From: Candidatus Nanoarchaeia archaeon
GTDB taxonomy: Archaea; Nanobdellota; Nanobdellia; Pacearchaeales; GW2011-AR1
Length of the DNA: 64,000 nt
Reading direction: 5' to 3'
Assembly: GCA_028711165.1 (NCBI GenBank)
Contig: JAQTST010000001.1
Span: 78,708-142,707 of the forward strand
This document shows, piece after piece, positions 1 through 64,000 of this stretch. Below the pieces are notes generated by a model that ran no database searches, had not been told where the DNA came from, and saw nothing but the letters and a program-made list of their open reading frames with translations. The first letter of the stretch is position 1; each line of letters begins with the position of its first letter. The translations under genes were made by a program, and so were the position numbers.

Positions 1-1401
1 CAATAGAGAAACTAATACAGTTAAGTATGCACCCAAGATTATTGCAAAAGCTCTTTTTATTTTTTGCTTGATATTCATAGATTCTTTTTGCTGAGTCTCG
101 TCGAGGATTACAATCTGGTCGTCAATTCCTGTTCCTATTGCAGCCAAAATTCCTGCGATTCCGGGCAAGTCCAAATCCTGCCCCATAATTGAAGCTACTC
201 CAAGAGTAATTACTATTTCAGATGTACAGATTAAGAAAGAGGGCAGTACTAATTTTATTCTTCTATATTTTATAAAAATTACAACACCGACGAGAAGAAG
301 AGAGGCAATTCCGGCATAGAAAATATATTTAGAGAAATTTTCTCCGAGAGTCGGGGAGATAGTATCTAATTTCACTATTTCTAATTTGAATGGAAGACTT
401 CCTGTGATTAAAATTGTCTGAAGTTTATTCATCTGTTCCAAGGCATCATCATAAGCATCAGAATTTGTCTCTCCTGTTCCAGGGCCAGAAATTGCAATCT
501 GAGTTGTGACTCTTCCTTTCAAACCTTCACTGATTAACAAACTATCAACGAGTTTGTCGTCGAGATATAAATCTAATTTTTCAGAAAGATAATTTCCCTG
601 AGATGTTGAATTTACTGGAATATCTTTTGTGATATCTGCATGTCTTTGTGCTGCTTCTTCACTAAGGTAAACTACAAATCTGAATTCACAGAAAAATCCG
701 CCCTGAGCATTTTCTGAGCAAGAATAAATTCCAGATTCCTGTCCTGATCTTGCCACGGAAGTTATGTCTCTTTCTCCCCCAATGAATACAATCTCGTCGC
801 CAATTTTTGCTTCAAATTTTCCCTGCTGTGAGATTAAATCTTCCAAATCTTTTGGCGTTGCTCCTGCAATTTCAATAAGCATAAAATTATTTCCTGCGAG
901 GTCAGAAACAGGACGGATAGTCATATCAGAAATTCCATAAACGTTCAGACGATTACTGACGACGCTGACTAAATCATTAACTTCTGCAGAAGTCAAATCG
1001 TGATTTTCTGCTTTTACCAAGGCTCGTGCTCCCCCGCTTAAATCCAAACCAGTTTTCAAGTTTGTTGATGAAATATCTGAAACAGTAATTTCTGGAATAA
1101 TATTTGAATAAAGAGTATATTCTGTATTTGAAGCAGTTATGATTGTTTTTATTTTTTCGTTAGAGGGAAATTTTTCCTGAATTATTCTTGAGTAATCTTC
1201 AACACTTTTAATCTCCTGATTATCTACTGCGGTGATTACCTGCCCCTGCCTTAATCCCTGCTCAAATGCAGAAGAATTCTGTTCAACATTTGTTATTAAA
1301 ATTCCTTTCTGTAAAAAATTGGGGGTTATAAAAATTGAAACAAGCGCCAGCACGAGGACAATCAGCCACAGCCAGATTTTCCATGTAAATTTAATTTTCA
1401 T
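1..1401 (-). CDS. secD: Protein-export membrane protein SecD (C-terminus runs off the left edge)
   Basis: Absent from the ORF track because no stop lies in the window. Hand translation from the ATG (complement of 1401..1399) gives MKIKFTWKIWLWLIVLVLALVSIFITPNFLQKGILITNVEQNSSAFEQGLRQGQVITAVDNQEIK... The frame is still open at position 1 (..IKQKIKRAFAIILGAYLTVLVSLL). The start overlaps the secF stop. Confidence 0.7.
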   Translation of the reverse strand, partial: MKIKFTWKIWLWLIVLVLALVSIFITPNFLQKGILITNVEQNSSAFEQGLRQGQVITAVDNQEIKSVEDYSRIIQEKFPSNEKIKTIITASNTEYTLYSNIIPEITVSDISSTNLKTGLDLSGGARALVKAENHDLTSAEVNDLVSVVSNRLNVYGISDMTIRPVSDLAGNNFMLIEIAGATPKDLEDLISQQGKFEAKIGDEIVFIGGERDITSVARSGQESGIYSCSENAQGGFFCEFRFVVYLSEEAAQRHADITKDIPVNSTSQGNYLSEKLDLYLDDKLVDSLLISEGLKGRVTTQIAISGPGTGETNSDAYDDALEQMNKLQTILITGSLPFKLEIVKLDTISPTLGENFSKYIFYAGIASLLLVGVVIFIKYRRIKLVLPSFLICTSEIVITLGVASIMGQDLDLPGIAGILAAIGTGIDDQIVILDETQQKESMNIKQKIKRAFAIILGAYLTVLVSLL

Positions 1402-2293
1402 TTTTTTTCTGTTTGCGTAAAACATACCATTTAATTATCGAGACATTAGTGAGCCATGTGTTAAAAACATCGAACCCTAATCCGATTGTCATTATTAAAA
1501 AAATCTGATTTAATACAGAAGAGAATGATCCAACTACGAAGAGAGATATTAAAGCAGAACAGAAAGCAATTATTGTCATTGTTATTCCTGTTTTAAAAGA
1601 GCTCCAGATTTTCTTGTTGACTGTTCCTTCTCTTCTCAATACTTTGTTAGTAAGTAAAATATCAGTATCGACGGAATAACCAATTAGCATAAGGAATGCG
1701 ACGATTCCTGCAGTAGAGATTGGAATTCCAAAAATATTTACTACAATCAATGTGAAGAAAATATCTGCAAATGCCGAGACAATTACAGCGAGAGAAGGAA
1801 TCAAAACTTTGAATTGGACAAAGACGACAAGCGCCATGAGAACAAATGCGATTAATATAGCAATTAAAAGCTGATTGTAAAAATTCTCGCTGAGGCTTGA
1901 ACCTGTAAATTCAAAACTGCTGTTTTCTTCATTAAGTTCGTAGCCCAAAAAATCTTCGAGGACATTTCTTGTCTGTTCTCCGCCACTTTTGGTTTCGACA
2001 ATAACCGCAATTTGCTCCCGAGTTATTAAGTCAGAAATTTCACGAACATTTACACTTTCTAATTTGTCAGAGATTGCATTTTTTAATTCGTCGGAATTTA
2101 TCTTATCATTGATAGTTACAGAAGTTCCTCCTGTAAGAGAAATATCCTTGTGGATAAAGTCATTATTTTGGGAGTAGAAGATTCCCATGTAAACAAAACC
2201 GAATATGAATAATGCTAATGGAATTAACAATAATTTTTTGTAATTCTTATCGTGAAATTCTACTAATTTTTTTTTGAATTTTTCTGTGTTCAT
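1391..2293 (-). CDS. secF: Protein-export membrane protein SecF
   Basis: Track ORF 1391..2407 trimmed to the internal ATG (MNTEKFKKKLVEFHDKNYKK..) because the first 38 codons overlap tRNA-Gly. It has an N-terminal TM, an extracytoplasmic loop and a C-terminal multi-TM bundle (..LIGYSVDTDILLTNKVLRR..) typical of SecF. Confidence 0.8.
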   Translation of the reverse strand: MNTEKFKKKLVEFHDKNYKKLLLIPLALFIFGFVYMGIFYSQNNDFIHKDISLTGGTSVTINDKINSDELKNAISDKLESVNVREISDLITREQIAVIVETKSGGEQTRNVLEDFLGYELNEENSSFEFTGSSLSENFYNQLLIAILIAFVLMALVVFVQFKVLIPSLAVIVSAFADIFFTLIVVNIFGIPISTAGIVAFLMLIGYSVDTDILLTNKVLRREGTVNKKIWSSFKTGITMTIIAFCSALISLFVVGSFSSVLNQIFLIMTIGLGFDVFNTWLTNVSIIKWYVLRKQKKNEN

Positions 2294-2302
2294 CTTGTTA
2301 TA

Positions 2303-2443
2303 TGCGCCGGTCGGGATTCGAACCCGAGTCATCTGCTTTCTTCTCGTCATCTGCTTGGAGAAAAAACTTTGCAGTTTTTTCCGCAACGGTTTTCTCCAAA
2401 AACACATTGGAAGGCAGAGATTCTGCCACTGAACTACCAGCGC
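2303..2443 (-). tRNA. tRNA-Gly(UCC) with a ~70-nt intron at the canonical 37/38 position (intron ~2337..2406)
   Basis: Hand fold of the reverse complement: acceptor GCGCUGG/CCGGCGC, D arm GUUC..GAAU, anticodon stem UCUGC/GCAGA, loop CUUCCAA, T arm UCGGG-UUCGAAU-CCCGA. The intron contains a 10-bp hairpin UUGGAGAAAA/UUUUCUCCAA. Confidence 0.8.
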
Positions 2444-2492
2444 CTAATTTTACTACCTAAAAGATAGTTTTAAAGTTTATGTTAGTGACTTA

Positions 2493-2568
2493 CGCGCCCG
2501 ATAGGATTTGAACCTACGACCCTCTCCTTAGGACGGAGATGCTCTAATCCAGGCTGAGCTACGGGCGC
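2493..2568 (-). tRNA. tRNA-Arg(CCU)
   Basis: Reverse complement GCGCCCGUAGCUCAGCCUGGAUUAGAGCAUCUCCGUCCUAAGGAGAGGGUCGUAGGUUCAAAUCCUAUCGGGCGCG folds as a cloverleaf. Anticodon stem UCUCC/GGAGA, loop GUCCUAA. Confidence 0.85.
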
Positions 2569-2613
2569 ACTCTCAAGCGTACATTTTTAAATTAGAATCT
2601 GGATTTAAAAAAT

Positions 2614-2886
2614 ATGCTGGTTAAGATATTAGGAGCAGTGGATTTTATCGGAGGAGTTATTTTAATGTTTATCTCGGGGTTTACTCTCCCCAGCCAGATT
2701 TTAATTTTTTTAGGAATAATATTTTTGATAAAATCAAGTTTGGGATTTTGGAAAAATTTTGCAAGCTGGATGGATTTATTCTCGGGAGTGATTTTTATTT
2801 TATTGATATTTTTCCCAATACCCTGGTTTATCTGCATAATTCCTGCAATATTATTAATTCAAAAAGGAATTTTTAGTTTTCTATAA
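2614..2886 (+). CDS. Small hydrophobic membrane protein (hypothetical)
   Basis: 90-aa ORF with three predicted hydrophobic helices. The antisense ORF 2592..2837 is less plausible. Confidence 0.45.
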   Translation: MLVKILGAVDFIGGVILMFISGFTLPSQILIFLGIIFLIKSSLGFWKNFASWMDLFSGVIFILLIFFPIPWFICIIPAILLIQKGIFSFL

Positions 2887-2933
2887 ATGCGGAATAAATC
2901 AAATTAGGAAAATTTTCATTATTCCTTATTTCA

Positions 2934-3017
2934 TGCGGAATAAAGGATTTGAACCTTTGCAGGCACTAAGCCACGAGAGCCTTAATCTCGCCCATTTGAC
3001 CACTCTGGCAATTCCGC
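2934..3017 (-). tRNA. tRNA-Leu, class II (long variable arm); anticodon loop UUAAGGC reads as AAG by canonical numbering
   Basis: Reverse complement GCGGAAUUGCCAGAGUGGUCAAAUGGGCGAGAUUAAGGCUCUCGUGGCUUAGUGCCUGCAAAGGUUCAAAUCCUUUAUUCCGCA. It aligns position-for-position with tRNA-Leu(CAA) at 11589..11672. Confidence 0.75.
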
Positions 3018-3080
3018 ATATAAATTCTATTTTTTCAGCATATAAAAAGTTTTATAAACGAGTAATATTAGGTATTTTTG

Positions 3081-3193
3081 AAGACGGCCATAATAGGTTG
3101 GAAACACCTGTTCCCTTTCCGAACACAGAAGTTAAGCTTCCTATGTTTATGACTTTAGTGCCCCACAAGGTGCGAAATCATAAAGCTGTCTTT
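3081..3193 (+). rRNA. rrf: 5S rRNA (stand-alone, no 16S/23S nearby)
   Basis: Contains the hallmark CCGAACACAGAAGUUAAGC (loop B/helix III region). The terminal helix pairs GACGGC with GCUGUC. Length is ~113 nt. Confidence 0.85.
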
Positions 3194-3271
3194 CATATTT
3201 TTTTAGAAAGAGAAGAAAAATCTTTGATTCGATTTCATATTGTTTTTATAGTTATAATTCTAAGAAAGTAT

Positions 3272-3538
3272 ATGAAAAATGTTTCTAAAACCGAGGCTGA
3301 AAAAGAAATCAAAAATTTTTTTGAAAAAATAAAACATAAATCTCCGAGGGAAATTAAGAAAATAAAGAAGCTGGCAATGAGCCGTAATATTCCACTTAAA
3401 GAAGGACGGAAATTATTCTGCAAATATTGTTTTGTCCCCCATTCGGGGAAAGAAAAAATCAGGATAAAAAATAAGATTAAAAGTATAACATGTGATAATT
3501 GTAAAAAAATATCGAGATGGAAAATTAAGCTTTCTTGA
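3272..3538 (+). CDS. rnp4: RNase P protein component 4 (Rpp21/RNP4 family)
   Basis: C-terminal 88 aa of track ORF 2933..3538. The N-terminal part of that ORF overlaps tRNA-Leu and 5S rRNA and is discarded. A basic helical N-terminus is followed by a zinc ribbon, CKYC..(24)..CDNC, the Rpp21 pattern. Confidence 0.6.
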   Translation: MKNVSKTEAEKEIKNFFEKIKHKSPREIKKIKKLAMSRNIPLKEGRKLFCKYCFVPHSGKEKIRIKNKIKSITCDNCKKISRWKIKLS

Positions 3539-3722
3539 ATTTTCCTACTAATTCTACTAAATCAGTTTGCCCGAGGAACATTGCTCTGCAACATGCCCTT
3601 TCCAAGCCAAGCTCGTCCATAACTTTTTTCGGATTTTCTCCGCTGGAGATTCTTTTTTTGAAATCTTCCCAAAGGTGGCCGATTGGCTTTCCGCATGAAA
3701 AACATCTCACTGGAATTATCAT
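3525..3722 (-). CDS. rpoN: DNA-directed RNA polymerase subunit N (Rpb10 homolog)
   Basis: MIIPVRCFSCGKPIGHLWEDFKKR..LERACCRAMFLGQTDL is the conserved RpoN/Rpb10 sequence. Confidence 0.95.
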   Translation of the reverse strand: MIIPVRCFSCGKPIGHLWEDFKKRISSGENPKKVMDELGLERACCRAMFLGQTDLVELVGKFKKA

Positions 3723-3797
3723 AATATTATCCCTTATTCTCGGTTTATAAAACTTTTGAAAGAGAAGATTTAAAAATTGAGATTGGAAGAGAAATAT

Positions 3798-4517
3798 ATG
3801 GAAACAGATAATGTAATTGAATTAAAGAACGTTGCGAAATATTATGAAATGGGTGAAGAGACAGTCAAAGCTCTCGATGAAATTAACATTGAAATAAAGA
3901 GGGGAGATTTTGTTGCAATAATGGGCCCTTCAGGAAGCGGGAAATCTACAGGTATGAATTTGATTGGAAGTCTTGATTTGGCGACCAAAGGAAATATTTA
4001 TCTCGACGGACACGACATTGAATATTTGGAAGAATCAGAACTTGCTCAGATAAGAGGGAAGAAAATTGGTTTTATATTTCAGCAATTTAATCTTATTCCT
4101 AACTTAACTGCGAAGGAAAATGTCATGCTTCCGATGCTGTTTCAGGAGAAGGATGAGACAGACAGAGAGATAAGAGCCGAGGAACTTTTGAAACTTGTTG
4201 AACTCGAAAGCAGGATGAATCATTATCCGAATCAACTTTCAGGTGGACAGCAACAGAGAGTAGCAATTGCAAGAGCCTTGGCAAATGATCCCGAAGTAAT
4301 CCTAGCAGACGAACCGACAGGAAATTTAGACACGCACACAGGGGAGATGGTAATGGCTTTTCTAAACAAGCTTAACGACGAGGGGAAAACTATAATTATT
4401 GTTACACATAATCCTGAACTTGCAAAAGAACATGCAAAAACAATCTATTCTGTCAGAGACGGGAAAATTGAAAGTGTCGAGAAAAAAGTTAAAGGGAAAT
4501 GGACTAAGCACAGATAG
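3798..4517 (+). CDS. ABC transporter ATP-binding protein (MacB/LolD-FtsE type)
   Basis: Walker A GPSGSGKST, signature LSGGQQQRVAIARAL, Walker B ILADEPT. The first ATG was taken instead of the track's alternative start at 3777. Confidence 0.9.
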   Translation: METDNVIELKNVAKYYEMGEETVKALDEINIEIKRGDFVAIMGPSGSGKSTGMNLIGSLDLATKGNIYLDGHDIEYLEESELAQIRGKKIGFIFQQFNLIPNLTAKENVMLPMLFQEKDETDREIRAEELLKLVELESRMNHYPNQLSGGQQQRVAIARALANDPEVILADEPTGNLDTHTGEMVMAFLNKLNDEGKTIIIVTHNPELAKEHAKTIYSVRDGKIESVEKKVKGKWTKHR

Positions 4518-4579
4518 TGTAATAACTTCAAAAAGGTTACAATATAAAGATTTATAAATAAAAAATTTTATGGAAGAAT

Positions 4580-5446
4580 ATGAATAAAAGAATAAAAATT
4601 GCATTCAGCATAATAGTTTTGATATTGCTAACTCTAAGCACATTAAGTATAGCATCTGCTATGACTGTTAAATCTGTTGAAGCAACTAACTTTCAGCCAG
4701 GAAGCCAGCAGGAAATAACAATTGAAGTAAAGAATACTCTCGATGATGACACAGAAGATGTTTCTTTGACATTGGACTTGTCTAAACTTCCTTTCACAAT
4801 TATTGATTCAGACAGCGACGATATTGAAATTTCAAGTGATGATACTGAGGGTTTTGATTTCACAATAAAAGCTTCGAGCGAAGCAAAAGCAGGAGATTAT
4901 CAGATTCCTTACACATTAAGCTACAAGAATAATGAAACTACTGCAGTTGAAACTAAGACAGGAACTTTCAGTTTGACTATTGAAGCAAATCCTGAACTTG
5001 TTTATACAGTCAGCACAGAGAAGGCTATTGTTGGAAGCCAGGGAAAAATAACATTAAAGATTGTAAACAAGGGACTTGGAGATGCGAAATTCGTCGACGT
5101 TAAAATAGTTCCTGAAGGTTACACTCTTTTATCAGAGGCAGAAAATTATGTTGGAACAGTAAGTTCTGATGATTCTCAGACTGCAAGTTTTGATGTTATA
5201 TTCAAGGATAAAAATCCTACGTTAACTGCACAGGTTGAGTACAAAGATTTCAATAATGAAAAAACAACCAAGACAGTTACTCTTCCGCTTACAGTTTATT
5301 CTACAGAAGAAGCATTAGCTTTGGGAATTATAAAACCAGATAACACACCTGTCTATATGGGTATTGGAATAGTTATATTTGCTGGGTGGATGATTGTTAG
5401 GAAAATAAGAAAAAAGAAAAGAATTAACAAAGCCCAAGGGAAGTGA
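4580..5446 (+). CDS. Secreted, C-terminally anchored beta-rich protein (COG1361/CARDB-like partner of the ABC system)
   Basis: N-terminal signal peptide, repeated beta-strand-like segments and a C-terminal TM followed by a basic tail (RKIRKKKR). It is encoded between the ATPase and the FtsX permeases and overlaps the next gene. Confidence 0.45.
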   Translation: MNKRIKIAFSIIVLILLTLSTLSIASAMTVKSVEATNFQPGSQQEITIEVKNTLDDDTEDVSLTLDLSKLPFTIIDSDSDDIEISSDDTEGFDFTIKASSEAKAGDYQIPYTLSYKNNETTAVETKTGTFSLTIEANPELVYTVSTEKAIVGSQGKITLKIVNKGLGDAKFVDVKIVPEGYTLLSEAENYVGTVSSDDSQTASFDVIFKDKNPTLTAQVEYKDFNNEKTTKTVTLPLTVYSTEEALALGIIKPDNTPVYMGIGIVIFAGWMIVRKIRKKKRINKAQGK

Positions 5447-6663
5447 TTCCTGTGAAAAAAGATTATTTTGTTCTCGCACTGGGAAATCTTAAACACAGAG
5501 GAGTAAGATCCTGGCTGACTATTCTCGGAGTTTTTATTGGAATTGCTGCTGTTGTTGCACTTATAACTTTAGGAAATGGATTAAGAGAAGTAATTACAGA
5601 TCAATTCTCGACGTTATCTACTGACAAACTTACAATATTAAATGCAGAAACAGGTATGGGGCCTCCTGGAAGCACAGCGATAACAAAACTGAACGAACAC
5701 GACGTTGAAATAATAGGCGGAGTAAATGGCGTCGATGAAACCATTCCGCGATGGATAAGAATAGCTGAAATGGAATTTAACAAGAATGTAAATTTTGGTT
5801 ATTTAGCAAACATTCCTAATGATGCAAAACAATCAGAAATTATTCAGGAAAATCTTGAAGTTGAATTTGGAAGATGGTTAAAACTAGAAGACAGAGGGAA
5901 AATTATTCTTGGAGCGCATATGGCAAAGGAAGAGGTTTTTGGCAAGGAAGTAAAAGCAGGAGATAAAATTTTGATTAAAGGAAAAAGTTTTGAAGTTATT
6001 GGAATTCTAAAAGCAGCGAGTTCTTTTCAGGTTAATGCAGTTGTGTTGATGAATGAAAAAGATATGAAAGAATTGCTGGATATTAATGACGAATATGATA
6101 TGATTGTTGTTCAGGTTTCTGATTCAGAAGATACAGAAATTATTGCAGAGAGAATAAAAAATGCGTTAAGAAAAGATAGAAATGAAGATGTTGGAGAAGA
6201 AGATTTTTCTGTTCAGACACCATTACAGGCAATTTCTGGAGTCAATACTATCTTAGATATAATTAATTTAATCGTCGCTGGAATCGCTGCAATCTCTTTA
6301 ATTATTGGAGGAATGGGAATTGCTAACACGATGTATACTTCTGTCTTAGAGAGAACCAAGGAAATTGGAATTATGAAATCAATTGGAGCAAAAAATAAAG
6401 AAGTACTTTACATTTTTATTATTGAATCAGGACTGTTAGGATTAATTGGAGGAATTATCGGGGCAGTTCTGGGAATTGGGCTTGCATTTGGAATTTCAGC
6501 TGTTGCAAATTTGGCTTTTGGTTCTGAGATTTTAAAAGTTACATTGGAATATCCTTTAATTTTTGGCTCTATTGCTTTTGCGTTTATTATTGGATTACTT
6601 TCAGGATTAATGCCGTCATTTCAGGCAAGTAAATTAAAACCCGTCGATGCACTAAGGAAATAA
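5443..6663 (+). CDS. ABC transporter permease, FtsX/MacB family
   Basis: N-terminal TM, a large extracytoplasmic domain and a C-terminal FtsX 3-TM module (..GGMGIANTMYTSVLERTKEIGIMKSIGA..). Confidence 0.85.
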   Translation: MIPVKKDYFVLALGNLKHRGVRSWLTILGVFIGIAAVVALITLGNGLREVITDQFSTLSTDKLTILNAETGMGPPGSTAITKLNEHDVEIIGGVNGVDETIPRWIRIAEMEFNKNVNFGYLANIPNDAKQSEIIQENLEVEFGRWLKLEDRGKIILGAHMAKEEVFGKEVKAGDKILIKGKSFEVIGILKAASSFQVNAVVLMNEKDMKELLDINDEYDMIVVQVSDSEDTEIIAERIKNALRKDRNEDVGEEDFSVQTPLQAISGVNTILDIINLIVAGIAAISLIIGGMGIANTMYTSVLERTKEIGIMKSIGAKNKEVLYIFIIESGLLGLIGGIIGAVLGIGLAFGISAVANLAFGSEILKVTLEYPLIFGSIAFAFIIGLLSGLMPSFQASKLKPVDALRK

Positions 6664-6664
6664 A

Positions 6665-7870
6665 ATGTTAAAAGATTATTCAAAACTGGCGCTGAAAAAT
6701 TTGAGAAAAAGAAAACTTAGAAGCTGGCTGACAATAACAGGAATTGTAATTTCAATTTCGGTAATATTTGTTTTGATAAGTTTGTCTCTTGGGCTGAAAG
6801 GAGCGATTGACGAGCAGTTCAAAATTCTTGGAACAGATAAATTATTCATAATGCCCAAAGGAAATTTTGGTGCGGGAGTGAGTGCAGCTCAACTTACTAC
6901 TTTTGACGTCGATGAAATAGAAAAAGTTGAAGGAGTTAAAGAAATATCTTATGCAACAATTGGAAGCGGAGAAATTGAATTCAATAAACAAAAAAAATAT
7001 TTTATAGTAATAGGAATTCCATTGGACAGGATGGAATTATTCACAACCAGCGCGAATTTAGAAATGGATGATGGAAGTGAATTACGAGAAGGAGAAAAAG
7101 GAAAAGTAATGCTGGGATATGATTACAAATATAATTTTGTTTTTGACAAGCCGATAATTTCAGGAAATAAAATAATAATCAATGGAAAGGAATTCAGAGT
7201 CAGCGGTATAGTTGGGGCGATTGGAAACCCTTCTGATGATAAAAATATTTATATGTCAATGGAAGATTTCAAAGAATTGTTCAATTCTGGCAACAGAGTT
7301 GATCAGATAATTGTTCAGGTTGACGACGAAAAAGAAGTGAAAGAAACAAGTGAGAGAATTGAAAAAAGATTAATGAAGTTTAGAGATGTCGACGAGAAAA
7401 CAAAAGATTTTGATATTGCAACTCCAGAAGAACTGTTAGCAAGTTTTGATATTATTTTGAATATAATTACTGCATTTCTCGTCGGTATTGCTTCAATATC
7501 TCTTTTTGTCGGTGGAGTGGGAATTGCAAACACGATGTACACTTCTGTTTTAGAGAGGACAAAAGAAATTGGAACAATGAAAGCTGTCGGTGCAAAGAAC
7601 AGAGATATACTTTTTATTTTCTTATTTGAATCGGGTTTGTTAGGATTAATTGGAGGAGTAATCGGAGTTGCACTCGGGTTTATGATATCAAAGACAGTGG
7701 AATTTATCGCAGTGAATCAGCTGCATACAACTTTATTAAAAGCAGCGTCTCCTGCATATTTAGTTGTAGGAAGTTTAGTCTTTGCATTTTTGATTGGAGC
7801 ATTATCTGGGGGAATTCCTGCACTGAAAGCGTCGAAATTGAAACCTGTTGATGCTCTTCGATACGAATAA
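6665..7870 (+). CDS. ABC transporter permease, FtsX/MacB family (paralog)
   Basis: Same architecture and motif as the previous gene (..GGVGIANTMYTSVLERTKEIGTMKAVGA..). Confidence 0.85.
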   Translation: MLKDYSKLALKNLRKRKLRSWLTITGIVISISVIFVLISLSLGLKGAIDEQFKILGTDKLFIMPKGNFGAGVSAAQLTTFDVDEIEKVEGVKEISYATIGSGEIEFNKQKKYFIVIGIPLDRMELFTTSANLEMDDGSELREGEKGKVMLGYDYKYNFVFDKPIISGNKIIINGKEFRVSGIVGAIGNPSDDKNIYMSMEDFKELFNSGNRVDQIIVQVDDEKEVKETSERIEKRLMKFRDVDEKTKDFDIATPEELLASFDIILNIITAFLVGIASISLFVGGVGIANTMYTSVLERTKEIGTMKAVGAKNRDILFIFLFESGLLGLIGGVIGVALGFMISKTVEFIAVNQLHTTLLKAASPAYLVVGSLVFAFLIGALSGGIPALKASKLKPVDALRYE

Positions 7871-7938
7871 CTAGATGAAAATTTATACAAATCTTTAAAA
7901 ACTAAATTAATTTTTTTTAGTGATTAAGGAAAAAGAAG

Positions 7939-7997
7939 ATGACAGAAAATAGAAAATTTTCAGCACAAATACAAAACCTTGGGGGTTTTGCATAATG
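7939..7997 (+). promoter_or_regulatory. Mini-ORF/hairpin coupling cassette, copy 1 (MTENRKFSAQIQNLGGFA*, stop TAA overlaps the next ATG)
   Basis: ATGACAGAA...TTTTCAGCACAAATACAAAAC-CTTGGGG-GTTTTGCATAATG. Stem CAAAAC/GTTTTG. One of four near-identical modules in the window. Confidence 0.6.
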
Positions 7998-8171
7998 GGG
8001 CAAAAATGTGTTTATTGCAATGCGGAAATTTTTGATGACAGAGCGATGCAAATCTGTGATAAATGCGGAGTCGGTGTGTGGGGGCCGAAACAATGGGCTC
8101 ATATAAAGAAAACAACAGATGATGCTCAAGAAAGAGGAGATTTGGCTTTATACAAAGACCAAGTCGTATAA
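7995..8171 (+). CDS. Small zinc-ribbon protein (58 aa, below the ORF-track cutoff)
   Basis: Hand translation MGQKCVYCNAEIFDDRAMQICDKCGVGVWGPKQWAHIKKTTDDAQERGDLALYKDQVV* has two CxxC pairs. The ATG is the TAATG of cassette copy 1. The antisense track ORF 7917..8129 is rejected. Confidence 0.5.
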   Translation: MGQKCVYCNAEIFDDRAMQICDKCGVGVWGPKQWAHIKKTTDDAQERGDLALYKDQVV

Positions 8172-8236
8172 TTCCGACGCTAAATTCTTTTGTGTAAAAA
8201 GATAGTTTTTTAAATGAAAAATTTCTGAGTAGTTTA

Positions 8237-8512
8237 ATGACAAATAAAAAATCAGTAAGAACTCGCGGGAAATTGCAGCTTAGCAGATACTTCCAGGAAC
8301 TGAAGGAAGGGGATTTTGTTGCAATCTCAAGAGAACAAGCTGTTCAATCAAGCTTCCCAGAGAGATTTCAGGGACTAACAGGAATTGTCGAGGGCAAGCG
8401 GGGGAAATCTTACATCGTAAAAATCAGAGACCATAATGAATATAAGAGCATATTAATCGAGCCAATACATTTAAAAAAAATAAAACGATTAAAAAAACAT
8501 GATAATAAGTAG
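8237..8512 (+). CDS. rpl21e: 50S ribosomal protein L21e (eL21)
   Basis: ..RTRGKLQLSRYFQELKEGDFVAI..FQGLTGIVEGKRGKSYIVKI.. matches the L21e pattern. It is followed by rpoF, as in many archaea. Confidence 0.9.
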   Translation: MTNKKSVRTRGKLQLSRYFQELKEGDFVAISREQAVQSSFPERFQGLTGIVEGKRGKSYIVKIRDHNEYKSILIEPIHLKKIKRLKKHDNK

Positions 8513-8801
8513 CGAGCCATTGAGCATGGCAGAAGCAATTGAATACGTTAAGAAAGACGAAAGTGAAACAGAGATAGTTGGATTCATAAAAAAATTTAAC
8601 AAATTAAAGGCGAAAGATGCCAAAGATTTGAGACAGGAAATTGAATCTCTTGGTATGATGAAAATAAAGCCCGAAATAACAGTTAAGATAGCAGATTTGC
8701 TTCCTGAAAGTCCAGAAGAATTAAATAAAATTTTTATCGATGTGAGTCTTGATGAAGATGAAACAAAAAAAATACTCGATGCAATTAAAAAATACAAATA
8801 A
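8499..8801 (+). CDS. rpoF: DNA-directed RNA polymerase subunit F (Rpb4 homolog)
   Basis: ~100-aa acidic helical protein in the conserved L21e-RpoF-DUF655 position. It has the Rpb4-like C-terminal HRDC-type helices. Confidence 0.7.
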   Translation: MIISSEPLSMAEAIEYVKKDESETEIVGFIKKFNKLKAKDAKDLRQEIESLGMMKIKPEITVKIADLLPESPEELNKIFIDVSLDEDETKKILDAIKKYK

Positions 8802-8806
8802 AGAAA

Positions 8807-9343
8807 ATGGAAAAAGAAGAAAATGCAATCATCTTAGATTATTTGCCGAACGGATATCCTCTAGAAAGGAAAATGATGCCCATAGCTCAGGCTATCGGGA
8901 AGACAAATTTAGTTTTGTTGGAATTAGTTCCTAGACGAGGAATTTCGCTGGATGCCGGAGAAGAAGTTTATATCGGCGAAGGAAAGCGAGACAAGATATA
9001 TTATATTCTTGGAAGACTTCACAGAGAAAAACTGACAGAATCTGCAAAAAATCAGCTTCAGGAATTTGTGGAAAAATTTGTCAGAGAAAGAGAGAAAGAA
9101 TTTGTTGAGTTTTTCAACAAGTCAGAAGCGATTAACAAAAGGCTGCACCAAATAGAATTGCTTCCAGGTTTTGGGAAAAGACATATGCAAGAAATATTAA
9201 CACAAAGGAAAGAGAAAGAATTCGAGTCATTCGAAGATATGAAAAAGAGAATTCAGAATCTTCCTGATCCAGAAAAGGCAATACAGAAAAGAATATTAAC
9301 TGAACTAATAAATATTGAGAGACACAACTTGTTTGTAAAATAA
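8807..9343 (+). CDS. DUF655/COG1491 nucleic-acid-binding (OB + HhH) protein
   Basis: N-terminus ..AIILDYLPNGYP.. and C-terminus ..LLPGFGKRHMQEIL.. are typical of the archaeal DUF655 family that follows rpoF. Confidence 0.75.
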   Translation: MEKEENAIILDYLPNGYPLERKMMPIAQAIGKTNLVLLELVPRRGISLDAGEEVYIGEGKRDKIYYILGRLHREKLTESAKNQLQEFVEKFVREREKEFVEFFNKSEAINKRLHQIELLPGFGKRHMQEILTQRKEKEFESFEDMKKRIQNLPDPEKAIQKRILTELINIERHNLFVK

Positions 9344-9344
9344 A

Positions 9345-9845
9345 ATGACAGAAGCAATACACAAAGGAAAACCAATGGGAGAAAAGTTTGAAGGAAAACT
9401 AATCAGAATTCTGTCAAAAGATATCGAGGGAGAATTGAAAGTTTATGTCGGACTTACAAAAATAAAAGGAATTTCATGGGGATTGGCAAATGCGATATGT
9501 AAAGTACTCCACCTCGATAAAAATAGAAAAATTGGTTCTTTAAGCAAAGAAGAAATAGAGAGCATCGGTAATTTTGTAAAAAATCCAACAATACCAGTAT
9601 ATTTGTTAAACAGAAGAATTGACATTGAAACAGGAAAAAACAAACACCTTATAGGAAATGATTTGGACTTGCAGAAAGAATTTGATATTGGAAGACTTAA
9701 GAAAATAAAAAGTTACAGAGGACTTAGACATGCAGTCGGACTTCCAGTGAGAGGACAAAGAACAAAGAGTCATTTCAGAAAGAACAAGAAGAAAGGAGTC
9801 GGAATTAAGAAGAAAACTAAACCAACAGAAGGAGTTAAAAAATGA
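9345..9845 (+). CDS. rps13: 30S ribosomal protein S13 (uS13)
   Basis: ..LIRILSKDIEGELKVYVGLTKIKGISWGLANAI.. and ..YRGLRHAVGLPVRGQRTKS... First gene of the S13-S4-S11-RpoD order. Confidence 0.95.
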   Translation: MTEAIHKGKPMGEKFEGKLIRILSKDIEGELKVYVGLTKIKGISWGLANAICKVLHLDKNRKIGSLSKEEIESIGNFVKNPTIPVYLLNRRIDIETGKNKHLIGNDLDLQKEFDIGRLKKIKSYRGLRHAVGLPVRGQRTKSHFRKNKKKGVGIKKKTKPTEGVKK

Positions 9846-10333
9846 AGCGAAAACATAAAACATATTCAAGGCCAAAAAGACCGTTTGAAAAAGCAAGAAT
9901 AGAAGAAGAAGCAAAAATAAAAGAAGAATTTGGATTGAAAAATAAAAAAGAAATCTGGAAAGCAGACGCCAGAATAAAGTCAATAAGAGAAAAAGCGAAA
10001 AAATTAATTTCCAGCGACGAGGATGAAAAGAATGCTTTTTTTGACAGAATAAGAAAAATCGGACTCAAGGTAAGCTCAATCAGTGATGTTCTTTCATTGG
10101 ACAAAAAAGATTATCTTAGAAGAAGACTCCAGACAATTCTCGTCGAGAAAAAAATTGCACGAACTCCAAAAGGAGCAAGACAATTAATTACTCACAAAAA
10201 AGTTTTTATCGGAGGAAAATTAGTCAGTTCTCCGTCGTATATTGTTCCTGTGGAATTTGAAAAAGAAATATCTTTAAAACCGAGCAAAGTAAAACAGAAA
10301 AAAGAAGAAGTTATAGGAGGAGCAAATGAGTGA
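9842..10333 (+). CDS. rps4: 30S ribosomal protein S4 (uS4)
   Basis: MKRKHKTYSRPKRPFEKARIEEE..GLKNKKEIWKA.. plus an S4 RNA-binding domain. Confidence 0.95.
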   Translation: MKRKHKTYSRPKRPFEKARIEEEAKIKEEFGLKNKKEIWKADARIKSIREKAKKLISSDEDEKNAFFDRIRKIGLKVSSISDVLSLDKKDYLRRRLQTILVEKKIARTPKGARQLITHKKVFIGGKLVSSPSYIVPVEFEKEISLKPSKVKQKKEEVIGGANE

Positions 10334-10760
10334 GGAAATGGAAATGACAGAAGAAACTGAAAGCAAAAAAACAGAAAAAAAGAAAAGGGAAATCGAAGCT
10401 GTTCTGAATATTTATACGTCGTTTAACAATACAATCGCGCATGTTACAGACATGTCAGGAAGAACAATTGCAAAGATTACGGGCGGAATGGTTACCAAGC
10501 ACGGAAGACTTAAAGCTAATCCGACTATTGCTATTTTCATTGCAAAAAGAATTGCAGAAAGCTTGGAAGAGCTTGGAACTAAATCATTATACGTTAGAAT
10601 AAGAGCAAAAACAGGAAGCCCGACTTTGGGGCCTGGTGCACATGCGATAATAAAAAGTTTGACAAGAGAAGGATTCAAAATACTTAACATTCTTGATACA
10701 ACAAGATTTCCACGCGGAGGACCTAAGAAGAAAGGTGGAAGAAGAGGTAGGAGAGTATGA
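10326..10760 (+). CDS. rps11: 30S ribosomal protein S11 (uS11)
   Basis: ..LNIYTSFNNTIAHVTDMSGRTI..GPGAHAIIKSLTREGFKILNILDTTRFPRGGPKKKGGRRGRR. Confidence 0.95.
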   Translation: MSEEMEMTEETESKKTEKKKREIEAVLNIYTSFNNTIAHVTDMSGRTIAKITGGMVTKHGRLKANPTIAIFIAKRIAESLEELGTKSLYVRIRAKTGSPTLGPGAHAIIKSLTREGFKILNILDTTRFPRGGPKKKGGRRGRRV

Positions 10761-10827
10761 TAACCAAATTCAGACAAGTTGAATTAGAGGTAGAAGGGTT
10801 TAAAAATAAAATTTATAGAGTAATAAG

Positions 10828-11547
10828 ATGAAAACAATTGACAGAAAACAAAATCAGATAACATTCAGCGCAGAAATAGACGAGAGTCTTGCAAATGCAA
10901 TAAGAAGATACGTCGATGAAATTCCAATAATTGCAATTGACGACGTGGAAATTTCTATGAACGATTCTCCATTATACGACGAGACAATCGCGCACAGAAT
11001 GGGATTAATCCCTCTGAAAATGGATAAAAAAGCAGGCGGAAAAGATGAACCAATAAAGTTAGTTGCAAAGAAAGAAGGAGCAGTTTACTCTGAAGATTTA
11101 GACGGGAAAATAAAACCTGTTTATGGAAATATTCCAATTACTGTTTTAAAAAAAGGACAGGAAATTGAAATACTTGGAACTATAAGAACAGGAAAAGGAA
11201 ATGAGCATGTTAAATTTTCTCCGGGATTAATGTTTTACAGAAATTTAATGAAAGTTAAAGTGGACAAAGATTGTCCGAAAGAAATTGCCAATGCATGTCC
11301 AAGAGGATTGTTAAACTCTGACGGAGGAAAAATCACTGTTGTCGACGAGAATAAATGCGACATGTGTGAAGAATGCATTGAAGCATGCAGAAAGGCAGGG
11401 AAAAAATCAATAGAACTTACGCCTACAGGGGAACTTGTTATAACAGTAGAATCATTCGGGCAAATCAGCGAAGAGGAAATATTCAAGAGAGCGATTGAAA
11501 ACCTGACAGAAGATTTGAAAGAAGTTTCAAAGAAGATTTCTAAATAA
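10828..11547 (+). CDS. rpoD: DNA-directed RNA polymerase subunit D (Rpb3 homolog) with a Cys-rich ferredoxin-like domain
   Basis: ..LANAIRRYV..IPIIAIDDVEI..NDSPLYDETIAHRMGLIPL.. Cys clusters CPKEIANACPRG and CDMCEECIEAC. Confidence 0.9.
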   Translation: MKTIDRKQNQITFSAEIDESLANAIRRYVDEIPIIAIDDVEISMNDSPLYDETIAHRMGLIPLKMDKKAGGKDEPIKLVAKKEGAVYSEDLDGKIKPVYGNIPITVLKKGQEIEILGTIRTGKGNEHVKFSPGLMFYRNLMKVKVDKDCPKEIANACPRGLLNSDGGKITVVDENKCDMCEECIEACRKAGKKSIELTPTGELVITVESFGQISEEEIFKRAIENLTEDLKEVSKKISK

Positions 11548-11588
11548 TTCTAAACCTTTTTATAGAGATAATTTGTATTAAAACCATA

Positions 11589-11672
11589 AGCGGATATGCC
11601 GGAGTGGTCAAACGGGACAGACTCAAAATCTGTTGGCTTAGTGCCTACAAAGGTTCGAATCCTTTTATCCGC
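11589..11672 (+). tRNA. tRNA-Leu(CAA), class II
   Basis: GCGGAUAUGCCGGAGUGGUCAAACGGGACAGACUCAAAAUCUGUUGGCUUAGUGCCUACAAAGGUUCGAAUCCUUUUAUCCGCA. Anticodon stem ACAGA/UCUGU, loop CUCAAAA. Confidence 0.9.
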
Positions 11673-11673
11673 A

Positions 11674-11696
11674 TAAAGAAAACCCCTGTTTTTCTT
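11674..11696 (+). terminator. Hairpin plus T-run after tRNA-Leu
   Basis: AAAGAAAAC-CCCT-GTTTTTCTTT, an imperfect 9-bp stem followed by T residues. Confidence 0.3.
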
Positions 11697-11710
11697 TATC
11701 AATCTATCCT

Positions 11711-11784
11711 CGCGAGGACACCAAGGTTTCCTTCGCTTAATCTTCCTTTAAGTTTGGGTCACGCCTGATAAAAACTTTTATAAA
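11711..11784 (+). repeat. G+C-rich promoter-proximal element, copy A (family of 3), running into a TATA-like CTTTTATAAA
   Basis: CGCGAGGACACCAAGGTTTCCTTCGCTTAATCTTCCTTTAAGTTTGGGTCACGCCTGATAAAAACTTTTATAAA. About 80% identical by eye to 57174..57256 and related to 44159..44273. Confidence 0.6.
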
Positions 11785-11858
11785 CCCTTTTTCTCTCACA
11801 CTTTTATCTGCGAGCGCAAGCGATAGTAGAATTAATAATTCTATTAGCAGAACATTCA

Positions 11859-12227
11859 ATGAAAACTAAAACACAGATAGAAACACAGCTGAGAAGGAAG
11901 ACAAATCCTGAATTAGTGAAAACAATAATTGAAGCTAAGAAAAAAGAAAAGTGGGTTGAAGTTGCCGGGATTTTGTCAAGTCCGAGAGTTAAGAAAATTG
12001 ATGTTAATATTGACAAGATAGATAAAGAAGCAAAGGAAGGAGATGTAATTGTTGTTCCTGGAAAAGTTTTGTCAGAAGGAGAAATCAGCAAGAAAGTTAA
12101 AGTAGCTGCATTTTCTTTTTCAGAGAAAGCCAAAGAGAAAATATTAAAAGCAAAGGGAGAGGTTTTGACAATCATGGAAGAAATTAAAAAAAATCCTACA
12201 GGGAAAGGAATTAAGATAATAAAATGA
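11859..12227 (+). CDS. rpl18e: 50S ribosomal protein L18e (eL18)
   Basis: ..RRKTNPELVKTIIEAKK..VVVPGKVLSEGEISKKVKVAAFSFSEKAKEKI.. Conserved position between rpoD and rpl13. Confidence 0.85.
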   Translation: MKTKTQIETQLRRKTNPELVKTIIEAKKKEKWVEVAGILSSPRVKKIDVNIDKIDKEAKEGDVIVVPGKVLSEGEISKKVKVAAFSFSEKAKEKILKAKGEVLTIMEEIKKNPTGKGIKIIK

Positions 12228-12276
12228 CAGAAAATAAATTTTCAGCACAAATACAAAACAGGAGTTTTGCATAATG
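12224..12276 (+). promoter_or_regulatory. Mini-ORF/hairpin coupling cassette, copy 2 (MTENKFSAQIQNRSFA*)
   Basis: Its ATG overlaps the L18e TGA stop (ATGA) and its TAA overlaps the L13 ATG (TAATG). Hairpin CAAAAC-AGGA-GTTTTG. Confidence 0.6.
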
Positions 12277-12666
12277 AAAATCATCGACGGAAAAAATGCA
12301 ATCTTGGGAAGGCTCGCAGCATATGTAGCAAAAGAATCTATGAAAGGAGAAGAGCTTGCAATAGTAAACTGTGAACAGATATTCATAACAGGAAACAAAA
12401 AAAATATTTTTGAAAATTATGAAGGAAAGAGAAAAAGAGTCGGAAGCACGCAGAAAGGGCCGAAAGTTTCGAGAACAAATGAAAAAATTGTGAAGATGAC
12501 AATAAGAGGAATGCTTCCAAATGCGAGAAGGATGGGAAGAGGAAGAGACGCGATAAAAAGAATAAAATGCTACACTGGAATTCCAAAAGAATTTGAAGGG
12601 AAGGAAATGACTTCAATGGAAAGAAAGATTGTCAAAGGAATAAGAGTGAAGGATATTTCAAAATGA
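12274..12666 (+). CDS. rpl13: 50S ribosomal protein L13 (uL13)
   Basis: MKIIDGKNAILGRLAAYVAK..VVNCEQIFITG..RGMLP... Overlaps the rps9 start. Confidence 0.95.
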   Translation: MKIIDGKNAILGRLAAYVAKESMKGEELAIVNCEQIFITGNKKNIFENYEGKRKRVGSTQKGPKVSRTNEKIVKMTIRGMLPNARRMGRGRDAIKRIKCYTGIPKEFEGKEMTSMERKIVKGIRVKDISK

Positions 12667-13064
12667 GCAAAATAATAACTTCAGGAAAAAGAAAAAGCGC
12701 AATTGCAAGAGCAGTTCTTGAAGAAGGAACAGGAAATATATCAATAAATGGAAGAGATTACAAGACACTTCATATTTTTGACAAATTGAAAATTGAAGAG
12801 CCGTTGAGAATTGCAGAAAATGTTTTGGGAAAGTTGAATTTTGACGTCGCTATAACTGCAAAAGGCGGCGGAGAAAAAGGACAAATTGAAGCTGCAAGAA
12901 TTGCATTGTCGAGGGCAATTTTGAATTTCTCTAAATCAAACGAAGTGGAAAAAGCATTCTTAGATTATGATAGAAGTCTTCTTGTTGCCGATGTAAGAAG
13001 AAAAGAAACTTACAAGCCAGGAGATTCTAAAGCTAGAAGTAAGCGACAAAAGAGTTATAGATAA
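12663..13064 (+). CDS. rps9: 30S ribosomal protein S9 (uS9)
   Basis: ..TSGKRKSAIARAVL..GTGNISINGR.. and C-terminus ..DVRRKETYKPGDSKARSKRQKSYR. Confidence 0.95.
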   Translation: MSKIITSGKRKSAIARAVLEEGTGNISINGRDYKTLHIFDKLKIEEPLRIAENVLGKLNFDVAITAKGGGEKGQIEAARIALSRAILNFSKSNEVEKAFLDYDRSLLVADVRRKETYKPGDSKARSKRQKSYR

Positions 13065-13106
13065 GACGAAAGAGGAATAGATAATTAGGCAAATTTTAAG
13101 GAAATT

Positions 13107-13511
13107 TTATTTAGCTTCTTTTTCTGCCATTTCTTTTAAGATAAACAAAGCAAACAGAATTAAAATTGCAATTAGAGAAAACCAAGTTTTTGTGATAGTA
13201 AATAATATTAAAAGATAAATTAAAAGTGTTGAAATAGAGGTGTGAATTATCCAACTAAAAAATTTAGGCATACTTTTGTATAATATTTCTTTATCTTTTA
13301 TAAGAGCAGATAATAAAAAAATAAGACAAAAAAAGAGAAGGGTTAATATTTGAGAGATATCAAAAGAAAGATTAACTGAAAGTATATTTTTTCCTTCCTT
13401 AATTGTATTTATAACTTTTTCGATTATAAGACTAGAAGAGTAACATAATAAGATTACCCCAGAAAAAAAAGATATTGGATTTATTTGATATCTTTTTTCA
13501 TCTTTACGCAT
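13107..13511 (-). CDS. Membrane protein (hypothetical, ~4 TM)
   Basis: 134-aa hydrophobic ORF with no recognisable motif. Confidence 0.45.
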   Translation of the reverse strand: MRKDEKRYQINPISFFSGVILLCYSSSLIIEKVINTIKEGKNILSVNLSFDISQILTLLFFCLIFLLSALIKDKEILYKSMPKFFSWIIHTSISTLLIYLLILFTITKTWFSLIAILILFALFILKEMAEKEAK

Positions 13512-13604
13512 AAGATTTTAATAAGAATTATACCTTTTAATAATTCACATAATTAAAAATATATGTTCGATGTGAAACTATATCTCTCTCAAAAGGGATA
13601 GATA

Positions 13605-14024
13605 TTATCTAATTCCCAACCTCTCCAATTTATTCTGAACATGATTGAACAGCGTCGATGAAACAATCGGCTGATGTGTTCCTTCGTGAATTTGGTTATT
13701 GAATTTTATTTTTCCGATATAAGTAAAATTTTTTAGGATTTTTTTTAGTCCATTCACAGAAAGATTATGCTTTTCTGCCAGAGTTCTCAGACTTAAGTTA
13801 TTATTCAAAAACGCTTCGAATATTTCTTCAATTTCGCGAAAGTTTTGCGCAGGAATTAATTTGCCGTCGGAGATTTGATAGCCGAAAGGAGCACGCGACA
13901 TAAGATTTCCGTGCATTGCTTTTTCAGACATAGATTTTTTTCTTGTGATATGAATTGATTTTAATTTTTCAATTTCTTTTTTCAGTTCCTCATTTTCTTT
14001 TCTTAAATCTTCAAGCTCGCCCAT
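13605..14024 (-). CDS. Recombinase-domain protein lacking the serine-recombinase catalytic domain (coiled-coil N-terminus)
   Basis: ..APFGYQISDGKLIPAQNFREIEEIFEAFLNNNLSLRTLAEKHNLSVNGLKKILKNFTYIGKIKFNN..HQPIVSSTLFNHVQNKL aligns with the C-terminal halves of 15239..15859 and 15849..16613. There is no YSRVS-type catalytic motif. Confidence 0.65.
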   Translation of the reverse strand: MGELEDLRKENEELKKEIEKLKSIHITRKKSMSEKAMHGNLMSRAPFGYQISDGKLIPAQNFREIEEIFEAFLNNNLSLRTLAEKHNLSVNGLKKILKNFTYIGKIKFNNQIHEGTHQPIVSSTLFNHVQNKLERLGIR

Positions 14025-14128
14025 TCTTTTCTGAATGAAAAAGAAGTTTAATTATTTTCGGTTTGTAATTAGAGAAGTGTACAAAATGTTTAAATAGTAT
14101 TTCTATTTTTATTAACCATTCAATTAAT

Positions 14129-15235
14129 ATGAACGACAATTCTGCAAGTGTAGCCAAATCAGAGGATGAACCTCCCAATCCGGCGATAGAGCCTGGAGGT
14201 ATTGTCTCGGCTGATCAGGTTTCTGGCATTTCTAAATTAAACAAAGATAATTTGAAGAAAATTTTTGACAAATATCCTGTCAGAATTACAAATTATTATT
14301 TCTCGCTGATTAAAGAAAAAGACGACGGTGTTTACAAACAGTGCATTCCGTCGATGGAAGAAATTTCTGATTTGGGGGGGGAGGAAGATCCGCTAAATGA
14401 GGAACCCGAACACCAGGTAAGACAGGGGGTTCCGTCGCTGTTGACGCACAGATATCCCGACAGGGTTCTATTTAGAATTTCAAATTCATGTGCGATGTAT
14501 TGCCGATTCTGCACGAGGAAAAGAAAAGTTGGAGATGTAAATAAACAGCCAACCTGGAAAGAAATTGGAAAGGCTTTGTTGTACATTCAGGAGCATGGAG
14601 AAATCAGAGATGTTATTCTTTCGGGCGGAGATCCGCTGATGCTTCCTGACAAAACACTTGACAAAATTTTGGCAGCAGTTTATTTAATAATCTCTAAAAG
14701 AGAAAACGGTATTATAAGAATAGGGACGAGGATTCCCTGCGTTTTGCCTCAGAGGATTACCCAAGAATTGTGTGATGTTCTAAAAAAGTATCATCCTATT
14801 TATCTGAACACGCATTTTAATCATCCTAATGAAATAACTACTGAAAGCAAGAGAGCTTGCGGGATGCTGGCTGACGCGGGAATTCCTGTCGGAAATCAGA
14901 CTGTTCTTCTGAAGGGAGTCAATGATAATCCTGAAATTATGAAAGAACTTATGCAGAGACTGATTAGTATTCGAGTCAGGCCGTATTATATTTATCAGTG
15001 CGATCCTGTGAGGGGAGCGAACCATTTTAGGACAAGGGTTGAGAAGGGGTTAGAAATTTACAAAGCATTAAGGGGACACACTTCTGGGTTGTGTGTTCCT
15101 CATTTTGTAATCGACGCACCGGGCGGAGGAGGGAAAATTCCACTACTTCCAGAATATCTGCAGACAATTACCGACGAGAAAGTTGTAATGAAAAATTACG
15201 AAGAAAAAGAATTTGAATATATTCAAGCGGATTAG
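14129..15235 (+). CDS. Lysine 2,3-aminomutase family radical-SAM enzyme (KamA/EpmB-like)
   Basis: CAMYCRFCTRKRKVG (CxxxCxxC in the KamA context), GGDPLML and ..YYIYQCDPVRGANHFRT... It is visibly more G+C-rich than its neighbours. Confidence 0.8.
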   Translation: MNDNSASVAKSEDEPPNPAIEPGGIVSADQVSGISKLNKDNLKKIFDKYPVRITNYYFSLIKEKDDGVYKQCIPSMEEISDLGGEEDPLNEEPEHQVRQGVPSLLTHRYPDRVLFRISNSCAMYCRFCTRKRKVGDVNKQPTWKEIGKALLYIQEHGEIRDVILSGGDPLMLPDKTLDKILAAVYLIISKRENGIIRIGTRIPCVLPQRITQELCDVLKKYHPIYLNTHFNHPNEITTESKRACGMLADAGIPVGNQTVLLKGVNDNPEIMKELMQRLISIRVRPYYIYQCDPVRGANHFRTRVEKGLEIYKALRGHTSGLCVPHFVIDAPGGGGKIPLLPEYLQTITDEKVVMKNYEEKEFEYIQAD

Positions 15236-15238
15236 TGA

Positions 15239-15859
15239 TTAAACACTCAACTTATTCTGAACCTGTTCAAACAGCTGTTTGTCAATGATTGGCTCGTGCT
15301 GTCCGTCGCTTTCGTGGTTCGCAAATTTAACTTTTCCGAGATAAGTTGTGTTTTTTAGCAGTTTAATCAAACCTGACGTCGTTAGATTGTATTTTTTTGC
15401 TAACTGAGTCAGAGAGATATTTGAGTTGAGAAATTCTTCGAAAATGTTTTTTACTTTTGCAGATTCTTCATCATGTTTAATCAGCTGTTTGTTTAAAAGT
15501 TTGTAACCTTTTGGTGCTTTGGTTATATGCCTTCCTTTTTTGAAAGCAGTATCCATCCCAAGTTTTGTCTTTTTAGAAATTGAGTAATCTGATTTTCTGA
15601 AGGTGTCTAATAATTTGCTGTCTATTTTTTCAGACAAATATTTTTTGAATTCTTTTTCTGAATCAGGAGCATATTTGTGGCATATTGAACATAATGTTGA
15701 AAGATTTGATGATTCATTTAATCCATTGAATATCTTTGGGTTTATATGATGTACTTCAAGATTTTCTCCGCTCGGGTCTTCAAAACCACATTTCTGGCAT
15801 TTGAAACTGTCTCTTTCTAAAATTTTTCTGATTAATGGAAGAGGAAGATTATTCTTCAT
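15239..15859 (-). CDS. HNH endonuclease domain fused to a recombinase DNA-binding domain
   Basis: N-terminus CQKCGFEDPSGENLEVHHINPK..LSTLCSICHKY (HNH with CxxC pairs). C-terminus APKGYKLLNKQLIKHDEESAKVKNIFEEFLNSNISLTQLAKKYNLTTSGLIKLLKNTTYLGKVKF..HEPIIDKQLFEQVQNKL. Confidence 0.7.
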   Translation of the reverse strand: MKNNLPLPLIRKILERDSFKCQKCGFEDPSGENLEVHHINPKIFNGLNESSNLSTLCSICHKYAPDSEKEFKKYLSEKIDSKLLDTFRKSDYSISKKTKLGMDTAFKKGRHITKAPKGYKLLNKQLIKHDEESAKVKNIFEEFLNSNISLTQLAKKYNLTTSGLIKLLKNTTYLGKVKFANHESDGQHEPIIDKQLFEQVQNKLSV

Positions 15860-16613
15860 TTATTTTATTATTAGCCTGATTAAACAGCTGTTCGTCAATT
15901 ATTGGCGGCTGTTTACCATTGTACAACCCTCCTTTATATCTTATTTTCCCAATATAGATAGGGTTTTTGACTATTTGATAAAGCGCAGATGAAGAGAGAT
16001 TAAATTTATTGCATATATCTTTGTAATTAATTCCTGCAATCCACATTTCAAAAATTTCCCTGACTTTTTCTGAATTTTCTGGATGTTTGATTAGTTTTTT
16101 ATTTTGGTAAGTATAACCAAAAGGGGCGCGATATAATGCTTCCCCAAGATTTATTTTTCTGTCAAAGGATAATTGAACTCTTTCTTTCACCATTCCTCTT
16201 TCAAGCTGGGCAAAAACTCCAATAATTTGAAAAAATGCTTCTCCCATTGCAGATGTCGTGTCAATTTGTTCTGTTACAGAAGTAAAATTAATTCCCTTAG
16301 ATTTCAAGTCTTCCAGTATTGTAATCAAGTCTTTTAATTTTCTTGAGAACCTATCTATTTTGTAAACTAAGATTATATCAAATTTTTTTTCTTGCGCATC
16401 TCTGAGTAATAATTCTAAGGCGGGCCTGTCCAAGCTTCCTGCAGAGAATCCTGCATCTTTGTAAACTTTGAAAACTTCCCAACCTCTTGCTTTGCAAAAA
16501 GATTCACATTTATCTATCTGGGCATCGACACTTAAACCTTCTTTTGCCTGCTCTTCTGTTGAAACTCGAGAATATATTGCAACTCTCGGAGTTTTATTGT
16601 TCTCTTTTATCAT
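15849..16613 (-). CDS. Serine recombinase (resolvase catalytic domain + recombinase domain; no zinc-ribbon/coiled-coil tail)
   Basis: VAIYSRVSTEEQ (catalytic Ser context), ..LVYKIDRFSRK.., ..TSAMGEAFFQIIGVFAQLERGMVKERV.., then an APFGY..YIGKIRY.. recombinase module. Confidence 0.85.
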   Translation of the reverse strand: MIKENNKTPRVAIYSRVSTEEQAKEGLSVDAQIDKCESFCKARGWEVFKVYKDAGFSAGSLDRPALELLLRDAQEKKFDIILVYKIDRFSRKLKDLITILEDLKSKGINFTSVTEQIDTTSAMGEAFFQIIGVFAQLERGMVKERVQLSFDRKINLGEALYRAPFGYTYQNKKLIKHPENSEKVREIFEMWIAGINYKDICNKFNLSSSALYQIVKNPIYIGKIRYKGGLYNGKQPPIIDEQLFNQANNKINEE

Positions 16614-16746
16614 TTTCTTGTAAACTTAGGGGTTTTTCTTCCTGTAAGGGTTCCCTTCCTGCTATGATTTTATAACCTTATTGGAAAATAAGTATATAAA
16701 TATTGTGTTAAATAGAGGAAAAGATGAACTTTTCCCACAAATTTTT

Positions 16747-16827
16747 CGGAATAATTCTTTAGTGGCTGGCGAGGGTTGTTCACTGACGTACACTCGCTTT
16801 GCTCGTGCACTAAGGTTAACTTAGTTA
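16747..16827. promoter_or_regulatory. Operator-like inverted-repeat element, copy 1 (shared arms with 17594..17647)
   Basis: CGGAATAATTCTTTAGTG-[41 nt G+C-rich]-GTGCACTAAGGTTAACTTAGTTA. Arms TTAGTG/CACTAA, with a quasi-palindrome CTAAGGTTAACTTAG. Confidence 0.45.
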
Positions 16828-17133
16828 TTAAGAATGAGAAATATATTTTACAGGGTAAGTTTTTTCTTTTTCCGGATAAACAAAAAATATTTCATCTTTT
16901 ACTAAATCAGTCAATTTATTTTTGTTTGTTGGGAGTTGAACTATTCCCAAATCTTGATTAGTTTCGCTTGCTTCAGAGAACATGTAAGAAATTTCTGTTG
17001 GTCTATATCCCAATAGATGATATTGATTATCTGATTCAAATCTTCCTATAAACATTTCTGTTATCTCTTCTGACTCTGGAGGGTATTTTGTTTTAATAGC
17101 ATGATAACCATATGCAATATCTGGATGAACCAT
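16828..17133 (-). CDS. Hypothetical protein (101 aa)
   Basis: ATG-started ORF with no motif recognised. Confidence 0.4.
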   Translation of the reverse strand: MVHPDIAYGYHAIKTKYPPESEEITEMFIGRFESDNQYHLLGYRPTEISYMFSEASETNQDLGIVQLPTNKNKLTDLVKDEIFFVYPEKEKTYPVKYISHS

Positions 17134-17191
17134 AAAGAAAAATATAAGAATAATTATTTAAAGATTATTGTGATTTTTTGATAGTTGTATA

Positions 17192-17536
17192 CTAAGGTTT
17201 GCTTTGTGAATGGGCAAAATTTAATATTTTTATTAAACGTGATTTTTCTTTTTCTAGCTGATTTACTCTTTTTTCAGCATCTTCGAGATCATAACTTAAT
17301 TGGTCCTGTAAATTTCCTGGAGATAAATCATGATTATCATAGTCTAAACCACATTTTGGGCATTTAATTAGTACTTCATTGTATGGGCCAACATTAACTA
17401 GTCTTCTTGTTAAAAAGGTTTGATCTAATGGACATTTTATGTCTATTAATTTCTCATCTTCTTTCAAACAATATTCTTCAGATTTCCCGTCTAAATTTAT
17501 GAATTTTACGGTTTTTTCACTTCGATATTTTACCAT
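17192..17536 (-). CDS. Zinc-ribbon plus C-terminal coiled-coil protein (hypothetical)
   Basis: CPLDQ..(23)..CPKCG followed by ..LEDAEKRVNQLEKEKSRLIKIL.. Confidence 0.45.
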   Translation of the reverse strand: MVKYRSEKTVKFINLDGKSEEYCLKEDEKLIDIKCPLDQTFLTRRLVNVGPYNEVLIKCPKCGLDYDNHDLSPGNLQDQLSYDLEDAEKRVNQLEKEKSRLIKILNFAHSQSKP

Positions 17537-17593
17537 GAATGAAAAAAGAATTATTATTTTTAAAGATTATTATAATTATCGACGAGAAATTTC

Positions 17594-17647
17594 CGGAATA
17601 ACTCTTTAGTGCTTGGCACCAGTTGTGCACTAAGGTTAACTTAGTTA
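17594..17647. promoter_or_regulatory. Operator-like inverted-repeat element, copy 2
   Basis: CGGAATAACTCTTTAGTGC-TTGGCACCAGTTG-TGCACTAAGGTTAACTTAGTTA. It lies upstream (minus sense) of the 17192..17536 gene and its TATA-like CTTTAAAAATAA. Confidence 0.45.
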
Positions 17648-17655
17648 AAATAGAT

Positions 17656-17764
17656 AAACACCTGTTTAAACAGGCAAGCTTAATAGTAAACAGTTGTTTG
17701 CCTCTGTTTAATGCTGTTTTAAACAGGTGTTTTACAATTTTTTTGTGTTTAAACAGGTGTTTTT
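17656..17764. repeat. Iteron-like repeats with core AAACAGGTGTT / AAACACC half-sites, including the perfect 14-bp palindrome CCTGTTTAAACAGG
   Basis: AAACACCTGTTTAAACAGG (17656-17674), GTTTTAAACAGGTGTTTT (17716-17733) and GTGTTTAAACAGGTGTTTTT (17745-17764). Confidence 0.7.
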
Positions 17765-17859
17765 GAATAGAATAGGAAGAAGATTTTATTGAGCATAATT
17801 ATAGATGTTTGTCGTCGGAGAAACAAAACATTTTTAAACTATATTTTGTAAAATATATT

Positions 17860-18471
17860 ATGTTTGGCTGGTTTTCCGGAAGAAGAGAGATTGATAATAT
17901 AAAAGATGAAACAAAAAAAGGTTTTGATTCTGTAAAAAAAGATATTAGTTCGGTCAGTGGTTGGATTAAACACCTTGATTCTGAAAAAAATTTGCAGAAG
18001 AAAGAAATTGCTGAACTTAGAGAAGTTTTATCGTCGATAAAAAATGATGTTGAAGGATTGAAAAATGTAATTGCTGTGATGAATGAATTAAAAACAAACA
18101 GGGTGTTTAAAACACCAACACGTGTTTCTAAGAAACAAACAGGTGTTTATGCTGTTCAAACAGGTGTTCAAACAGGTGTTCAAACACCAAATTTAAGCCA
18201 ATTTTCAGTAACTGAAAGAGCAATTTTATGGATATTATTAAACAGTGATATGAAATTAAGTTATGATGATTTGGCAGCTATGTTGGGGAAAGAGAGATCT
18301 ACTATTAGAGGGCAAATTAATACAATAAAACAGAAAAGTGAGATAATTGAAGAAGAAGTAGAAAAGAATGGTAAAAAGAGAGTATTTATACCTGAAGAAA
18401 TCAAAGAAAAGATGTTAAAAAAGACAAAAGTGAGAGTTGGAAACAGTAAAAATAACAGAAAAGATGAATAA
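17860..18471 (+). CDS. Coiled-coil + (QTGV)n linker + winged-helix DNA-binding protein (hypothetical regulator or initiator)
   Basis: First ATG of track ORF 17809..18471. C-terminus ..FSVTERAILWILLNSDMKLSYDDLAAMLGKERSTIRGQINTIKQK.. is wHTH-like. Paralog of 18666..19373. Confidence 0.55.
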   Translation: MFGWFSGRREIDNIKDETKKGFDSVKKDISSVSGWIKHLDSEKNLQKKEIAELREVLSSIKNDVEGLKNVIAVMNELKTNRVFKTPTRVSKKQTGVYAVQTGVQTGVQTPNLSQFSVTERAILWILLNSDMKLSYDDLAAMLGKERSTIRGQINTIKQKSEIIEEEVEKNGKKRVFIPEEIKEKMLKKTKVRVGNSKNNRKDE

Positions 18472-18665
18472 AAGTCAATAAAATATTCCAAAGTGAGAGT
18501 TTTTGGAACTAAAAATAAATTAAAAAATTGAATCAAAGTGAGGATTAAATAGGAAATAAAAAAGGAGGAGTTAGATAAAAAAGAAAAAGGTAAAAATGTG
18601 TTTATACAGAGAAAAGAAAGAGTTAAGTTAATCGGTTAACCGAAAATGTAAGTATTTGAAATATT

Positions 18666-19373
18666 TTATAGAGATCTAAGCTGGAAAAGTGTAGGTAATG
18701 GTGCAATTTTCTTTAACTTTTCAGAAACAGAGAGTTGAATCATCTTATTATTTATTTTTGTTTTATCGACGGGAATTCCTTTTTTTATGAGCTTTCCAAC
18801 ATAATCCCTTATAGAACTCTCTGTCAAATTAAGCTTCAGGGAAATGCTCTTATAATCCGCATAACCAAACTCTTCTTCAATTTGATATATCGTCGAGAAT
18901 ACTAAAAATTCCTGATCTGTAATTCTCTTGAACTTATTCCTTATTTCTTTTTTCAAATTATCTAAAGAACTTAAAACCTCAATAGCATTATTAAAAGAGG
19001 CTTTTTCTGTTTGTTGGTTTGTCTGTTGGTTTGTCTGTTGGTTTGTCTGTCTGTCTGTTGGAACCCCTTCATTTCCAGTGGAAAAGGCTTGATTTTGCTC
19101 TTTTAGAGGCTTAAAAGGATAGTTATGTGTTGGAATATCTGTTGGATATGTTGGATTTTGGATATTATGTGCTGGGTTTTGTGTTGGGATTATTTCCTCT
19201 TTTTTAGAGGTTAAATCAGATAATTTAGAGAATAAATCTTTTAGATTTTTATCTATGTCAGCAAGCTTTTCTTTATTTTCATGCAAGAACTGATTTAATA
19301 AATTAACCTCGCTGTTTATAGAATCTATATCTTGTTTTACTTTTTGAAAAGCATTTTTAATTTGCTCATCCAT
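18666..19373 (-). CDS. Coiled-coil + (QTNQ)n linker + winged-helix DNA-binding protein (paralog)
   Basis: The N-terminal coiled coil is similar to the previous gene. It has a 12-nt tandem repeat at 19008..19062. C-terminus ..ITDQEFLVFSTIYQIEEEFGYADYKSISLKLNLTESSIRDYVGKLIKKGIP.. Confidence 0.55.
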   Translation of the reverse strand: MDEQIKNAFQKVKQDIDSINSEVNLLNQFLHENKEKLADIDKNLKDLFSKLSDLTSKKEEIIPTQNPAHNIQNPTYPTDIPTHNYPFKPLKEQNQAFSTGNEGVPTDRQTNQQTNQQTNQQTEKASFNNAIEVLSSLDNLKKEIRNKFKRITDQEFLVFSTIYQIEEEFGYADYKSISLKLNLTESSIRDYVGKLIKKGIPVDKTKINNKMIQLSVSEKLKKIAPLPTLFQLRSL

Positions 19374-19404
19374 CTTAACATAAATAAAAAGCCAGTATAA
19401 AAAA

Positions 19405-19716
19405 TTAAGTATAATTTAGAGAATTATTTTGATTCTGGAAAGAAGATTGATGTTTTTTATAAGCCTGATAAGCGCTGTCTGTGAGCTTCCATCTTGATCT
19501 TTTTAGGTAAGGAAAACCAGCAGGATTTTTTTTAATCTCAACTACCAGCTCTTTCTTTTTTAATTCAAGAAGGAGAGTTTTTACAAATTCTTCATCCCTG
19601 GCAATTTCAACAGCAATATTCAATGTAAATAATGCCTTGGGAGAAATAGAATAAAGATAAGCAAGAATCTGTTCGTATATTTTTTCCCTTTTTTGCCTGG
19701 AAATTTTCATATACAA
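19405..19716 (-). CDS. Small winged-helix protein (hypothetical)
   Basis: ..REKIYEQILAYLYSISPKALFTLNIAVEIARDEEFVKTLLLELKKKELVV.. has a wHTH-like pattern. Confidence 0.4.
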   Translation of the reverse strand: MYMKISRQKREKIYEQILAYLYSISPKALFTLNIAVEIARDEEFVKTLLLELKKKELVVEIKKNPAGFPYLKRSRWKLTDSAYQAYKKHQSSFQNQNNSLNYT

Positions 19717-19792
19717 AAGAATAGACTTGATTTTTTAAAAGTAATGATAATATAATCCCGTGTTTCTATATAAGAATAAATATTAAGAAAAA

Positions 19793-20224
19793 TTACTGGC
19801 TTTCTTTTTCTTCGGTTTTCTTTTGAGGACTTAAAGAAGGTAAAGGAATATGATAAGGCAATCCTAATTCTTCTTCTAATTCAAGAGCTTTTACGTTGGA
19901 TTTTTTAAGAATTAAGTTGAAAATAGATGTCCTGAAATCATCTGAAGTCTGCTTTTCTTTCCAGCCTTTTATAATATCTTTAGCCATTTTAGAATCAACA
20001 GAAAGAATAAAATTACCGGCAAAGTCAATTTTAGCAAGTTCAGGTTCAAATGATAAAGTATAAACAAAATCAACTTTTATTAACTCATCCTTGGTTTTTA
20101 GAAGTTCATTCTTTAAAATATCTATAGAAGAAATATCCATTTTTGTGTTAAATTTTATATTGTCTGCCCTGTCTTTGAATCTTTCAACACTTATTTTAGT
20201 AAAATTAAAATTTACAAGCTTCAT
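19793..20224 (-). CDS. Hypothetical protein (143 aa)
   Basis: ORF with ATG start and no motif recognised. Confidence 0.4.
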   Translation of the reverse strand: MKLVNFNFTKISVERFKDRADNIKFNTKMDISSIDILKNELLKTKDELIKVDFVYTLSFEPELAKIDFAGNFILSVDSKMAKDIIKGWKEKQTSDDFRTSIFNLILKKSNVKALELEEELGLPYHIPLPSLSPQKKTEEKESQ

Positions 20225-20386
20225 TTTATTTTAGAATAAAAGATGTTTTTAAATATTTATATTAAGAAGTTTATAGATTATAAAATTAAGAAGAAAAGTA
20301 AAAAATTGTTAGTAAAAAAATTTATTTGAAATATAAAATAAGTATAAAATATAGAATTATTTGAGGATTAAGATATCTTAATATTT

Positions 20387-20650
20387 CTAAACTAAATCTT
20401 CTTCGGAAACTATTACAAAATCACCGATGGCAATTATTGAATTGTAAGGAATTAAAAGCTCGTGGCTGCTTGTTCTTTCTAAATTAAGATTATTTGTATA
20501 AGGAGTAGGATCTTTAACTAAAAGATTAATTAATTCTCCGGATTTAGTCTCGAAAGTTATGTCTTTGACAAAACCTAATCTTTTTCCTTCTTTTGTTACA
20601 ATCATTTTTCCCATAAGAGAAGTATAAGTATTTTTAGTTCCTTGTTGCAT
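20387..20650 (-). CDS. PRC-barrel domain protein
   Basis: ..GKMIVTKEGKRLGFVKDITFETKSGELINLLV..LIPYNSIIAIGDFVIV.. has the PRC-barrel pattern. A second paralog lies at 41547..41825. Confidence 0.65.
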   Translation of the reverse strand: MQQGTKNTYTSLMGKMIVTKEGKRLGFVKDITFETKSGELINLLVKDPTPYTNNLNLERTSSHELLIPYNSIIAIGDFVIVSEEDLV

Positions 20651-20797
20651 AATGAGGTAAAGATAAAAATTATTTATAAACTTTTCTGTGAAAATAAATA
20701 GATTTAGCAGTATATAATAGAAATTATTAAAATTTAGAAAATTAGTAATAAATTAATTAAAAATAGAAAAGATTAAAGAAAATAAATAATAAGATAG

Positions 20798-21195
<398 letters not shown>

Positions 21196-21198
21196 GTT

Positions 21199-22398
21199 AT
21201 GAGTGAATTAGACAAAATATTTGAAGCTTTTGACAACAATGGGATTTTTAAGAATAAATCGATGCTGCAGCATAGCTATCAGCCTGAAGAAATTCTTCAC
21301 AGAAGCAAACAGATACAGCAAGTAGCTTTGATTTTAGCTCCGGTTTTAAGAGGAGAAAGGGCCAGTAATTTATTTCTTTATGGCAAAACAGGGACAGGGA
21401 AAACTCTTTCTATACAATATGTGAGAAATGAATTAATGAAAAGAGTGAAAAAAGATGCAGATTTTAATTTGAAGATAGAATATCTGAACTGCAAACTTAA
21501 GAAAGTTTCTGACACTGAATACAGAATTCTTGCAGAGTTGATTAAAAAATTTGGGGGAGAAATTCCTGCAACAGGTTTGCCGACTCAATCTGTTTATGAC
21601 AGGTTTATTGATATTATTGACGCTGAAAAACAAACAATTGTTCTTATCCTCGATGAAATCGACCAGACAACTAAAAAAATTTCTGATGATTTTCTTTATA
21701 ATCTTACAAGGTTAAATTCTGAACTTTCAAAATCTCAAATTTGTCTTGTTGGAATTAGCAATAATTTGACTTTTTTGGATGAACTTGATCCGAGAGTAAA
21801 AAGTTCTCTTTCCGAGGAAGAAATTGTCTTTGATCCTTATAATGCACTTCAACTGCAGGATATTTTAACTACAAGGGCGAAGGATGTTTTCAAGGATGAT
21901 GTAATGCAGGAAGGTGTTATTGCAAAATGCGCTGCTTTGGCTGCCAGAGAGCACGGCGACGCGAGGAGAGCTTTGGACTTGCTCAGAATTGCAGGAGAAC
22001 TTGCTGAGAGAGATAGTTCTAAAAAAATTTACCTGAAATATCTTGATGAAGCAAATGATAAAATAGAAAGAGACAAGATTCTTGATGTCATCAAATCTGA
22101 ACCTAAACAATTTCAGCTGGTTTTGAGTTCAATAATTCAATTGCTTGAGAAACAGCCTAATTATCATCTTTTTACAGGAGAAGTTTATAACTTTTACAGA
22201 GAACTTTGCCTGAAAAATAAACTTGAGATTTTGACTCAGAGAAGAGTCAGTGATATCATTCAGGAATTTGACATGCTTGGGATTATTACTGTTAATGTTA
22301 TTTCAAAAGGAAGGGGCGGAAGAATGAGAGAAATTAAACTTGCAATAAGCAAAGATATTATTCAGAAAGCGAAGGAAATTATTGCAGAATCTCTTTAA
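21199..22398 (+). CDS. cdc6: Orc1/Cdc6 replication initiator
   Basis: Walker A GKTGTGKT, Walker B ILDEID, sensor ..HGDARRALDLLR.. and a C-terminal winged helix. Confidence 0.95.
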   Translation: MSELDKIFEAFDNNGIFKNKSMLQHSYQPEEILHRSKQIQQVALILAPVLRGERASNLFLYGKTGTGKTLSIQYVRNELMKRVKKDADFNLKIEYLNCKLKKVSDTEYRILAELIKKFGGEIPATGLPTQSVYDRFIDIIDAEKQTIVLILDEIDQTTKKISDDFLYNLTRLNSELSKSQICLVGISNNLTFLDELDPRVKSSLSEEEIVFDPYNALQLQDILTTRAKDVFKDDVMQEGVIAKCAALAAREHGDARRALDLLRIAGELAERDSSKKIYLKYLDEANDKIERDKILDVIKSEPKQFQLVLSSIIQLLEKQPNYHLFTGEVYNFYRELCLKNKLEILTQRRVSDIIQEFDMLGIITVNVISKGRGGRMREIKLAISKDIIQKAKEIIAESL

Positions 22399-22420
22399 TT
22401 ATAGTCACGGAGATAATAAA

Positions 22421-24022
22421 ATGAACAATTCAGAAATATTAAAGTTTTGTTTGCAGAAAGGATTCTTGTTAGATAACGAAGTTCTTAATATGTTTAACGA
22501 AACTACCGACGTGGAATCTGTTAAGTTAATCATTGAAAGAATTAAGGATTCGACTCAGCAGAGGATAATAACCAAAAGTTTGTTTAATCAGAATAAAGAC
22601 AAGGTTTTTCAGATTTTTTCAACTTTACCGAAGGAAAATCAGCAACAGCTTGAAGGCTTGAAAATTAAACTTGGCTTGAGCATTGAGATTTCAAAAGAAT
22701 TTTCCAAACCAATTCCTGAGAAAGAAGAGGATTCTAATTTTAACGGCGTGAAAGTAATGTCTGTTCCATTAAACTCTCTCAAGAAACTTGAAGTTTCTGA
22801 TTTTACAAAATATTTCAGGAACCGACTTTTGGAGATGAAGAAAATTTTGCAAAGCAATTCTTCTCTGAAAAATTTGGTTTCAATAAATAAAATTCCTGAA
22901 ACACGACAAGGGATTTCTATAATTGGAATTGTTTCCAGCAAGACTATCACTAAAAATAAAAATATGCTTCTTGACGTCGAGGATTTGACAGGAAAGATAA
23001 GAGTTTTGATAAATCAAAATAACAAAAAAGTTTATGAGAAAGCCGATGAAATTTGTCTTGATTCTGTTTTAGGTTTTAGCGGAACAGGAAACAGAGAAAT
23101 TCTTTTTGCCAGTGATATTGTTTTTCCGGATTCTTTTTTACAAGAAAGAAAAACTTCACCTGTGGAAGAATATGCTTTATTTTTGGGAGATATTCATTTT
23201 GGAAGCAAATTATTTTTAGAAAACAGTTTTCTCAAGTTTATTGATTATCTCAACGGGAAATTTCCAAACACTCCTGAAGTAAACAAGATAAAATATCTTT
23301 TTCTCGTCGGAGATTTGATAGCCGGAGTCGGAACTTATCCTACACAGGAAAGAGATTTGAAAGTAAAAGATATTGAAGACCAGTTTCTTGGATTGTCAGA
23401 GATTTTATCCAAAATAAGAAAAGATATTCAGATAATTATTTCTCCTGGAAATCACGACGGTGTCAGGCTTATGGAACCGCAGCCGCTCCTGAATGAAAGA
23501 TATGCGTGGAGCATTTATGATTTGAAAAATGCAATTGTGACTGGAAATCCTGCTTATGTTAATATCGGAGCAACAAAAGAATTTTCTGGTTTTGATATTC
23601 TGACTTATCACGGAATGTCTTTTCACTATTACTCTAACACTGTTCCAAAATTAATCCGCGACGGAGCATTAAAAAAATTTCCGGATAAAATTATGGCTTA
23701 TCTCCTCAAAAATCGCCATCTTGCTCCTGCTCATGCATCTATTCAGTATTTTCCGTCGGAGGAAGACAATTTAATCATTAAAAAAATTCCTGACATTTTT
23801 GTTTCGGGGCACACACACAAGAGTGCAGTTTCTTATTACAATAATATTTTGACTATTTCTGCGTCGGCGTGGGAGAGCAAGACTCCTTATCAGGAAAAAA
23901 TGGGAAATGAACCTGATTTCTGCAAGGTTCCGCTTTTTAATCTTAAGACAAGAGCAATTAAAATTCTGGATTTTGAGGAAAAGAAGACAGAGGAAAAAGT
24001 TGTGGAGGGAAAAATAAAATGA
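22421..24022 (+). CDS. DNA polymerase II (PolD) small subunit DP1
   Basis: First ATG (MNNSEILKF..) of track ORF 22382..24022. It has an OB fold and calcineurin-like phosphoesterase motifs (..GDIHFGS.., ..VGDLIAG.., ..PGNHD.., ..GHTH..). Confidence 0.9.
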   Translation: MNNSEILKFCLQKGFLLDNEVLNMFNETTDVESVKLIIERIKDSTQQRIITKSLFNQNKDKVFQIFSTLPKENQQQLEGLKIKLGLSIEISKEFSKPIPEKEEDSNFNGVKVMSVPLNSLKKLEVSDFTKYFRNRLLEMKKILQSNSSLKNLVSINKIPETRQGISIIGIVSSKTITKNKNMLLDVEDLTGKIRVLINQNNKKVYEKADEICLDSVLGFSGTGNREILFASDIVFPDSFLQERKTSPVEEYALFLGDIHFGSKLFLENSFLKFIDYLNGKFPNTPEVNKIKYLFLVGDLIAGVGTYPTQERDLKVKDIEDQFLGLSEILSKIRKDIQIIISPGNHDGVRLMEPQPLLNERYAWSIYDLKNAIVTGNPAYVNIGATKEFSGFDILTYHGMSFHYYSNTVPKLIRDGALKKFPDKIMAYLLKNRHLAPAHASIQYFPSEEDNLIIKKIPDIFVSGHTHKSAVSYYNNILTISASAWESKTPYQEKMGNEPDFCKVPLFNLKTRAIKILDFEEKKTEEKVVEGKIK

Positions 24023-27000
24023 ACACTCAAGAATATTTTATTTGGCTGGACAAAGAAGTTAAGAAAGTTTATGATGTTGCAAATGAAGCAAGAGCCAAGA
24101 ATTTAGATCCTGTGAACAAAGTTGAGATTCCTCTCGCGAGAAGTCTTGCTGAAAAAGTTGTCGGACTGATTTCTACAATTTATCCTCAGATGGAAGGTTC
24201 GGGAATTGCGCCGAGAATTCTTGAATTGGAAAAAGAATTTGGGAAACTTACAATGTCGGTTTCTTTCAGAATTGCTGAGGAAGTTGCCAAGCAAAAATAC
24301 TGCAAGTTTGCAAATTTGCTCGAAGCTATCGACGCTGGAATACGAATTGGTTTTTCATACACAACGCTTGGTGTTGTTTCAAGTCCTATCGAGGGATTTA
24401 CAGGATTGAAATTGGGGAAGACAAGAGATAACAAAGAATATTTCATTGCATCTTTTTCAGGGCCGATAAGAAGTGCGGGGACGACGGCGAGCTGTGTTGT
24501 CTTAATGTTAATTGATTATTTGAGAGAACTTTTTGGTTACGCGAAATATGACCCTTCTGAAGATGAAGTTAAAAGATATGTTACTGAAAATTATGATTAT
24601 CACGAATATGTTACAAATCTGCAGTATCTTCCAACTGTTGAGGAAGCTACTTTTTTAGCGAAGAATTTGCCGATTCAGATTGCAGGAGATCCTACGGAGA
24701 AACTTGAAGTTTCAAATTTTAAAAATCTTGACAGGGTTGATACAAATTTTATCAGGGGAGGCATGTGCCTAATTTTTTCTGAGGGGCTTTCTCAAAAAGC
24801 AAAGAAAGGTTTGAGGCTTTTGAAAGAAGTTAAGTCGAAGGGATTTCAATCAACTGGTTTTGATTTTCTCGACGAGTATGTTAAAATTCATGAGAAGAGA
24901 GATGTTGGGAAGACTGATGATTCTCCGACGTATATTCAGGATTTAGTTGCAGGCAGACCTGTTTTCGGGCATCCAGCGAGGTCAGGTGCTTTCAGATTCA
25001 GATACGGGCGAGGAAGAGTTTCAGGGTTCAGCGCGACTTCAATGCATCCAGCGACGATGGGAATTTCAGATTCATTTATTGCAATCGGAACTCAGCTGAA
25101 AATAGAAAAACCAACCAAAGGCTGCGTTGTTACAACCTGCGATGTTATCGACGGGCCGATTGTAAAATTATTCAGCGGGAGCGTGAGAAAAGTGAAAAGC
25201 AAAGACGAGGCAAAAAAATTGTATCCTGACGTCGAAGAAATAATTTACATGGGAGATGTTTTATTTCCATTCAGCGACGTTGCCAACAGAAATTCTGTTC
25301 TTATTCGTCCAGGCTATGTTGAAGAATGGTGGAAACTTGAACTCCGACAGAAAAATTCTGAAATGGAAAAAGGAATTGATTGTTTTAATGTTCCTTTTGA
25401 GGAAGCAGCTAAGATAAGTAAAAATTTTGGAATTCCTCTTCATCCGTCTTATATTTTTTACTGGAGCCAGATTTCTAAAGAAGAATTTATCGGACTTGTA
25501 AAGTGGATTAAAAATTCGAGAGTTGCAGAAAAAATAATTCTTCCTTACAATAAAACCGAGCAGGAAAAATTTAAACTAGGAAAAAGAGCCTTAGAACTTT
25601 TGGGAGTTGAACATGAAGTTACTATTGAAAATGTCGTGATTAATGAAACAAACAGCAAAGCATTACTTTCTAATCTTGGAATTGATTTTGAAATATTAAA
25701 ACAGGAAACGAATCTTTCTAATTTTGTCGACGAGGAAAAGTTTAATCCTGACAAAACTGTTTTAGAAATTGTAAACTCTGTTTCAAAATTTGTCATCAAA
25801 GACAAGGCAGGAGAATTCATCGGAACGAGAATGGGAAGGCCTGAAAAGGCAAAGTTAAGAAAACTTATTGGGAGTCCGAATATTCTTTTTCCTGTCGGAA
25901 AAGAAGGCGGGAGACTGAGAAGTCTGCAGGCAGCATGTGAAGGAGGAAATGTGAAAAATAGTTTTCCGATTTTTTATTGCGAAGAGTGCAAGAAAAATAC
26001 TATTTATTCTGTCTGCGAGAATTGCGGGAAGGAATGCAAAAAACTTTTTTATTGCAAAGATTGCGACCAATTATCTCTCAATGTCTGCAGAGAACACAAT
26101 ATTGTCCAAAATTATCATTTTTTTGATTTGGACGTAAAACATTATTTTGACAAAGCCGTCGAGAAACTTGGACTTTTGAAGCAAGATGTGCCTGTTTTAA
26201 TTAAAGGAGTCAGAGGAACCTCGTCGCAGAATCATGATTTGGAAAATATCTGCAAAGGAATTTTGAGAGCAAAATATAATCTGCAAGTCAATAAAGACGG
26301 GACGATAAGATTTGATGCAACAGAACTTCCGATTGTTTCTTTCAAACCGAAAGAAGTTTTTGTCAGCATCGATAAACTGAAGGAAATTGGTTACGACAGA
26401 GATATTTATGGAAAAGAGCTGACTGATGAAAATCAGATTCTTGAGCTTATGCCCCACGATGTTATTTTGCCCTGTTCTCCTGAAACTGCAGATGAAAAAG
26501 CAGATGACGTTTTTATCAGCGTCTGCAATTTTGTCGACGCGCTTTTGGAAAAATTTTACGGATTAAAATCAATTTACAATATTAAAAAAAGAGAAGACTT
26601 GGTCGGGCAGATTGGAGTTTGCATGGCACCGCACAATTGTGCAGGAGTTATCTGCAGGTTTATCGGATTCTCAAATACTCTCGGACTTTTGGCAAGCCCC
26701 TACATGCATGCAGCAATCCGACGAGACTGCGACGGTGATGAAGCAGCACTTATGCTTTTGGGTGATGTGCTTTTAAACTTTTCAAGAAAATTTTTGCCCG
26801 GACACCGAGGAGGAACTCAGGATGCCCCGCTTGTTTTGAATGCGAAAATTGATGCAGGAGAAGTTGATGATCAGATTCTTGATTTTGAATTAACAAACGA
26901 ATATCCTTTGGAACTTTATCAGTTTGCCGAACAGAAAAAACATTCCTCTGAAATGAAATTAATTCCTACTGTGAAAACTTTTTTGAAAGAAGGGAAAAAT

Positions 27001-27480
27001 CCTTTTGTCGGAATTGGTTTTACCCACGACACTTCTAATTTTAACGACGGAGTTATCTGCTCTTCTTACAAATCCCTCGAGACAATGCAGGACAAAGTTG
27101 ACCACCAGATGGCGCTTGTTGAAAAAATTCGGGCAGTTGACACTTCTGACACTGCTAAACTTATCATCGACAGACATTTTATCAAAGACTTAAAAGGTAA
27201 TTTAAGAAAATTTTCAATGCAGGGATTCAGGTGTGTCGCATGCAATGAAATCATGAGACGTCCTCCACTCACAGGTGTCTGCCAGAAATGCGGAGGGAAA
27301 ATAATTTTCACAATCAACGAGGGAGGAATCAAAAAATATTTAGAACCTGCTTTGAACCTCGCTAATAAATACAATCTGTCTAATTATATAAAACAAAATT
27401 TAGAAATCATCAAGGAAAATATTGACAGCGTCTTCGGCAAGGAACTTGAGAAACAAGAAGACTTGGCGAAGTGGTTTTAA
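24019..27480 (+). CDS. DNA polymerase II (PolD) large catalytic subunit DP2
   Basis: 1153 aa. Conserved ..RRDCDGDEAALML.. catalytic region and C-terminal zinc motifs (CVACN..CQKCGG). Overlaps the DP1 stop. Confidence 0.95.
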   Translation: MNTQEYFIWLDKEVKKVYDVANEARAKNLDPVNKVEIPLARSLAEKVVGLISTIYPQMEGSGIAPRILELEKEFGKLTMSVSFRIAEEVAKQKYCKFANLLEAIDAGIRIGFSYTTLGVVSSPIEGFTGLKLGKTRDNKEYFIASFSGPIRSAGTTASCVVLMLIDYLRELFGYAKYDPSEDEVKRYVTENYDYHEYVTNLQYLPTVEEATFLAKNLPIQIAGDPTEKLEVSNFKNLDRVDTNFIRGGMCLIFSEGLSQKAKKGLRLLKEVKSKGFQSTGFDFLDEYVKIHEKRDVGKTDDSPTYIQDLVAGRPVFGHPARSGAFRFRYGRGRVSGFSATSMHPATMGISDSFIAIGTQLKIEKPTKGCVVTTCDVIDGPIVKLFSGSVRKVKSKDEAKKLYPDVEEIIYMGDVLFPFSDVANRNSVLIRPGYVEEWWKLELRQKNSEMEKGIDCFNVPFEEAAKISKNFGIPLHPSYIFYWSQISKEEFIGLVKWIKNSRVAEKIILPYNKTEQEKFKLGKRALELLGVEHEVTIENVVINETNSKALLSNLGIDFEILKQETNLSNFVDEEKFNPDKTVLEIVNSVSKFVIKDKAGEFIGTRMGRPEKAKLRKLIGSPNILFPVGKEGGRLRSLQAACEGGNVKNSFPIFYCEECKKNTIYSVCENCGKECKKLFYCKDCDQLSLNVCREHNIVQNYHFFDLDVKHYFDKAVEKLGLLKQDVPVLIKGVRGTSSQNHDLENICKGILRAKYNLQVNKDGTIRFDATELPIVSFKPKEVFVSIDKLKEIGYDRDIYGKELTDENQILELMPHDVILPCSPETADEKADDVFISVCNFVDALLEKFYGLKSIYNIKKREDLVGQIGVCMAPHNCAGVICRFIGFSNTLGLLASPYMHAAIRRDCDGDEAALMLLGDVLLNFSRKFLPGHRGGTQDAPLVLNAKIDAGEVDDQILDFELTNEYPLELYQFAEQKKHSSEMKLIPTVKTFLKEGKNPFVGIGFTHDTSNFNDGVICSSYKSLETMQDKVDHQMALVEKIRAVDTSDTAKLIIDRHFIKDLKGNLRKFSMQGFRCVACNEIMRRPPLTGVCQKCGGKIIFTINEGGIKKYLEPALNLANKYNLSNYIKQNLEIIKENIDSVFGKELEKQEDLAKWF

Positions 27481-27514
27481 ATTGTAAAAATAAAATAAAA
27501 AAATAAAAAATTAT

Positions 27515-27928
27515 TTATCTCTTTTTCTTTGCTCTGCTTCTTGTTCGAGTTCTGTGGCGTGTTCTATGAACTGTCCTCTTTTTCTTCTTTCCACCAGCGA
27601 GACTTATTCCTGTCAGAGAAACCTTGAAATTCTTCGGTATCTGATGTGTAGCAAATCTTTTTGCTCTATCGGCAGTCTTATTGAGATTTCGAATATTCCT
27701 TCTTATCTCATCATTAAGTCTCTGAAGTTCTTTTCTGACTCTTGGAACAGAAGATGCAAGAGAAGCTTTAGAAATCTTTCCTGCTCTATATCTGCCTCTC
27801 TCTTTGTCAAAATCATTTAGGATAACCTGTTTTTGATTCTGCCGAGATTTGATTATCTCAGAGTAAGCATTGATTTCTTTAGCAATCTTTATGAAGCTTG
27901 CCTGATTCATCTCTTTTTCAGTTGCCAT
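27515..27928 (-). CDS. Highly basic hypothetical protein (C-terminal HRTRHRTRTRSRAKKKR tail)
   Basis: 137-aa ORF with ATG start. Function unknown. Confidence 0.4.
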   Translation of the reverse strand: MATEKEMNQASFIKIAKEINAYSEIIKSRQNQKQVILNDFDKERGRYRAGKISKASLASSVPRVRKELQRLNDEIRRNIRNLNKTADRAKRFATHQIPKNFKVSLTGISLAGGKKKKRTVHRTRHRTRTRSRAKKKR

Positions 27929-27977
27929 TTTTCACCTCCTTTATTTAATATGATAAAACAAGTAAATAAATCTTTTG

Positions 27978-29171
27978 CTAGAAAAATTTTGGAAAATAAT
28001 AAATCATCGTTGGTATCAACAAACATCCCATCATATGAGTTTTCTTTACAGCGAGGGAATTGCAGTAAATTCCGACTAATGTCGACGCTGTCAAGACTAA
28101 TAATCCTAAAAATCCTGAAAAAATAAAAACAATTATTGTCAGGAAAATTAGCGTTGCAATGGAGAGAACTGAATAATTTATTTTGCTGATTTTTTGGGCG
28201 AAAAATTTTGTGAGAATTTTTGTCAGAAAAAAAGAAATTATTCCGCTGAATAAAACTGCGATTAGAATCACTAATAAACATTTCCAGGATAATATTCCAA
28301 TTATTTCCTGAATCGCGGCGGCTGCTCCTGTTCGCGTTTTTGAAATTGCATACAAAGAAACAAAAGATAATCCCATTACTAAAATATTTGTCGCACCGAC
28401 GAGGACGAGAAATCCTTTTTTATCTGTCCGAGAAATTGTATTCCCTAAAACTACTGCCTGCCCGCCGCCCAGCCCCGGAAGAAAACCACACAAGGGCGAG
28501 GCAATCAGCGAGCCTAATAAAGGTTTAAACAATCTGCATTCTGGTTTTGTTATTTCCTGTTTAGGAATTTCAATTTTATTTTTTATGCTTGTGACGAGCA
28601 TCGAGCTTCCGAATAATCCTGTAAGAAGCGGAAGAAGCGGTTCTTTAACGTCGATGTTTAATGCACACAATCCGAAAATTCCTGAAATCACGAAGACAAA
28701 AAGAGCTGTGAATTTTTTGCTTTCAGTAAATAAAAGAAGCAACGAAGTTGCAAGCAATATCCAAAACATCACAGAATGAACGGAGTTATAAATTTCTGAA
28801 ACAATCAGCGATAATGGGAAAGAAATAATTATCAAAATAAAAACTGCGAAGATTCCTCCGACTGCAGTTAACATAACTGCTTCGTATCCTTTTCCTTCTT
28901 TCAGCAATTCATGTCCTGGGAGAACAGAAAGCTGTGTGTCTGTGTCAGGACAGCCAAGAAATATCGACGGAATGAAATCGACAAAAGTGTGCGCGATTGC
29001 CATCGATGATATGAAAATAATCAGATAAAGAGAATCTATTCCAGAAAAAATTGTAACAGATAAACTAACTAAAATTGCTCCGACGAGATTTATGTGAACT
29101 CCTGGAATTAAGCCTGTAACGGTTCCTGCTAAAACTCCGATGAAAATCGAAATTAAAATTTCAAACAACAT
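27978..29171 (-). CDS. TctA-family (DUF112) integral membrane protein
   Basis: MLFEILISIFIGVLAGTVTGLIPGVHINLV.. is the characteristic N-terminus. About 10-12 TM. Confidence 0.65.
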   Translation of the reverse strand: MLFEILISIFIGVLAGTVTGLIPGVHINLVGAILVSLSVTIFSGIDSLYLIIFISSMAIAHTFVDFIPSIFLGCPDTDTQLSVLPGHELLKEGKGYEAVMLTAVGGIFAVFILIIISFPLSLIVSEIYNSVHSVMFWILLATSLLLLFTESKKFTALFVFVISGIFGLCALNIDVKEPLLPLLTGLFGSSMLVTSIKNKIEIPKQEITKPECRLFKPLLGSLIASPLCGFLPGLGGGQAVVLGNTISRTDKKGFLVLVGATNILVMGLSFVSLYAISKTRTGAAAAIQEIIGILSWKCLLVILIAVLFSGIISFFLTKILTKFFAQKISKINYSVLSIATLIFLTIIVFIFSGFLGLLVLTASTLVGIYCNSLAVKKTHMMGCLLIPTMIYYFPKFF

Positions 29172-29239
29172 AAAATAAAACTTAAGAAATGGTTTTTTAA
29201 TTTAATTGCGATGGAAAGAAATTTAAATAAGAATTATTT

Positions 29240-29491
29240 ATGTGCTATATGAAAAGAGGGGTTCGGAAAAAAGATAAACTTAAATTAATTATTATCGTCG
29301 CTGGTATCGCTCTTTTGATTCTCATTTGTGCTGCTGCATATTTTTTAATTTTTAAACCAGGAGTTTCATATTTTGGATTTACTGTTCCTGATTTTTCTCA
29401 AGGAGCAAATCTCGGAGATGTCGTCGGAGGTTCTGTGAATTCGAATCCATGGGAGAATACTCAATTAAATCCTTTTGCAAATGAATCATGA
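29240..29491 (+). CDS. Small single-TM protein (hypothetical)
   Basis: Basic N-terminus plus one TM. Its stop overlaps the start of the next gene (ATGA). Confidence 0.4.
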   Translation: MCYMKRGVRKKDKLKLIIIVAGIALLILICAAAYFLIFKPGVSYFGFTVPDFSQGANLGDVVGGSVNSNPWENTQLNPFANES

Positions 29492-30789
29492 AAAAATTAA
29501 TTTTATTTTTTGCTGTGTTATTTTTGATAAGTTTTGTCTGCGCTGAAGTGCAGTATCCTATTGCTGAACTGGGAAATTGTGCTGATGAATCTGCATGTAA
29601 AATTTATTGTGATGATGTAAATAATATGGAAACTTGTCTGGATGTTGCTGAAGAAACTGGTTTAATGACTGACGCAGAAGTTGAAGAGGCTAGAATGTTT
29701 TTGCCATTTTTACTTTCTGGGGAAACTCCTGGCGGATGCGGAACTCCTGATGACTGTGATCTCTACTGTGATAATGAAGCAAATATTAATGAGTGTGTTG
29801 ATTTTGCTTTGAAGGCAGGAATTATCGACGCTGAAGAAGCAGAGATGGTTAAGAGGACAGGAGGAAAAGGACCTGGAGGATGTCAGGGAGCAGTAGAATG
29901 TGATAATTATTGCGAGGATGAATCTCATATTACCGAATGTGTTGACTTTGCACTTCAATATGGAATGATTTCTGCAGAGGAAGCAGAGATGGTTAAGAGG
30001 ACAGGAGGAAAAGGACCTGGTGGATGTCAAGGAAAAGAAGAGTGCGATTCTTTTTGTCAAGATAAAGCAAATTTTGAAACTTGTATAGATTTTTCAGTTC
30101 AAAATGGATTTATGTCGGCAGAGGAAGCAGAAATGGTTAAGAAAAGTGGCGGGGAAAGTCCTGGGGGATGTGGAAACAAAGAAGAGTGTGATGCCTTCTG
30201 CAGCAGCGAAGAAGGAAGAGAAGTTTGTCTTGAATTTTCTTATGAGCACGGAATGATTAGTGAAGAAGAATATAATAAAATTAAAGAAGGCGGCGGGCAG
30301 GGAATGTGGGCTGGACCTGGAGGATGCACAAGCGAGGAAGAATGTCAAGCATATTGTGAATCAGGAGAACATATGCAGGAATGTATGGATTTTTCATTAG
30401 CAAATGGATTTATGAGTCAAGAGGAATATGATCAACAAATGGCAGATTGGCAAAGGTATCAGGAAGAAGGCGCTCCTACTGGAGATGAAAATGCGCCTGG
30501 AGGAGAACCTGGAAGTTATGAACCTGGCGAAGAAAGTGGAGTCCCTGGAGGCGAAGGAATTCCTGGAGAAGCACCAGGAGGGGAAGCAGGAGATTATGAA
30601 GTCCCACCAACTGAAGCACCTACTGGTGAAGGCGGAGAAACACCCGAAGAAGTATATGTGCCTCCTGTTGAAGTTCCTGCTGGTGAAGTTGGTTCTGGCG
30701 GAGAAGCACCAGTTACAGGAGAAGTAATAGCCAGACAAAAACAAACTGGAAATGGGTTAATTAATTTTATAAAAAATCTTTTTAATTAA
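29488..30789 (+). CDS. Secreted protein with six tandem 4-Cys repeats and a Pro/Gly/Glu-rich tail
   Basis: Signal peptide, then a repeat unit GGCxxxxxCDxYCxxxxxxxECxDFAxxxGxISAEEAEMVKRTGGKGP x6 (24 Cys). Two units share ~50 nt of identical DNA (29836.. and 29977..). Confidence 0.6.
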   Translation: MKKLILFFAVLFLISFVCAEVQYPIAELGNCADESACKIYCDDVNNMETCLDVAEETGLMTDAEVEEARMFLPFLLSGETPGGCGTPDDCDLYCDNEANINECVDFALKAGIIDAEEAEMVKRTGGKGPGGCQGAVECDNYCEDESHITECVDFALQYGMISAEEAEMVKRTGGKGPGGCQGKEECDSFCQDKANFETCIDFSVQNGFMSAEEAEMVKKSGGESPGGCGNKEECDAFCSSEEGREVCLEFSYEHGMISEEEYNKIKEGGGQGMWAGPGGCTSEEECQAYCESGEHMQECMDFSLANGFMSQEEYDQQMADWQRYQEEGAPTGDENAPGGEPGSYEPGEESGVPGGEGIPGEAPGGEAGDYEVPPTEAPTGEGGETPEEVYVPPVEVPAGEVGSGGEAPVTGEVIARQKQTGNGLINFIKNLFN

Positions 30790-30825
30790 GAAAAGTTTTA
30801 ATAATCATTAACTTCTTTTATTTCT

Positions 30826-31959
30826 ATGAATGCTGAAGAAAAGTTTGAGCTTGTTAAGAGGAATACCGAGGAGATTTTAGGAGAAGAAGATTTGAAGAAA
30901 CTTCTAGAAAGTAAAGAAAAATTAAAACATTATATTGGTTTTGAAATTTCCGGAAAAATTCATCTTGGTAGTGGTTTAATGAGTATGTTAAAAGTAAAAG
31001 ATTTTATGGATGCAGGTATTGATTGCAGTGTATTCTTAGCTGATTGGCATACTTGGATAAATGATAAACTGGGTGGAAATCCTGAAATCATAAAAAAAAT
31101 TGCTGTTGGTTATTTTAAAGAAGGAATTATGGCTAGTTTGAAATGTGTTGGAGGGGATCCTAAAAAATTGAAATTTGTTCTTGGAAGTGATTTATACCAT
31201 AATAATGATACTTACTGGGAAACTGTTATTGATGTTAGCAAACATACTAGTTTATCTAGAATTCAAAGGAGCATAACCATTATGGGAAGAAAAGAAGAAG
31301 GGAATGTTGATTTTGCTAAGATGATATATCCTCCTATGCAAGTTGCAGATATTTTTATCCAGCAAATTAATATTGCTCACGCAGGATTGGACCAAAGAAA
31401 AGCTCAAGTTATTGCAATTGATGTTGCTCCAAAATTATCTTTCTGTCCTTTAATTAATAAAAAAGGAGAACAAATAAAACCAATTGCAATTCATCATAAA
31501 TTAATTCTTGGTTTAGGAAAACCTTCTGAATGGCCAATAAAAAAAGAAAATATTCAAGAAATTTGGAGTTCTTTAAAAATGTCTAAATCAAAACCAGATA
31601 CTTGTATTTTTATTCATGACTCTACAGAAGAGATTAAAAGAAAAATATCCAAAGCATTTTGTCCTGAAAAAGAAACTGAATTTAATCCTATTTTAGACTG
31701 GGCGAAAAGTTTTATTTTTCCTATAAAAGATAAGCTTCAATTAAAAAGAGATGAGAAATTTGGTGGAAATAAATTATATAATTCTTATCATGAATTAGAA
31801 AAAGATTTTGCAAATGGAAAATTGCATCCTATGGACTTAAAAAATGCTGTTGCTGATTCTTTGATTGAAATATTAGAACCTGCAAGGGAACATTTTTCTA
31901 AAGGTGCTCCAAAAAAGATGTTGGACGAATTAGATAAATTGTTAAAAGAATTTGCTTAA
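30826..31959 (+). CDS. tyrS: Tyrosyl-tRNA synthetase (archaeal type)
   Basis: ..ELVKRNTEEILGEEDLKKLL..HYIGFEISGKIHLGS.., KMSKS motif, ..FGGNKLYNSYHELEKDFANGKLHPMDLKNAVADSLIEILEP.. It closely parallels Methanocaldococcus jannaschii TyrRS, from memory. Confidence 0.9.
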   Translation: MNAEEKFELVKRNTEEILGEEDLKKLLESKEKLKHYIGFEISGKIHLGSGLMSMLKVKDFMDAGIDCSVFLADWHTWINDKLGGNPEIIKKIAVGYFKEGIMASLKCVGGDPKKLKFVLGSDLYHNNDTYWETVIDVSKHTSLSRIQRSITIMGRKEEGNVDFAKMIYPPMQVADIFIQQINIAHAGLDQRKAQVIAIDVAPKLSFCPLINKKGEQIKPIAIHHKLILGLGKPSEWPIKKENIQEIWSSLKMSKSKPDTCIFIHDSTEEIKRKISKAFCPEKETEFNPILDWAKSFIFPIKDKLQLKRDEKFGGNKLYNSYHELEKDFANGKLHPMDLKNAVADSLIEILEPAREHFSKGAPKKMLDELDKLLKEFA

Positions 31960-32008
31960 AAGTAGTAACATACAAAAGATTTATAAATTCTAAAATTTCA
32001 AAAATAAT

Positions 32009-32092
32009 ATGGAAAAACAACCACTAAAGAAGAAAATGGAAGATCCCTTAAGAAAGAACAAGAAAGAATCTCTTAGAGATCATTATGACTAA
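32009..32092 (+). CDS. 27-codon upstream ORF overlapping the radical-SAM start (candidate precursor or leader peptide; may be spurious)
   Basis: MEKQPLKKKMEDPLRKNKKESLRDHYD*. Its last codons TAT GAC TAA contain the ATG of the SPASM gene. Confidence 0.25.
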   Translation: MEKQPLKKKMEDPLRKNKKESLRDHYD

Positions 32093-33263
32093 AAATAAAA
32101 TAGAAAGAGTTTCTTTTGAAGTTACGGGGAAATGTAATCTTCATTGTTTTTATTGTTGTCGAGGATATTTGAATACTCCTGAAAAGATTTCTAATGAATT
32201 ATCTACAGGACAAATAATTGAAACTATTATCCAAGCGAGGAAAGAGGGTTGTGAAAGTTTTTTATTTACTGGCGGAGAAGCATTTGTAAAAGAAAATTTT
32301 GATAAAATTTTGAAAGAATGTGAAGGATGTTTTATTGAGATTTATTCTAATGGAACATTAATTACAGAACCTAAAAATCTTATTTTAATTAAAAAATATG
32401 TTTCTCGATTAACAGTTACTCTTGATGGTACTTCTTCCCATAATTTTTATAGAAAAAATAGCAATTATCTCAAAATATTAGATAATCTCAAAAAAGTAAA
32501 AGAAAAAACTTCTGATGTCAAAATTAAGATTAATACCTTGGTCCATGACAAATCTGTTAAAGAACTTCTCAAACTTTATAATTTATTAAAAGATTTAAAA
32601 ATTGATGAATGGCATATAGATTTTCCCCAACTCAGGGGAAGATTAGCAGAATTTAATGGAAAATTTTCTGCAGATTATATCGAAATTGGAAGACAATTAA
32701 AAAAAGTATTAAAAAAATACTATCGGGATGGTGAACCATTTTACTTAAAAATCTACAAAATTTTTAGCTCTAAAATTGACCAAAATAACTTTTTTGAAGT
32801 AGACTTAAAAGAAAATCCTTGTGCATATAAAACAGATTATTCTATGTTCGTTAACGCTGAGGGAAAATACATTTTATGTCCTTCAATCCCCTGTCAAGAT
32901 ATTACAATTGCAAATATTTCTAAAAATACTTTCAATGAAGCAATAAAAAAGAAAAAAAATTTAACATTTCAAAAAATGAAATTTAGTGATTTAAAAAAAT
33001 GTCTAAATTGTAGATATTTTGATCTATGCCTGGGTGGATGCAGAGGGGAAGCCAAAATATTAAGCAATTCCTTTTTAGAGCCGGATTTAAACGCCTGTTC
33101 TTTAATGAAAATTGCCGAAAAAATAATCTATCCTTCCCTACCTAAAAAAATTTCAAAAATTTATATAGAAAAAATAAAGAAAATGGGAAAATATCCAGAT
33201 AAACCTTTAAAAAATCTAGATGAAATGAAAAGTTCCATACAGAAAAGATACACTTTCTCTTGA
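32085..33263 (+). CDS. Radical SAM protein with C-terminal SPASM domain (peptide-maturase-like)
   Basis: CNLHCFYCC (CxxxCxxC) near the N-terminus. Canonical SPASM motif CLNCRYFDLCLGGC (Cx2Cx5Cx3C) plus upstream Cys residues. Confidence 0.8.
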   Translation: MTKNKIERVSFEVTGKCNLHCFYCCRGYLNTPEKISNELSTGQIIETIIQARKEGCESFLFTGGEAFVKENFDKILKECEGCFIEIYSNGTLITEPKNLILIKKYVSRLTVTLDGTSSHNFYRKNSNYLKILDNLKKVKEKTSDVKIKINTLVHDKSVKELLKLYNLLKDLKIDEWHIDFPQLRGRLAEFNGKFSADYIEIGRQLKKVLKKYYRDGEPFYLKIYKIFSSKIDQNNFFEVDLKENPCAYKTDYSMFVNAEGKYILCPSIPCQDITIANISKNTFNEAIKKKKNLTFQKMKFSDLKKCLNCRYFDLCLGGCRGEAKILSNSFLEPDLNACSLMKIAEKIIYPSLPKKISKIYIEKIKKMGKYPDKPLKNLDEMKSSIQKRYTFS

Positions 33264-33287
33264 AGATAACTTTTCTCCTTGGTAAAT

Positions 33288-34202
33288 TTATCTTGTCTTA
33301 AACTCGACGACGTCCATATCTTTCATTTCGTGTTTTAATCCGACGACTTGTCCCGGATATTTTGATGATGGGCCCCAGATTCTTGTCTCTTTAATTTTGG
33401 AGGAAAATCCTTTCAGGATTTTTTCTGCGACATTTTTTACTGTACTCTCTGGCAAAAGAATTATCGGGCGGTTGCTTTTCGGCTTTCCTGGTTCTTTTGT
33501 ATAAACTCTAATCTTGCCAAAACTCTGAAAAAGTTTTTCCTTGAATTGCTCAATATTTTCTCCTGCCTTTGCTGAGACTAAAACAAAATTATATTTTTTA
33601 CTTTGGAGAGTTGCAGAGATTTTTCTTTTTTCATTTTCTGACAGCAAATCTGTTTTTCCGACGAGGATTATTCTTTTTCCTGGAGCTCTTTCAATTTTCT
33701 TTTCTATCTCGGGAAGCTGAGACAAATCTGTTATCAGAATTAAAACTGTGTCGGCAGAGTTTACAATTCCCCTGTCATAATATTCTGATTCAATTGCAGG
33801 AACTTCTATCATTTGTATGGGAACGCCATTATAATCCATCATCCCAATTATCGGAAATTTTGTCTCAAAATCATAAGAAGATATTTTTGGTTTTGCATTT
33901 GTGAGCAGAGAAATCAGAGAAGATTTCCCTGACTTGGTTTTACCGACGATAACTGCCTGCAAGTCTTCTTTTTTTATTCCAACTCTCGCTGAAGATTTTT
34001 TAGTTTTCCTTTCAGTCTCAATTTTCTTTTTTAATTTTGTATATCTTGTTTTGATATTTGCAAGCATCTTTTCAGAAGATTTATGTTTCGGACATTCTCT
34101 CATCATTTCTTCGAGATACATGAGTCTTTCCTCGTCGGTCTGGGCATTCAGGAATTTTGATTCTGCTTTCTGGTAGAACGGGGACTGGTTTGTAGATGCC
34201 AT
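33288..34202 (-). CDS. DRG/Obg-family GTP-binding protein with C-terminal TGS domain
   Basis: G1 GKTKSGKSS, ..IQMIEVPAI.., ..LVGKTDL.., and a TGS-like C-terminus (..RVYTKEPGK..VVGLKHEMKDMDVVEF). Confidence 0.8.
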   Translation of the reverse strand: MASTNQSPFYQKAESKFLNAQTDEERLMYLEEMMRECPKHKSSEKMLANIKTRYTKLKKKIETERKTKKSSARVGIKKEDLQAVIVGKTKSGKSSLISLLTNAKPKISSYDFETKFPIIGMMDYNGVPIQMIEVPAIESEYYDRGIVNSADTVLILITDLSQLPEIEKKIERAPGKRIILVGKTDLLSENEKRKISATLQSKKYNFVLVSAKAGENIEQFKEKLFQSFGKIRVYTKEPGKPKSNRPIILLPESTVKNVAEKILKGFSSKIKETRIWGPSSKYPGQVVGLKHEMKDMDVVEFKTR

Positions 34203-34252
34203 ATATTTTAGAGGATAATAATCTATTTAAATTATTTTTTGATTATTTGGAG

Positions 34253-34462
34253 ATGGGAAATCTTGAATATCAATTAAGAGAATTATGTGAATATCTCGTA
34301 AGAGAAACGCCCACTCATAAGAAAAATATTTTAATCTCTGCCAAGATGATGGAAACGGTTTATCAATTAATGAAAGATGATTCCAAAAAAGAAGAGAACT
34401 CCGAATATATAACAAAAAAGATTGATTATCTGAGACGACATGCCACTTGTGTTTCGGATTAA
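34253..34462 (+). CDS. Hypothetical small protein
   Basis: Track ORF 34196..34462 trimmed to the internal ATG (MGNLEYQLREL..) to avoid overlap with the divergent GTPase start. Confidence 0.3.
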   Translation: MGNLEYQLRELCEYLVRETPTHKKNILISAKMMETVYQLMKDDSKKEENSEYITKKIDYLRRHATCVSD

Positions 34463-34494
34463 AATCTTATAAAATCTTTATTCTTTAATTATTT

Positions 34495-35250
34495 ATGAAT
34501 AAACAAATTCTTGAAAAAATCCGAGAGAAAAGAGAATTTTCTCAGCTTCCTGAAAAAGATATCGAAATTGCTTTTTCACATTATGAAAATAGACAGACAA
34601 GTGAAGATGAAAAAGTAAAACTGACGAAGGAATTATTGAGAAAAGTTTTCAGCGCTTTCATCAGCCAGAAACTTTTATCCTTGAAAAATAAAGAACCCGA
34701 ATGGATTTTAAGGAAACATATTTCCACTCGTGAAAGACTTCCTTATTATGAAAAGATTTATCAAAGAATTTTCACCGATGATAAAAAGGCAAGCGTGATT
34801 GATTTGGGGGCTGGAATTAATGGATTTAGTTACAAATTTTTTAATGAAAAGATTAATTATACAGCGATAGAATCTGTCGGACAGCTTGTTGAATTAATGA
34901 ATTTTTATTTTAAGCAGAATAAATTAGGCGGGAAAGCAATTCATCTTAGTTTGTTTGAAAAAGAAAAAGTCAAGGAAATTATCAGAGAACAAAAGAAACC
35001 GAGAATTGTCTTTTTGTTTAAGGTTATTGATGCACTTGAAAGTTTGAAACCAAATTATTCCAAGGAATTGATTTCTGAAATTGTTCCTATTTCTGACAAA
35101 GTTGTTGTTAGTTTTGCGACGAGAAGCTTGGGGAGCAGAGAAAAGTTCAAGGCAAAGAGGAATTGGATTGTTGATTTTATCAAAGAGAATTTTAATGTCC
35201 TGGATGATTTTGAAATTGGAGGAGAAAGGTATATTATTTTCGGTAAATAG
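34495..35250 (+). CDS. SAM-dependent methyltransferase resembling the FmrO/RmtB/ArmA 16S rRNA m7G1405 methyltransferase family
   Basis: Motif I VIDLGAGINGF. The C-terminal ..VVVSFATRSLGSREKFK.. closely parallels ..VSFPTRSLGGRGKGM.. of RmtB-type enzymes (from memory). Size is ~250 aa. Confidence 0.55.
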   Translation: MNKQILEKIREKREFSQLPEKDIEIAFSHYENRQTSEDEKVKLTKELLRKVFSAFISQKLLSLKNKEPEWILRKHISTRERLPYYEKIYQRIFTDDKKASVIDLGAGINGFSYKFFNEKINYTAIESVGQLVELMNFYFKQNKLGGKAIHLSLFEKEKVKEIIREQKKPRIVFLFKVIDALESLKPNYSKELISEIVPISDKVVVSFATRSLGSREKFKAKRNWIVDFIKENFNVLDDFEIGGERYIIFGK

Positions 35251-35280
35251 TTTTATATATTTCAAGCATTTTTTCCCTCT

Positions 35281-36480
35281 ATGAAGCCTCAATTTTACAG
35301 AAAAGTTCTAAAAAATGGAATGACAATCCTCTTTGAAAAAAGAGATTTGCCTATTGTTGCTGTTGCCTTTGCAGTTAGATGCGGGGGAATAAATGAACAT
35401 CTTTCTGAAAAAGGGATTTCTCATTTTATTGAACATATGCTTTACAAAGGAACTCCGAGCAGAGACGCGAAAAAAATTGCCGAGGAGATTGAGAAAAACG
35501 GCGGAGATTTGAATGGTTTTACCGACGAGGCAATTACTGCTTACTGGTGCAAAATGCCGAGCAAACATCTCAAGGTTGCACTAGAAGTTTTGGGGGACAT
35601 GGTAAAAAATCCCCTGTTCGACGAGAAAGAACTGGAAAAAGAAAGAAAAGTTATTTTTGAAGAAATTAAAATGAGAAAAGACAGCCCGCATATTTATGTT
35701 CTTGATAGTGTTCAAAAAGAATTATACAGCGGAACCCTTGGTAAAAACTTAATCGGCACTTATGAGACAATGAAGTCTATTGACAGAAAAAAAATTGTTG
35801 AAAAATTCAAACAGGTTTATCAGCCGAATAATTTAATTCTTGGAGTTATCGGCGATGCTAATCTTGATGACATTATCGAATTTGCAGAAAAAAATTTTGG
35901 AAATATTAAAGGAAAAATTTCAAGACAAAAATTTTCCCTGCAAAATGGTTCAAAGATTGAAAAAAGAAAAGGCATTGACCAGACCAATCTTGTTTTCGCT
36001 TATCATGTACCTCTTGCAGGAAATAAAAAAAGCTACGCTGCCGAGGTTTTAGGAACTTTGATGGCTGGCGGGATGTCCTCGAGATTATTCAGCGAGATAA
36101 GAGAAAAAAGAAACCTTGCTTATTCTGTGAAAGGAGAATCAAACATAAACAAATTTTTTGCATATAATATAATTTATGTCGGAACAACGAGAGAAAATAT
36201 GGAACTTGTAAAGAAGATAATTCTCGAAGAATTCAGAAAAGTTTCTGAAGGGCTTGACGAGAAAGAATTAAATCAGGTTAAAGAACAACTTATTGGGAAT
36301 TATCATATTTCTATGGAAGATTCGCAGGCACAATTAATCAATCTCCTCCTTGAAGAAATCGACGGAGATGCCAAAGAATTTTATGAATTTGAAAAGAATG
36401 TTTCTGAAGTCAAACTAAAAGATGTCAAGGAACTCGCGAAAATAAAAAATTACAGCTTTTTTGCTTTGGTTCCCGAATAA
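35281..36480 (+). CDS. M16-family zinc peptidase (pitrilysin-like)
   Basis: Inverted zinc motif HFIEH followed by ..MLYKGT.. Confidence 0.85.
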   Translation: MKPQFYRKVLKNGMTILFEKRDLPIVAVAFAVRCGGINEHLSEKGISHFIEHMLYKGTPSRDAKKIAEEIEKNGGDLNGFTDEAITAYWCKMPSKHLKVALEVLGDMVKNPLFDEKELEKERKVIFEEIKMRKDSPHIYVLDSVQKELYSGTLGKNLIGTYETMKSIDRKKIVEKFKQVYQPNNLILGVIGDANLDDIIEFAEKNFGNIKGKISRQKFSLQNGSKIEKRKGIDQTNLVFAYHVPLAGNKKSYAAEVLGTLMAGGMSSRLFSEIREKRNLAYSVKGESNINKFFAYNIIYVGTTRENMELVKKIILEEFRKVSEGLDEKELNQVKEQLIGNYHISMEDSQAQLINLLLEEIDGDAKEFYEFEKNVSEVKLKDVKELAKIKNYSFFALVPE

Positions 36481-36526
36481 AGAAAACTACTAATATATTT
36501 TTAAACTTATTTTCTTTTTTTATTCA

Positions 36527-36712
36527 ATGAAAAAGGTGATGAAATTTTTTAGTAAAATTTTTGGTAAGAAAAATAAGCACAGAATGAGAAATATCATTTT
36601 TTTACTCTTGGCAATTTTAATCATTGCTTTTTCCATTGGAGCTTATCTATATTATTCTGAATTGCATTGTGCTCTCAAGGGTTGCTGGCAAAGTTTCAAA
36701 AAATGCATTTAA
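36527..36712 (+). CDS. Small single-TM protein (hypothetical)
   Basis: 61-aa ORF with a basic N-terminus and one TM. Confidence 0.35.
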   Translation: MKKVMKFFSKIFGKKNKHRMRNIIFLLLAILIIAFSIGAYLYYSELHCALKGCWQSFKKCI

Positions 36713-36749
36713 TAATAATCTATAAAAACTTCTTCTATTAATTATTTTC

Positions 36750-37556
36750 ATGTTTATCGTAAAAATTCCGGGAATTAATGGAGAAGGAAAAACAAAAGGA
36801 TGCGAGAGAGCAGGGAATGCAATTCTTGAAGAATTAAAAAATATTCACAGCAATGAAAGCGGAAATATTATTGATACAAAACTTCTTGATTTGGAAGAAA
36901 TTCATTTAGATAATTCTAATCTTGAACTTACTAATAAATTAATTTATGAAAACTCGCTTGAAATTTTTGATGAAAAACCGAAAGTTATTTTTCTTGGAGG
37001 AGATCATTCAATAAGCTATTCTATCGGGAAAGCTTTTCTGGAACACTGCAAAAACCAGAGAAAAAAACCCTGCTTAATTATTTTTGATGCACATGCAGAT
37101 TGTATGGAACCTATAGAGGAACCAACCAACGAGGAATGGCTGAGAAAATTAATTGACGACGGATTTCCGTCGGAAAATGTGCTAATTGTCGGGGCGAGAA
37201 ATATTCACCAAGATGAAATTAAATTTATCAAAGAGAACAAAATCAAAACCCTTTCAATGAGTGCACTTACAGAAGATTTGAATGATATGTGTGATACAAT
37301 TATGGAATTTGCCAACGGAAAAGAACTTTACATTTCGATTGACATCGATGTTATTGACCCTGCTTTTGCTCCTGCGACAGCTTATCCTGAAAATGGCGGG
37401 CTTACCAGCAGGCAATTTGTTTATCTAATTCAACGAATGAAAAGAATCAAAACTCTCAGAGCAATTGATCTCGTTGAGATTAACGAAAAGGAAGATAAAA
37501 AATATAATAACATGACTGTTAAACTTGGTGCGAAAATCCTGAGTGAATTGTTATAA
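36750..37556 (+). CDS. speB: Agmatinase/arginase-family ureohydrolase
   Basis: GGDHSISY, IIFDAHADC and SIDIDVIDPAFAPAT manganese-binding motifs. Confidence 0.85.
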   Translation: MFIVKIPGINGEGKTKGCERAGNAILEELKNIHSNESGNIIDTKLLDLEEIHLDNSNLELTNKLIYENSLEIFDEKPKVIFLGGDHSISYSIGKAFLEHCKNQRKKPCLIIFDAHADCMEPIEEPTNEEWLRKLIDDGFPSENVLIVGARNIHQDEIKFIKENKIKTLSMSALTEDLNDMCDTIMEFANGKELYISIDIDVIDPAFAPATAYPENGGLTSRQFVYLIQRMKRIKTLRAIDLVEINEKEDKKYNNMTVKLGAKILSELL

Positions 37557-38098
37557 TGAGAACTTTTATTGCAATAGATATTCCTGAAAAAATAAAAAAA
37601 GAAGTTTTGAAAATTCAGGAGCAACTTCCACCATTCGAAGGCAAAAAAACTGAATTTGAAAATCTGCATCTTACTTTAAAATTTTTGGGGGAAGTCAGCG
37701 ACGATAAAATTGAAAAGGTAAAAGAGAAATTAAGAGAGATTCAATTTAATCCTTTTGAAACTGAAATTGACTCTCTTGGTTTTTTTGATAACAGGAAATC
37801 AAACAAATATGAACAATCGCTTATTGTCTGGTTACATATGAAAAACTGCGATGAACTTCAGAAACAAGTTGATTCAAAATTAGAAAGATTGTTTGAGAAA
37901 GAAAAAAGATTTATGTCTCATCTTACAATAGCCCGAGTAAAATCTGTAGAAAACAAAAAAAAGTTTACTGAAAAATTATATAAAATAAATATTCCCAAAA
38001 TGAATTTTTATGTCAATAACTTTATCCTGAAGGAATCTGTATTAACTTCCCCAGGTTCAATTTATAAAAATATTGAAATTTACCGGGGGAAAATATAA
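37556..38098 (+). CDS. RNA 2',3'-cyclic phosphodiesterase (LigT/ThpR, 2H family)
   Basis: Two HxT/S motifs: HLTLKFLG and HLTIARV. Confidence 0.85.
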   Translation: MRTFIAIDIPEKIKKEVLKIQEQLPPFEGKKTEFENLHLTLKFLGEVSDDKIEKVKEKLREIQFNPFETEIDSLGFFDNRKSNKYEQSLIVWLHMKNCDELQKQVDSKLERLFEKEKRFMSHLTIARVKSVENKKKFTEKLYKINIPKMNFYVNNFILKESVLTSPGSIYKNIEIYRGKI

Positions 38099-38193
38099 CT
38101 AACAAAGACAATTAAGTTTTATATAATTTTTGTATAGTAAAGAATATTTTGTTATGCACATTTTTTTAAAAACAGAAGAAAGCATATTATATT

Positions 38194-38487
38194 TTGATGG
38201 ATAAAGACTTTTTAGAGAGGATAGCGAAACAACTTGCTTCTGATTATTTATCCTGTTTGAATAATCCTAAAAAATTAGATACTACTCTTACTCCAAGCAG
38301 GACTATTATCCTGTATAATTCAAGCGACGAGGAATTTAATCAATTTAAAAAATCAATGGATGAATATTTTGCTACAAGAGATTTGTCTATAAAAATTATC
38401 TCTGAGAAAGAAATTGATTCTTCAAAAAATCATAACTATAAGATTAATGTCAGATCTTGTTTGGATAATCCCCCTAAACTTTACTGA
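38194..38487 (+). CDS. Hypothetical protein (97 aa)
   Basis: ORF only. Confidence 0.35.
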   Translation: MMDKDFLERIAKQLASDYLSCLNNPKKLDTTLTPSRTIILYNSSDEEFNQFKKSMDEYFATRDLSIKIISEKEIDSSKNHNYKINVRSCLDNPPKLY

Positions 38488-39182
38488 TAATCTTCGTCGA
38501 CAATTTTGAAAACATCTGCTTTTTTCCCTATAGTTTTTTCCAGTTCTTCTCTCGGAGAATTCATTATATTTTTTATTGTCTTGAATTCCTCTAGAAGTTT
38601 TTTTGCTGTTTTTGGGCCGATGCCCGGAAAAGCCTCGAGAATAAACTGCATTCTTTCTTTTTTGTTCAGCGTCTTTTTTGAAACATTCAGCGACGATTCT
38701 TTTTCTTTTTTTCTCGCCAAGACATTTATGAACTTAGCTGTGTCTTCATAATTTTTTGAAAAAATTATTGGAACTTTAAACTTCAAAATTATCGAAAGCA
38801 AAAAACCACGAATTGCATTCGGGTGAAGCCCTGTTGGATTATCATCGCTGTAAAGTTCCTGTTCATCAATTCCCTCTATTATCAAAAACTTTTTTTCATA
38901 CTGCTGAATTTCCTGCAACTGCCGAATAATTCTTTTATTTAGCATTGAAGAAATAAAATCTGAAATTGTTTTCCTTTCAACCGCGATGTCATTCACAAGA
39001 TAATCTGCTACTTTTAGCTCACGAAATTCAACTTCCAACCCGAGAGCGATTAATTCTGAAGCAACCAAAGAACTTTTCTCACGATAATCTGCAATGACTT
39101 TTTGTTTTTCTATTTCAACTTTTTTCCTTTCTGGTTTTTTCGAAAAAATATCAAAAATTGGCTTTGTGTAAATTGTTTTCAT
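38481..39182 (-). CDS. XPF/ERCC4-type nuclease with (HhH)2 domain (Hef nuclease half)
   Basis: ..VADYLVNDIAVERKTISDF.. (ERK motif) and C-terminus ..LEAFPGIGPKTAKKLLEEF.. Confidence 0.85.
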   Translation of the reverse strand: MKTIYTKPIFDIFSKKPERKKVEIEKQKVIADYREKSSLVASELIALGLEVEFRELKVADYLVNDIAVERKTISDFISSMLNKRIIRQLQEIQQYEKKFLIIEGIDEQELYSDDNPTGLHPNAIRGFLLSIILKFKVPIIFSKNYEDTAKFINVLARKKEKESSLNVSKKTLNKKERMQFILEAFPGIGPKTAKKLLEEFKTIKNIMNSPREELEKTIGKKADVFKIVDEDYQ

Positions 39183-40741
39183 AGTAATCTCTTTTGAACT
39201 TCAGATTTATCCTTATTTAACATATCCTCTTTTATATCCTGAATTGTCTTGTGCATTTTCTTCTCGCGCGCATTTGCAACATAATAGAAACTTTCATCTC
39301 TTGTGCTTTTTGTTATCAGCATGATTAATTTTCCTGCCATCAGCCTCGCTGTTCTTCCTCCTCTCTGAATTTTTCTTATTGCCGACGGAACAGATTCATA
39401 AAAAATGACTATATTCACTTCAGGAATATCAAGCCCTTCCTCTGCAATTGACGTCGCACATAAAATGTTTATCTCCCCCGATGAAAACTCCTGTATAATT
39501 TTTTTCTGCTCTTTCTGATTCAATCCTGTGCTTTCCCCTTTTGATGAAATTTTTTTTGCCTGCCCGACAAAAACTTTTGAGCAAATTCCGGGAATCATAT
39601 TCAACTTTTTTGAAATTACCGACGCTGTATCCCTGAACTGCATAAACACTATTACTTTCAATTTTTCATTACGAGATTTTTCAATTTCAATTATTTTAAT
39701 CAACTCTTCAATTTTTGGATGTTCAAATCCTTTTGCAAGAAGTTCGTTTGATTTTATGTATATTGAGCTGAACTCAGGATTGCTTACAAGTTTTACAATT
39801 CCTTTGCTTTTTTTGTCGACTGCCTGCTTGAATAATTCTTTTAGATATTCGGTAAAGCTTGCAAGAGTCTGCGTTTCAAGAAGCTCCAATGCATGCTGAA
39901 GTTTTATTGCAATTGAGCAGGAAGAAACAGCGAGGAGATAATTGTAATTTCTGTTCCCGTGGGAAACTGCTGACATCAGTTTTTTCTGAAGTTCTATCAA
40001 TCCGATTTTTGAAGAATTTCCCCAGAAAACCCCGCGCATTTTTATATCGGTGATATAAGAATTGAAAAGTTTTTTCAGACTTTCCCTGAGAGAATCAAGT
40101 TCGTCGGGGAAGTCTATGACCCGCTTATCAAATTCCAATTCCTGCAGGTAGGGTTTTACATCGTCGGAATCCCGTGTTTTTAATTCGACTTCTTCAATTG
40201 AAAGATTTTTGCATATTTCATTTATCTTAGTTTTATCATAACCGGGGGAGGCAGTCATTCCGATAATTCTCTGATGCACTGAATGCTCTTTATATTTCTG
40301 CGCGACGAAATTGTAGTCATAATTTTTTATACACCGATGTGCTTCATCTTCAATTAACAAGCAGACATTTTTCAAATCATATAATCTATTTTTCAAATCA
40401 TTGGCAATGCACTGCGGGGTTGAGAAAATTATGTCGGTGTTCTGCCAAAGTTTTTTTCTTGCTTCGGCATTTATCTGTCCTGTAAACAAATTCATCTCGG
40501 CGAATAATTCGGGGAGATGTTTTTTGAAATAATCAAGATGCTGTTCAACAAGAGGTTTTGTAGGAGCGAGAAATAATACTTTTTCTCCTGGAAATTTTTT
40601 CATTCTTTCTATCGTGAGCATCAGAGCAATCAAAGTTTTTCCAAGCCCTGTCGGCAGAACAACTAAACAATTCTTCTCGACGCATTTTTCAAATATTTTC
40701 TGCTGATATTCTCTTGGGGTAATTTTTTCTAAAAATTCCAT
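39179..40741 (-). CDS. Hef/FANCM-type SF2 helicase (Hef helicase half)
   Basis: Motif I LPTGLGKT, DEAH box (IEDEAHR), ..MTASPG.., and motif VI ..QRGGRTAR... Its stop overlaps the nuclease ORF start. Confidence 0.85.
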   Translation of the reverse strand: MEFLEKITPREYQQKIFEKCVEKNCLVVLPTGLGKTLIALMLTIERMKKFPGEKVLFLAPTKPLVEQHLDYFKKHLPELFAEMNLFTGQINAEARKKLWQNTDIIFSTPQCIANDLKNRLYDLKNVCLLIEDEAHRCIKNYDYNFVAQKYKEHSVHQRIIGMTASPGYDKTKINEICKNLSIEEVELKTRDSDDVKPYLQELEFDKRVIDFPDELDSLRESLKKLFNSYITDIKMRGVFWGNSSKIGLIELQKKLMSAVSHGNRNYNYLLAVSSCSIAIKLQHALELLETQTLASFTEYLKELFKQAVDKKSKGIVKLVSNPEFSSIYIKSNELLAKGFEHPKIEELIKIIEIEKSRNEKLKVIVFMQFRDTASVISKKLNMIPGICSKVFVGQAKKISSKGESTGLNQKEQKKIIQEFSSGEINILCATSIAEEGLDIPEVNIVIFYESVPSAIRKIQRGGRTARLMAGKLIMLITKSTRDESFYYVANAREKKMHKTIQDIKEDMLNKDKSEVQKRLL

Positions 40742-40780
40742 ATAACCTCTCTGGGAAGTTTATTTATTATAATTTTGTGA

Positions 40781-41425
40781 TTATATTACAAAGATTGCAA
40801 AAAGCATGCCGATTAGGACTAATGCTGCGAGGAAACTCCACATAATCAAGTTTCCGAAAAATATTTTGTTCCCGTCCAAATCAAAAAGTGGGAGAATGTT
40901 GAAGAAAGCGAGATAAACATTCAGCCTCGAGAAAAGCGGGAAACCGAGGAAATATCCGACTACTGCGAGAATTAAATTTATCACAATTCCCGACGCTGCA
41001 ATTAATCCTAAGTGATATTCTGTTATTTCTGAAAATGTGTATAATCCGTGGCGTTTTGCTCCGCGGTAAATTCTTGGCTTGACATCGAAAACTAAAGAAC
41101 CCATCCATACTAAATTCCTGAGGGGAAATAAAATTAGTTTAGATAATATTGGGAGAAAAGCTCCGATTGGGAAGGGTTTTTTGAAATGCGATGAAGCGCG
41201 AAGCCCGTATCTTTCAAGACTCCAGACTTTCATTTCAATTTCTGAATCAAGAAGATATGCTGTTATTTTTTTTGTAAAGATATTTGCGAGCATTACGAGA
41301 GAAACTGCAAGGAAAGTTCCCCCAAGCACCATCCAGTTTTCAGTCATATCGAGAGAAAGACTGACAGAGAAACTTATAATTATTATAATCAGCAAAATTG
41401 GAAATATCTCTTTTTTGTTCAGCAT
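40781..41425 (-). CDS. Site-2-protease (M50)-like membrane protein lacking an intact HExxH
   Basis: Exact NxxPxxxLDG motif (NILPLFDLDG). The expected HExxH position reads YHLGL. Confidence 0.5.
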   Translation of the reverse strand: MLNKKEIFPILLIIIIISFSVSLSLDMTENWMVLGGTFLAVSLVMLANIFTKKITAYLLDSEIEMKVWSLERYGLRASSHFKKPFPIGAFLPILSKLILFPLRNLVWMGSLVFDVKPRIYRGAKRHGLYTFSEITEYHLGLIAASGIVINLILAVVGYFLGFPLFSRLNVYLAFFNILPLFDLDGNKIFFGNLIMWSFLAALVLIGMLFAIFVI

Positions 41426-41546
41426 GACTTTATTTGGAGGTAGTTTTTTATAAATTTATCTGGAACCGAGGTTTCTAATACCTCCTATTAATATTTATAT
41501 TTTTTACTACGGAAAACTATTTAAATACACTGCAATAAATTTATCT

Positions 41547-41825
41547 ATGAGAATAAAAAAGATTAGTGAAGTCGTCGGGAACAAAGTTTATACTGATTCG
41601 GGAGATTTTTTCGGAGACATCGAGGAAGCAAATCTTTCTGACAACAGAATTGACGGCTGGAGAATTAAAGTTGGCGGAAGCGTCATCTCAATGATTGGCG
41701 GAGCACGGGGAGTTATAATTCCTCACCAGTTTGTAAAAGCTGTCGGAGATGTTTTTTTAATCAACAGAGCTGCATTGCCAAATCCAGATTCCAGCGTTGA
41801 AGAAATTCCTGAAGACTTGGTATAA
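41547..41825 (+). CDS. PRC-barrel domain protein
   Basis: ..VVGNKVYTDSGDFFGDIEEANL..GVIIPHQFVKAVGDVFLI.. Confidence 0.6.
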   Translation: MRIKKISEVVGNKVYTDSGDFFGDIEEANLSDNRIDGWRIKVGGSVISMIGGARGVIIPHQFVKAVGDVFLINRAALPNPDSSVEEIPEDLV

Positions 41826-41873
41826 TTCTAAATTAAAAGTAAGATTTATAAGTAATAATATTTTTATTATATA

Positions 41874-42377
41874 ATGGCAGAAACAATGAATCTCTTACAA
41901 TATGATGTTGTCTCTAAATTTATTTTGCCATTCTTCCTGGTTTTCTTCCTCGTGTTTGCTATTCTTGAAAAGACAAAACTTCTCGGTGAGAAAAAACAAC
42001 TGCACGCACTAATTTCTTTTGTAATCGGCTTGATTTTTGTCGGAGCAATTTATCCTGTTCTTGTCGTTAATAATTTAATTTTGTTCTTGACTGTAACTAT
42101 CGTCGTTGTTTTTGTTGCTTTGCTTATCTGGGGATTTATATTCGGAGATTTGAAAGATACTAAACTTCCTAAATTTTTAACTATCGGACTTGGCATTCTT
42201 GCTACAATTGCAATAGCTATCGGAATTATCTGGGCAACCGGATTTCTCGATGACATTCAAACTTATTTATCAACAGGAATCGGCGGAACAATTGTCACAA
42301 ATATTGTTTTCTTGATTGTGATTGCGATTGCACTCGCCTTGGTAATGAAAGGATTTAGCGGCGGAGAAAAGAAATAA
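41874..42377 (+). CDS. Multi-TM membrane protein (hypothetical; paralog of 42489..43040)
   Basis: ..FILPFFLVFFLVFAILEKTKLLGEKKQLHALISFVIGL.. compares with ..FFSYLLPFLLVFALVFGILTRTQIFKENKAVNAIIALAV.. Confidence 0.5.
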   Translation: MAETMNLLQYDVVSKFILPFFLVFFLVFAILEKTKLLGEKKQLHALISFVIGLIFVGAIYPVLVVNNLILFLTVTIVVVFVALLIWGFIFGDLKDTKLPKFLTIGLGILATIAIAIGIIWATGFLDDIQTYLSTGIGGTIVTNIVFLIVIAIALALVMKGFSGGEKK

Positions 42378-42438
42378 TTTATTTTTTTAACGAAACATAT
42401 TTAAACATATTTTCATATTTTTACATATGCTAAAAGAG

Positions 42439-42491
42439 ATGACTGAAACAGAAGTTTCAGCACAAATACAAAACAGGTGTTTTGCATAATG
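42439..42491 (+). promoter_or_regulatory. Mini-ORF/hairpin coupling cassette, copy 3 (MTETEVSAQIQNRCFA*; possible earlier in-frame ATG at 42427)
   Basis: ATGACTGAAACAGAAGTTTCAGCACAAATACAAAAC-AGGT-GTTTTGCATAATG. Confidence 0.6.
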
Positions 42492-43040
42492 ATAATGCTT
42501 CAGACTTCTGTATTTGGAGAGGGTGTTGTTGCAGACTTGCTTACTAAATGGGAAGCGCTTGGATTTTTTAGTTATCTTCTTCCGTTTTTGTTAGTTTTTG
42601 CACTGGTGTTTGGAATTCTGACGAGGACACAAATATTCAAAGAGAATAAAGCAGTGAATGCGATTATTGCCCTCGCTGTTGCATTTATGTCCCTGCAGTT
42701 TGATTTTGTTCCCACATTCTTCTCGCAAATATTTCCAAGACTTGGAGTCGGACTTGCAATTATTCTCGGAGTATTAATTATCATCGGACTCTTTGCTCCG
42801 CCTAACAGCAAGATAATAGATTACATTCTCCTCGGAGTTGGAGTTTTAGTAATTGGAGTAATAATTGTTCAGTCTGCTGCAGGAGCTGGCTGGGAATCGG
42901 CAGAATTCTGGGATAAATATTTCGGAGTAATCTCTGTGATAATTGTTCTTGCAATATTAGTATTCATAGTAGTTGGTGCATCTACCCAACCTAAACAACC
43001 AGACACTACTTATTACGCTCCTCATTGGAGAGGAAAATAA
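42489..43040 (+). CDS. Multi-TM membrane protein (hypothetical)
   Basis: Track ORF 42477..43040 trimmed to the ATG of the TAATG junction (MIMLQTSVF..). Confidence 0.5.
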   Translation: MIMLQTSVFGEGVVADLLTKWEALGFFSYLLPFLLVFALVFGILTRTQIFKENKAVNAIIALAVAFMSLQFDFVPTFFSQIFPRLGVGLAIILGVLIIIGLFAPPNSKIIDYILLGVGVLVIGVIIVQSAAGAGWESAEFWDKYFGVISVIIVLAILVFIVVGASTQPKQPDTTYYAPHWRGK

Positions 43041-43054
43041 AAATTATTTTTTAA

Positions 43055-43768
43055 TTATTTTTTCTTAGAAACTCTTTTCGGCGATTCTGATTTCTCTTCG
43101 GAATATTCTGTAATTTTTTCAACCTGCCTGTGTGATTCTCTTGGAGAAACCATCTTTGAAAAAGAATCGCTCATCATTGACATTTCTTTTTTTATGCTTT
43201 CAAGATTAGTTCCGTAAGAGCCGACTTTTTCTAGAATTGCAATCTGCAATTTATCCATGGTCATTTCTATTTTTTTCAGACGCTCAGAAATATTTTCAAA
43301 TTTTGACTGGAGAACTATTGCTGCTTCTGAAGTTGCGTCGAGAACTTTTTGGAATTTTTTTATCTTGTCTGAAAAAACCTGGTCTGAAATTTCCATGACT
43401 GTGTCGGTATCAATTGCTGACGACGGGGAAGGAGCTGCGTATTGTTCATATCCTCCTGGCTGATAATATTGCGGTTCCTGCGGTGCATATTCTGGCTGGG
43501 CATATTGCTGCTGCTGTTCCTGCGGAGCGTATTCCTGCTGATACATCTGTCCATTTTGCGGAAGCGGAACTGCCATGTCCTCTCCCTGCATTACTGATTG
43601 TTCCATTCCTTCGTATCCATAATCAGAAACTGCATTCTTGATTTCTGCCTGTTTTAATGCATCATTAATCTCTTTAGGAGAAACTCCCTGCCTTGAGAGT
43701 GCATTAACAATATCAGAATCAGCATATCCCTGCTTTTTCATTCCAACCACATCATCAAGCACACCCAT
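43055..43768 (-). CDS. Protein with small helical N-domain, Q/Y/P-rich low-complexity centre and C-terminal coiled coil (hypothetical)
   Basis: ..YQQEYAPQEQQQQYAQPEYAPQEPQYYQPGGYEQYAAP.. is flanked by structured termini. Confidence 0.45.
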   Translation of the reverse strand: MGVLDDVVGMKKQGYADSDIVNALSRQGVSPKEINDALKQAEIKNAVSDYGYEGMEQSVMQGEDMAVPLPQNGQMYQQEYAPQEQQQQYAQPEYAPQEPQYYQPGGYEQYAAPSPSSAIDTDTVMEISDQVFSDKIKKFQKVLDATSEAAIVLQSKFENISERLKKIEMTMDKLQIAILEKVGSYGTNLESIKKEMSMMSDSFSKMVSPRESHRQVEKITEYSEEKSESPKRVSKKK

Positions 43769-43810
43769 TTTATTATTATTTTTATTATTATTTTAAATTT
43801 TATTTATTTA

Positions 43811-44158
43811 TTAACTTTTTAATTTTTTTAAATCTTCTTTTCTTACAAAATCCATCGGCTGAAACATTTTTGCCTGTTTTGTAAGAATTTCCAAATCTTC
43901 TTTTTTCGCGAATTTTGAAAATTCGCCCGAGACTGTTTCCATAAAAGATGACAGCCTTTCAAGTGCCTGCTTCATTGTCTCAACATCTCTTTTTAATTCC
44001 AGCATTTTTTTCACTGAATCTTCTTTCATCTCAATAAGATTTTGTCCAATAAGCAAAAGCCTGTCTCTGAGAATTTTTTGTTTTTCTTCCAAATCACGAA
44101 CTTTTGCGTTGATATCACCAAGAAATTGTCCTGTATAATCTGTCTGCTGTTCAGCCAT
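43811..44158 (-). CDS. Coiled-coil protein (hypothetical)
   Basis: 115 aa with heptad-like sequence. A strong SD GGAGGTG lies 7 nt upstream of the ATG. Confidence 0.5.
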   Translation of the reverse strand: MAEQQTDYTGQFLGDINAKVRDLEEKQKILRDRLLLIGQNLIEMKEDSVKKMLELKRDVETMKQALERLSSFMETVSGEFSKFAKKEDLEILTKQAKMFQPMDFVRKEDLKKLKS

Positions 44159-44273
44159 GCGACAACACCTCCGGTTTCGTTAACTCACTATCTCGCTCAT
44201 TTATCACTGACCTTACCTTCGCGAAATCGCTCGGCTTGACCTTCCCACTAAATTTGTGCTCAAGGCTGATTGG
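44159..44273 (+). repeat. G+C-rich promoter-proximal element, copy C (with ~55-nt internal insertion)
   Basis: GCGACAACACCTCCGGTTTCGTTAA..[insert]..CCTTCCCACTAAATTTGTGCTCAAGGCTGATTGG aligns with copies A and B at both ends. Confidence 0.5.
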
Positions 44274-44390
44274 CATACTAAAATAAAACCTCTCTGGTTT
44301 AAAATTGTTTGTTTTTAATTTCTCTTTTGAAATACAATTGCAAAATATATTTTGCATAATATATAAAAACTCTTTCTTATTATTTTATCG

Positions 44391-45776
44391 ATGGAGAAAA
44401 GAGGCAAAAAAAAGGTTTTTTCTTTCTATAATTTTTTTAAAAAAAATTTTAATCTTGGCAAAAAATCTCATCATTTTTCTTCGGAGAAAGGATTGTCGAC
44501 GATAATAATGACAATGATTTTGATTCTTGTTTCATTAGCAGCTATCGGAATTCTCTGGGTTGTTATAAATAATCTGCTCAAAGGAAGTTCGGAAAACGTC
44601 GGGCTGGAAAGATTAACTCTCAGTGCAGAAATTAAAGAAGTTAGCATTGATAATTCTTCGAATAATGTAAGCTTGCTGATAAGAAGAAATGTCGGGGGAG
44701 GAAATTTGGTTGGAATGAAATTTTTCTTTTACAATGATACAAGCACAGAAGTTATTACCCAATATATCGCACTTGAACAGCTTAAAGAAGAAAATTTTCT
44801 TTTTCATCTGATGATGAATGTTTCTAACCTGAACAAAATTTCAATCGTGCCGGTTTTTAGTTCTGTCAGCGGAAAAGAAAATGTTGGAACTGTTGCTGAC
44901 ACTTTTGACATAAATACAGGGACGAGGATTTTAGTTCCACCGACGGGATGTACGCCTATGAATTGTTCTTTATCAGGATACAATTGCGGAACTCATGCCA
45001 ACGGAACCTGCGCCGGAACTTTAAACTGCGGAAATTGTTCGGACGGATATAATTGTATCGACGGAGTTTGCCACCCAACAAGCAGTTTATGTTCTGATTT
45101 AAAATTATTATATCATCTTGACAGAAATACAACTGCTGGAGAAAATGATTCTTATGTTCGTGACTGGAGCGGCGAAGGAAATAATGCAATCACCAACGCG
45201 ATTTTTAATTCAACCGGAAAAATAGACGGCGCTTATGAACTCCGAAGCAGTCAAGACATTCGTTCAAGTCCAAATAAAATTTATCCGTTAAATCAATTCG
45301 CAGTTTCGCTCTGGATAAAATGCACTTACCCCCAACCAGCGTATCCAAAATTATTTATGGCTTATAGAGACTTAACTTCTTACAGCGGGGTTTATATTTA
45401 TCTTTATCCCTCGAACGGAACTATCAGCTATATTTATACTTCATTTCTGAACTCAACAGGAACTATTCCGACTGGATTAATGAATCAGGTTAGAACTTTA
45501 ACTCCTTTCTGCAATGATTCATCTCCATGGCGCAATGTAATTTATCAGTATGACGGAGCTCAGGCACAACTTTATGTAGATTCTGTTTTAATTGATTATT
45601 ACAATATTATTTCTGATGTGACGAATGTAACTTCCTTCAGAATGGGTAATAATTTTTTTGCTTCAAGTTTTAACGGAACAATTGATGAAGTTGCATTCTG
45701 GAACAGGTCTCTTAATTCCAGCGATATAACTGCATTAAATAATTTAGGAAGTTCTGGGCAGGAATTATTATGTTAA
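44391..45776 (+). CDS. Pilin-like protein with C-terminal LamG/ConA-like lectin domain (candidate adhesin)
   Basis: Class III signal-like ..SSEKG|LSTIIMTMILILVSLAAIG... C-terminus ..FNGTIDEVAFWNRSLNSSDITALNN.. is typical of Laminin-G_3 domains. A Cys-rich linker separates them. Confidence 0.6.
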   Translation: MEKRGKKKVFSFYNFFKKNFNLGKKSHHFSSEKGLSTIIMTMILILVSLAAIGILWVVINNLLKGSSENVGLERLTLSAEIKEVSIDNSSNNVSLLIRRNVGGGNLVGMKFFFYNDTSTEVITQYIALEQLKEENFLFHLMMNVSNLNKISIVPVFSSVSGKENVGTVADTFDINTGTRILVPPTGCTPMNCSLSGYNCGTHANGTCAGTLNCGNCSDGYNCIDGVCHPTSSLCSDLKLLYHLDRNTTAGENDSYVRDWSGEGNNAITNAIFNSTGKIDGAYELRSSQDIRSSPNKIYPLNQFAVSLWIKCTYPQPAYPKLFMAYRDLTSYSGVYIYLYPSNGTISYIYTSFLNSTGTIPTGLMNQVRTLTPFCNDSSPWRNVIYQYDGAQAQLYVDSVLIDYYNIISDVTNVTSFRMGNNFFASSFNGTIDEVAFWNRSLNSSDITALNNLGSSGQELLC

Positions 45777-45810
45777 ATAAATTTATAAATTTCATTTTAC
45801 TTAGTTAATC

Positions 45811-46287
45811 ATGGCAAAAGAGTATGGGAGAGAAGCAATAAGAGATGAAGCGTGGAATTTGGAAAGCCGAGCTTCTAATTTGGCAAAGAAACTTGGTAAG
45901 GATTATTTTAAAGGTTCAACAAATATCGCGAGAGAAGTGTCTGATTTATACAAAGAAGCAGCAAAACTTTATGATAAAATAGGAGATTCGAAAAAGATGA
46001 GAGAATTATCTAAATTATCTAAATCTTATGAAGAGAATATTATTAAAGGTTATAATCAAATGTTTTCAGGTTTTCACGGAAAAAAATCCCGCTTCAAAAA
46101 TGTCGAATGGAACACTTTTGCATTTCTGTCGATAACTTCTCTCGCGTTTGCATTAATTTTTATTTCACTTAATCTGACAGGAAATGCAATTGGCGGGATA
46201 ACTTTGAATGACTCAAGATGGATAAGCATTTGTTTTTTCCTCTGCGGTTTGCTTTTTGCATTTTTTTATTTGAGAAATAAGAAGTAA
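45811..46287 (+). CDS. Helical (TPR-like) N-domain + 2-TM C-terminal anchor protein, paralog 1
   Basis: Its C-terminal 50 aa are nearly identical to those of 48648..49136. Confidence 0.5.
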   Translation: MAKEYGREAIRDEAWNLESRASNLAKKLGKDYFKGSTNIAREVSDLYKEAAKLYDKIGDSKKMRELSKLSKSYEENIIKGYNQMFSGFHGKKSRFKNVEWNTFAFLSITSLAFALIFISLNLTGNAIGGITLNDSRWISICFFLCGLLFAFFYLRNKK

Positions 46288-46329
46288 AATTATACAAAAT
46301 AATTTAAACTTTGCAAATTTCTTTTCTTA

Positions 46330-48612
46330 ATGCCACCAAAAGAGGAAAAATTATATTCTTACTCGATACGACGGGAAGGGGGAGAAGATGTTCTTTACAT
46401 TAATTATCTCGGAGCGCCGTTTGTTCCGAGCCTTGCTGATTATTCTGAAGTTATGTCGAGGACAATTGACGCCCTTATTGAGAATCCGAGTGCTGCGCGA
46501 ATTGTTTTTACACAGCAGAAAAATTATAATTATGACTTGCAGGAAACAATGATTCTTCTTGAAATTGCACATCTTTACATTTACTTTCTCAGGCAGGAAA
46601 AAATTTTATCGCAGGAAAAATTAGCCACTAATAACACGCAATTTTTCAGCCAGAGATACAACGAGCTTTTTTCTTTTTTGTTCCTGCTAAAACAGGACCC
46701 TGTCTCTGCATATTTTGAAATCAAGAAGATAATAATCCAGGCAAAAATTCTGCTTGAAAAACTTGAGCCTAATCAAAAGAATGAGCAGGAATCTTATATT
46801 TATTTTCTTGAGAAAATTTTAGTTCTCGTCGAGAATACTGCAATGATACAGAAACTTATTCCTTATTTCGACGGGTACAAAAAAGGAGACAGAGAAATTT
46901 ATAATAAAATTTTAAAGCCAGATGTAATTCCAAATTTCACTTTCACGAGGCTGATTTATGATTTGCCACAGGACGCTGAAATTATTGACCAGTACACCAT
47001 CGGCGAGGATTATGATACTTCTGTTGTGACGATACTGAAAAAGAAAGATGAATCAAAACTTATTTACCATCTTAATCCTCCTGAAAATTCCCTCGATGAA
47101 GATTACAACATGCTTCTTAATCTTGCGAGAGGAGTTTTAATTGAGCACCAGCCAAAAGCCGAAGAATTTACCGACGTCGAGAGAATAAGAAATGTTTTTT
47201 TTAATATTGCAAAAGATTTGCTTCAGGATTTGTCGCAGACTCAGAATATAAAAATTAATTATTCTGAACTGAACAAACTTGCGACGATACTTGTTAGGCA
47301 GACAATCGGCTTCGGGCTTGTTGAGGTTTTACTGCAGGACCAGAAACTTCAGGACATCATGCTTAATGCTCCGATTCCGATGACGAATATTTATGTAAGA
47401 CATCAGGATTACGACGAATGCAAATCAAATATTCTTCCGAGCCAGGCAGACATTGACTCGTGGGCAGCAAAATTCAGAATGATTTCAGGACGTCCGCTGG
47501 ATGAAGCAAATCCAATTCTTGACACGCAACTTGAAGTCGGGAAACTCAGAGCGAGAATTGCAATCATCCAAAACCCGCTTTCTCCTGACGGACTTTCTTA
47601 TGCAATACGAAAACACAGAGAAGAACCCTGGACACTTCCTCTTTATGTAAACAACGGGATGCTTAATTCTTTCACTGCAGGACTTCTGAGTTTTTTAATC
47701 GACGGTGCGAGGACACTTTTAGTTGCCGGGACGAGGAGTTCAGGAAAAACTTCTCTGCTTGGAAGCCTGATGCTCGAGATTATTCCGAAGAACAGAATTA
47801 TTGTAATTGAAGACTCGCTTGAACTTCCTGTTGAATCACTGAGAAAATTAGAGTACGATATTCTGAGAATGAAAGTTCGTTCTGCGCTGCTGAAAACGAC
47901 GACAGAAGTTTCTGCCGACGACGGAATAAGGACGAGTTTGAGACTGGGAGATTCATGTCTGATAATCGGTGAAGTAAGAAGCGTCGAGGCAAAAGCACTT
48001 TACGAGGCGATGCGAGTCGGTGCGCTGGCAAATGTTGTTGCAGGAACAATTCACGGAGCTTCACCTTACGGAGTTTTTGACAGAGTTGTAAATGACTTGG
48101 AAGTTCCAGCGACGAGCTTCAAGGCAACTGACTTGATTGTTGTCTGCAATCCGATAAAAACTGCTGATGGTTTGCATTCGAAAAAAAGAGTTGTGCAGAT
48201 TTCTGAAGTCAGGAAACACTGGAAAGAAGACCCTGAACTTGAAAAAGGATTTGTTGATTTGCTGAATTATAATATTGAAAAAGATGAACTTGAACCGAGC
48301 TCGGATTTAATCAACGGCGACAGCGAGATTATCAAAGGTGTTGCATCTAATGTCAAGGGCTGGGCAGGAAACTGGGATGCGATTTATGATAACATTTTAC
48401 TGAGAGCAAAAATAAAACAGGAGATTGTAAATGTTGCAAAAAAAACAGGATACAGCAAAATCCTCGAGGCTGGATTCAGTGTATTGTCTAATCATATATT
48501 CCACGAGATTTCTGATAATGTAAGACAGGAAGTCGGTTTGCCAATTGGAGAAAGAGTTTTCCCAGAGTGGCAAAAGTGGTTAAACAATGAGATTAAAATA
48601 AAAAAGTTTTAG
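46330..48612 (+). CDS. Type IV pilus/archaellum-type secretion ATPase (FlaI/PilB/GspE-VirB11 superfamily) with long N-terminal extension
   Basis: Walker A GTRSSGKTS, ..IVIEDSLEL.., ..IIGEVRSVEA.. boxes. Confidence 0.85.
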   Translation: MPPKEEKLYSYSIRREGGEDVLYINYLGAPFVPSLADYSEVMSRTIDALIENPSAARIVFTQQKNYNYDLQETMILLEIAHLYIYFLRQEKILSQEKLATNNTQFFSQRYNELFSFLFLLKQDPVSAYFEIKKIIIQAKILLEKLEPNQKNEQESYIYFLEKILVLVENTAMIQKLIPYFDGYKKGDREIYNKILKPDVIPNFTFTRLIYDLPQDAEIIDQYTIGEDYDTSVVTILKKKDESKLIYHLNPPENSLDEDYNMLLNLARGVLIEHQPKAEEFTDVERIRNVFFNIAKDLLQDLSQTQNIKINYSELNKLATILVRQTIGFGLVEVLLQDQKLQDIMLNAPIPMTNIYVRHQDYDECKSNILPSQADIDSWAAKFRMISGRPLDEANPILDTQLEVGKLRARIAIIQNPLSPDGLSYAIRKHREEPWTLPLYVNNGMLNSFTAGLLSFLIDGARTLLVAGTRSSGKTSLLGSLMLEIIPKNRIIVIEDSLELPVESLRKLEYDILRMKVRSALLKTTTEVSADDGIRTSLRLGDSCLIIGEVRSVEAKALYEAMRVGALANVVAGTIHGASPYGVFDRVVNDLEVPATSFKATDLIVVCNPIKTADGLHSKKRVVQISEVRKHWKEDPELEKGFVDLLNYNIEKDELEPSSDLINGDSEIIKGVASNVKGWAGNWDAIYDNILLRAKIKQEIVNVAKKTGYSKILEAGFSVLSNHIFHEISDNVRQEVGLPIGERVFPEWQKWLNNEIKIKKF

Positions 48613-48647
48613 ATAAATTATTTAAACTTCTTTTTGTTTAATTAGAA

Positions 48648-49136
48648 ATGACTGAAGACTCTAAAAAAACTGCAGATATTTATGAAAAATATGCCCAACT
48701 ATTCCTCAAAGAAAAAAATTATCCTAAAGCAACAAACGCTTATGAAAATGCGGGGGATTATTGGGAGAAAAAAGGAGAAATTCGAAATGCAATAAAAGAT
48801 TATGAAGATGCTTTGAGATATGTTTCCAATAAAGAAGACCAAACTAGAATTAAAAACAAAATGGAAAAATTGCATTTTGAGCGGGTAAAAATTTTGGGGC
48901 GTCTTGAACAAATGAAACAGGATATTGTAACCAAGAAGCCGAGAAAAGGACTTCGAGATAAACTTTATTCATCTCTATCAATAGCTTCTCTTGCGTTTGC
49001 ATTAATTTTTATCTCACTTAATCTGACAGGGAATGCAGTTGGTGGGATAACTTTGAATGATTCAAGATGGATAAGCATTTGTTTTTTCCTCTGCGGATTA
49101 TCTTTTGCATTTCTTTACCTCAAGAATAAGAACTAA
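48648..49136 (+). CDS. Helical (TPR-like) N-domain + 2-TM C-terminal anchor protein, paralog 2
   Basis: ..SLAFALIFISLNLTGNAVGGITLNDSRWISICFFLCGLSFAFLYLKNKN. The DNA at 48988..49096 is ~90% identical by eye to 46141..46247. Confidence 0.5.
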   Translation: MTEDSKKTADIYEKYAQLFLKEKNYPKATNAYENAGDYWEKKGEIRNAIKDYEDALRYVSNKEDQTRIKNKMEKLHFERVKILGRLEQMKQDIVTKKPRKGLRDKLYSSLSIASLAFALIFISLNLTGNAVGGITLNDSRWISICFFLCGLSFAFLYLKNKN

Positions 49137-49190
49137 ATTGCTTTGAGAAGATTTTTATAATTGTATTTTGTAATTATAACAGAGGTGATT

Positions 49191-51359
49191 ATGCCAAACG
49201 AAAAACCAAACATCGACGAGATTCTTAAGAAACATGCTGCGAGAATTGAGCAGAGCATAAAGACTGCTTCTGGTATTGAGAAAATAAATTACAGCCAGAG
49301 TTACTCGACGTTCAAAGAGGAAATGGCTCCTGAACTTACGAGATATGAGAAATGGTGCAAAAGTCTTGGGAATATTGTCAAGTTAAAAATTGCGCAAAAG
49401 GACCAGGCGAAAATACAGCGCTCTCTTGAAATCGCGCATCTTGATTTGGAACCATGGCAGCCAATAACTCTCTCGATAGTTTCTTTTTTCAGCGTTTTTA
49501 TCGTCGGACTTTTAGTTTCTGTTGCAATCTCGCTTTTCAGCGGGGGGCTTGAAAATTTCCCTATCTTCTTTTTTATTCTTGTAATGTTTGCGGGATTATT
49601 TCTTTTTTATTTCATCAACGGATATCCTGCGAGGCTGGCGAACAAATGGAGACTGAAAGCATCGTCGCAAATGGTTCCTGCAATTTTGTACATTGTTGTT
49701 TACATGAGGCATACTCCAAATCTTGAAAGGGCAATTTCTTTTGCGTCACAGCATCTTCAATATCCCCTCGCACTTGACTTGAAAAAAGTTTTTTACAATG
49801 TTGAACTTGGGAAATTCTCGACGATAAAGGAGAGTCTTGATAATTATCTTGACACCTGGAGAGATTATTCGACTGAATTTATTGAGTCTTTTCACCTTAT
49901 TGAAAGCAGTCTGTTTGAGCCTGATGACGGGAAAAGAATTGTAACTCTTGAGAAAGCTTTGCAGGTTGTTCTCGACGGTGTTTATGACAAAATGCTGAGA
50001 TTCACGCACGAAGTCAGAAGTCCATTGACAAATGTTTACATGCTTGGTGTTGTACTTCCTACTCTTGGACTTGCACTTCTTCCTCTTGCTTCTGCAATGG
50101 TTGGAGATTTTCTGAAATGGTATCACGTACTGATTTTATTTGATTTGATAATTCCATTTTTTGTTTTCTATTTAACAGACAAAGTTTTGTTCCTTCGCCC
50201 TGGCGGATATGGGGAAACAGAACTCATCGAGAGAAATCCTCTTTATCCTGTTTACAAGGACAAGAAACATTATGCCAAAGCCTTTTTGATTTGCATTCCT
50301 TTTCTTATCATCGGACTTCTGCCTTTATTTTTTCAGTCGCCTCTGGCTCCTGCATTAGGATTGAAAAATGATTATACTTTTTCAGAATTAGGATTAACCT
50401 TTTTTGGAGATGAGCCGTTTTTTGGATTCAGAGATGTTAACGGAAAACTTACAGGGCCATTCGGCGTCGGTGCTCTGATATTAAGTGTATTTTTTATTCT
50501 CGGTGTTGCACTGTTTTTTTCAATTGCTTTCAAAGACAGGACAAAAGAATTAATCAAGGAAAGACAAAAAACCAAACAGCTTGAAGCAGAATTTAATAAT
50601 TCATTATTCCAGCTTGGAAACAGAATTGGGAACGGGGTTCCTCCTGAACTCGCATTCAGTAAAGTTGCAGAATCTACCAAAGGACTGAAGACAGAGGATT
50701 TTTTCAAAAGAGTCAATTATAATGTTCTGCAGATGGGAATGTCTGTTGAGGGTGCTATCTTCGACGAGAAAAGAGGAGCAATTGCTTATTATCCGTCGGA
50801 GTTGATTGCTACCAGCATGAGGATACTTGTTGAATCTGCGAAGAAAGGATTGAATATTGCAGCACTTAGTTTAATCAGCATTTCAGAATATGTCAAGAAC
50901 ATAAACAAAATTACAGACAGGCTGAGAGATATGCTTGCTGAAATTATTTCTGACATGAAAAGCAACATGACTTTCCTTGCTCCGCTGCTGTCAGGAGTTG
51001 TAATCGGACTTGCAGCGATGATAACAGGAATATTAAGCAAATTAAATCTTGCACAGGCTGGCGGTGCAGAAACAATTGCCGGCGTCGGAAACCTGAATGC
51101 AATCCTGAATATTTTTGACATGACAAAAATGATTCCTCCTTATCTGCTTCAGATAATAATTGGATTTTACATCATTGAAATAATTTTTATCCTGACAAAT
51201 GCTCTCGTGATAATTGATTCGGGAGAGGACAAACTTGAGACGACAAACAAGACAGGAATTAATTTGAGAGCAGGAATCGGGCTTTATGCAGTAACTGCTT
51301 TGCTTGCTGTGATTGCATTGTTCCTGCTGACATCGATTGTGCTCGGCGGACTTGCTTGA
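49191..51359 (+). CDS. Polytopic pilus-assembly membrane protein (PilC/FlaJ/TadC, T2SS-F-like)
   Basis: First ATG after SD AGAGGTGA. Two cytoplasmic helical segments are each followed by a TM cluster. It lies immediately downstream of the ATPase. Confidence 0.6.
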   Translation: MPNEKPNIDEILKKHAARIEQSIKTASGIEKINYSQSYSTFKEEMAPELTRYEKWCKSLGNIVKLKIAQKDQAKIQRSLEIAHLDLEPWQPITLSIVSFFSVFIVGLLVSVAISLFSGGLENFPIFFFILVMFAGLFLFYFINGYPARLANKWRLKASSQMVPAILYIVVYMRHTPNLERAISFASQHLQYPLALDLKKVFYNVELGKFSTIKESLDNYLDTWRDYSTEFIESFHLIESSLFEPDDGKRIVTLEKALQVVLDGVYDKMLRFTHEVRSPLTNVYMLGVVLPTLGLALLPLASAMVGDFLKWYHVLILFDLIIPFFVFYLTDKVLFLRPGGYGETELIERNPLYPVYKDKKHYAKAFLICIPFLIIGLLPLFFQSPLAPALGLKNDYTFSELGLTFFGDEPFFGFRDVNGKLTGPFGVGALILSVFFILGVALFFSIAFKDRTKELIKERQKTKQLEAEFNNSLFQLGNRIGNGVPPELAFSKVAESTKGLKTEDFFKRVNYNVLQMGMSVEGAIFDEKRGAIAYYPSELIATSMRILVESAKKGLNIAALSLISISEYVKNINKITDRLRDMLAEIISDMKSNMTFLAPLLSGVVIGLAAMITGILSKLNLAQAGGAETIAGVGNLNAILNIFDMTKMIPPYLLQIIIGFYIIEIIFILTNALVIIDSGEDKLETTNKTGINLRAGIGLYAVTALLAVIALFLLTSIVLGGLA

Positions 51360-51402
51360 ACTGATTAATAACATTTATTAATTCTTTAACCATTTTTTTA
51401 TT

Positions 51403-51552
51403 ATGAAAAAAAAGGGGATTATCTCGGAATATCTTCCGTGGCTTTTGATTGGAATAATAATTCTCGCGATAGTCATGATAAGCATTTTCCTGTTGAAGGG
51501 GAAAGGTTTTGAATTCATTGACAGAATAAAAGAAATTTTTGGAGGAAGATAA
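51403..51552 (+). CDS. Small pilin-like protein (49 aa, below the track cutoff)
   Basis: MKKKG|IISEYLPWLLIGIIILAIVMISIFLL.. has a class III signal-like N-terminus. Confidence 0.45.
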   Translation: MKKKGIISEYLPWLLIGIIILAIVMISIFLLKGKGFEFIDRIKEIFGGR

Positions 51553-51721
51553 AATCGCAGAATTAACCGTCGAACAACTGATAAAAATAATTCTCGGAAT
51601 TCTCGTAGTTGTGGCTGTCTCAGTCGGACTTTATTTTTTCTTCAAGGATAAAATTATAGAATTTTTTCAGGGATTGTCTCCTCCTGAAATTTTTCGGGTT
51701 TTAATAAATGATAAAAGATAA
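51539..51721 (+). CDS. Small TM protein (needs a TTG start; uncertain)
   Basis: Track ORF with a hydrophobic helix ..LIKIILGILVVVAVSVGLYFFF... Confidence 0.3.
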   Translation: MEEDKIAELTVEQLIKIILGILVVVAVSVGLYFFFKDKIIEFFQGLSPPEIFRVLINDKR

Positions 51722-52199
51722 ACGCGGATTTTTACTTGGGGAAGAAACTCTGAAGATGGTAATTGCGGTAATCTGCATTGTTTTTTTGGTTTATCTTCTG
51801 GTTGCGGTTTATCTTAATGTTACAGGACAGCAGAAGCTGAAAGAAGCGCAGGCAATTGTAAACGGCGAGCACGGAATTATTGCTGAAATAAACAGGCTTA
51901 ATCTCGGGGGAAATTATAGTGCAGACGGATTAGTCGTGCCAAATCCTGCTGACTGGTATGTTTTTAGTTTTGTCGGCGACGATAAAAAACCAAATTCATG
52001 CATCCAGCAAAACTGCATCTGCATCTGCGAAAATGCTTTTCCTGATTTGTTTGACTGGCAGATAAAAAGATGCGATGAAAAAGGAGTCTGCTCCAACGTC
52101 GGAAATCTGCAAAAATTTGAAAAGATGAAAATAGAAAAGGCAGGAATTATAATTTCAATCAACAAAGTAAATGAACAGATAATAATCGAAAAAAAATGA
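51708..52199 (+). CDS. Pilin-like protein
   Basis: MIKDKRG|FLLGEETLKMVIAVICIVFLVYLLV.. plus a Cys-containing globular part. Confidence 0.55.
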   Translation: MIKDKRGFLLGEETLKMVIAVICIVFLVYLLVAVYLNVTGQQKLKEAQAIVNGEHGIIAEINRLNLGGNYSADGLVVPNPADWYVFSFVGDDKKPNSCIQQNCICICENAFPDLFDWQIKRCDEKGVCSNVGNLQKFEKMKIEKAGIIISINKVNEQIIIEKK

Positions 52200-52290
52200 C
52201 TGAACAGGAAATTCACTTCAGACAGGAAGTCAGCCGTTCCGCACAGAAATGCGGACAGCACAAATACAAAATAGGAGATTTTGCATAATG
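52196..52290 (+). promoter_or_regulatory. Mini-ORF/hairpin coupling cassette, copy 4 (30 codons, variant)
   Basis: Its ATG overlaps the upstream TGA. It reads ..CAGCACAAATACAAAAT-AGGAG-ATTTTGCATAATG and has an extra hairpin TCCGCA-cagaaa-TGCGGA. Confidence 0.6.
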
Positions 52291-52389
52291 AGTCTCGACG
52301 ATATGATAAAATATATAATTTGGATTGCATTTTTTATCTTAGCTCTTGCCGGATTATATTTTGTGCTTAAGCAGATAGGAGTACTATGA
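52288..52389 (+). CDS. 33-aa single-TM peptide (below the track cutoff)
   Basis: MSLDDMIKYIIWIAFFILALAGLYFVLKQIGVL*. It starts at the cassette TAATG, and its stop overlaps the next ATG. Confidence 0.4.
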   Translation: MSLDDMIKYIIWIAFFILALAGLYFVLKQIGVL

Positions 52390-53279
52390 TGAAAATAGAT
52401 AAGAGGATAAATAAACGAGGTGATATCACGACGCAGCAGATTGTACTGCTGATAATTTTAATCGCGAGTTTTGCAGTTATTTTATTTTTTATTTTCCGAC
52501 TTAATCTCGGGCAGACAACTGAGAAAGAAGTGTGCCACAATTCTGTTTTGACGAGGGGAAGCAAAGTTCTTCCTGGAGAATCTGTTCCTCTAAACTGCAA
52601 GACAACTTATATCTGCATCAGCGAAGACGGAACGTGCGAACAGGTGACTTCTCCTGACATAAAAAGAACTGAAAATAAAGATGAAGTTTTTAATGCATTA
52701 GCGAATGAAATGGCAGACTGCTGGTGGGTTTTTGGCGAGGGGAAAATAAATTACGTCGGTGAAGAGCTTTTCTCAAAACTTTACTGCTCTTTGTGCTCGC
52801 AGGTTTCTTTCGACGACAGCGTCGGCAAAATTTTTCCCAGCGGAGAAATAGACAAGACAGAATTTTACAGATATCTTGCAACTACAAATATTTCAAACAA
52901 GGATTTGACTTACCTGGATTATCTCGTTGGGTTAAAAAATTCACAGGCAATAGAAGACACTTTGACAACTAACCAATCTGCATTTGGCAAGATAAATATC
53001 AACAAACAATCCTATGTTGTGATGGGAACAATCAGCAAAGTCAGCGTCGTGCAATGGGCAGTTGCGGGAGCAGGAATTGCTGTTCTCGCTGTTGTGACTG
53101 CAGGAGCTGCGATTCCGGTAGTTCTTGTTGTGGGAGCTGCCGGAGGAGTTGGAGGACATTTCATCGGAACAATAATTGATGGAGTTGGCGGACAGAGTTA
53201 CCTTTCTCCGACGATAATCGAAGCAAATTCTGCAGACTTTAATTCATTAAAATGCGAGTCGATACAGACGCTGGCGTAA
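52386..53279 (+). CDS. Pilin-like protein with Gly/Ala/Val-rich C-terminal hydrophobic region
   Basis: ..INKRG|DITTQQIVLLIILIASFAVILFFI.. and C-terminus ..AGAGIAVLAVVTAGAAIPVVLVVGAAGGVGG.. Confidence 0.55.
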   Translation: MMKIDKRINKRGDITTQQIVLLIILIASFAVILFFIFRLNLGQTTEKEVCHNSVLTRGSKVLPGESVPLNCKTTYICISEDGTCEQVTSPDIKRTENKDEVFNALANEMADCWWVFGEGKINYVGEELFSKLYCSLCSQVSFDDSVGKIFPSGEIDKTEFYRYLATTNISNKDLTYLDYLVGLKNSQAIEDTLTTNQSAFGKININKQSYVVMGTISKVSVVQWAVAGAGIAVLAVVTAGAAIPVVLVVGAAGGVGGHFIGTIIDGVGGQSYLSPTIIEANSADFNSLKCESIQTLA

Positions 53280-53280
53280 A

Positions 53281-53673
53281 ATGAAATCCAAAAAAGGAAC
53301 AATCCTCATAGAAAATATTATTTTTATCATTCTTAATATTCTTTTTATTTCAATTCTTATGCTGTTCCTGTTTAGACAAGGAAGCGGGGCAATTGTGCTC
53401 GAGCAGAGTTACGCAAAAAATATTGCACTGCTGATTGATTCTTCACGCCCTGTAACTGAAATGAAACTTAATATGAAAGAAGGATTTAATCTTGCTGAAG
53501 CAAACGGAATTAATGCCGAAGATATTGTGAAAATAAATGGAAATATTGTGACTGTAAAACTTAGCGGACAGGGAGGATATGACTATTCTTTTTTCAACAA
53601 CGTCGACGTTACTGTTTATCCTGATATTTATCCTGAAAAAAATTATGTAATTAAAATAAATGGGTTCAAATGA
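53281..53673 (+). CDS. Pilin-like protein
   Basis: MKSKKG|TILIENIIFIILNILFISIL.. has Glu at +5 after the putative cleavage site. Confidence 0.6.
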   Translation: MKSKKGTILIENIIFIILNILFISILMLFLFRQGSGAIVLEQSYAKNIALLIDSSRPVTEMKLNMKEGFNLAEANGINAEDIVKINGNIVTVKLSGQGGYDYSFFNNVDVTVYPDIYPEKNYVIKINGFK

Positions 53674-54194
53674 AACTTTACAAAAATAAAAGAGCAGATA
53701 AGATTCTTTCTGTTTACTGGTTTGCAATTTTGATAATTGTAGCCGGAGGAATTTTCGCGATGGTTTACACTTTTTACGGGAGTCCTTATGACATTCGGGA
53801 AATAGAAGCAGAACTTCTGACAAACAGAATTGCTGACTGCATTTCTTATGCCGGAAAAATGAATTCAGAACTTGTTGTCAACGGACAATTCACGAGTGAA
53901 AATAATTACCTTGAGAAATGCCATTTGATTCTCAACTCGACAGAATGGGAAGAGGAGCAATTTTATTCGGAAGTTAATTTTTACAAAATTCAAAATATGA
54001 ACACGCCGGTTTTTAATGTTAAAAAAGGAAATGCCAAATGGCTCTCAAGCTGTGTGCTCCAGGAAAACAAGGAAGAGAAAAAACTTGCACAATGCGTCGA
54101 GAGAAGTTTTTATTCTGTTGATAATTCAAATAATCAATACATAATTAAAATTTTGTCTGTCGTCAGGAAATCAGAAAAAAATGTCAAAATATAA
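53670..54194 (+). CDS. Pilin-like protein
   Basis: ..NKRA|DKILSVYWFAILIIVAGGIFAMV.. Confidence 0.5.
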   Translation: MKLYKNKRADKILSVYWFAILIIVAGGIFAMVYTFYGSPYDIREIEAELLTNRIADCISYAGKMNSELVVNGQFTSENNYLEKCHLILNSTEWEEEQFYSEVNFYKIQNMNTPVFNVKKGNAKWLSSCVLQENKEEKKLAQCVERSFYSVDNSNNQYIIKILSVVRKSEKNVKI

Positions 54195-54471
54195 ATTTTT
54201 AAAAAATCATAAAATTCGCGACAAAAAAGCACAGGTTGGAGAAACGGTTTCATGGATAGTTGCGACGGTGATTGTACTCGGAATCATGATTTTTTTTATT
54301 TACGTTTCAATTTTAATTTCAAAAACAAAAATGATTCAGACTTTAAACCTGCAGTCAGATGTCGCAGATAAACCTGAGTTGCTGATGTATAAAACTTCGC
54401 TAAGCCACCAGCTCGCAGGAAATTTAAACAAAGAAATTATTGATAATATTTTGAAGGAGGAAAATGGTTAA
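54181..54471 (+). CDS. Pilin-like protein
   Basis: ..RDKKA|QVGETVSWIVATVIVLGIMIFFI.. Confidence 0.5.
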   Translation: MSKYKFLKNHKIRDKKAQVGETVSWIVATVIVLGIMIFFIYVSILISKTKMIQTLNLQSDVADKPELLMYKTSLSHQLAGNLNKEIIDNILKEENG

Positions 54472-54763
54472 ATTAAAAATTTTGAAAAATAAAAAGGGAG
54501 ACATCTCTATAACTATTCTCGTAATCGGAGTTTTCCTTGTCTGCGGAATTGCGACATTTAGTTTTATCAATTCAATGATTCAGACGAGAAATTCTTTTGT
54601 GGGAATTGGGATGGTTGAAAAAATAAATATGCAGACAGAAGGAAAAATTTTCAATGGTGAAAGTCCGAACGGATTATATCTTGAAAAAAACATGACAGAA
54701 GGATTTGCGTTCTGGGGCAAGGAAGTTTTATTATTCTCAGTAGAGTATAAACTCAGACCTTAA
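54464..54763 (+). CDS. Pilin-like protein
   Basis: ..KNKKG|DISITILVIGVFLVCGI.. Confidence 0.5.
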   Translation: MVKLKILKNKKGDISITILVIGVFLVCGIATFSFINSMIQTRNSFVGIGMVEKINMQTEGKIFNGESPNGLYLEKNMTEGFAFWGKEVLLFSVEYKLRP

Positions 54764-54771
54764 ATTAATTT

Positions 54772-54889
54772 TGATTTCGCTCGTCAATCCCACCCAACTC
54801 GAGCCTCCACTCATTGCGATTAATTTTCGTTGGCATTCGTGAAAACTCTCGCCCGCCCCAAAGGGAATTAATTTGTACTCGCGAAATCA
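54772..54889. ncRNA. G+C-rich structured intergenic element (candidate ncRNA or 5' leader; strand undetermined)
   Basis: 9-bp closing helix TGATTTCGC (54772-54780) / GCGAAATCA (54881-54889). Internal hairpin TTTTC-GTTGGCATTCGT-GAAAA. C-runs (CCCACCC, CGCCCGCCCC) stand out in an otherwise AT-rich genome. Confidence 0.4.
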
Positions 54890-54948
54890 TTCTATTCATA
54901 TTGGGTTGATACGAAAACATTTTTAAACAAAATAATCGTAACTTAAAT

Positions 54949-55419
54949 ATGTTAAAGAGGCTAGATAAAAAAGGACAGGAACTTAGCACGAATACAATTA
55001 TACTTCTTATCCTGGGATTAATAATCCTGGTAGTTTTGATTTTGGGGTTTTCAACTGGCTGGAGTTTTTTCAAAGGCATCATAAGTCCTACAAATGTTGA
55101 TTCAATCGTCGAAGAATGTGCAAGCACCTGCGGACTGAGTCAGAAATTTGCTTTCTGTTCTGCTGAAAGAACTTTGAGAGTAAATGAGGAAGATTTCACT
55201 GTCAAGACGAGCTGTGCTGTTATGGCAAATTCTCCTGAACTTACCACTTATGGTGTTCAAAAATGTTCAGCGATAAATTGTGATTTAGCCTGTGAATCAA
55301 TTTTGGTTGATGACACTAACGCAGTAGTTGCTTCAACAGGAGCCGCTGTAAAGTATGACGTCAGCACATTAGCAAATAATCTTGAGAGCGGACAGATTTG
55401 CATTATTCCTCAGGCATAA
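54949..55419 (+). CDS. Type IV pilin (best class III signal; candidate major pilin)
   Basis: MLKRLDKKG|QELSTNTIILLILGLIILVVLILGF.. with six Cys in the globular part. Confidence 0.65.
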   Translation: MLKRLDKKGQELSTNTIILLILGLIILVVLILGFSTGWSFFKGIISPTNVDSIVEECASTCGLSQKFAFCSAERTLRVNEEDFTVKTSCAVMANSPELTTYGVQKCSAINCDLACESILVDDTNAVVASTGAAVKYDVSTLANNLESGQICIIPQA

Positions 55420-55579
55420 GTAATATGGATTACGGATTCTCTGAAAAAAGAAATAAGAAAAAAATTAAAAGAAAAGAAAAGAAAAAACATCCTTATAAGA
55501 CTGGGGGGAAGTATCGAGGAACAGAAATTAAATGATAATCTTAAGGAACTTTTTTAAAGTTTATTTTGTTTGATGGGGG

Positions 55580-56386
55580 ATGAAAAAAGAGGTTGCAGTA
55601 ATTTTATTGAGTTTGGTTTTTGTTTCTGTTTTAATTTTTTTCATTTTTCCGAAGACGGGATTTGTTATTAACTCTGTTGATGCATCTCAATTAGAAAATT
55701 TAAGATTAAGAGCCGAAGTCGAATGCTTGCAAAATTCTCAATGTTCTGAGAATAGTGAATGTGTTGAGAATGTTTGTGTGAACAAAACTGAAATTGATTT
55801 ATGCAGAAAAATTAATCTTTATACCCCCACAAATAGATTAAAAATAGGAGATTCAATTAACTCTGTTAAAACAGTTTTGACAAAAGCTCAAATTCCTTCT
55901 TTATTATCGGGAGGAGAATTGGTTGAAATTATCGACGATAAATTAGTGAATTACTTCTATACTCAACTAATCTTAATTGGTGATAATAAATTAGAAAAAA
56001 ATATTGAAGAGTATGCCATTGAGAAAGATAAACCTCTTTTTACATATAGATTAGTCTTTTCAAATGGAATTGATTTCTCAGATAAAAATATTCAAGGGCA
56101 AGTTCTAAGAATTTTAGGGGAAGAATATATTATAGGAAGCAATTCAGACGATTCTAACATCTATTTAATTTCTGAGAAGAAAAATATCAAACTGAACAGC
56201 GACGAGAATATTAAAATAATTAAAAATAAAGAAGAAAATGTTCTTGAGATAAATTTTAATTTTTTTCCGTCTGATAACTTGCGGGTTAATGAATCCTTTT
56301 CAGAATCAACTTTTAATGCAATTAAACTCTCTTTCTACGATGCCGACGATAATTTTGCTGATGTGGGGATTGGGGGAAATTGTTGA
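55580..56386 (+). CDS. Signal-anchored secreted protein (hypothetical, pilus locus)
   Basis: N-terminal hydrophobic helix and a Cys-rich segment (CLQNSQCSENSECVENVC). Confidence 0.45.
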   Translation: MKKEVAVILLSLVFVSVLIFFIFPKTGFVINSVDASQLENLRLRAEVECLQNSQCSENSECVENVCVNKTEIDLCRKINLYTPTNRLKIGDSINSVKTVLTKAQIPSLLSGGELVEIIDDKLVNYFYTQLILIGDNKLEKNIEEYAIEKDKPLFTYRLVFSNGIDFSDKNIQGQVLRILGEEYIIGSNSDDSNIYLISEKKNIKLNSDENIKIIKNKEENVLEINFNFFPSDNLRVNESFSESTFNAIKLSFYDADDNFADVGIGGNC

Positions 56387-56425
56387 TGAGGAATATTTTA
56401 TAAATAATGTTTTATAATATATAGA

Positions 56426-56890
56426 ATGAAAAAACAAAAAATAATAATTTCAGGAATTGTAACCATTCTTATTGTTGGAATTATTCTGATGGGGATTTAT
56501 TTTAATAATAATGTTATCCCTAATGAAAATGAGACAAATAATTCTGCCCCCCCTGCCCCTTCAATTGATTATGCTACTATTGAAGCAACAGTTTTGAATT
56601 TGTCTATAAATAAAGATGTTGTAACTAATGAAGGGATTAAGGGTAAACTGTATGGGCTCTTTGTAAAAGTTAGCGTTGATAAAGTAATTAATTATACTCG
56701 TGATGATTCTACGAATGTACTTAAATTTGATCCATTAATTTCTGGAGATATAATTACTATACGCAGGGGTTGTTCCTTTGAATATAATCTTTCTATTGGA
56801 GATAAAAGTTTAATTAATATATATTCAGAATCCAGCTCTGGAGAACCCCTCTATGGGGGGTTTGAGTTCTGGTATGAAAAGTGTGTTTAA
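56426..56890 (+). CDS. Signal-anchored protein (hypothetical, pilus locus)
   Basis: MKKQKIIISGIVTILIVGIILMGIYF.. Confidence 0.45.
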   Translation: MKKQKIIISGIVTILIVGIILMGIYFNNNVIPNENETNNSAPPAPSIDYATIEATVLNLSINKDVVTNEGIKGKLYGLFVKVSVDKVINYTRDDSTNVLKFDPLISGDIITIRRGCSFEYNLSIGDKSLINIYSESSSGEPLYGGFEFWYEKCV

Positions 56891-56896
56891 CAAAAA

Positions 56897-57058
56897 ATGG
56901 GGGTGGAAATTAAAAATGTAATTTTATTTATTTTTATAATCTCATCTATGTCTTTAGTTTATGCTTGCCCTGCCATTCCAGATACTTCCAATTTCACACA
57001 ACCTAATGGAAATACATTTACAGCTCAAATATTATGTTCAAACAGCAAATGCTGGTGA
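56897..57058 (+). CDS. 53-aa secreted Cys-containing peptide candidate (competes with track ORF 56961..57143 in another frame)
   Basis: MGVEIKNVILFIFIISSMSLVYA|CPAIPDTSNFTQPNGNTFTAQILCSNSKCW*. Signal-peptide-like N-terminus. Confidence 0.3.
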   Translation: MGVEIKNVILFIFIISSMSLVYACPAIPDTSNFTQPNGNTFTAQILCSNSKCW

Positions 57059-57173
57059 TGGATTGGGTCTTGAAACAAACGCTGGTGCAGTGGGAAATAT
57101 GAACATCACACACGGACAATTAACAATAGAGAAATTAGGATGAACTCAAAAATAATTCTAAAACTTTATTAAT

Positions 57174-57256
57174 CGCGCAGACACCTAATCGGTTTCTTTC
57201 GCTTAATCTTCCCTTTAAATTTGTGGTCAAGCCTGATTAGATAACTTTTATTAATT
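57174..57256 (+). repeat. G+C-rich promoter-proximal element, copy B, running into a TATA-like CTTTTATTAA
   Basis: CGCGCAGACACCTAATCGGTTTCTTTCGCTTAATCTTCCCTTTAAATTTGTGGTCAAGCCTGATTAGATAACTTTTATTAA. Confidence 0.6.
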
Positions 57257-57275
57257 CAAATTTGTTTTATCCTTT

Positions 57276-58121
57276 ATGTATGAGGTGATTTTTTTATGGC
57301 TGTTATCATTGAGTTTTATCCTCGTTGCAGTTGTGCAGGATTTGAAAACCCGAGAGATTGACAACTGGATAAGTTTTTCTCTTGTGATTTTTGCTCTTGG
57401 ATTTAGATTTTTATATTCGCTGTTTCAGGGAGATTTTGAATTTTTTTACAGCGGTGCTATAGGATTCGGAGTTTTTTTTGCCCTCGGAAATATCCTTTAT
57501 TACTCAAGAGTTTTCGCGGGGGGAGATGCAAAATTAATGATTGGGCTGGGAGCTATTTTAGCACCTGCTGAAATTTCTTCAATCTTTTCCACATTCTTTA
57601 ATTTCGTACTTATCTTCCTTACAGTCGGATTTGTTTATACAATAGCAACAAGCATTGTACTCTGCGCAAAAAGATTCAAACCTTTCAAAAAAGAATTTGC
57701 AAGGCTGCTGAGAAAACATAAAAAAATAATGTGCATTCTTATTTTGTTGAGTTTCATATTCCTCATCATAGGATTTTTTGAACAATTATTTTTAATCCTC
57801 GGAGTTATGACTTTCGTGACTTCTTATCTTTACATTTATTCAAAAGCAGTTGACGAAGCCTGCATAATCAAAAGAATAGAAGCAAAAAATCTCAGAGAAG
57901 GAGACTGGATTTATTCTGATTTGAAAGTCGGAAAAAAAGTTATAAAAGCGACGTGGGACGGAGTTACAAGAAACGATATCAGGGAAATAATTAAAAAATT
58001 TAAGCAGGTGCGAATCAGAGAAGGAATTCCTTTTTCTCCTGTTTTCTTTTTCAGTTTTATTATTTTTATCCTTTTTGAAATTTTGAAAATCAGCTTATGG
58101 AATTCTTTTTGGCAGCCATAA
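57276..58121 (+). CDS. A24-family prepilin/preflagellin signal peptidase (PibD/FlaK/EppA type)
   Basis: Polytopic membrane protein with the two catalytic Asp contexts ..VVQDLKTREIDN.. and ..FAGGDAKLMIGLG.. Confidence 0.8.
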   Translation: MYEVIFLWLLSLSFILVAVVQDLKTREIDNWISFSLVIFALGFRFLYSLFQGDFEFFYSGAIGFGVFFALGNILYYSRVFAGGDAKLMIGLGAILAPAEISSIFSTFFNFVLIFLTVGFVYTIATSIVLCAKRFKPFKKEFARLLRKHKKIMCILILLSFIFLIIGFFEQLFLILGVMTFVTSYLYIYSKAVDEACIIKRIEAKNLREGDWIYSDLKVGKKVIKATWDGVTRNDIREIIKKFKQVRIREGIPFSPVFFFSFIIFILFEILKISLWNSFWQP

Positions 58122-58703
58122 AAATTTTTCAACTTCCTCGACGGGAATTACCTCTTCTTCCTTTTCCTCTTCCTTTTGAAATTCTTCTTTTGTCTTTTCC
58201 AGTTCTTCGATAGTCGCATGCTGTTTTTCTGAATTTAAATTTTCATCTTTGTAGACGGGAAGAATATTTATTATCGCATGCCCGAATAATTTTGATTCTG
58301 AAATCTCAACTTCTTTCGGGGAAAATTTTTCTTTAATTTTTTTTGAAATTTCCTTCGCGAGATGCATGGCTTCTTTCGGTGCTTCATCTAAATGCTCTTT
58401 TGGCACGACGATGGAGTGCCCTTTTGATATTGGGTTTATTTCCAAGACAGCAATTGCTTTTTCATTCTCGCCAATCTTTACTGATTTTATTTTTTCGGAT
58501 GCAATCGCACAAAAAACGCATTTGGAATCTTCTTCCTTGTCATTTACAAGAATATTATTTTTCTCAAGAAATTTCTCAAGCTGTTCAGAATCCATTGATT
58601 CAATCTGGCTTTTTGCCGAGAGTATTTGTTCGGGAGGGAAAGTAGTTTCTATGTGGGAGACAAGTTTTTGTTTTATGTCAATTATTTCTTCGCCGGATAG
58701 CAT
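58095..58703 (-). CDS. HIT-fold protein with degenerate histidine triad and an N-terminal extension
   Basis: CVFCAI..ENEKAIAVLEINPISKGHSIVVPKEH.. is HIT-like. The triad position reads FGHAIINILP (one His only). Confidence 0.55.
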   Translation of the reverse strand: MLSGEEIIDIKQKLVSHIETTFPPEQILSAKSQIESMDSEQLEKFLEKNNILVNDKEEDSKCVFCAIASEKIKSVKIGENEKAIAVLEINPISKGHSIVVPKEHLDEAPKEAMHLAKEISKKIKEKFSPKEVEISESKLFGHAIINILPVYKDENLNSEKQHATIEELEKTKEEFQKEEEKEEEVIPVEEVEKFLWLPKRIP

Positions 58704-58733
58704 TGTAGTGGGAAAAATGAATGATTTTTATAA

Positions 58734-59039
58734 TTATGTTTTGTTGCTCGTGCAGTCTATCAGAGCAATCTCGTCCATATAATCTCTTACAATCTTAAAG
58801 TCCTCTATCTTTTCCTTTGGAATATAAACTTTAAATTTTTCTGTTACTTCTTCAGTAAATGCATACATAGACTTCTTATCCAGCTCCAAATCTTCCTGAA
58901 ATCTTGTGTCTTCTGTAATTTCTCCTCTGAATTTTATTCTGTCTTTAATCCATGGATTTTGAGAAACCAGTATATTCATTAATTTATCAAAAACTTCTCT
59001 TCTATATTCTTCACTCATCTTTTTTGAAAGATTTTTCAT
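58734..59039 (-). CDS. Acyl-carrier-protein-like small protein lacking the phosphopantetheine Ser
   Basis: ..RFQEDLELDKKSMYAFTEEVTEKFKVYIPKEKIEDFKIVRDYMDEIA parallels ACP ..[23 protein letters not shown]..IP.., with DKK in place of DSL. Confidence 0.35.
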   Translation of the reverse strand: MKNLSKKMSEEYRREVFDKLMNILVSQNPWIKDRIKFRGEITEDTRFQEDLELDKKSMYAFTEEVTEKFKVYIPKEKIEDFKIVRDYMDEIALIDCTSNKT

Positions 59040-59076
59040 CCTATTATCAAGACTAACTTATATAAGAATTATTCTA

Positions 59077-59352
59077 TTAAGAGCCAAATGCTCTTCTGAT
59101 ATCAATAACCTGAACAGAATTAACATCCTCGATATTTTTCAATTTTCCTTCCAACTCTTCAAGTTCTTTTTCTTCGGGCCATGCGAAAAGTGCGATTATT
59201 GCTTTTAGTCCAAATGCTATTGGCTCTTCCTCGAAGGTTGGGTTTTTTCCGTCTGCTGATTCAATCATAGACTTTGCAGTATCTTTAATCACTTCAAGAT
59301 CTGCTTCAGGAGAAACAGGCATTATTTTTATTTTCACTGCTGCGATTGCCAT
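59077..59352 (-). CDS. Translation elongation factor aEF-1 beta
   Basis: MAIAAVKIKIMPVSPEADLEVIK..EEEPIAFGLKAIIALF..VQVIDIRRAFG. Confidence 0.9.
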   Translation of the reverse strand: MAIAAVKIKIMPVSPEADLEVIKDTAKSMIESADGKNPTFEEEPIAFGLKAIIALFAWPEEKELEELEGKLKNIEDVNSVQVIDIRRAFGS

Positions 59353-59443
59353 AGTTTAGGAAAAAGAAGAGCGTTTATAAATTTTTACTAATCATATTTC
59401 TCTTCACGAAAATACTTAAAAACATTCTTTATTTTTTCTTTGA

Positions 59444-60391
59444 ATGGTGATGGAAAATTATGACAGGATTGTGGAAAAAATTTCCAAAAAATCCGGGCTT
59501 GAAAAAGAGGAAATCGAGAGGAGAATCGAGGCGAAGAGAGCAAAGCTTTCCGGACTGATAAGCAGAGAAGGAGCGGCGCAGGTTGTTGCTGCTGAACTCG
59601 GAATTTCTTTTGATAATGAAAAATTAAAATTAGAGGAACTGCTTCCGGGAATGAGAAAGGTTAACACTGTCGGTAAAGTAATGAATGTCTCGCCTGTAAG
59701 AACTTTCAAAACAAAAAAAGGCGATGACGGAAAAGTTGTAAATTTGTTTATTGCCGACGACACTTCAAACATAAAAGTTGTTTTATGGGATACTAATCAT
59801 ATTTCTCTGGTGGAAAATAAAAAAATCGGCGAGGGAATTGTCGTCGAGATTGCCAACGGAGCGATGAGAGAAAATGAACTTCACCTCGGGAGTTTTTCAG
59901 AAATTAAAATAACGAATGAAACTATCAATGAAGTAAACACTGGAAAGGTTTTCAGAACGAAAAATATTTCTGAACTTAAAAATTCTGACAATGCGAGAGT
60001 CAGAGCTTTTATTGTCCAGTCTTTTGAGCCGAGATTTTTTTATGTCTGTCCAAGCTGCAGAAAAAAAGCAGTCCAGGAAAACGGAAACTTTACCTGTGCT
60101 GAACACGGAAAAGTTGCAGGAGAAAAAAGAGCTTTGATGAATGTAATTCTCGACGACGGAACAGAAACAATCAGGGCAGTTGCTTTTCACGACAATCTTA
60201 AAGATTTGGGAATAACTGAGTTTGAAAATCCGGGAGAAATGATTGTCCAGAAGGAAAATATGCTTGGAAGAGAGATGGCTTTTTACGGAATTATGAGAAA
60301 TAATAAAATGTTCAACACGCCTGAATTTATAATTGAAAGAGCAGAAGAGATAGATGCTGATTTGCTGATTAGTGAATTGGAAAACAACTAA
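59444..60391 (+). CDS. Replication protein A (RPA, OB folds + zinc finger)
   Basis: OB-fold segments (..VGKVMNVSPVRTFKTKKGDDGKVVNLFIADDTSNIKVVLWD..) and CPSCRKK..(10)..CAEHG. Confidence 0.8.
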   Translation: MVMENYDRIVEKISKKSGLEKEEIERRIEAKRAKLSGLISREGAAQVVAAELGISFDNEKLKLEELLPGMRKVNTVGKVMNVSPVRTFKTKKGDDGKVVNLFIADDTSNIKVVLWDTNHISLVENKKIGEGIVVEIANGAMRENELHLGSFSEIKITNETINEVNTGKVFRTKNISELKNSDNARVRAFIVQSFEPRFFYVCPSCRKKAVQENGNFTCAEHGKVAGEKRALMNVILDDGTETIRAVAFHDNLKDLGITEFENPGEMIVQKENMLGREMAFYGIMRNNKMFNTPEFIIERAEEIDADLLISELENN

Positions 60392-60451
60392 ATTATTTTT
60401 TTAAGTTCTGCGTCGATTTTCTTACGAAAATACGTCGGAAGAATTGGAAAA

Positions 60452-60910
60452 TTAGTAAACTTTTGGATATTCTTTTTCTAAAAAAGAAGCAACATCTGTC
60501 ATAATATTTGAAAATACTTCATTTTTATTCTGGGGAATTATAATTTTTCCTGAAGGCGCTTTTTCCTGAATCGACATTTTGAAAATCAGATAATCTGGAT
60601 TTAAGGTTTTCAAATTAGAAACAATTGCTTCATATCCTGCAATTGTCGGGAAATATCCCATTCCTTTTATTTGAGAAGTAGTTATCTTTAAATTTCCAAA
60701 TTCTTTTGAAAAATTTTCTCCAAACTTCGTAACACAATTTTTATCATCATATTGGGTTATGCCTGTGTATCTTAATTTTTCAGAACCTTCCACTTTAATA
60801 TTTAATTTTCCTCCTCGGTAATTCTCCGAATCCCATTCCCAAATTCCTGTTCCTGTCTGGTTTTCTTTTTTTATTATTTTGCCTAAAATTTCATCTAAGG
60901 GATATTTCAT
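60452..60910 (-). CDS. Hypothetical protein (152 aa)
   Basis: ORF only. Confidence 0.4.
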   Translation of the reverse strand: MKYPLDEILGKIIKKENQTGTGIWEWDSENYRGGKLNIKVEGSEKLRYTGITQYDDKNCVTKFGENFSKEFGNLKITTSQIKGMGYFPTIAGYEAIVSNLKTLNPDYLIFKMSIQEKAPSGKIIIPQNKNEVFSNIMTDVASFLEKEYPKVY

Positions 60911-61039
60911 AATCTGTTAGAAAAATATTTATTTATAAACATTTATATTTAATTTTAATATATTCAATTTAATTCTAATTCTCTAATATATGTCTGAAAT
61001 CCAAATAATCTTTATAAACTGATTCGGGATATTTTCAGT

Positions 61040-62035
61040 ATGGCAAAAAAGTCTGAGGAAGAAGAGGACAAAGAGGTGAAGAAAAGAGACGGGCCGCAAC
61101 TTACGGATTTGCCTGGAATTGGGCCTGCTGTTGCCGCGAAACTTGAAGCTGCCGGGATTTTTGATTTAATGAGCCTGGCTGTTATGAGCACTTCGACTAT
61201 GGCTGACAAGGCTGGAGTCGGGGAAGCAGTTGCAAGAAAAGCAATTCAGGCTGCGAGAAAAATGCTTGACTTGGGTTTTATCGACGGAACAGAGTTCGAG
61301 AAAAGGAGGGAGGATATTATGAATATAACAACTGGAAGCGTAAGCCTGAACAATCTTCTGGGGGGAAGGGGAATAGAAACAAAATCAATCACTGAAGCTT
61401 ACGGTGCTTTTGGAAGCGGGAAAACTCAGCTGGGTTTGACTCTGGCTGTAAGAGTTCAGCTTCCTGTTGAGAACGGAGGAGCAAACGGAAAATGTGTTTT
61501 CATTGATACAGAAGGAACATTCAGGCCTTCAAGAATAAAACAAATTGCCGAGGGAATCGGAGCAAATCCTGAAAAAGTTTTGAAAAATATTTTTGTTGCA
61601 AGAGCATTTAATTCTGACCATCAGATTTTATTATTGGAAAAAATTTCTGAGATGATTACCAACGGAGAGCCAATAAAACTTCTAATCGTTGATTCTTTAA
61701 CTGCACACTTCAGAGCAGAGTTTACAGGAAGAGGAGAACTTGCTGACAGACAGCACAAACTGAATAAATATTTACACAGCTTGATGAGTCTCTGCGAGAA
61801 ACATAATATTGCTATTTATGTAACTAATCAGGTAATGGCAAATCCGGCACAAATGTTCGGAGACCCGACGACAGCTGTTGGTGGAAACATTGTCGGACAT
61901 GCTTCAACTTACAGAATGTATTTGAGAAGAGGAAAGCAGGGAAGCAGAGTTGCAAAATTGATTGACAGTCCAAATCTTCCAGACAACGAATGTGTTTTCT
62001 TTGTAACAGAAAAAGGCGTTGTGGATGAGATATAA
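61040..62035 (+). CDS. radA: DNA repair and recombination protein RadA
   Basis: N-terminal HhH (..[19 protein letters not shown]..), Walker [10 protein letters not shown], Walker B ..LLIVDS.. Confidence 0.95.
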
Positions 62036-62036
62036 A

Positions 62037-62375
62037 ATGAGATCATATAAATTTTTTCCAAAAGTTTATACTGATGAAGAAACAAAAAGATTGAGCGAAG
62101 AATATGACATCAAAACTTTTTCAGGATATGTTCCAAATAGTCTTGGGCAAATTGAAGACGAAATTGGGGCGGAAAAATTATTGAATCTTTCAAAATTAAT
62201 TGGAGAAATTGTCGGAGTTAATTCAAAAGATGTTGAACAATTAGATTGTGATTCAGAATTTTATGAAATCTTAGGACTTCGCGAAAAATATGCACGAACA
62301 AAAAATAGAAAAAATTTAGAAATACTTTTTCCGACGGAAGAATTATTAATAAGCCAAAGAGTTCAGAAAAAATAA
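62037..62375 (+). CDS. Hypothetical protein (112 aa)
   Basis: Track ORF 62019..62375 trimmed to the ATG after the radA stop. Confidence 0.35.
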   Translation: MRSYKFFPKVYTDEETKRLSEEYDIKTFSGYVPNSLGQIEDEIGAEKLLNLSKLIGEIVGVNSKDVEQLDCDSEFYEILGLREKYARTKNRKNLEILFPTEELLISQRVQKK

Positions 62376-62873
62376 TTATTCGACAACTTCGTCTTTCTTG
62401 AACCACAAAGCAATTTCTCTCTCGGCATTTTCTGCAGAATCGGAACAATGAATTACATTTTCAAAAACTTTTGTTTCTGAATGGATTCTTCCGTATTTCC
62501 CTCGAATTGAAACTGGAGATGCTTTCTCCGGATTTGTTTCACCTGCAAGTTCTCTGATTTTTTTAACTGCATCTTTTCCCTTGTACACCATTGCAAGAAC
62601 TCTGTCGGTGTGAAATTTTCCCTGAATATAATCCAATGTATTTTCAAAAACCATTTTTCCTTTTTCCTCGCCGAATTTTTTTATTAAACTATTTTTCAAA
62701 TCTCCATAATGCTTTTCTGCAAGTTCTCTTGTGACTTTTACAACTTTTGAACCGACGATTTTTAATTTTGTTTCCGAGAGCATTGTAATTATATTTCCTG
62801 TCAAACTTTTAACAAGCCCGTCGGGTTTTATCAAAACCAAAGTTCTTTCTTCCATCTTAATTTTCTTCCTCAT
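62376..62873 (-). CDS. ndk: Nucleoside diphosphate kinase
   Basis: ERTLVLIKPDG.., ..NVIHCSDS.. (active-site His context), ..AEREIALWF.. Confidence 0.9.
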   Translation of the reverse strand: MRKKIKMEERTLVLIKPDGLVKSLTGNIITMLSETKLKIVGSKVVKVTRELAEKHYGDLKNSLIKKFGEEKGKMVFENTLDYIQGKFHTDRVLAMVYKGKDAVKKIRELAGETNPEKASPVSIRGKYGRIHSETKVFENVIHCSDSAENAEREIALWFKKDEVVE

Positions 62874-63085
62874 GAATTAAGAATGTATGAAAAATTTATT
62901 TTTTCTTCTTTCATGAAAATGAAGAATGTTTTTGATTTAAAAATTTTTGTATTACAAAAAAGTTTTTTTCCGACGGAGATAATAATTTTAAAAATAAAAC
63001 CTATTTTGCAATATATATCTTGAAAAAAAACATTTATAAAGAATATTTTTCTATATTAGTAATATAGAGGTTAACTACTTAAGGG

Positions 63086-64000
63086 ATGATAGAAAAAAAA
63101 GAGGTAAGTAAAAGTAAGTTTCTACCAATATTTTTATTTTTAATAATCGCAGGATTTTTGGTTTTTATCCTTGCTGATACTGCTTTCAAACTCCATCCTT
63201 ATAATGTAACGCCTTTCTTTAATACAATAAATGAGGATGCCACTCAACAATATAATTTAAGTCTAAATGTCAGTTTAGCACCAGCAGTACAGATACGACA
63301 ATTTAATGTTACTTTACCTGATGGATTTTCATTCTTATATAAATCAAATGCTACAAATAACTCAGCGAATTTTTTATTCTCAAATACATCTACCATGTTA
63401 AGTTGGGTTAATTTATCAGCCGACTTTTTAGTAAATTATTCAACAAACAAAACTAACTTTAAATTTAATGCAACTGCAGCAAACCCCGGATTTTATAATT
63501 TCACTGTTGCTCTTTTAAATTGTTCAGGGACATTATGTAATGCTGTTTATGTGAATGTTTCAGTAAATATTACTGACACAACTCCTCCTGATGTTTATGC
63601 TGGAAATATCTCTCTAATTGCTAACGGCGGGAATTATTCCGGAACAATTATATTGAATGTTTCTCTTTTTGATAACTTTCAAGGAGGAGTCCCTGCCAGG
63701 AAAGTATACTTTAATATTACAAACAGCACTGCTGGTGTTCAGCAAAATATTACTGACGCATTTAATTATACTGCAAATGTTTGGAATGCCACCTTTGATA
63801 CTGCTACTTTAGGAGACGGATTTTATAATATAACTATTTGGGCTAATGATTCTACCCAAAATTTGAATAATTCGGCTTATCTTATTATTCGGATTGATAA
63901 TACTCCGCCTGTAGCAAGTATGACTTGTACACCAACCACTGTTGATGTGGGGGATACTATTACTTGTAACTGTGTTCCAAGCGACTCTGGTTCTGGAGTA
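63086..64000 (+). CDS. Large surface protein, N-glycosylation-sequon-rich (3' end beyond the window)
   Basis: Not in the track because there is no stop. Hand translation MIEKKEVSKSKFLPIFLFLIIAGFLVFILADTAF..NVSLAP..NVTLPDG..NATNNS.. has an N-terminal anchor and dozens of N-x-S/T sequons. Confidence 0.6.
   Translation, partial: MIEKKEVSKSKFLPIFLFLIIAGFLVFILADTAFKLHPYNVTPFFNTINEDATQQYNLSLNVSLAPAVQIRQFNVTLPDGFSFLYKSNATNNSANFLFSNTSTMLSWVNLSADFLVNYSTNKTNFKFNATAANPGFYNFTVALLNCSGTLCNAVYVNVSVNITDTTPPDVYAGNISLIANGGNYSGTIILNVSLFDNFQGGVPARKVYFNITNSTAGVQQNITDAFNYTANVWNATFDTATLGDGFYNITIWANDSTQNLNNSAYLIIRIDNTPPVASMTCTPTTVDVGDTITCNCVPSDSGSGV

Follow-up and report, generated by a model that had tools for sequence, protein, structure and literature searches.

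Mini-gene cassettes with two covarying hairpins in DPANN archaea as candidate translation-initiation and coupling modules

The element at positions 52196–52290 of the window (the whole 64,000-nt stretch of archaeal DNA analysed here, AT-rich with 34% GC) is one member of a large, apparently undescribed DPANN family of mini-gene cassettes of about 51 nt, each of which lies exactly between a promoter or upstream gene and the start codon of the next gene. The assignment of the window to DPANN archaea follows from its rRNA and tRNA genes and from the relatives identified. The cassette consensus runs AUGAC(A/U)GAA, hairpin 1 (GAAAn..nUUUC), an invariant block AGCACAAAUA, hairpin 2 (CAAAAy, loop, rUUUUG) and CAUAAUG. 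Judged from its sequence features, the cassette is probably a cis-acting translation-initiation and coupling module, in which a short translated cistron would deliver the ribosome to the next start codon.

The element, designated copy 4, was aligned by the family covariance model over 52196–52290 with a score of 50.1 bits (E 3.8e-12). Its parts, in order along the DNA, are as follows.

52196–52199, forward strand: ATGA, in which the mini-ORF start overlaps the TGA stop of a 163-aa ORF (51708–52199)
52196–52288, forward strand: mini-ORF of 30 codons plus TAA, with the translation MTEQEIHFRQEVSRSAQKCGQHKYKIGDFA followed by the stop and ending in ..TTTGCATAATG
52200–52216, forward strand: hairpin 1, CUGAA-CAGGAAA-UUCA, from the covariance-model alignment and the family covariation of helix 1
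52214–52257, forward strand: in-frame insertion of exactly 42 nt (14 codons) relative to the QHKYK short form, with a boundary ambiguity of 2 nt
52219–52233, forward strand: insertion hairpin A, CAGAC-AGGAA-GUCAG, with an internal A.A mismatch and an SD-like loop
52238–52255, forward strand: insertion hairpin B, UCCGCA-CAGAAA-UGCGGA, present in both the MFE and the centroid fold
52256–52266, forward strand: conserved block CAGCACAAAUA, read Q-H-K-Y
52267–52283, forward strand: hairpin 2, CAAAAU-AGGAG-AUUUUG, with a U-A closing pair that is C-G in the other three copies of the window
52273–52277, forward strand: Shine-Dalgarno sequence (SD) AGGAG in the hairpin-2 loop, 10 nt 5′ of the downstream AUG
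52286–52290, forward strand: UAAUG, in which the mini-ORF stop overlaps the start of a 33-aa membrane-peptide ORF (52288–52389)

An earlier note on this DNA had described the compensatory C-G to U-A change in hairpin 2, the open 30-codon frame ending in ..TTTGCATAATG and the hairpin TCCGCA-CAGAAA-TGCGGA at 52238–52255, and the sequence confirmed all three. The insertion, put at about 40 nt in that note, is present, and its size is exactly 42 nt. When it is removed, copy 4 is identical to the cassette in locus L116, the common QHKYK short form. Insertions homologous to that of copy 4 were found in L006, L036, L095, L103 and L077. At the position of hairpin B these homologues have differing stems (UCGUUCG/CGAGCGA, UCAUUCG/CGAAUGA and UCGCCGAG/CUCAGCGA), and a hairpin kept at the same position with another sequence implies further covariation. 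Hairpin A was found at 11 distinct places in the window and the fetched loci. The basal C-G, U-A and G-C pairs of hairpin 1 in copy 4 can alternatively be closed across the insertion, to 52256–52258. The assignment of copy 4 to a pilin gene array held in part: the ATGA/TAATG chaining is as described, but ‘pilin-like’ refers to N-terminal signal-peptide-like features only, and a Pfam search of the copy 4 neighbours gave no families.

Matching of the block with three or fewer mismatches gave four copies in the window, against 0.03 expected by chance, and the covariance-model scores of the four were 80.7, 77.5, 70.8 and 50.1 bits. The other three copies are as follows.

7939–7997, forward strand: copy 1, 70.8 bits, intergenic, 68 nt past a permease-like ORF and before a 58-aa zinc-ribbon-like ORF
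12224–12276, forward strand: copy 2, 80.7 bits, chained by ATGA/TAATG between a 122-aa ORF and the gene for ribosomal protein L13 (Pfam)
42439–42491, forward strand: copy 3, 77.5 bits, intergenic, 5′ of a 183-aa membrane-protein ORF

The 122-aa ORF 5′ of copy 2 is presumably L18e. A junction of the copy 2 type is also found in L103, where the cassette follows a 123-aa ORF and precedes an L13 gene whose product is 68% identical to the L13 of the window. In copies 2 and 3, hairpin 2 has the form CAAAAC-AGGA/AGGT-GTTTTG. A covariance-model search of the window with filters off returned the four copies and a weak relic at 44327–44361. Two TTTTGCATAATG-like sites, at 20643 and at 50268 on the reverse strand, were rejected as cassettes.

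The family was first scanned with an exact pattern in one genome per species, and 30 loci were returned. Of these, 25 were true cassettes, distributed over 10 MAGs of Pacearchaeota, Woesearchaeota and ‘Nanoarchaeota’ with 11 in a single MAG, and the remaining five were chance matches in bacteria. A second scan, with the 5′ half of the pattern fixed and the 3′ end free, gave at least 120 metagenome contigs with a cassette, and the covariance model recovered about 190 cassettes in the fetched loci, which are contigs of Pacearchaeota, Woesearchaeota and Nanoarchaeota. Twenty-three unique copies follow another cassette in tandem, the same insert modules and extra hairpins recur in cassettes of different, unrelated genes, and the MAG E14 has a genome-specific long hairpin-2 loop.

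The earlier note had proposed selection for the RNA structure and for keeping a frame open, but not for the peptide, and the larger family alignment supports this proposal. In the two-hairpin test on 59 distinct canonical cassettes, 87.5% of the cells formed a standard pair, compared to 79.5% in shuffled alignments, and 67 cells were changed on both sides, compared to 26.1 ± 4.6 after shuffling; in neither case did any of 500 shuffles reach as high a value. The covariation score was 0.175, compared to 0.053 for shuffled alignments and at most 0.051 for slid partners. Both hairpin 1 and hairpin 2 covary in this set, and RNAalifold predicted the two hairpins independently. The pair closing hairpin 2 is CG in 29, UA in 19 and AU in 4 cases across the family, so the C-G to U-A change of copy 4 is a recurrent family alternative. 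Hairpin 1 has a conserved A.A mismatch, which is A.A in 46 of the 59 cassettes and U-A in the other 13. The stems themselves are weak, with folding energies of –5 to –12 kcal/mol and z-scores of –1.1 to –2.5. It is covariation, not folding energy, that speaks for structure and indicates that the hairpins are under selection.

The open frame was examined in 105 cassettes whose limits were set by an HMM without requiring an ORF. The result showed that 92 of them have a length that is a multiple of three and that the mini-ORF is interrupted by an in-frame stop in five. Stop triplets numbered six in frame 0, 139 in frame 1 and 80 in frame 2; in frame 1, 105 of the 139 belong to the constant ATGA, leaving 34. 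Counted by length class, 25 of 36 classes are in frame, as are 101 of 114 unique sequences, and insert modules lengthen the mini-ORF to 87–249 nt with the frame open throughout. Out-of-frame copies amount to about 10–15%, and their stops lie mostly 5–15 nt past the main AUG. These data indicate that there is selection for an open frame, whichever frame is used.

The frame itself differs among cassettes. The block is read in three frames across the family (SAQIQN, QHKYK and STNTK), the peptide is not conserved across these frame classes and no codon is shared among them. The stretch from the ATG to the block measures 16–22 nt and takes all three residues modulo 3, and the length between block and stop makes up the difference to a multiple of three. 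The frame switch reported for copy 4 is real in that its block is read QHKYK, but this is a family-wide frame class and not peculiar to copy 4. Similarly, the hairpin loop of copy 4 is 1 nt longer, as had been noted, but it is not the source of the shift: the QHKYK frame comes from a shortfall of 1 nt 5′ of the block, for which the extra nucleotide of the loop compensates. If the cassette were a multi-copy gene for a functional micropeptide, the conservation of an ATG-to-stop ORF would be accounted for. However, one block yields three peptides, the amino-acid changes are driven by stem covariation, and the mini-ORFs are almost never called as genes by gene callers and none is named, which makes this explanation extremely improbable. 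When long mini-ORF peptides were looked up in the protein collection, two of five were present, both without a name.

At the 3′ end of the cassette, the hairpin-2 loop matches the SD AGGAGGUGAUCC over at least 4 nt in 77 of 83 cassettes and over at least 5 nt in 64 of 83. This SD lies inside the mini-ORF, near its 3′ end, with a spacer to the main AUG of mostly 8–10 nt, and the 16S rRNA of a cassette-bearing contig ends in ..GGAUCACCUCCU. By comparison, an SD-like tetramer precedes 16 of 73 long ORFs in the window, where the background is 12%, and occurs at –14 to –5 of the mini-ORF itself in 15–28% of non-tandem copies, the others having either an upstream TATA box or an upstream stop that adjoins the mini-ORF. 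The junction of mini-ORF and main gene is UAAUG in 126 of 165 unique cassettes; in four the main AUG begins 1 nt before the mini-ORF stop (GCAUGA type), and in six the two are spaced by 1–4 nt (GCAUAAAGAUG, GCAUAGAGAUG). At L13 the downstream AUG corresponds to the true N-terminus of the protein. These findings argue for selection both for the SD and for stop-start proximity. The earlier note had not remarked that the hairpin-2 loop is a Shine-Dalgarno sequence, nor that the cassettes form a lineage-wide family centred on translation-apparatus genes.

Two kinds of position are apparent upstream of the cassette. In 68 unique copies, a long upstream ORF ends no more than 12 nt away, often with its stop in an ATGA overlap. 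Among 69 non-coupled copies, a TATA-like hexamer starting at –34 to –25 was found in 40–58%, compared to 10% of coupled copies; the TATA box of the non-coupled copies lies about 27 nt upstream of the cassette, and from this spacing transcription would begin at the mini-ORF AUG or close to it. The genes downstream include those for L13, L19e, L22, S13, L1, S9, SecY, proteasome subunits, SBDS, ribonucleotide reductase and four kinds of tRNA synthetase, and we take many further downstream genes to encode ribosomal proteins, recognised by eye from their N-termini. One ribosomal-protein operon has cassettes at four consecutive junctions, which, from names assigned to the translations, are presumably L2|S19, S19|L22, L22|S3 and S3|L29. 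Cassettes were also found 5′ of transporters, a glycosyltransferase and pilus genes. Overall, cassettes are concentrated at genes for translation, transcription, protein export and degradation; both their placement at promoters and gene junctions and this concentration at housekeeping genes are evident from the sequences.

These arrangements suggest how the putative coupling module would work. Ribosomes would enter at the mini-ORF AUG by one of two routes, either as a leaderless start, with the AUG at or near the 5′ end of the transcript, or straight from termination on the upstream gene, at a stop codon that overlaps or adjoins the AUG. The ribosome would then read 15–20 codons (30 in copy 4), melting the two weak A-U-rich hairpins, and would terminate at the UAA that overlaps the main AUG. 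There the small subunit, held by the SD of the hairpin-2 loop 8–10 nt upstream, would re-initiate on the main gene. We infer that the mini-ORF is translated and that translation of the downstream gene depends on it. However, with an accessible SD in the loop and a main AUG free of pairing, ribosomes could start on the main gene independently, in which case the mini-ORF could modulate downstream translation and not drive it.

A ribosome-dependent transcription attenuator, in which translation of the leader decides termination at hairpin 2 and the U-run, would likewise have a short leader ORF and, immediately 5′ of a gene, a hairpin with UUUU after it. Intrinsic termination in archaea does not need hairpins. 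In the cassettes no codon is conserved, since three frames are used, and no mutually exclusive pairings were seen, as RNAalifold and single-sequence folds both gave two independent hairpins. Moreover, the U-run, which ranges from 3 to 5 nt, forms the 3′ arm of a stem, and many copies are operon-internal and coupled to an upstream stop. An attenuator is therefore very unlikely.

Comparison of the cassettes of orthologous genes gave information on their history. Cassette identity between orthologous genes on different contigs was 0.885, compared to 0.849 for random pairs (p = 0.001); for instance, L22 cassettes are 98–100% identical although their L22 proteins are 53–66% identical. Copies in the same genome had an identity of 0.852, compared to 0.849 for copies from different contigs (p = 0.22), and within-genome homogenisation was thus not supported overall. 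The likeness at orthologous sites, together with the lack of likeness within a genome, implies long residence under strong nucleotide-level selection and not recent spread. At the SBDS|Rrp4 junction a cassette is present in several contigs, diverged in L158 and absent in L159, and at the L4|L23 junction L23 is preceded by a cassette in L066 and by none in L036. The occurrence of orthologous junctions without a cassette implies that the cassette is dispensable at a given site. The diverged copy in L158 has lost the block and has kept the MTE start, hairpin 1, the SD-in-loop hairpin and the ATGA overlap.

The same data bear on a further reading, in which the cassette would be a miniature selfish mobile element with exact insertion at start codons. 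Equipped with a start, an SD and a stop-start overlap of its own, it would be phenotypically silent there and so tolerated. Such an element would explain the multiple, near-identical copies at unrelated genes, the 23 unique tandem copies, the presence or absence of a cassette at orthologous junctions, the shared insert modules in the cassettes of different genes and the ATG at both cassette ends. However, the ends, ATGACAGAA and TTTGCATAATG, are not inverted repeats of the MITE kind, there is no target duplication beyond the ATG, and the flanks share only the ATG and an A-rich run. No association with a transposase was seen, and a scan of viral contigs gave a single match, which lies inside a coding region and is attributable to chance. 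Given further that copies are more alike at orthologous sites and no more alike within a genome (p = 0.22), and that they are concentrated at essential, highly expressed genes, we consider a mobile element unlikely.

The nucleotide conservation of the block, which exceeds that of neighbouring ribosomal-protein genes, is unexplained by coupling alone, and the invariant block may be either a ribosome tether or a site for a trans-acting regulator. In the latter case the cassette would be a regulon-wide leader, the block and hairpins binding a trans-acting protein or small RNA that jointly switches the translation of ribosomal-protein and further housekeeping genes, in the manner of the eukaryotic 5′TOP motif. 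The mini-ORF and the coupling would then be the output stage only, so that this reading is compatible with a coupling module and adds a regulator to it. Apart from the greater conservation of the cassette relative to adjacent ribosomal-protein genes, it is consistent with the centring of cassettes on translation, transcription, protein export and degradation genes, with the conserved A.A mismatch of hairpin 1 (46/59 cassettes) and with the recurrence of extra hairpin modules at unrelated genes. On the other hand, no candidate factor emerged, transporters, a glycosyltransferase and pilus genes have cassettes before them as well, and the diverged L158 copy keeps the architecture without the block. 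We therefore regard a regulatory leader as possible, though rather doubtful, and retain the translation-coupling module as the preferred reading.

Several known systems resemble the cassette in part. In Haloferax, experiments have demonstrated strict termination-reinitiation coupling of overlapping genes, in which the SD plays a part in the restart (Huber et al. 2019, PMC6728339). The cassette shares with the archaeal and bacterial overlapping genes of that work the ATGA/TAATG overlaps, an SD inside the upstream frame that aids restart, and a host that otherwise makes little use of SD. It differs in that its upstream ‘gene’ is a dedicated cistron of 15–20 codons whose RNA structure and sequence are conserved, and which recurs before dozens of genes in a genome as well as at promoters. 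The synthetic bicistronic design (Mutalik et al. 2013, reviewed in PMC8601185) has the same layout, a short fore-cistron with a second SD embedded near its end and a stop-start overlap, and likewise places one standard part before many different genes. In contrast, the cassette is natural and archaeal, it has two covarying hairpins and an invariant block that are absent from the synthetic design, and its fore-cistron is usually without an SD of its own, being leaderless or coupled to an upstream stop. Bacterial leader-peptide attenuators of the trpL type also have a short translated ORF and RNA hairpins before a gene, whereas the cassette lacks conserved regulatory codons and terminator/antiterminator pairing and precedes many unrelated genes.

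Investigation of Rfam gave nothing at the gathering threshold at any copy in the window, and around copy 4 gave chance-level matches only, up to E = 10. An archaeal C/D box sRNA was rejected: the 5′ end of the cassette is AUGACAGAA in 46/59 cassettes and the 3′ end is CAUAAUG, with no UGAUGA/CUGA pair. In the searchable full-text literature on leaders, uORFs and RNA motifs of DPANN archaea, Pacearchaeota and Woesearchaeota, no prior description was found. The class of mechanism is known; a cellular cassette of this type that is conserved, modular and lineage-wide appears to be undescribed. If the coupling reading is correct, core genes throughout an archaeal lineage are served by a single standardised, reusable translation-initiation part, a design that was reinvented by synthetic biologists as the bicistronic design and has a relative in eukaryotic viruses. 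It would also explain how translation starts on internal and highly expressed cistrons in largely leaderless archaea with tiny genomes, and would provide a candidate regulon for the translation apparatus of uncultivated DPANN archaea. Annotation would gain too, as true start codons, and at promoters the probable starts of transcription, could be read from the position of the cassette.

The viral relative is the TURBS of caliciviruses and of influenza B segment 7 (PMC3035654), which similarly occupies about 45–50 nt just 5′ of a UAAUG, within a translated region, and has weak structure, a motif in a hairpin loop and complementarity to small-subunit rRNA. The cassette differs in lying in archaeal chromosomal contigs beside ribosomal-protein operons and rRNA genes, with no eukaryotic virus and no eIF3 involved, and in that its clear tether is the pairing of SD and anti-SD, its match to helix 26 being on the 3′ arm and only suggestive. 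This match was found in a complete 16S rRNA taken from a cassette-bearing contig, prompted by the likeness in layout to the viral TURBS. The best duplex of the block with the 16S rRNA joins UCAGCAC/GUGCUGA and AAUAC/GUAUU across one mismatch (12/13 nt, –16.2 kcal/mol) and lies on the 3′ arm of helix 26, not at the apical loop. Helix 26 is contacted at its loop by TURBS motif 1 and at its arm by the Gtx element (PMC3035654). Pairing as good as that of the block was obtained with 6 of 1000 shuffled blocks, but with 15% of random 18-mers from the window, and the pairing stretch belongs partly to hairpin 1. No unusual pairing was found between the block and the 23S, the 5S or the 5′ domain of the 16S rRNA, or between the 5′ and 3′ ends of the cassette and either rRNA.

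The match of the block to helix 26 is thus suggestive, a lead and not a result. An archaeal counterpart of TURBS, in which the 30S subunit, after terminating on the mini-ORF, would be tethered at two points, through SD and anti-SD and through a duplex between the AGCACAAAUAC block and the 3′ arm of helix 26, is a tentative proposal of low probability. If such a double tether were true, dozens of housekeeping genes would share one globally tunable, rRNA-tethered reinitiation switch. To our knowledge, rRNA-tethered reinitiation has so far been known from eukaryotic viruses, and a double tether would make it an ancient cellular strategy in DPANN archaea. Among five loci adjacent to 16S genes that were compared for covariation, the complete 16S sequences are 95–98% identical, and helix 26 is identical in all four sequences obtained.

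At least three further insert modules, each 36–70 nt long and each with hairpin potential, were found in cassettes of the fetched related loci (L-numbers). The results showed that these modules recur among cassettes of unrelated genes and that the mini-ORF stays open in every case. Examples are GCGAUUACGCAUACGCAUCGCGAAACAC.. and GGGUUCACUAUGUUCCCCCUAAUUCGCUUACGCAAAUUAAAC, and one version, in L032, is 249 nt long. The loci are as follows.

L040, L047, L072, L079, L118: further insert modules
L065, L107, L112, L135, L148: further insert modules
L071, L080, L130, L141, L146: further insert modules

The insertion module of the fourth window cassette (CAGAUAGGAAAUCAGCC plus hairpin) was also present in L016 at 4882 (+), with no recognisable cassette around it.

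A second subfamily of cassettes, which begins at the 5′ end with ATGAAAAAYAGGAAATTTT.. and encodes a peptide starting MKNRKF.., was also observed.

L100, L120, L021 (5493–5551), L078, L024, L025, L116: examples of ATGAAAAAYAGGAAATTTT-type cassettes

This subfamily has only the ..AUACAAAAy-SD-rUUUUGCAUAAUG end (SD, Shine–Dalgarno) in common with the main cassettes. Its members usually stand first in a tandem pair in which the second cassette is of the main type (peptide starting MTE), and some copies carry a AAUGUCCUC.. insert.

Within the window, the cassette covariance model gave one weak match (18.6 bits, E 0.009).

44327–44361, + strand: weak cassette-like site, sequence UUGAAAUACAAUUGCAAAAU-AUA-UUUUGCAUAAUA

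The site retains an end resembling hairpin 2, has no mini-ORF and has no ATG 3′ of that end; possibly this is the intergenic remnant of a cassette that has decayed.

An SD-like tetramer was present upstream of only 16 of the 73 long ORFs in the window (background 12%), and many same-strand gaps measure 30–60 nt. Each of these observations fits a mostly leaderless organism that owes a good part of its SD sequences to the cassettes.

The archaeal contig L158 carries a gene that is unusual for an archaeon: its 260-aa product, encoded at 3260–4042 (+), has domains of bacterial sigma-70 regions 2 and 4, and the gene is flanked by RNase J on one side and a proteasome alpha subunit on the other. In the window, Rfam assigned a tRNA spanning 141 nt at 2303–2443 (−), where ARAGORN made no call; the probable explanation is an archaeal tRNA with an intron.

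At 29752–30183 of the window a 144-nt unit occurs three times in tandem, the later two copies sharing 76% and 62% identity with the first. A related piece of 45 nt lies at 30382, and the array probably represents a repeated protein domain. A 173-nt direct repeat (46116–46288 and 48965–49137; 87% identical, 2.8 kb apart) was also found, the second copy of which spans the C-terminal membrane anchor of the 162-aa ORF that immediately precedes the pilus-like cluster. At 20901–20969 there is an (ATA)n microsatellite, approximately 70 nt long.
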